From an uncultured archaeon (GTDB taxonomy: Archaea > Asgardarchaeota > Jordiarchaeia > Jordiarchaeales > Jordiarchaeaceae): DNA of 11,099 nucleotides. The position numbers were made by a program, and so were the translations under genes. The stretch spans positions 1 to 11,099 of the forward strand of contig CAZECW010000002.1 in the NCBI GenBank assembly GCA_964510585.1, given 5' to 3'. Positions 1 to 11,099 of this stretch are shown here, one piece after another (position 1 is the first letter of the stretch; the number at the start of each line of letters is the position of its first letter). The notes below the pieces were generated by a model. The model worked only from the letters and a program-made list of their open reading frames with translations, did no database searches and was not told where the DNA came from.

Positions 1-141
1 AGCCCCCATGAGGGTGCCAACATAGACGCCGTTCCCTTGAGGGAAGGGCGTGTTAACTGGGTGATGGCACACCCATTGCTTCGAAGGCTCCCGATGAGCC
101 AGAAGCAAGAATCTCCCGACTTTAGTCGCGGAGAGTGTCAA
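1..141 (+). mobile_element. Right end of an IS200/IS605-family element (3' tail of tnpB region), truncated by window edge
   Basis: GAATCTCCCGACTTTAGTCGCGGAGAGTGTCAA (109-141): subterminal imperfect hairpin TCTCC-CGAC-[TTTA]-GTCG-C-GGAGA (112-134) followed by terminal TCAA (138-141), the typical IS200/IS605 right-end layout. Frame 1 reads ...VNWVMAHPLL...ESPDFSRGECQ, which resembles TnpB C-terminal tails. Sequence becomes AT-richer after 141. Confidence 0.85.
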
Positions 142-161
142 CGATTAATCAGGTATAATCC
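26..161 (+). ncRNA. Putative TnpB reRNA/omega-RNA scaffold (to 141) plus about 20-nt flanking guide (142-161)
   Basis: Consecutive hairpins: ACGCC-G-TTCCC-[TTGA]-GGGAA-G-GGCGT (26-51); TGGGTG/CACCCA (58-75); TTGCTTC/GAAGCAA (76-108) enclosing GGCTC/GAGCC (86-100); terminal hairpin 112-134. TnpB guide RNAs are known to derive from the right end plus flank. The 5' boundary is unknown. Confidence 0.65.
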
Positions 162-377
162 ATTTTTGTGTACGAATTCACGTCCTTTCCGGGTGATCTA
201 TACAAAAGTAACACTCCTCAAAATAGCTGTAACCGTGCTTGAAAAAGCAGATTCAAACAGTAAGTTTAACTGTAGAATACTTTCGCTTACCCCTCTCTCC
301 CCCACTTCGCCGTGAGTTTAAACGGAGTCTTTGTCAAAATTAAGCTTAAAAAAAAATCACTCTAAGAAGTCCATTGA

Positions 378-393
378 CCAAAAAATTATATAC
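378..393 (+). promoter_or_regulatory. Putative archaeal BRE/TATA promoter of the radA-like/polB2 operon
   Basis: CCAAAAAA-TTATATA (TATA-like at 386-392), about 30 nt upstream of ATG 423; GGAG motifs at 411-419 precede the start. Confidence 0.5.
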
Positions 394-422
394 TTTTTTC
401 ATAGCCATAAGGAGCGGAGAGT

Positions 423-1307
423 ATGCCCACTGGCTACAATGAAAACCTAACAGCCAACAATCCGAAAGCTCCATACCCCGCAAATCATCCAACCGCACCC
501 CTCTTCGAAATGGAGTTAACAGGCGAGTACCAAAACGCGTTAGACCTCTACTATCAAAATCTCAGCGCTGGAAAATTAACCACGGGAAGCTCCCTTCTGG
601 ACTCGCTCCTAGGCGGAGGAGTGGAAACCTCAACCTTCACTCTACTCTACGGAGACAGAAGAATCCTCGAAATACTGGTACACAAACTACTTGTAAATAC
701 CCTGCTCGACGCCACTAGGGGAGGCTTCGAATCACCAGCCATTTATGTATGCTGCAGCAACTATCGAAAGGAGAGAACAGTCCTAAACACCTACTACCTT
801 GCAGACATAGCCCTAAGCGCCGGCATAAATCCCACAGCAGCCTTCAGAAACATCCACGCAGCTATGGCCTTCAACCCCCTAGAAGAATACACCATAAGCA
901 AGGCAACGGGAAAGGTGGCGAGAAAAACGGGCTCCAAACTCATCCTAGTAGACAACATCGCTCTCCTACTCTGCGACGAAAAAATGAGAGAGGAATTCCC
1001 AGATGTGACTCTAACCTCAGTTGTGGGCAACTTCTGGAAGGCAGCGTTCCAAAACGACACCGCACTAGTGGCCACCTGCAGAGAAGCTTCCCCCAACCCT
1101 CATAAACAAACGATCCCCCCGCCTGAGGGAGGCTCTGTGCTCAGCCAGAAAGCGGGAGTAATTGTGTACCTGAGAGTCGGCCGCAGAAGAGCACCATTTG
1201 CAAAAGCCTATCTCCGCAAACATCCCTCTCTGGCAAACCGGGAGGTTGCCTTCACCTTCAACCGCTACTGCATCCATGATGACCCACTTTGGATGGAGAA
1301 TGATTAG
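423..1307 (+). CDS. RadA/Rad51-fold (RecA superfamily) protein, predicted ATPase-inactive, PolB2-associated
   Basis: LTTGSSLLDSLLGGGV (RadA TG..LD.LLGGG signature), Walker-B-like LILVDNI, PPPEGGSVLSQKAGVIVYLR (RadA P.GG..L.H....YLR region). Walker A position reads LYGDRRILE (no GKT); YIDTE position reads YVCCSN. No N-terminal HhH domain evident. Alternative start at Met 510. Confidence 0.85.
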   Translation: MPTGYNENLTANNPKAPYPANHPTAPLFEMELTGEYQNALDLYYQNLSAGKLTTGSSLLDSLLGGGVETSTFTLLYGDRRILEILVHKLLVNTLLDATRGGFESPAIYVCCSNYRKERTVLNTYYLADIALSAGINPTAAFRNIHAAMAFNPLEEYTISKATGKVARKTGSKLILVDNIALLLCDEKMREEFPDVTLTSVVGNFWKAAFQNDTALVATCREASPNPHKQTIPPPEGGSVLSQKAGVIVYLRVGRRRAPFAKAYLRKHPSLANREVAFTFNRYCIHDDPLWMEND

Positions 1308-1309
1308 AT

Positions 1310-1603
1310 ATGGGTAGGATCACTGTTCCCTTCCGCGCCGAGTTTAACGAGGTTCTTGAAAGGCTGAGGAAAACATTCTATGAAGCTCTCGTGGATATGG
1401 AGCGCCGGGAGGCTTTTGATGAGCTGATTAAGACTTGGTCTGAAACCAAGGGTGCCATGAGTTACGCTGAGCTTCCCTCAGTTCTGCTCTCCCTACTTTT
1501 TAGTGCAGTTGTGGACAACCGTAAAGAAATCATGCTCCTCAAAAAGAAACTGCTTGAAGGGAAGGAGGAGAATGGAAGGGTGGGTGGCTCAGAGCTACAT
1601 TGA
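1310..1603 (+). CDS. Small alpha-helical conserved protein of the type encoded next to archaeal PolB2 (arCOG07300-like, tentative)
   Basis: MGRITVPFR...FYEAL...REAFDEL...AMSYA..P....LLFS pattern resembles the small MGRTxPSFR proteins in polB2 operons. Starts 2 nt after the upstream stop and overlaps the polymerase start by 32 nt. Confidence 0.75.
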   Translation: MGRITVPFRAEFNEVLERLRKTFYEALVDMERREAFDELIKTWSETKGAMSYAELPSVLLSLLFSAVVDNRKEIMLLKKKLLEGKEENGRVGGSELH

Positions 1604-3710
1604 CGGAAACCGCGCGGTTAACTGGCTGAGAACAATCCAAGGATCCATCGAAAGGGTGGAGGAGCCTTACTACCCAGACTTTTATGTCCTTCCCCGGAAA
1701 GACCTAAACCCCGACGGTTTCTCCTGGCTTTTGAGGGAGGAGCCCCAAATATTTAGCGCCCAGGTTGAGTGGAAGTATGCAGATCTGAGAATGAGAAAGA
1801 AAATTCGAGTGGTTCACATTCAAACAGAGTCTCCCAAAGCCTTCAGGGAAGTTGTGGACATACTCAGAAGGCGGAACGCTGTCACAAAATTCTATGGCAC
1901 CGACATTACACACATTCAACGCTACCTCTGCATTCGCGGCTTCGCCCCCACTATGCTGGTAGAATATCGGAATCATCAGTTCACAAACCTAGAAGATCCG
2001 GATGAGCTTGCTCCGCCACCATTAACCAAAATTTTTCTCAGAGTGCAGACAGATAAAAATGGGTTTTCAGCTAACCTTGGATGCGCACCCATTAAAGGAG
2101 TCACCATATATGATTCCAATGGGGATAGTGAGGAGCTTGGTGGAAGCGAGGAGTACATTCTTGAGAGCCTTCAGAGAATAATAAAGAGTCGAGATCCAGA
2201 TATCATTGTGGCTCCCAGCCGTCCTCTTGGTGACCTCCACTATGTTGTCCAGAGGGCGAAGATCTTGGGATTTAAAATAAACCTTTCCCGCGAGGACGAT
2301 GAATCTGTCCAGCTTGATTTTCCTCCTTGGAGTTGTTGGAGGGGAAGGGCCTATGTTTCCTTGGAGTCATTTGAAAGGTTTGGTCTTGCGGGTTTGAGTG
2401 AGCTTTGCCGCTTTGGAATGATTCCTTTGGGTTTGGCTGCTAGGTGGGCTGCGGGAAGAATTGTGGATTGTAGACAGGTTTATGAGGCTATGAAACTGGG
2501 GGTTCTTATACCGGAGGCGAAGAGTTATAGTAACTATTTTAGAACAGTGGAGGAACTCTACCTGAAGGATCGGGGAGGGCTAATTATATCTCCTAGGGTG
2601 GGAGTGCATGAGAATGTTTGTGCGTTGGATTTTGAGTCCATGTATCCCAACCTGATTCTGCGTAGAAACATAAGTTATGAGACCTGTACACCCCAAGGTA
2701 TAGATTATTCGTGGAAGGGTTTGCTTCCTAGGGTGGCTGAGGTTGCCTTGGAGAGGAGGCTACACTTTAAACATTTGCGCCGCAGTTTTCCCGAAGGCAG
2801 TCCTGAGTATGTTTATGCGGATCAGCGTCAGGAGGCTTTGAAGATGATGTTGGTCGTGATATACGGTTACAGTGGTTGCACCTGGAACCGCTTCCAATAT
2901 GTTCCCACCTTTGAGAATATCAATCTACATGGGAGGGAGGTTTTCATCAGAGCCATAAACATTTCAATGAGGGAGGGCTTCCAAGTGGTATACGCGGACA
3001 CGGACTGCTTATTCGTTAAAAAACAGGGGGCTTCAAGTGAAGATTTTGAGAGACTTGCAGAGCGGATATCTGAAGAGGTTAATTTCCGCATCGCTATAGA
3101 CAATTTGTACCGCTTCTTGGTACTATTACCCTCCAAGTTAGATCCCATGGTTGATGTTGTGAAACGCTATTATGGTAAGCTTTACGATGGTAGACTCCAC
3201 CAGAGGGGAATAGAAGTAAGAAGACACGATACGCCCGGACTTATAAAGAGGTTTCAGGAGGAGTTGATGGAGATGCTGTTTGATGCTCAGAGTATTGAGG
3301 AGGTGAAGAAGAATTACCGTAAAGCTGTGGAGTTTACCCTTAAAACATATAAAAGGGTTCTTTCTGGAGAAGTGGATGTTGGCGAGCTCGTTGTGGAAAA
3401 AGACTTACATAAATCCCTAAAGGAGTATTCGAGAATCTATCCTCACGTGGCTGCAGGTAAACAGTTGGAAAATTATGGAACAGCCCCAAAAGAGGGACAG
3501 CTGGTCAGATACATCTATGTGAATCACTGCAGCTCCAATCCTCTTACCAGAGTACAAGCCCTACCCCTATATGATGGTCGAAGCTATGACAAAGAGAAGT
3601 ATGGTGAACTCGTCCTTGAAGCGGCGGAAACACTTCTCAAGGTATTTGGCTTCAAGAAAAAAGACGCAGACTCATCCCTCCAAAAATTGTTTGTCCAACG
3701 GACAGTGTAG
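1572..3710 (+). CDS. polB2: Family B DNA polymerase, archaeal PolB2 (Dpo2)-like, 712 aa, proofreading-deficient
   Basis: Motif A ALDFESMYPN (Asp at 2628), motif B QEALKMMLVVIYGYSG (Lys at 2841), motif C YADTDC (2991-3008), KRYYG, RGIEVRRHD. ExoI region reads IFLRVQT (no DxE). Start moved from 1503 to ATG 1572 because of GGAGGAG at 1564-1570 and a PolB2-like MEGW N-terminus. Confidence 0.9.
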   Translation: MEGWVAQSYIDGNRAVNWLRTIQGSIERVEEPYYPDFYVLPRKDLNPDGFSWLLREEPQIFSAQVEWKYADLRMRKKIRVVHIQTESPKAFREVVDILRRRNAVTKFYGTDITHIQRYLCIRGFAPTMLVEYRNHQFTNLEDPDELAPPPLTKIFLRVQTDKNGFSANLGCAPIKGVTIYDSNGDSEELGGSEEYILESLQRIIKSRDPDIIVAPSRPLGDLHYVVQRAKILGFKINLSREDDESVQLDFPPWSCWRGRAYVSLESFERFGLAGLSELCRFGMIPLGLAARWAAGRIVDCRQVYEAMKLGVLIPEAKSYSNYFRTVEELYLKDRGGLIISPRVGVHENVCALDFESMYPNLILRRNISYETCTPQGIDYSWKGLLPRVAEVALERRLHFKHLRRSFPEGSPEYVYADQRQEALKMMLVVIYGYSGCTWNRFQYVPTFENINLHGREVFIRAINISMREGFQVVYADTDCLFVKKQGASSEDFERLAERISEEVNFRIAIDNLYRFLVLLPSKLDPMVDVVKRYYGKLYDGRLHQRGIEVRRHDTPGLIKRFQEELMEMLFDAQSIEEVKKNYRKAVEFTLKTYKRVLSGEVDVGELVVEKDLHKSLKEYSRIYPHVAAGKQLENYGTAPKEGQLVRYIYVNHCSSNPLTRVQALPLYDGRSYDKEKYGELVLEAAETLLKVFGFKKKDADSSLQKLFVQRTV

Positions 3711-3723
3711 AATTCTAGGAAGA

Positions 3724-3744
3724 TTTTTTTCTTTGCTCATTTTT
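3724..3744 (+). terminator. Oligo-T archaeal terminator candidate after polB2
   Basis: T7-C-TTT-GCTCA-T5 tract starting 13 nt after the TAG at 3710. Confidence 0.45.
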
Positions 3745-3861
3745 CCACCACGTTACTTTCTATGATACAACACTGGAAGCTTTTTGGTTTTTCAGGGAGA
3801 AATCAAAATGGAGATGCGTAGTAATCTTTTTAGGATTATTAAACCATTTTTGTGAGGAAAG

Positions 3862-6339
3862 ATGTCTTGTGTGGCTGTGGTGCTAGTGAAGTGTAAGATT
3901 ATTCTTTGTTTTTCGGGAACATTTGTGGCTCTGATTGGACTTTCTCTGAGTGATGCGCAGGTTTCAGTTTCGCTGCCTCTGTCTTCTTACATTTCTTTTT
4001 CTGGGCGGCTCGTCTGGGGTGGTTTTGGTTTCGCCGTATTTGTGATTGGTGAAATGTTGTTTTTTTCTTCGCTGGTATTCCTGTTTTTGGAAAAGAAGCT
4101 TAGGGAAGTTTGGATGGCGCAGCTTAGTAGGGCTGTGCTTTTCACCATAGGATCCCTTTTATTTGTGCAGAGGGTGGGTGGAAGCATCATACTTGATACT
4201 CCCTTTTTTGTTTTTTCAATCTATGTCGAAAATGTTTACACGGAGATGACTCAATACGTTGTTTTGTTCTCGCTCTTCACTACTCTTTCACTTGTTTTGG
4301 CTGGAGATTTCATTTTGAGGGGAGACGCTGCTGAGGGTCCTGGTGAGCGGTTCTACTTGTTGTGTGGTTTGTGTAACTTTGCACTGGGGGCCGTAATGGT
4401 TGCTTCTGTTTTCTTTACAATTTCAAACTATTCTTTCTACACTTTTCCGGGGAACGTATATTTCTATACGCAGCAAATTTTCTTTGTCACTGTCGATGCC
4501 TTCGAGGTTATTGGCGTTTTCTCAGCAGCTTTGGGCTGTGTAGTCATCGCCTTCAAGAAGAATCCCCCAAAAATTGGAAGAGGCCAAATAGTCGGGGGCT
4601 TCATTCTAATGGTGATGAGTGCCCCATTAACTTTTATCCCGCTACAGATTTGGATAGACCGATACGTTTTCTACTCGCAAATTTTAGCTCCCCTAGATCT
4701 AAGAAGAATCCATGGGATATTACCCCTGAACTTCAATCTATTTACCTACGTTTCACTCATAGTTTTCATGGTGGGTGTGCTAATCTACACTCGCGTTTCA
4801 AAATTAAAGACAGGAGTTATAATTGGATTCTTAGCATACCTTTACTTATATCCTAGTTTAAGGTTCACACTTTTTGAACATTACACTATTCCCACATTCA
4901 CTCCAACAATACCCACACATATTTACTTAGGACTGATTATTGTTCTGGCAGTAACGGGGAGACCTGTAGTTTCACAGTGGACACCCTTTGACCAAATTCG
5001 GAGAAGGTTAAAGTTCCTTGCGAAGACTGTCCCACTATTCGTAGTCCTATGTTCTCTGTTGGTCTCTCTAATATTTATAAGTGGGTGTGTTGCTACGACT
5101 CCTTTTGTTCAAAAGGGGTTGAGTCCTGATGACAGAATTGACCCAAGGCTTTTAAGCCTCAATCCTGTGCCTGAGAATGTTTCAGTCATAATGAGGTTTG
5201 ATAATCCCATATCGGAGGAGAACAAAACTGCTCTTAGCCACTATGACTTCTTCACTGTCACTCACATCTATGAGGAGGAATGGATGTCCTACTTTGCCAT
5301 CTACGGAATTATAAATACTAAAAGTATAGACTTTGTGCAGACGTTGAGAAATTTGGCTAAAGACTTTCCCCTAAGCGTTATACTCTATGACAACGGCGAT
5401 CCTTCAAATCTTCCAGACATCAACAGACATTATAGAGATTATTACTATGTAGGCTCAGACGTGCTCAGGAACTGGAACATAACGGGGCGGGAAACAACAG
5501 TGGCGGTAATTGACTCAGGAATAAACGACAACAATGAAGAAATAGCTGGAAAGAAAGAAGGCAGAATAGTATACCAGGTCAACTTCCTCACAGGACAGGA
5601 GGGAGACCCCCAAATAGTTGGAGATATTACCCCCGATTACCTCATAATGCATGGGACCTACACTGCAAGCATAGTTGCAGGAATAAAAGGAATAGCACCC
5701 GACGCAAACATCATAGACCTTAAAGTCAAAAACGACAATGGAGAATTATACTATATGACCTACACCTACGCCGTCGAGGCAGTAAAATGGTGCATAAGAA
5801 ACAAGGACAGATTCAACATCTCTGTAATCGTTCTCGCCATAGGCTGCAGAGACCAAATCTATGGATCACTAACAGAAGCGGTGGACCGTGCATTTCTCAA
5901 TGGCTTAGTCGTAGTCACCGGTGGAGGCGCAATAGACATAACAAAGGGTAAAATTGTAGGGGGCCTTATGACCCCCGGTATAGCTGACTGGGCAATAACG
6001 GTGGCAGCACTTAGCGAGTACACCGGTGACTGCTGGTCGCCTCTGAGCCCACTAGGTCCCTCGCCCCATTGGTATTTTCCAAAACCCGAAATAACTGCGG
6101 GATACGAAGTCACAAGCACAGCCACCTCAGTGGTTGCGGGGGTAGCACTACTCCTCGCCCAACAGTGCAACGAAGAGGGGCTTCCACCAGTCCTTAGATC
6201 CGCTATTATTCGCTGGGCTCTTATTATGGGAGCGCAACAATATGACTTGGGCACTCCTGGATGGGATGCTCAATATGGTTTCGGAAGAGTCAACGCACTT
6301 TGCTCATACCTGTTTCTCAAAAACTACTTGAAACTCTAA
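3862..6339 (+). CDS. Polytopic membrane protein fused to a C-terminal S8 (subtilisin-like) peptidase domain
   Basis: The first ~410 aa are a run of hydrophobic segments (about 11-12 by eye). Then TVAVIDSGI (Asp 5512-5514), HGTYTASIVAG (His 5650-5652), GIAPDANI, KPEITAG, VTSTATSVVAGVALLL (Ser 6115-6117) and DLGTPGWDAQYGFGRVNA. Exact start uncertain. Confidence 0.85.
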   Translation: MSCVAVVLVKCKIILCFSGTFVALIGLSLSDAQVSVSLPLSSYISFSGRLVWGGFGFAVFVIGEMLFFSSLVFLFLEKKLREVWMAQLSRAVLFTIGSLLFVQRVGGSIILDTPFFVFSIYVENVYTEMTQYVVLFSLFTTLSLVLAGDFILRGDAAEGPGERFYLLCGLCNFALGAVMVASVFFTISNYSFYTFPGNVYFYTQQIFFVTVDAFEVIGVFSAALGCVVIAFKKNPPKIGRGQIVGGFILMVMSAPLTFIPLQIWIDRYVFYSQILAPLDLRRIHGILPLNFNLFTYVSLIVFMVGVLIYTRVSKLKTGVIIGFLAYLYLYPSLRFTLFEHYTIPTFTPTIPTHIYLGLIIVLAVTGRPVVSQWTPFDQIRRRLKFLAKTVPLFVVLCSLLVSLIFISGCVATTPFVQKGLSPDDRIDPRLLSLNPVPENVSVIMRFDNPISEENKTALSHYDFFTVTHIYEEEWMSYFAIYGIINTKSIDFVQTLRNLAKDFPLSVILYDNGDPSNLPDINRHYRDYYYVGSDVLRNWNITGRETTVAVIDSGINDNNEEIAGKKEGRIVYQVNFLTGQEGDPQIVGDITPDYLIMHGTYTASIVAGIKGIAPDANIIDLKVKNDNGELYYMTYTYAVEAVKWCIRNKDRFNISVIVLAIGCRDQIYGSLTEAVDRAFLNGLVVVTGGGAIDITKGKIVGGLMTPGIADWAITVAALSEYTGDCWSPLSPLGPSPHWYFPKPEITAGYEVTSTATSVVAGVALLLAQQCNEEGLPPVLRSAIIRWALIMGAQQYDLGTPGWDAQYGFGRVNALCSYLFLKNYLKL

Positions 6340-6349
6340 GGTCCTCGTT

Positions 6350-6401
6350 GCCTTTTTATAATCTAATCGGCCTTTTTTTGAGCCTTTTTTGGTTAGCTTT
6401 T
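6350..6401 (+). terminator. Tandem GCC-T(n) terminator tracts between convergent genes
   Basis: GCCTTTTT at 6350, 6370 and 6382 plus GCTTTT at 6396, directly after the S8 gene stop. Confidence 0.55.
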
Positions 6402-6405
6402 CTCC

Positions 6406-7371
6406 TTACTTGAATATTTTTTCTCTGATTAGTTTCTGTGTTTTTGCTGGGTCTCCTTCATTTATGGCCTTTTCCAACTCGTCTCTACCAATTTTGTCCA
6501 GAATCTTGGAAAAGGCTTTGAGCATCTCTATGCTCTCCCTTGAAGCTTCAAGTGGGTCTTCTCTGTAGGGGTATATGTCGAGTGAGTACCAGCCGTCGTA
6601 GCCCATCTTTTCAAGCCAATAAATCAGTTCCAGATATTCTATTGTGTGTACTGAGCCCACAATCATGTCGTCGTCCCAAAGCCGGTAATTATCATTTAGG
6701 TGCAAGTGGAATAGTCTTCCGTCTCTCATGCAAAGAACCGCGGACTCAGCCATACTTTCATAAGCGGCGAGTGCGTGTCCCACATCTATGGTGACCCCCA
6801 CATTTTTCATTCCAGTTTCGTGTGCGATGAGCAGGGCTTTGTCAACTGTTGCTATGTAGGAGTGTGTTCGGGGCTCTTTTAGCTTATATTCCAGGCACAC
6901 CTTAACCCCTGTCTTTGCAATTTCTTTAATGGAGTCAACCAGCAGGTCCCAGGCCTTTGGATAATTGGATTGGAAGGGGTAATCGTAGCCGTCTTGCCCA
7001 AGCCAGATATTGAATGAGTCGCACCCCACTTTTTTTGTAATTTCGATTCCCCTTTTGCATACTTCAATTGCTTCCCTGCGGATTTCTGGATTCGTAGAGG
7101 AGAGGCTGCCCTTCTGCCACTTTCTATCTCCAGTAAGATCAACGCCCACCATTGAAACCCTTAGACCCGTTTCTTTGAGCACAGCTCTTAACTCTTCAAG
7201 ATTTTTTTCATCCACGTTGCCCGGATATCCTAATTCAACGCCACTAAGGTCCTTTATTGTTGCAACTTTTCTAATTACTTCCTCAAGCGGCATACTGGGT
7301 CTGTAACCCTCTATGAGAAACCTGTCTCCACATGGGCTAAAAGCCCAAACACCAAGCGAAAATTTTTTCAC
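6406..7371 (-). CDS. Xylose-isomerase-like TIM-barrel sugar isomerase (substrate uncertain; L-rhamnose suggested by context)
   Basis: GVWAF, WLGQDGYDYPFQ, LEYKLKEPR, TIDVGHA, HLHLNDNYRLWDDD and LDIYP metal-binding motifs. GTG at 7371 is preferred over ATG 7413 because GGTGG lies 4 nt upstream (7376-7380), as for neighbouring genes. Confidence 0.8.
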   Translation of the reverse strand: MKKFSLGVWAFSPCGDRFLIEGYRPSMPLEEVIRKVATIKDLSGVELGYPGNVDEKNLEELRAVLKETGLRVSMVGVDLTGDRKWQKGSLSSTNPEIRREAIEVCKRGIEITKKVGCDSFNIWLGQDGYDYPFQSNYPKAWDLLVDSIKEIAKTGVKVCLEYKLKEPRTHSYIATVDKALLIAHETGMKNVGVTIDVGHALAAYESMAESAVLCMRDGRLFHLHLNDNYRLWDDDMIVGSVHTIEYLELIYWLEKMGYDGWYSLDIYPYREDPLEASRESIEMLKAFSKILDKIGRDELEKAINEGDPAKTQKLIREKIFK

Positions 7372-7465
7372 AAAACCACCATCCGGAGCCAAATTTTTAA
7401 TGTAAATTCTCATAAACTGGTTAATACATATTACTATTTTAATTGGTAAAAGTGTGTTTGGTGAT

Positions 7466-8929
7466 TTAAATTACTTCCATGTATCTTTTGAAGGCTTCAT
7501 CCCATTGCGACGCATTTTCAGGCCTATACATTCTTGGTTTAAACGAGTTTCGCACAATTTTCCGAATAGTGTGCAGGGAAACTTTATCGCGTAATGCGCA
7601 AGCTTGGGTTAGAATGTTTCCTATCGCCGTTGCTTCAATTGGACCAGCATAAACTGGGAGATTCAGTGCATCAGCAACATATTGGCAGAACAACTCGTTC
7701 CGAGAGCCGCCTCCAATAATATAAACCTCCTCCAAAGAACTCCCCAAAAGACTTTTTAGTCCCTCAAAAACCTCTCTATGCCTCAAAGCCAAGCTTTCAA
7801 GAATACAACGCACAATCTCACCACGCTTCCTAGGAGGCTCCTGCCCTGTTCGCCTACAAAAGTTTTGGATAGCTTCAGGCATACTCTGAGGATTAAGGAA
7901 AATAGGATCATCAGGATTAACGAAACATCTAAATTCCGGGCACTCCTGTGACTCCCGAATCAGCTCCCCATAAGATACATCAGTTCCCAATTTCCATTTT
8001 CTTATACATTCCTGAAGAAGCCAGAAGCCCGTAATGTTTTTCAAAAACCTAATAGTTTTTTCCACGCCTACCTCATTGGCAAACCCTACCCTCAGAACAT
8101 TCTCGTCAACGAGGGGTTTGGATAGTTCGGTTCCCATAAGAGACCAGGTGCCTGAACTTATAAAGAGAAATTTCTTATCCCCTGCGGGTGCAGCTGCCAC
8201 AGCAGCGGCGGTATCATGGCAGGGAGGCGTAGTAACAAGTGTCCCTCTCAGTCCCAACTCACCTTTCAGTTGATCAGCCAACTCTCCGAGAACCGTTCCG
8301 GGTGGAACTATTTTTTGGAACCAGCGGGGGTTGAATCTCAGTTTCTCTATAAGGGGCCAACACCAATCATGCTTAAATACATCGTAAATCTGAGTAGTGC
8401 TTGCCAAAGTCATCTCTGAGACAGATTTTCCGGAAAGTAGGTAGTTGAAGAAGTCGGCAATCATAAGAATCTTATCAGTGATAGATGCCACGGGAGTTTT
8501 ACTCATCGCATAGAGCTGGTAAATAGTGTTTATCCTCATAAACTGAATTCCAGTATAAGAGAAAATCTCCTCTCTCGGAACCAACTTTAGTACCTCTTCC
8601 ATAACGCCCTCAGTTCTGGAGTCCCTATAATGCCTGGGGTTACTCACAAGTTCACCCCTTGCATCTAGTGGAGCATAGTCAACACCCCAGCTGTCAACCC
8701 CCAAACTGGCTATTTCCCCCCCACAAATCTGAACACAACGACATAAACCTTCCCTAATCTCATCGTAGAATCTTAAAACATCCCAATAAAGCCCCCCAAA
8801 CAAGCGTGTACCCTCTGTTCTAAACCTGTAAATCTCCTCCAAAGTCAGCCTATTACCCGACCAGTCTAACCTGCCCAACATCAGTCTCCCAGAACTAGCA
8901 CCCATATCCACAGCAACAAAATTCTCCAA
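7466..8929 (-). CDS. rhaB: Rhamnulokinase (FGGY carbohydrate kinase family)
   Basis: AVDMGASSGR, LYWD, GVDSWGVDY, YRDSRT, TGIQFMRINTIYQL, CHDTAAAV, ISSGTWSLMGTE, RFLKNITGFWLLQEC, GGGSRN, AGPIEATAIGN. TTG start with GGTGG at 8936-8940. Confidence 0.9.
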   Translation of the reverse strand: MENFVAVDMGASSGRLMLGRLDWSGNRLTLEEIYRFRTEGTRLFGGLYWDVLRFYDEIREGLCRCVQICGGEIASLGVDSWGVDYAPLDARGELVSNPRHYRDSRTEGVMEEVLKLVPREEIFSYTGIQFMRINTIYQLYAMSKTPVASITDKILMIADFFNYLLSGKSVSEMTLASTTQIYDVFKHDWCWPLIEKLRFNPRWFQKIVPPGTVLGELADQLKGELGLRGTLVTTPPCHDTAAAVAAAPAGDKKFLFISSGTWSLMGTELSKPLVDENVLRVGFANEVGVEKTIRFLKNITGFWLLQECIRKWKLGTDVSYGELIRESQECPEFRCFVNPDDPIFLNPQSMPEAIQNFCRRTGQEPPRKRGEIVRCILESLALRHREVFEGLKSLLGSSLEEVYIIGGGSRNELFCQYVADALNLPVYAGPIEATAIGNILTQACALRDKVSLHTIRKIVRNSFKPRMYRPENASQWDEAFKRYMEVI

Positions 8930-8990
8930 TGAAATCCACCCAAAACACTAAATTGGAGAAAACCCCCTTTAATAGATTCCGCCCCCAAAC

Positions 8991-9027
8991 TAAAAAATAA
9001 AAAATAAAAAATAAAAAAAAGAAAAAA
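8991..9027 (-). terminator. (TTTTTTA)x4 oligo-T terminator/short tandem repeat downstream of the surface glycoprotein gene
   Basis: Plus strand TAAAAAA repeated four times from 8991, continuing as A-tracts to 9027; about 40 nt downstream of the stop at 9067. Confidence 0.6.
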
Positions 9028-9066
9028 TAGAGGAAAAAGGCCTTTACCCTTGCCAGCCGCGCATTT

Positions 9067-10215
9067 TTATCTTCTTCTAGCCAAAACTACTGCTACGCCT
9101 AACAGCAATAAGGCGGCAGCGGCTATCCCACCGTAGAGTAGTATTTTTGAAGTTGCTTGAGCCGCATAACCTAAATATATGGCTGCAAATGTTAGTATCA
9201 TAGGTAGGTAGTTTGGTTCAAGCAGAGCAAAGTATGGATCTATGTATATATTACCGTCGCTGAAATCTTCGTAAGAGAAAGCAATATTGATAGTCAGTGT
9301 TTCATTGTTTAGACTGAATGTTGAATTGCTATGGCATGGGTCATGGGTACTGTTGTATGCACCGTTAAACCAGCTGAACTCGGCAACTGGGATTCCCCAA
9401 GAATCAATGAATTCAACTTCAGAAACATCTTCATTCAGTGAGGGAACAAGTCCGCTTCCACCATTTGCTACAACTGCCCCCTCAGCCCACCGGTAGCGAT
9501 ACTGAAGGGAGTCACCGAGACATGAGTGCAGAGTTATCACCAAGGCTAGAAATCTAGAACTATAAGGGTTCTCTACAGTTTCTCCCTGCCATTGATAACT
9601 TGTGATATTCAATTCGAATTTTAAGGATGAAAGCTTCGGAACTGTGACGCTGGAGTCGCCGAACGAAACTTTTTGTGATTCAAAGTACAATAAAATGCCA
9701 AAAGCAAGGTTGAAGGCTCCTGTCTTTTCTGTTCCCTCTATGGAAATCTTGATGTATTCAAAAAGTGGAGGCATTTGTTGTATCAGAGGGCCCAACTCTA
9801 TGGTTAATTTATTCCAATTAACATCGGTGGCCAAATTGTATTCTTTTAGAACGTTGTCTGTTCTATTATCACTATTATCATAGCATTGGTTATTGTTGGT
9901 GTCGTTGAATTCTACTAGTCTTGCAAAGTTTAAGCCGAACCTACTGTTCGCTAGTGCTCTGTGGGTGAAATTGCAAGAAACGAAACTTTGAGAGAGGTTG
10001 CACATAAACATACCCGTGAAAAAGGATCTAGTGTTGTTGTTGAACCAAGAATCCCACCAGTCGAGTGATTCTATTGATTTTTCTGGTTTGCTAGGCTCCG
10101 CTGTTGGGAGGCTTACTGTTGCTGTGGCTGGTGTTGTAAGTGCTGGTAGGGCTATAACTAGTGCAAATAGTGCTAACATTGCTATAGTTGATGCCAGTAT
10201 CATCTTTCTTTTCAT
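9067..10215 (-). CDS. Secreted, C-terminally membrane-anchored cell-surface glycoprotein, function unknown
   Basis: Basic plus hydrophobic signal peptide (MKRKMILASTIAMLALFALVIALP), Thr/Pro linker, nine N-x-S/T sequons, beta-rich-looking core, C-terminal hydrophobic helices ending ARRR. GGGTGA RBS at 10222-10227. Confidence 0.8.
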   Translation of the reverse strand: MKRKMILASTIAMLALFALVIALPALTTPATATVSLPTAEPSKPEKSIESLDWWDSWFNNNTRSFFTGMFMCNLSQSFVSCNFTHRALANSRFGLNFARLVEFNDTNNNQCYDNSDNRTDNVLKEYNLATDVNWNKLTIELGPLIQQMPPLFEYIKISIEGTEKTGAFNLAFGILLYFESQKVSFGDSSVTVPKLSSLKFELNITSYQWQGETVENPYSSRFLALVITLHSCLGDSLQYRYRWAEGAVVANGGSGLVPSLNEDVSEVEFIDSWGIPVAEFSWFNGAYNSTHDPCHSNSTFSLNNETLTINIAFSYEDFSDGNIYIDPYFALLEPNYLPMILTFAAIYLGYAAQATSKILLYGGIAAAALLLLGVAVVLARRR

Positions 10216-10414
10216 TTTTATTCACCCAATTTTTTGGGGAACCTTGTTTAGGAAGGTGTTATTAAAAATTTTCAGTGAACCATTTACTTTGTAACAAAAG
10301 GAGGTTTTATTAAGCCTGAAAAATTGTAAAGGAGGTTTACTATGGTTTATAACTGTTCAAAAATTTGGAAAAAAACCTTTTTTGAAAATTAATCCCCTTA
10401 AAAACGAGTAATTT

Positions 10415-10897
10415 TTAGGACTTTAGCGCGTCGCATATTTCCTGCAGTGTTTTTTGGTCGATTTGGTCTAGCTTGACGCTTATGGCTTTCGCAATTTTCA
10501 TGCCTTTGCTCAGTAATTTATTTTGGAGGCTCTTGGTGAAGTTCGCTTTGCCCATGCCCGAAGAGACAAAGATCACTGCTTTTTTGCCCTTAGCCTTCTC
10601 CAGCTTGTCAATAAAGGTGTTCACTGGTGGTGCAATTGTGAAGTACCATATTGGAGAGCCAATGACTAGTGCATCGTACTTATCCATATTTTTGGTGGCT
10701 TTAATTTCTGGTTTCCTCCTGAGTATGCAGTCAAAAGTAATGCGGGGGTTGAGGTGTAAGAGTCCACTGCTGTACTCTTTTGTCATCTCGATTCTGAACA
10801 TTTCCACTTTTCCAAGGGGTTCAATTATTTTCTGAATTTTCTTGGCTATCCTCTCGGTATTTCCAGTCTTGGAATAGTAGGCTAGTAGAACCTCCAA
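10415..10897 (-). CDS. Flavodoxin-like protein
   Basis: FMN phosphate loop YYSKTGNTERIA, YDALVIGSPIWY, KGKKAVIFVSSG. TTG start with GGTGGTGA RBS around 10904-10911. Confidence 0.88.
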   Translation of the reverse strand: MEVLLAYYSKTGNTERIAKKIQKIIEPLGKVEMFRIEMTKEYSSGLLHLNPRITFDCILRRKPEIKATKNMDKYDALVIGSPIWYFTIAPPVNTFIDKLEKAKGKKAVIFVSSGMGKANFTKSLQNKLLSKGMKIAKAISVKLDQIDQKTLQEICDALKS

Positions 10898-11099
10898 AAT
10901 AAATCACCACCCATAATTCTTCAAAAAACATTTTCGCGTTTCCCAATTTAACTTTTTCACCGTAAACGGAAAGTATATGTTTTGGGCCACCGCACTCCTT
11001 AAATCGACGCAAGCGAACTAGATTTTCGTGTGCAAAAAGCAACAAGACCCAGAACTTGAAAACAAGCCCAACAAAAGGATCACAATAAACCACATCTTC

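Follow-up and report, generated by a model that had tools for sequence, protein, structure and literature searches.

What a RecA-like protein, a small protein and a B-family DNA polymerase do together in an Asgard archaeon, and when they are produced, is the question raised by the window (the whole stretch of DNA analyzed, 11,099 nucleotides) from a member of Jordarchaeia/Freyarchaeota with a 3.78-Mb genome. A sequence-only reading had described three co-oriented genes with a 2-nt gap and a 32-nt overlap, followed by a T-tract. Both spacings were reproduced from the ORF coordinates, and the tract is present:

423..1307, plus strand: iRadA, an ORF of 294 aa with a Pfam Rad51 match
1310..1603, plus strand: PPB2 (arCOG07300), an ORF of 97 aa
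1572..3710, plus strand: PolB2 of the DxD-intact subtype, 712 aa from the ATG at 1572, with a DNA_pol_B match
3724-3730, plus strand: T7 tract, a candidate archaeal terminator recognized in the sequence

The ORF lister gave PolB2 a longer GTG start at 1503; the 712 aa are counted from the ATG at 1572, which is preceded by GGAGG at 1564-1568. The full iRadA-PPB2-PolB2 operon was present in 6/6 genus genomes. We conclude that the operon is not a chance arrangement because the gene order is identical in 5/5 same-genus genomes and is retained in 54 of the 59 related loci for which 1.4 kb or more of upstream DNA is available (one of the five misses, L092, was a false negative of the script). The synteny on which the earlier proposal depended is thus conserved. 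In 39 of the 54 order-keeping loci, iRadA is fused to PPB2. The cassette was not found in 5/5 sister-family genomes (73-95% complete). An Rfam search gave no match at E up to 1, and a sigma-70 promoter scan, which is ill-suited to archaea, remained at chance level.

iRadA matched Pfam Rad51 (1.7e-16) and contains GxxxxGK nowhere, which bears out the initial description of a RecA-fold protein without Walker A. The Walker A position reads YGDRRILEIL versus FGEFGSGKTQL in RadA, and the DTE of RadA is CSN, with the catalytic Glu replaced. The N-terminal helical domain is absent, and the RadA models align only from position 60-65 onward. An FxxA-like motif is retained (Y36/A39). A clamp motif was absent at the C-terminus.

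The small protein had been called helical, and the predicted structure of PPB2 agrees, with three helices (pLDDT 88.8). Its N-terminal arm, MGRIT, fits MGRxT with invariant R3 and R9; G2, R3, and R9, the residues stressed in PMC11791011, are invariant in 43/43 sequences. The PPB2 profile also recognized the small H. volcanii cassette gene (3e-12). A fold search gave no match above Z 5.7; the weak resemblance of PPB2 to the SigR N-domain 1h3l that characterizes the family was recovered (Z 4.8, rmsd 4.3, 70 aligned), tied with unrelated helical chains. PPB2 homologues carry the precomputed domain PF26485.

The polymerase matched Pfam DNA_pol_B (3e-34). Motifs A (D353) and B are present, and motif C is an intact YADTD (D476/D478), a feature that the sequence-only reading did not contain. 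Its observation that proofreading motifs are lacking was correct: in what we take to be ExoI, D-x-E is replaced by R157-x-Q159; the presumed ExoII is degenerate, keeping D221 alone (N in one orthologue); and the presumed ExoIII segment is deleted. The D(K/R) loop is D333-R334, with D333 invariant in 40/40. It is preceded by an FxxA-like segment, FRTV at 323-326, the predicted dock for iRadA. A PIP-like SLQKLF at the C-terminus was rejected since it was not kept in 5/5 orthologues; PolB2 has no conserved PIP box, and a clamp motif is conserved in neither PolB2 nor iRadA.

In phylogenetic trees, the polymerase grouped with PolB2, not PolB1 or PolB3, with support of 100/99 in IQ-TREE (48 hand-picked rows, LG+G4, no mixture model) and 99 in FastTree (93 of 139 rows retained by a 70% filter; six were dropped without the anchor motif or length). 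This clade also holds the H. volcanii PolB2 and short HxIxD proteins, and the two other PolBs of the genome fell into the PolB1 and PolB3 clades; clade names were assigned from gene content and motifs. The Jordarchaeia enzyme is of a TACK-like subtype and is separated from six other Asgard PolB2s. The AU test rejected a single clade of Jordarchaeia and these six (p=1e-66), a group named after the first tree had been inspected. Transfer from a TACK-like donor is the most likely source of this separation; ancient paralogy may be an alternative. Among the matches listed, the best solved structures were PolB3-type enzymes; however, the nearest structure is uninformative because no chain named PolB2 or Dpo2 was among them.

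The tree, motifs, and gene order confirmed the earlier identification of a PolB2, inactive RadA, and small-protein cassette. This operon corresponds to group 1a of Makarova 2014 (PMC4104785). Timinskas 2025 (PMC11791011) named iRadA and PPB2, modelled the complex in silico for 40 species as a five-subunit mutasome, PolB2-iRadA-PPB2x3, and likened it to Pol V (UmuD'2C-RecA), not to ImuABC. The view that the three-component complex was uncharacterized was, therefore, overstated. The three-gene system is already published, and the present copy is a further member. A 2026 review (PMC13324097) regards the PolB2 mutasome complex as still experimentally unverified. Based on the published models, the three proteins likely form one damage-tolerance complex. 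The present operon shares with the published mutasome (PMC4104785, PMC11791011) the three genes and their order, the loss of Walker A, the MGRxT arm with R3/R9, the D(K/R) loop, and the dead exonuclease. However, replacement of the first motif C Asp is the majority trait, whereas YADTD is intact here. This sets the subtype, since PMC11791011 describes a DxD-intact PolB2 minority. Its text assigns DxD-intact PolB2 to TACK only; a single Jordarchaeia PolB2, with DTD, appears in its supplementary table, where it is scored 'only PolB2', and is outside the tree. In contrast, the full operon is present in the 6/6 genomes examined here.

Sulfolobus Dpo2 (PMC7390963, PMC8764526) belongs to the same clade, also lacks proofreading, and has partner genes. 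However, Dpo2 is among the smallest PolB2s and has HxxxD in motif C, whereas the present enzyme has 712 aa and YADTD. Furthermore, Dpo2 works beside the Y-family Dpo4, whereas a Y-family polymerase (PF00817) was not found in 6/6 genus genomes.

The operon had also been considered ImuABC-like. Bacterial ImuA-ImuB-DnaE2 combines a polymerase, a recombinase-like protein, and an accessory subunit in damage-induced mutagenesis. Membership in this system was rejected because the genome has no PF00817 match and the polymerase is of the B family. The small subunit is helical, not an ImuB-like dead polymerase, and the published comparison is with E. coli Pol V, which has the same three kinds of components and a role in damage-induced mutagenesis (PMC11791011). 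Both bacterial systems use a Y or C family polymerase and an unrelated accessory subunit. Apart from the RecA/Rad51 fold, the resemblance is analogy, not homology.

The timing of expression would depend on the upstream region. The single TATA-like element reported there, probably 386-392, is one of three conserved AT-rich elements (317-322, 334-353, and 386-392), and these are preceded by a box absent from the earlier description:

276..295, plus strand: DDRE-like box, core AATACTTTCG at 276-285 with ANTTTC at 279-284, matching the Sulfolobus consensus at 15/20
317..322, plus strand: TTTAAA, a TATA-like element; distance from the box start, 41 nt
334..353, plus strand: 20-nt element with a 10-nt palindrome, invariant in 6/6 genus genomes
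386..392, plus strand: second TATA-like element, then GGAG at 411-414, from sequence and conservation

From its sequence, the box at 276..295 is likely a site for an Orc1-2-type regulator. The exact 10-mer lies at -139..-148 of the operon in 5/6 genus genomes; in the sixth, an insertion sequence displaced the box from the operon. Only five exact copies of the 10-mer occur in the 3.78-Mb genome, and three of them precede the PolB2 operon, a tfb paralogue, and an orc1/cdc6 paralogue. The distance from the box start to the TATA-like element is also 40-41 nt at the tfb and orc sites. Scored against the 20-bp Sulfolobus consensus (PMC6061795), the operon box is equalled by 958 genome positions, and a match of at least 15/20 was found in 11/2167 upstream windows. 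The region upstream of the tfb paralogue contains the single best genome-wide match (19/20; 7.56 M positions). Matrices trained on the other two genes ranked the held-out site 12th, 5th, and 3rd; with a matrix derived solely from the operon sites, the tfb site ranked 906th. The matrix scan gave three real sites versus 0-1 in ten column shuffles, a count that is circular for these three; it recovered no other repair gene and no fourth site that qualified in every respect. The remaining 33 exact copies of the 10-mer in five relatives revealed no additional convincing target: most fall within ORFs, and the intergenic copies all lack a TATA-like site at 34-52 nt.

The box recurs beyond this genome. 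It precedes the tfb paralogue in 5/5 genus genomes with upstream DNA and the orc paralogue in 5/5 (two variants). In other Asgard families, it precedes 14/25 tfb loci (shuffles: mean 0.77, max 5) and 12/18 orc loci (shuffles: mean 0.40, max 2), counts that span related genomes and are not independent samples. As positive controls, 3/3 Orc1-2-type genes and 6/8 PolB2 cassettes of Thermoprotei scored 15-16/20. The orc site and a Thermoprotei Orc1-2-type promoter are identical at 15 of 16 consecutive bases. Before cassettes, recurrence was at the chance level in the closest TACK relatives (5/72 versus 4.8 by shuffle, with a pattern and window that differ from the 20-bp scoring). In other Asgard cassettes, 1/20 reached 14/20 (shuffle 0.5); one Asgard family has a weaker core at -126..-167 before the cassette in 6/6.

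A candidate regulator is present in the genus. An Orc1-2-type protein with RRHT, a form of the DNA-binding RRxT motif, was found in 5/5 relatives, and its gene is absent from the host genome's own assembly. RRHT and a wing K-G-K are spaced exactly as R353/R354/T356/R381/R383, with a Lys pair replacing the Arg pair in 5/5 relatives. Both this protein and the control pass one and the same NCBIfam equivalog, and the protein groups with the controls (SH-aLRT 92). These features resemble the Orc1-2/DDRE/TFB3 regulon of Sulfolobus (PMC6061795, PMC5817253, PMC12490963), in common with which we found ANTTTC within a 15-19/20 consensus match, the box before the polB2 operon, a tfb paralogue, and an orc1/cdc6 gene, and an Orc1-2-type protein with RRxT. 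However, several differences were noted. The Sulfolobales hexamer lies at -44..-39, just upstream of BRE/TATA, and is ~14 nt from the TATA site (PMC5817253), versus ~38 nt from the nearest conserved TATA-like site here. Sulfolobus orc1-2 is autoregulated through a box in its own promoter, whereas the promoter of the Jordarchaeia Orc1-2-type gene scores 9/20 at best. The boxed Orc (promoter, 14-15/20) is not an Orc1-2 orthologue as in Sulfolobales, but a divergent, Asgard-specific paralogue without the DNA-binding arginines. Moreover, Sulfolobales TFB3 is truncated, whereas the boxed TFB paralogue, at 333 aa, is full length and covers the entire TFB model.

We consider it reasonably probable that DxD-intact iRadA-PPB2-PolB2 is a proofreading-free complex that is switched on by damage via an Orc1-2-type protein at the box (276-285). 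This reading was built on gene identities, motif states, gene order, tree position, and the box with its recurrence, all observed in the present study. The cassette is likely damage-induced because the promoter box is common to two regulator genes and closely matches the experimentally established Sulfolobus damage switch. By analogy with Sulfolobus experiments, the Orc1-2-type protein would bind ANTTTC and activate transcription after damage; the same box would co-induce the TFB paralogue and the divergent Orc1/Cdc6 gene. Published models suggest that PolB2 docks on iRadA via the FRTV loop, and that a PPB2 trimer inserts one MGRIT arm into the cleft next to D333-R334. In the literature consulted, damage induction, extender activity, and mutagenesis have been demonstrated for Dpo2 of Sulfolobales alone; by analogy with those experiments, PolB2 may then extend mismatched or lesion-paired primer ends, producing damage-induced mutations. 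Since the genus yielded no Y-family polymerase, the complex may be its main bypass polymerase. Our literature search found no experiment on this organism, any DxD-intact PolB2, or the whole complex.

Other explanations need to be weighed. The idea of a replicative PolB3 or PolB1 with chance neighbors might draw on the intact YADTD and the PolB3-type structures among the best listed; however, the tree and conserved gene order refute such an identity, the dead exonuclease, the D(K/R) loop, and the fusions also oppose it, and we assign it practically no weight. In 2014, the complex was proposed to act with Orc1/Cdc6 in initiating replication or processing forks (PMC4104785), and orc1/cdc6 homologues lie near some related cassettes. 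Nevertheless, later Orc1-2 regulatory work explains the Orc link, the genus has separate PolB1 and PolB3, and no cassette was found in the 5/5 sister-family genomes, making this role very improbable. The complex may instead be a recombination-coupled repair polymerase and not a mutagenic extender, with iRadA capping the RadA filament via its FxxA-like motif and handing the invading 3' end to PolB2. The FxxA-like positions are kept (F/Y at the first in 41/50 homologues, A/G at the last in 46/50), 19/47 related loci with at least 3 kb of upstream DNA have a co-oriented radA with intact Walker A in that upstream region, the genome has three full RadA-like genes, the active site is canonical, and Sulfolobus Dpo2 is accurate on undamaged DNA (PMC8764526). 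However, no radA adjoins the operon in this genus, the exonuclease is dead, and the sole genetics, on Dpo2, revealed damage-targeted mutagenesis (PMC7390963). We regard this explanation as unlikely; recombination-coupled repair and mutagenic extension are, in any case, compatible roles.

Slightly less unlikely is a genuine PolB2 mutasome with a box that is read by another regulator or cue, such as the cell cycle or growth phase, or that is a promoter-architecture element. The different TATA-like spacing and the poor site before the Orc1-2-type gene are consistent with this, as is the fact that families from which no PPB2 was recovered (f8 and most of f15) also have the box before tfb. In addition, the two other genes that share the box encode a transcription factor and an Orc paralogue, for both of which a role in repair is putative. 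However, the match reaches well past the hexamer, with the orc site agreeing at 15/16 bases with a Thermoprotei Orc1-2-type promoter, orc1/cdc6, tfb, and polB2 are gene classes of the Sulfolobus damage circuit (PMC6061795), and none of the non-Orc1-2 canonical Orc genes with upstream DNA in the Asgard and Thermoprotei genomes reached 14/20.

Returning to damage-switched expression, the finding as first stated is ordinary because the cassette was known and modelled; the upstream box carries the significance. Judged from the sequence, the locus is a known-system cassette accompanied by a likely Asgard damage regulon. We tentatively propose, with somewhat less than even confidence, an SOS-like Asgard regulon on the Sulfolobus signal. 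An Orc1-2-type protein would read the boxes that precede a TFB paralogue found throughout Asgard archaea, a divergent Orc1/Cdc6 restricted to them, and, in Jordarchaeia, a host-wired, TACK-derived, DxD-intact mutasome in which iRadA would be the adaptor between the RadA filament and PolB2. PMC6061795, which established Orc1-2 as the damage regulator of archaea, asked whether Orc1-2 proteins outside Sulfolobales also regulate the damage response, and, by titles and abstract openings, we found no paper placing an Orc1-2 damage regulon in Asgard. If this proposal is correct, TACK and Asgard archaea share a damage circuit with an Orc1/Cdc6 protein at its core; a circuit predating their split would also predate the archaeal ancestor of eukaryotes. 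The proposal offers tractable pieces: three boxed promoters, a candidate regulator whose recognition helix is of the right type, and one box that an IS has disrupted naturally. A DxD-intact PolB2 in a genus in which no Y-family enzyme was found may also be useful for asking whether the loss of the first aspartate makes PolB2 mutagenic. The element at 334..353, which has three other genome sites within three mismatches, may be a BRE/TATA or a second operator.

The window corresponds to one entire contig (C2) of a genome of 3.78 Mb that is 96% complete, and the closest named homologues carry the labels Ca. Jordarchaeum, Freyarchaeota, and Baldrarchaeia, all of which are Asgard archaea. Its features are as follows.

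1-141: 3' half of a non-coding repeat (full repeat ~260 nt, matching hairpin-like sequences near both ends)
423-1307, forward strand: iRadA
1310-1603, forward strand: PPB2
1572-3710, forward strand: PolB2
3862-6339: S8 protease (825 aa, membrane-anchored), immediately downstream in 4/6 genus genomes
6406-8929, reverse strand: sugar isomerase and rhamnulokinase-like FGGY kinase pair, both below equivalog cut-offs
9067-10215: secreted-looking protein, 382 aa
10415-10897: flavodoxin

The sequence-only reading described three ORFs with a 2-nt gap, a 32-nt overlap, and a T-tract, and all of these were found as claimed. The RecA-fold protein lacking Walker A is a Rad51/RadA homologue in which Walker A and the catalytic glutamate are replaced. 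The small helical protein has 97 aa and three helices, and its G2, R3, and R9 are invariant (43/43 homologues). The B-family polymerase lacks proofreading motifs, as proposed, with ExoI replaced and ExoIII deleted; its motif C (YADTD) is intact. Its predicted structure (pLDDT 88.0) matched archaeal PolBs best in Foldseek. No conserved clamp motif was found.

In an IQ-TREE phylogeny (48 rows), the polymerase fell in the PolB2 clade with H. volcanii PolB2 (100/99), not with PolB1 or PolB3, while the other two B polymerases of the genome fell in those clades; a 93-row FastTree gave identical placements. The gene order iRadA-PPB2-PolB2 was conserved in 5/5 genus genomes and 54/59 related loci, with iRadA fused to PPB2 in 39 of these 54. 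Searches for a Y-family polymerase gave no match in 6/6 genus genomes and a match in 10/14 controls. Among loci L039, L042, L190, and L192, iRadA convergent with PPB2-PolB2 and PolB2 divergent from iRadA-PPB2 were also observed. One relative carries a second PPB2-like copy broken by two stops (L138/L371, G005:C1:2671274-2671486).

The three-component complex, of which the sequence-only reading knew no characterisation, belongs to an already published system. The operon was described by Makarova 2014 (PMC4104785), and Timinskas 2025 (PMC11791011) introduced the names iRadA and PPB2, tallied 1,823 complete operons, of which 1,375 have the order found here, built models of 40 heteropentamers, and likened the system to Pol V. 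The Sulfolobus polymerase Dpo2 is described as damage-induced and mutagenic (PMC7390963) and as an extender without exonuclease (PMC8764526). According to a 2026 review, experimental proof of the complex is still awaited (PMC13324097); among the best 20 of 112 literature matches since 2024 on iRadA or PPB2, only this review and PMC11791011 were relevant. The cassette adds a further example to a known, modelled system; what is of value is the likely damage regulon around it.

The Jordarchaeia PolB2s nest (100/100) among mostly DxD-type enzymes of Bathyarchaeia, Nitrososphaeria, and Thermoprotei, apart from six other Asgard PolB2s. Forcing ten Asgard rows together cost 155 log units (AU p=1e-66), and the cassette was not found in 5/5 sister-family genomes. 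The text of PMC11791011 places DxD-intact PolB2 only in TACK, and its table has one Jordarchaeia row with DTD, scored 'only PolB2'. At least two further Asgard families (G066 and G029) also have the DxD subtype. Transfer, in either direction, is the simplest reading of this origin, with ancient paralogy as a possible alternative. In one Bathyarchaeia-rich clade (L058-L131), motif C decays stepwise (DTD, DSD, DCD, NSD, NND, NTD, and PFD), and its first aspartate was lost independently.

An alignment of six upstream regions revealed a conserved block at 276-285 containing ANTTTC, the Orc1-2 site of Sulfolobus (PMC6061795, PMC5817253). A genome-wide scan with the published 20-bp consensus yielded a single 19/20 match, before a divergent TFB paralogue on contig C156, and a third exact core precedes a divergent Orc1/Cdc6 gene on contig C157.

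L213 3995-4996 (G000:C156): divergent TFB paralogue, full-length, with close matches in 51/61 phylum genomes
L214 2407-3510 (G000:C157): divergent Orc1/Cdc6, Walker A/B intact, from a clade in 23/61 phylum genomes

The genome contains five copies of the 10-mer; three are the operon, tfb, and orc sites, each 40-41 nt before TTTAAA. Orthologues in the genus keep the box (operon 5/6, tfb 5/5, orc 5/5), and held-out sites ranked 12, 5, and 3 of 7.56 million positions. In the sixth genome, an inserted element separates the operon from the box, which lies at the edge of a different contig. This insertion between the box and the operon's TATA-like site is a natural promoter disruption. The element (L253, the end of G004:C72, and L002 upstream) has 20-bp inverted ends and a 9-bp target duplication.

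Several points count against assigning the shared box to an Orc1-2-type damage regulon. The hexamer lies ~38 nt from the TATA-like site versus ~14 in Sulfolobus, the operon's box alone is unremarkable (15/20), and the promoter of the Orc1-2-type gene itself reaches 9/20. In the boxed Orc, the winged helix lacks the DNA-binding arginines, and the boxed TFB is not truncated. The box is not enriched before the closest TACK cassettes (5/72), 14/20 is reached in only 1/20 other Asgard cassettes, and it is missing before tfb in families f9, f13, and f16. A cassette derived from a TACK lineage lacking the box would have had to gain it or replace a native cassette in place.

On the side of a damage regulon, the box precedes 14/25 tfb loci (shuffle mean 0.77) and 12/18 divergent-orc loci (shuffle mean 0.40) phylum-wide, counted on the best-scoring subset of matches. 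In Thermoprotei genomes, it precedes 3/3 Orc1-2-type genes and 6/8 PolB2 cassettes. Each of the five relatives encodes an Orc in which RRHT and K-G-K are spaced like the Orc1-2 residues shown to bind DNA (PMC12490963). Three canonical Orc genes are all absent from the host assembly, most likely through an assembly gap. Of 61 phylum genomes, 18 have both PPB2 and the divergent Orc, 8 only PPB2, 5 only the Orc, and 30 neither, although kin among these genomes are not independent.

The identities, motifs, synteny, and box are observed here; for binding, induction, assembly, and activity, we infer the following mechanism from Sulfolobus work and published models. Damage most likely activates an Orc1-2-type protein, which would bind the box and induce the operon. 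PolB2 would dock on iRadA through F323-V326, and a PPB2 trimer would insert one MGRIT arm beside D333. The complex would then extend primers past lesions without proofreading.

An FxxA-like motif is kept in iRadA (41/50 and 46/50 at its two positions), and intact radA, with Walker A, lies upstream of the cassette in 19/47 related loci; thus, iRadA could cap a RadA filament. The 20 neighbour families in Table S1 of PMC11791011 do not include Rad51. Homologues of orc1/cdc6 were seen near five cassettes (L058-L131).

The genome contains 70 copies of the repeat at 1-141 that are 120 nt or longer, and many of them lie at the ends of contigs. The repeat resembles a non-autonomous IS200/IS605 derivative. 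Third-codon G+T is 0.18-0.38 along iRadA versus 0.55-0.68 in PPB2 (423-1603); the skew switches abruptly near their border, and the downstream protease gene shows comparable swings.
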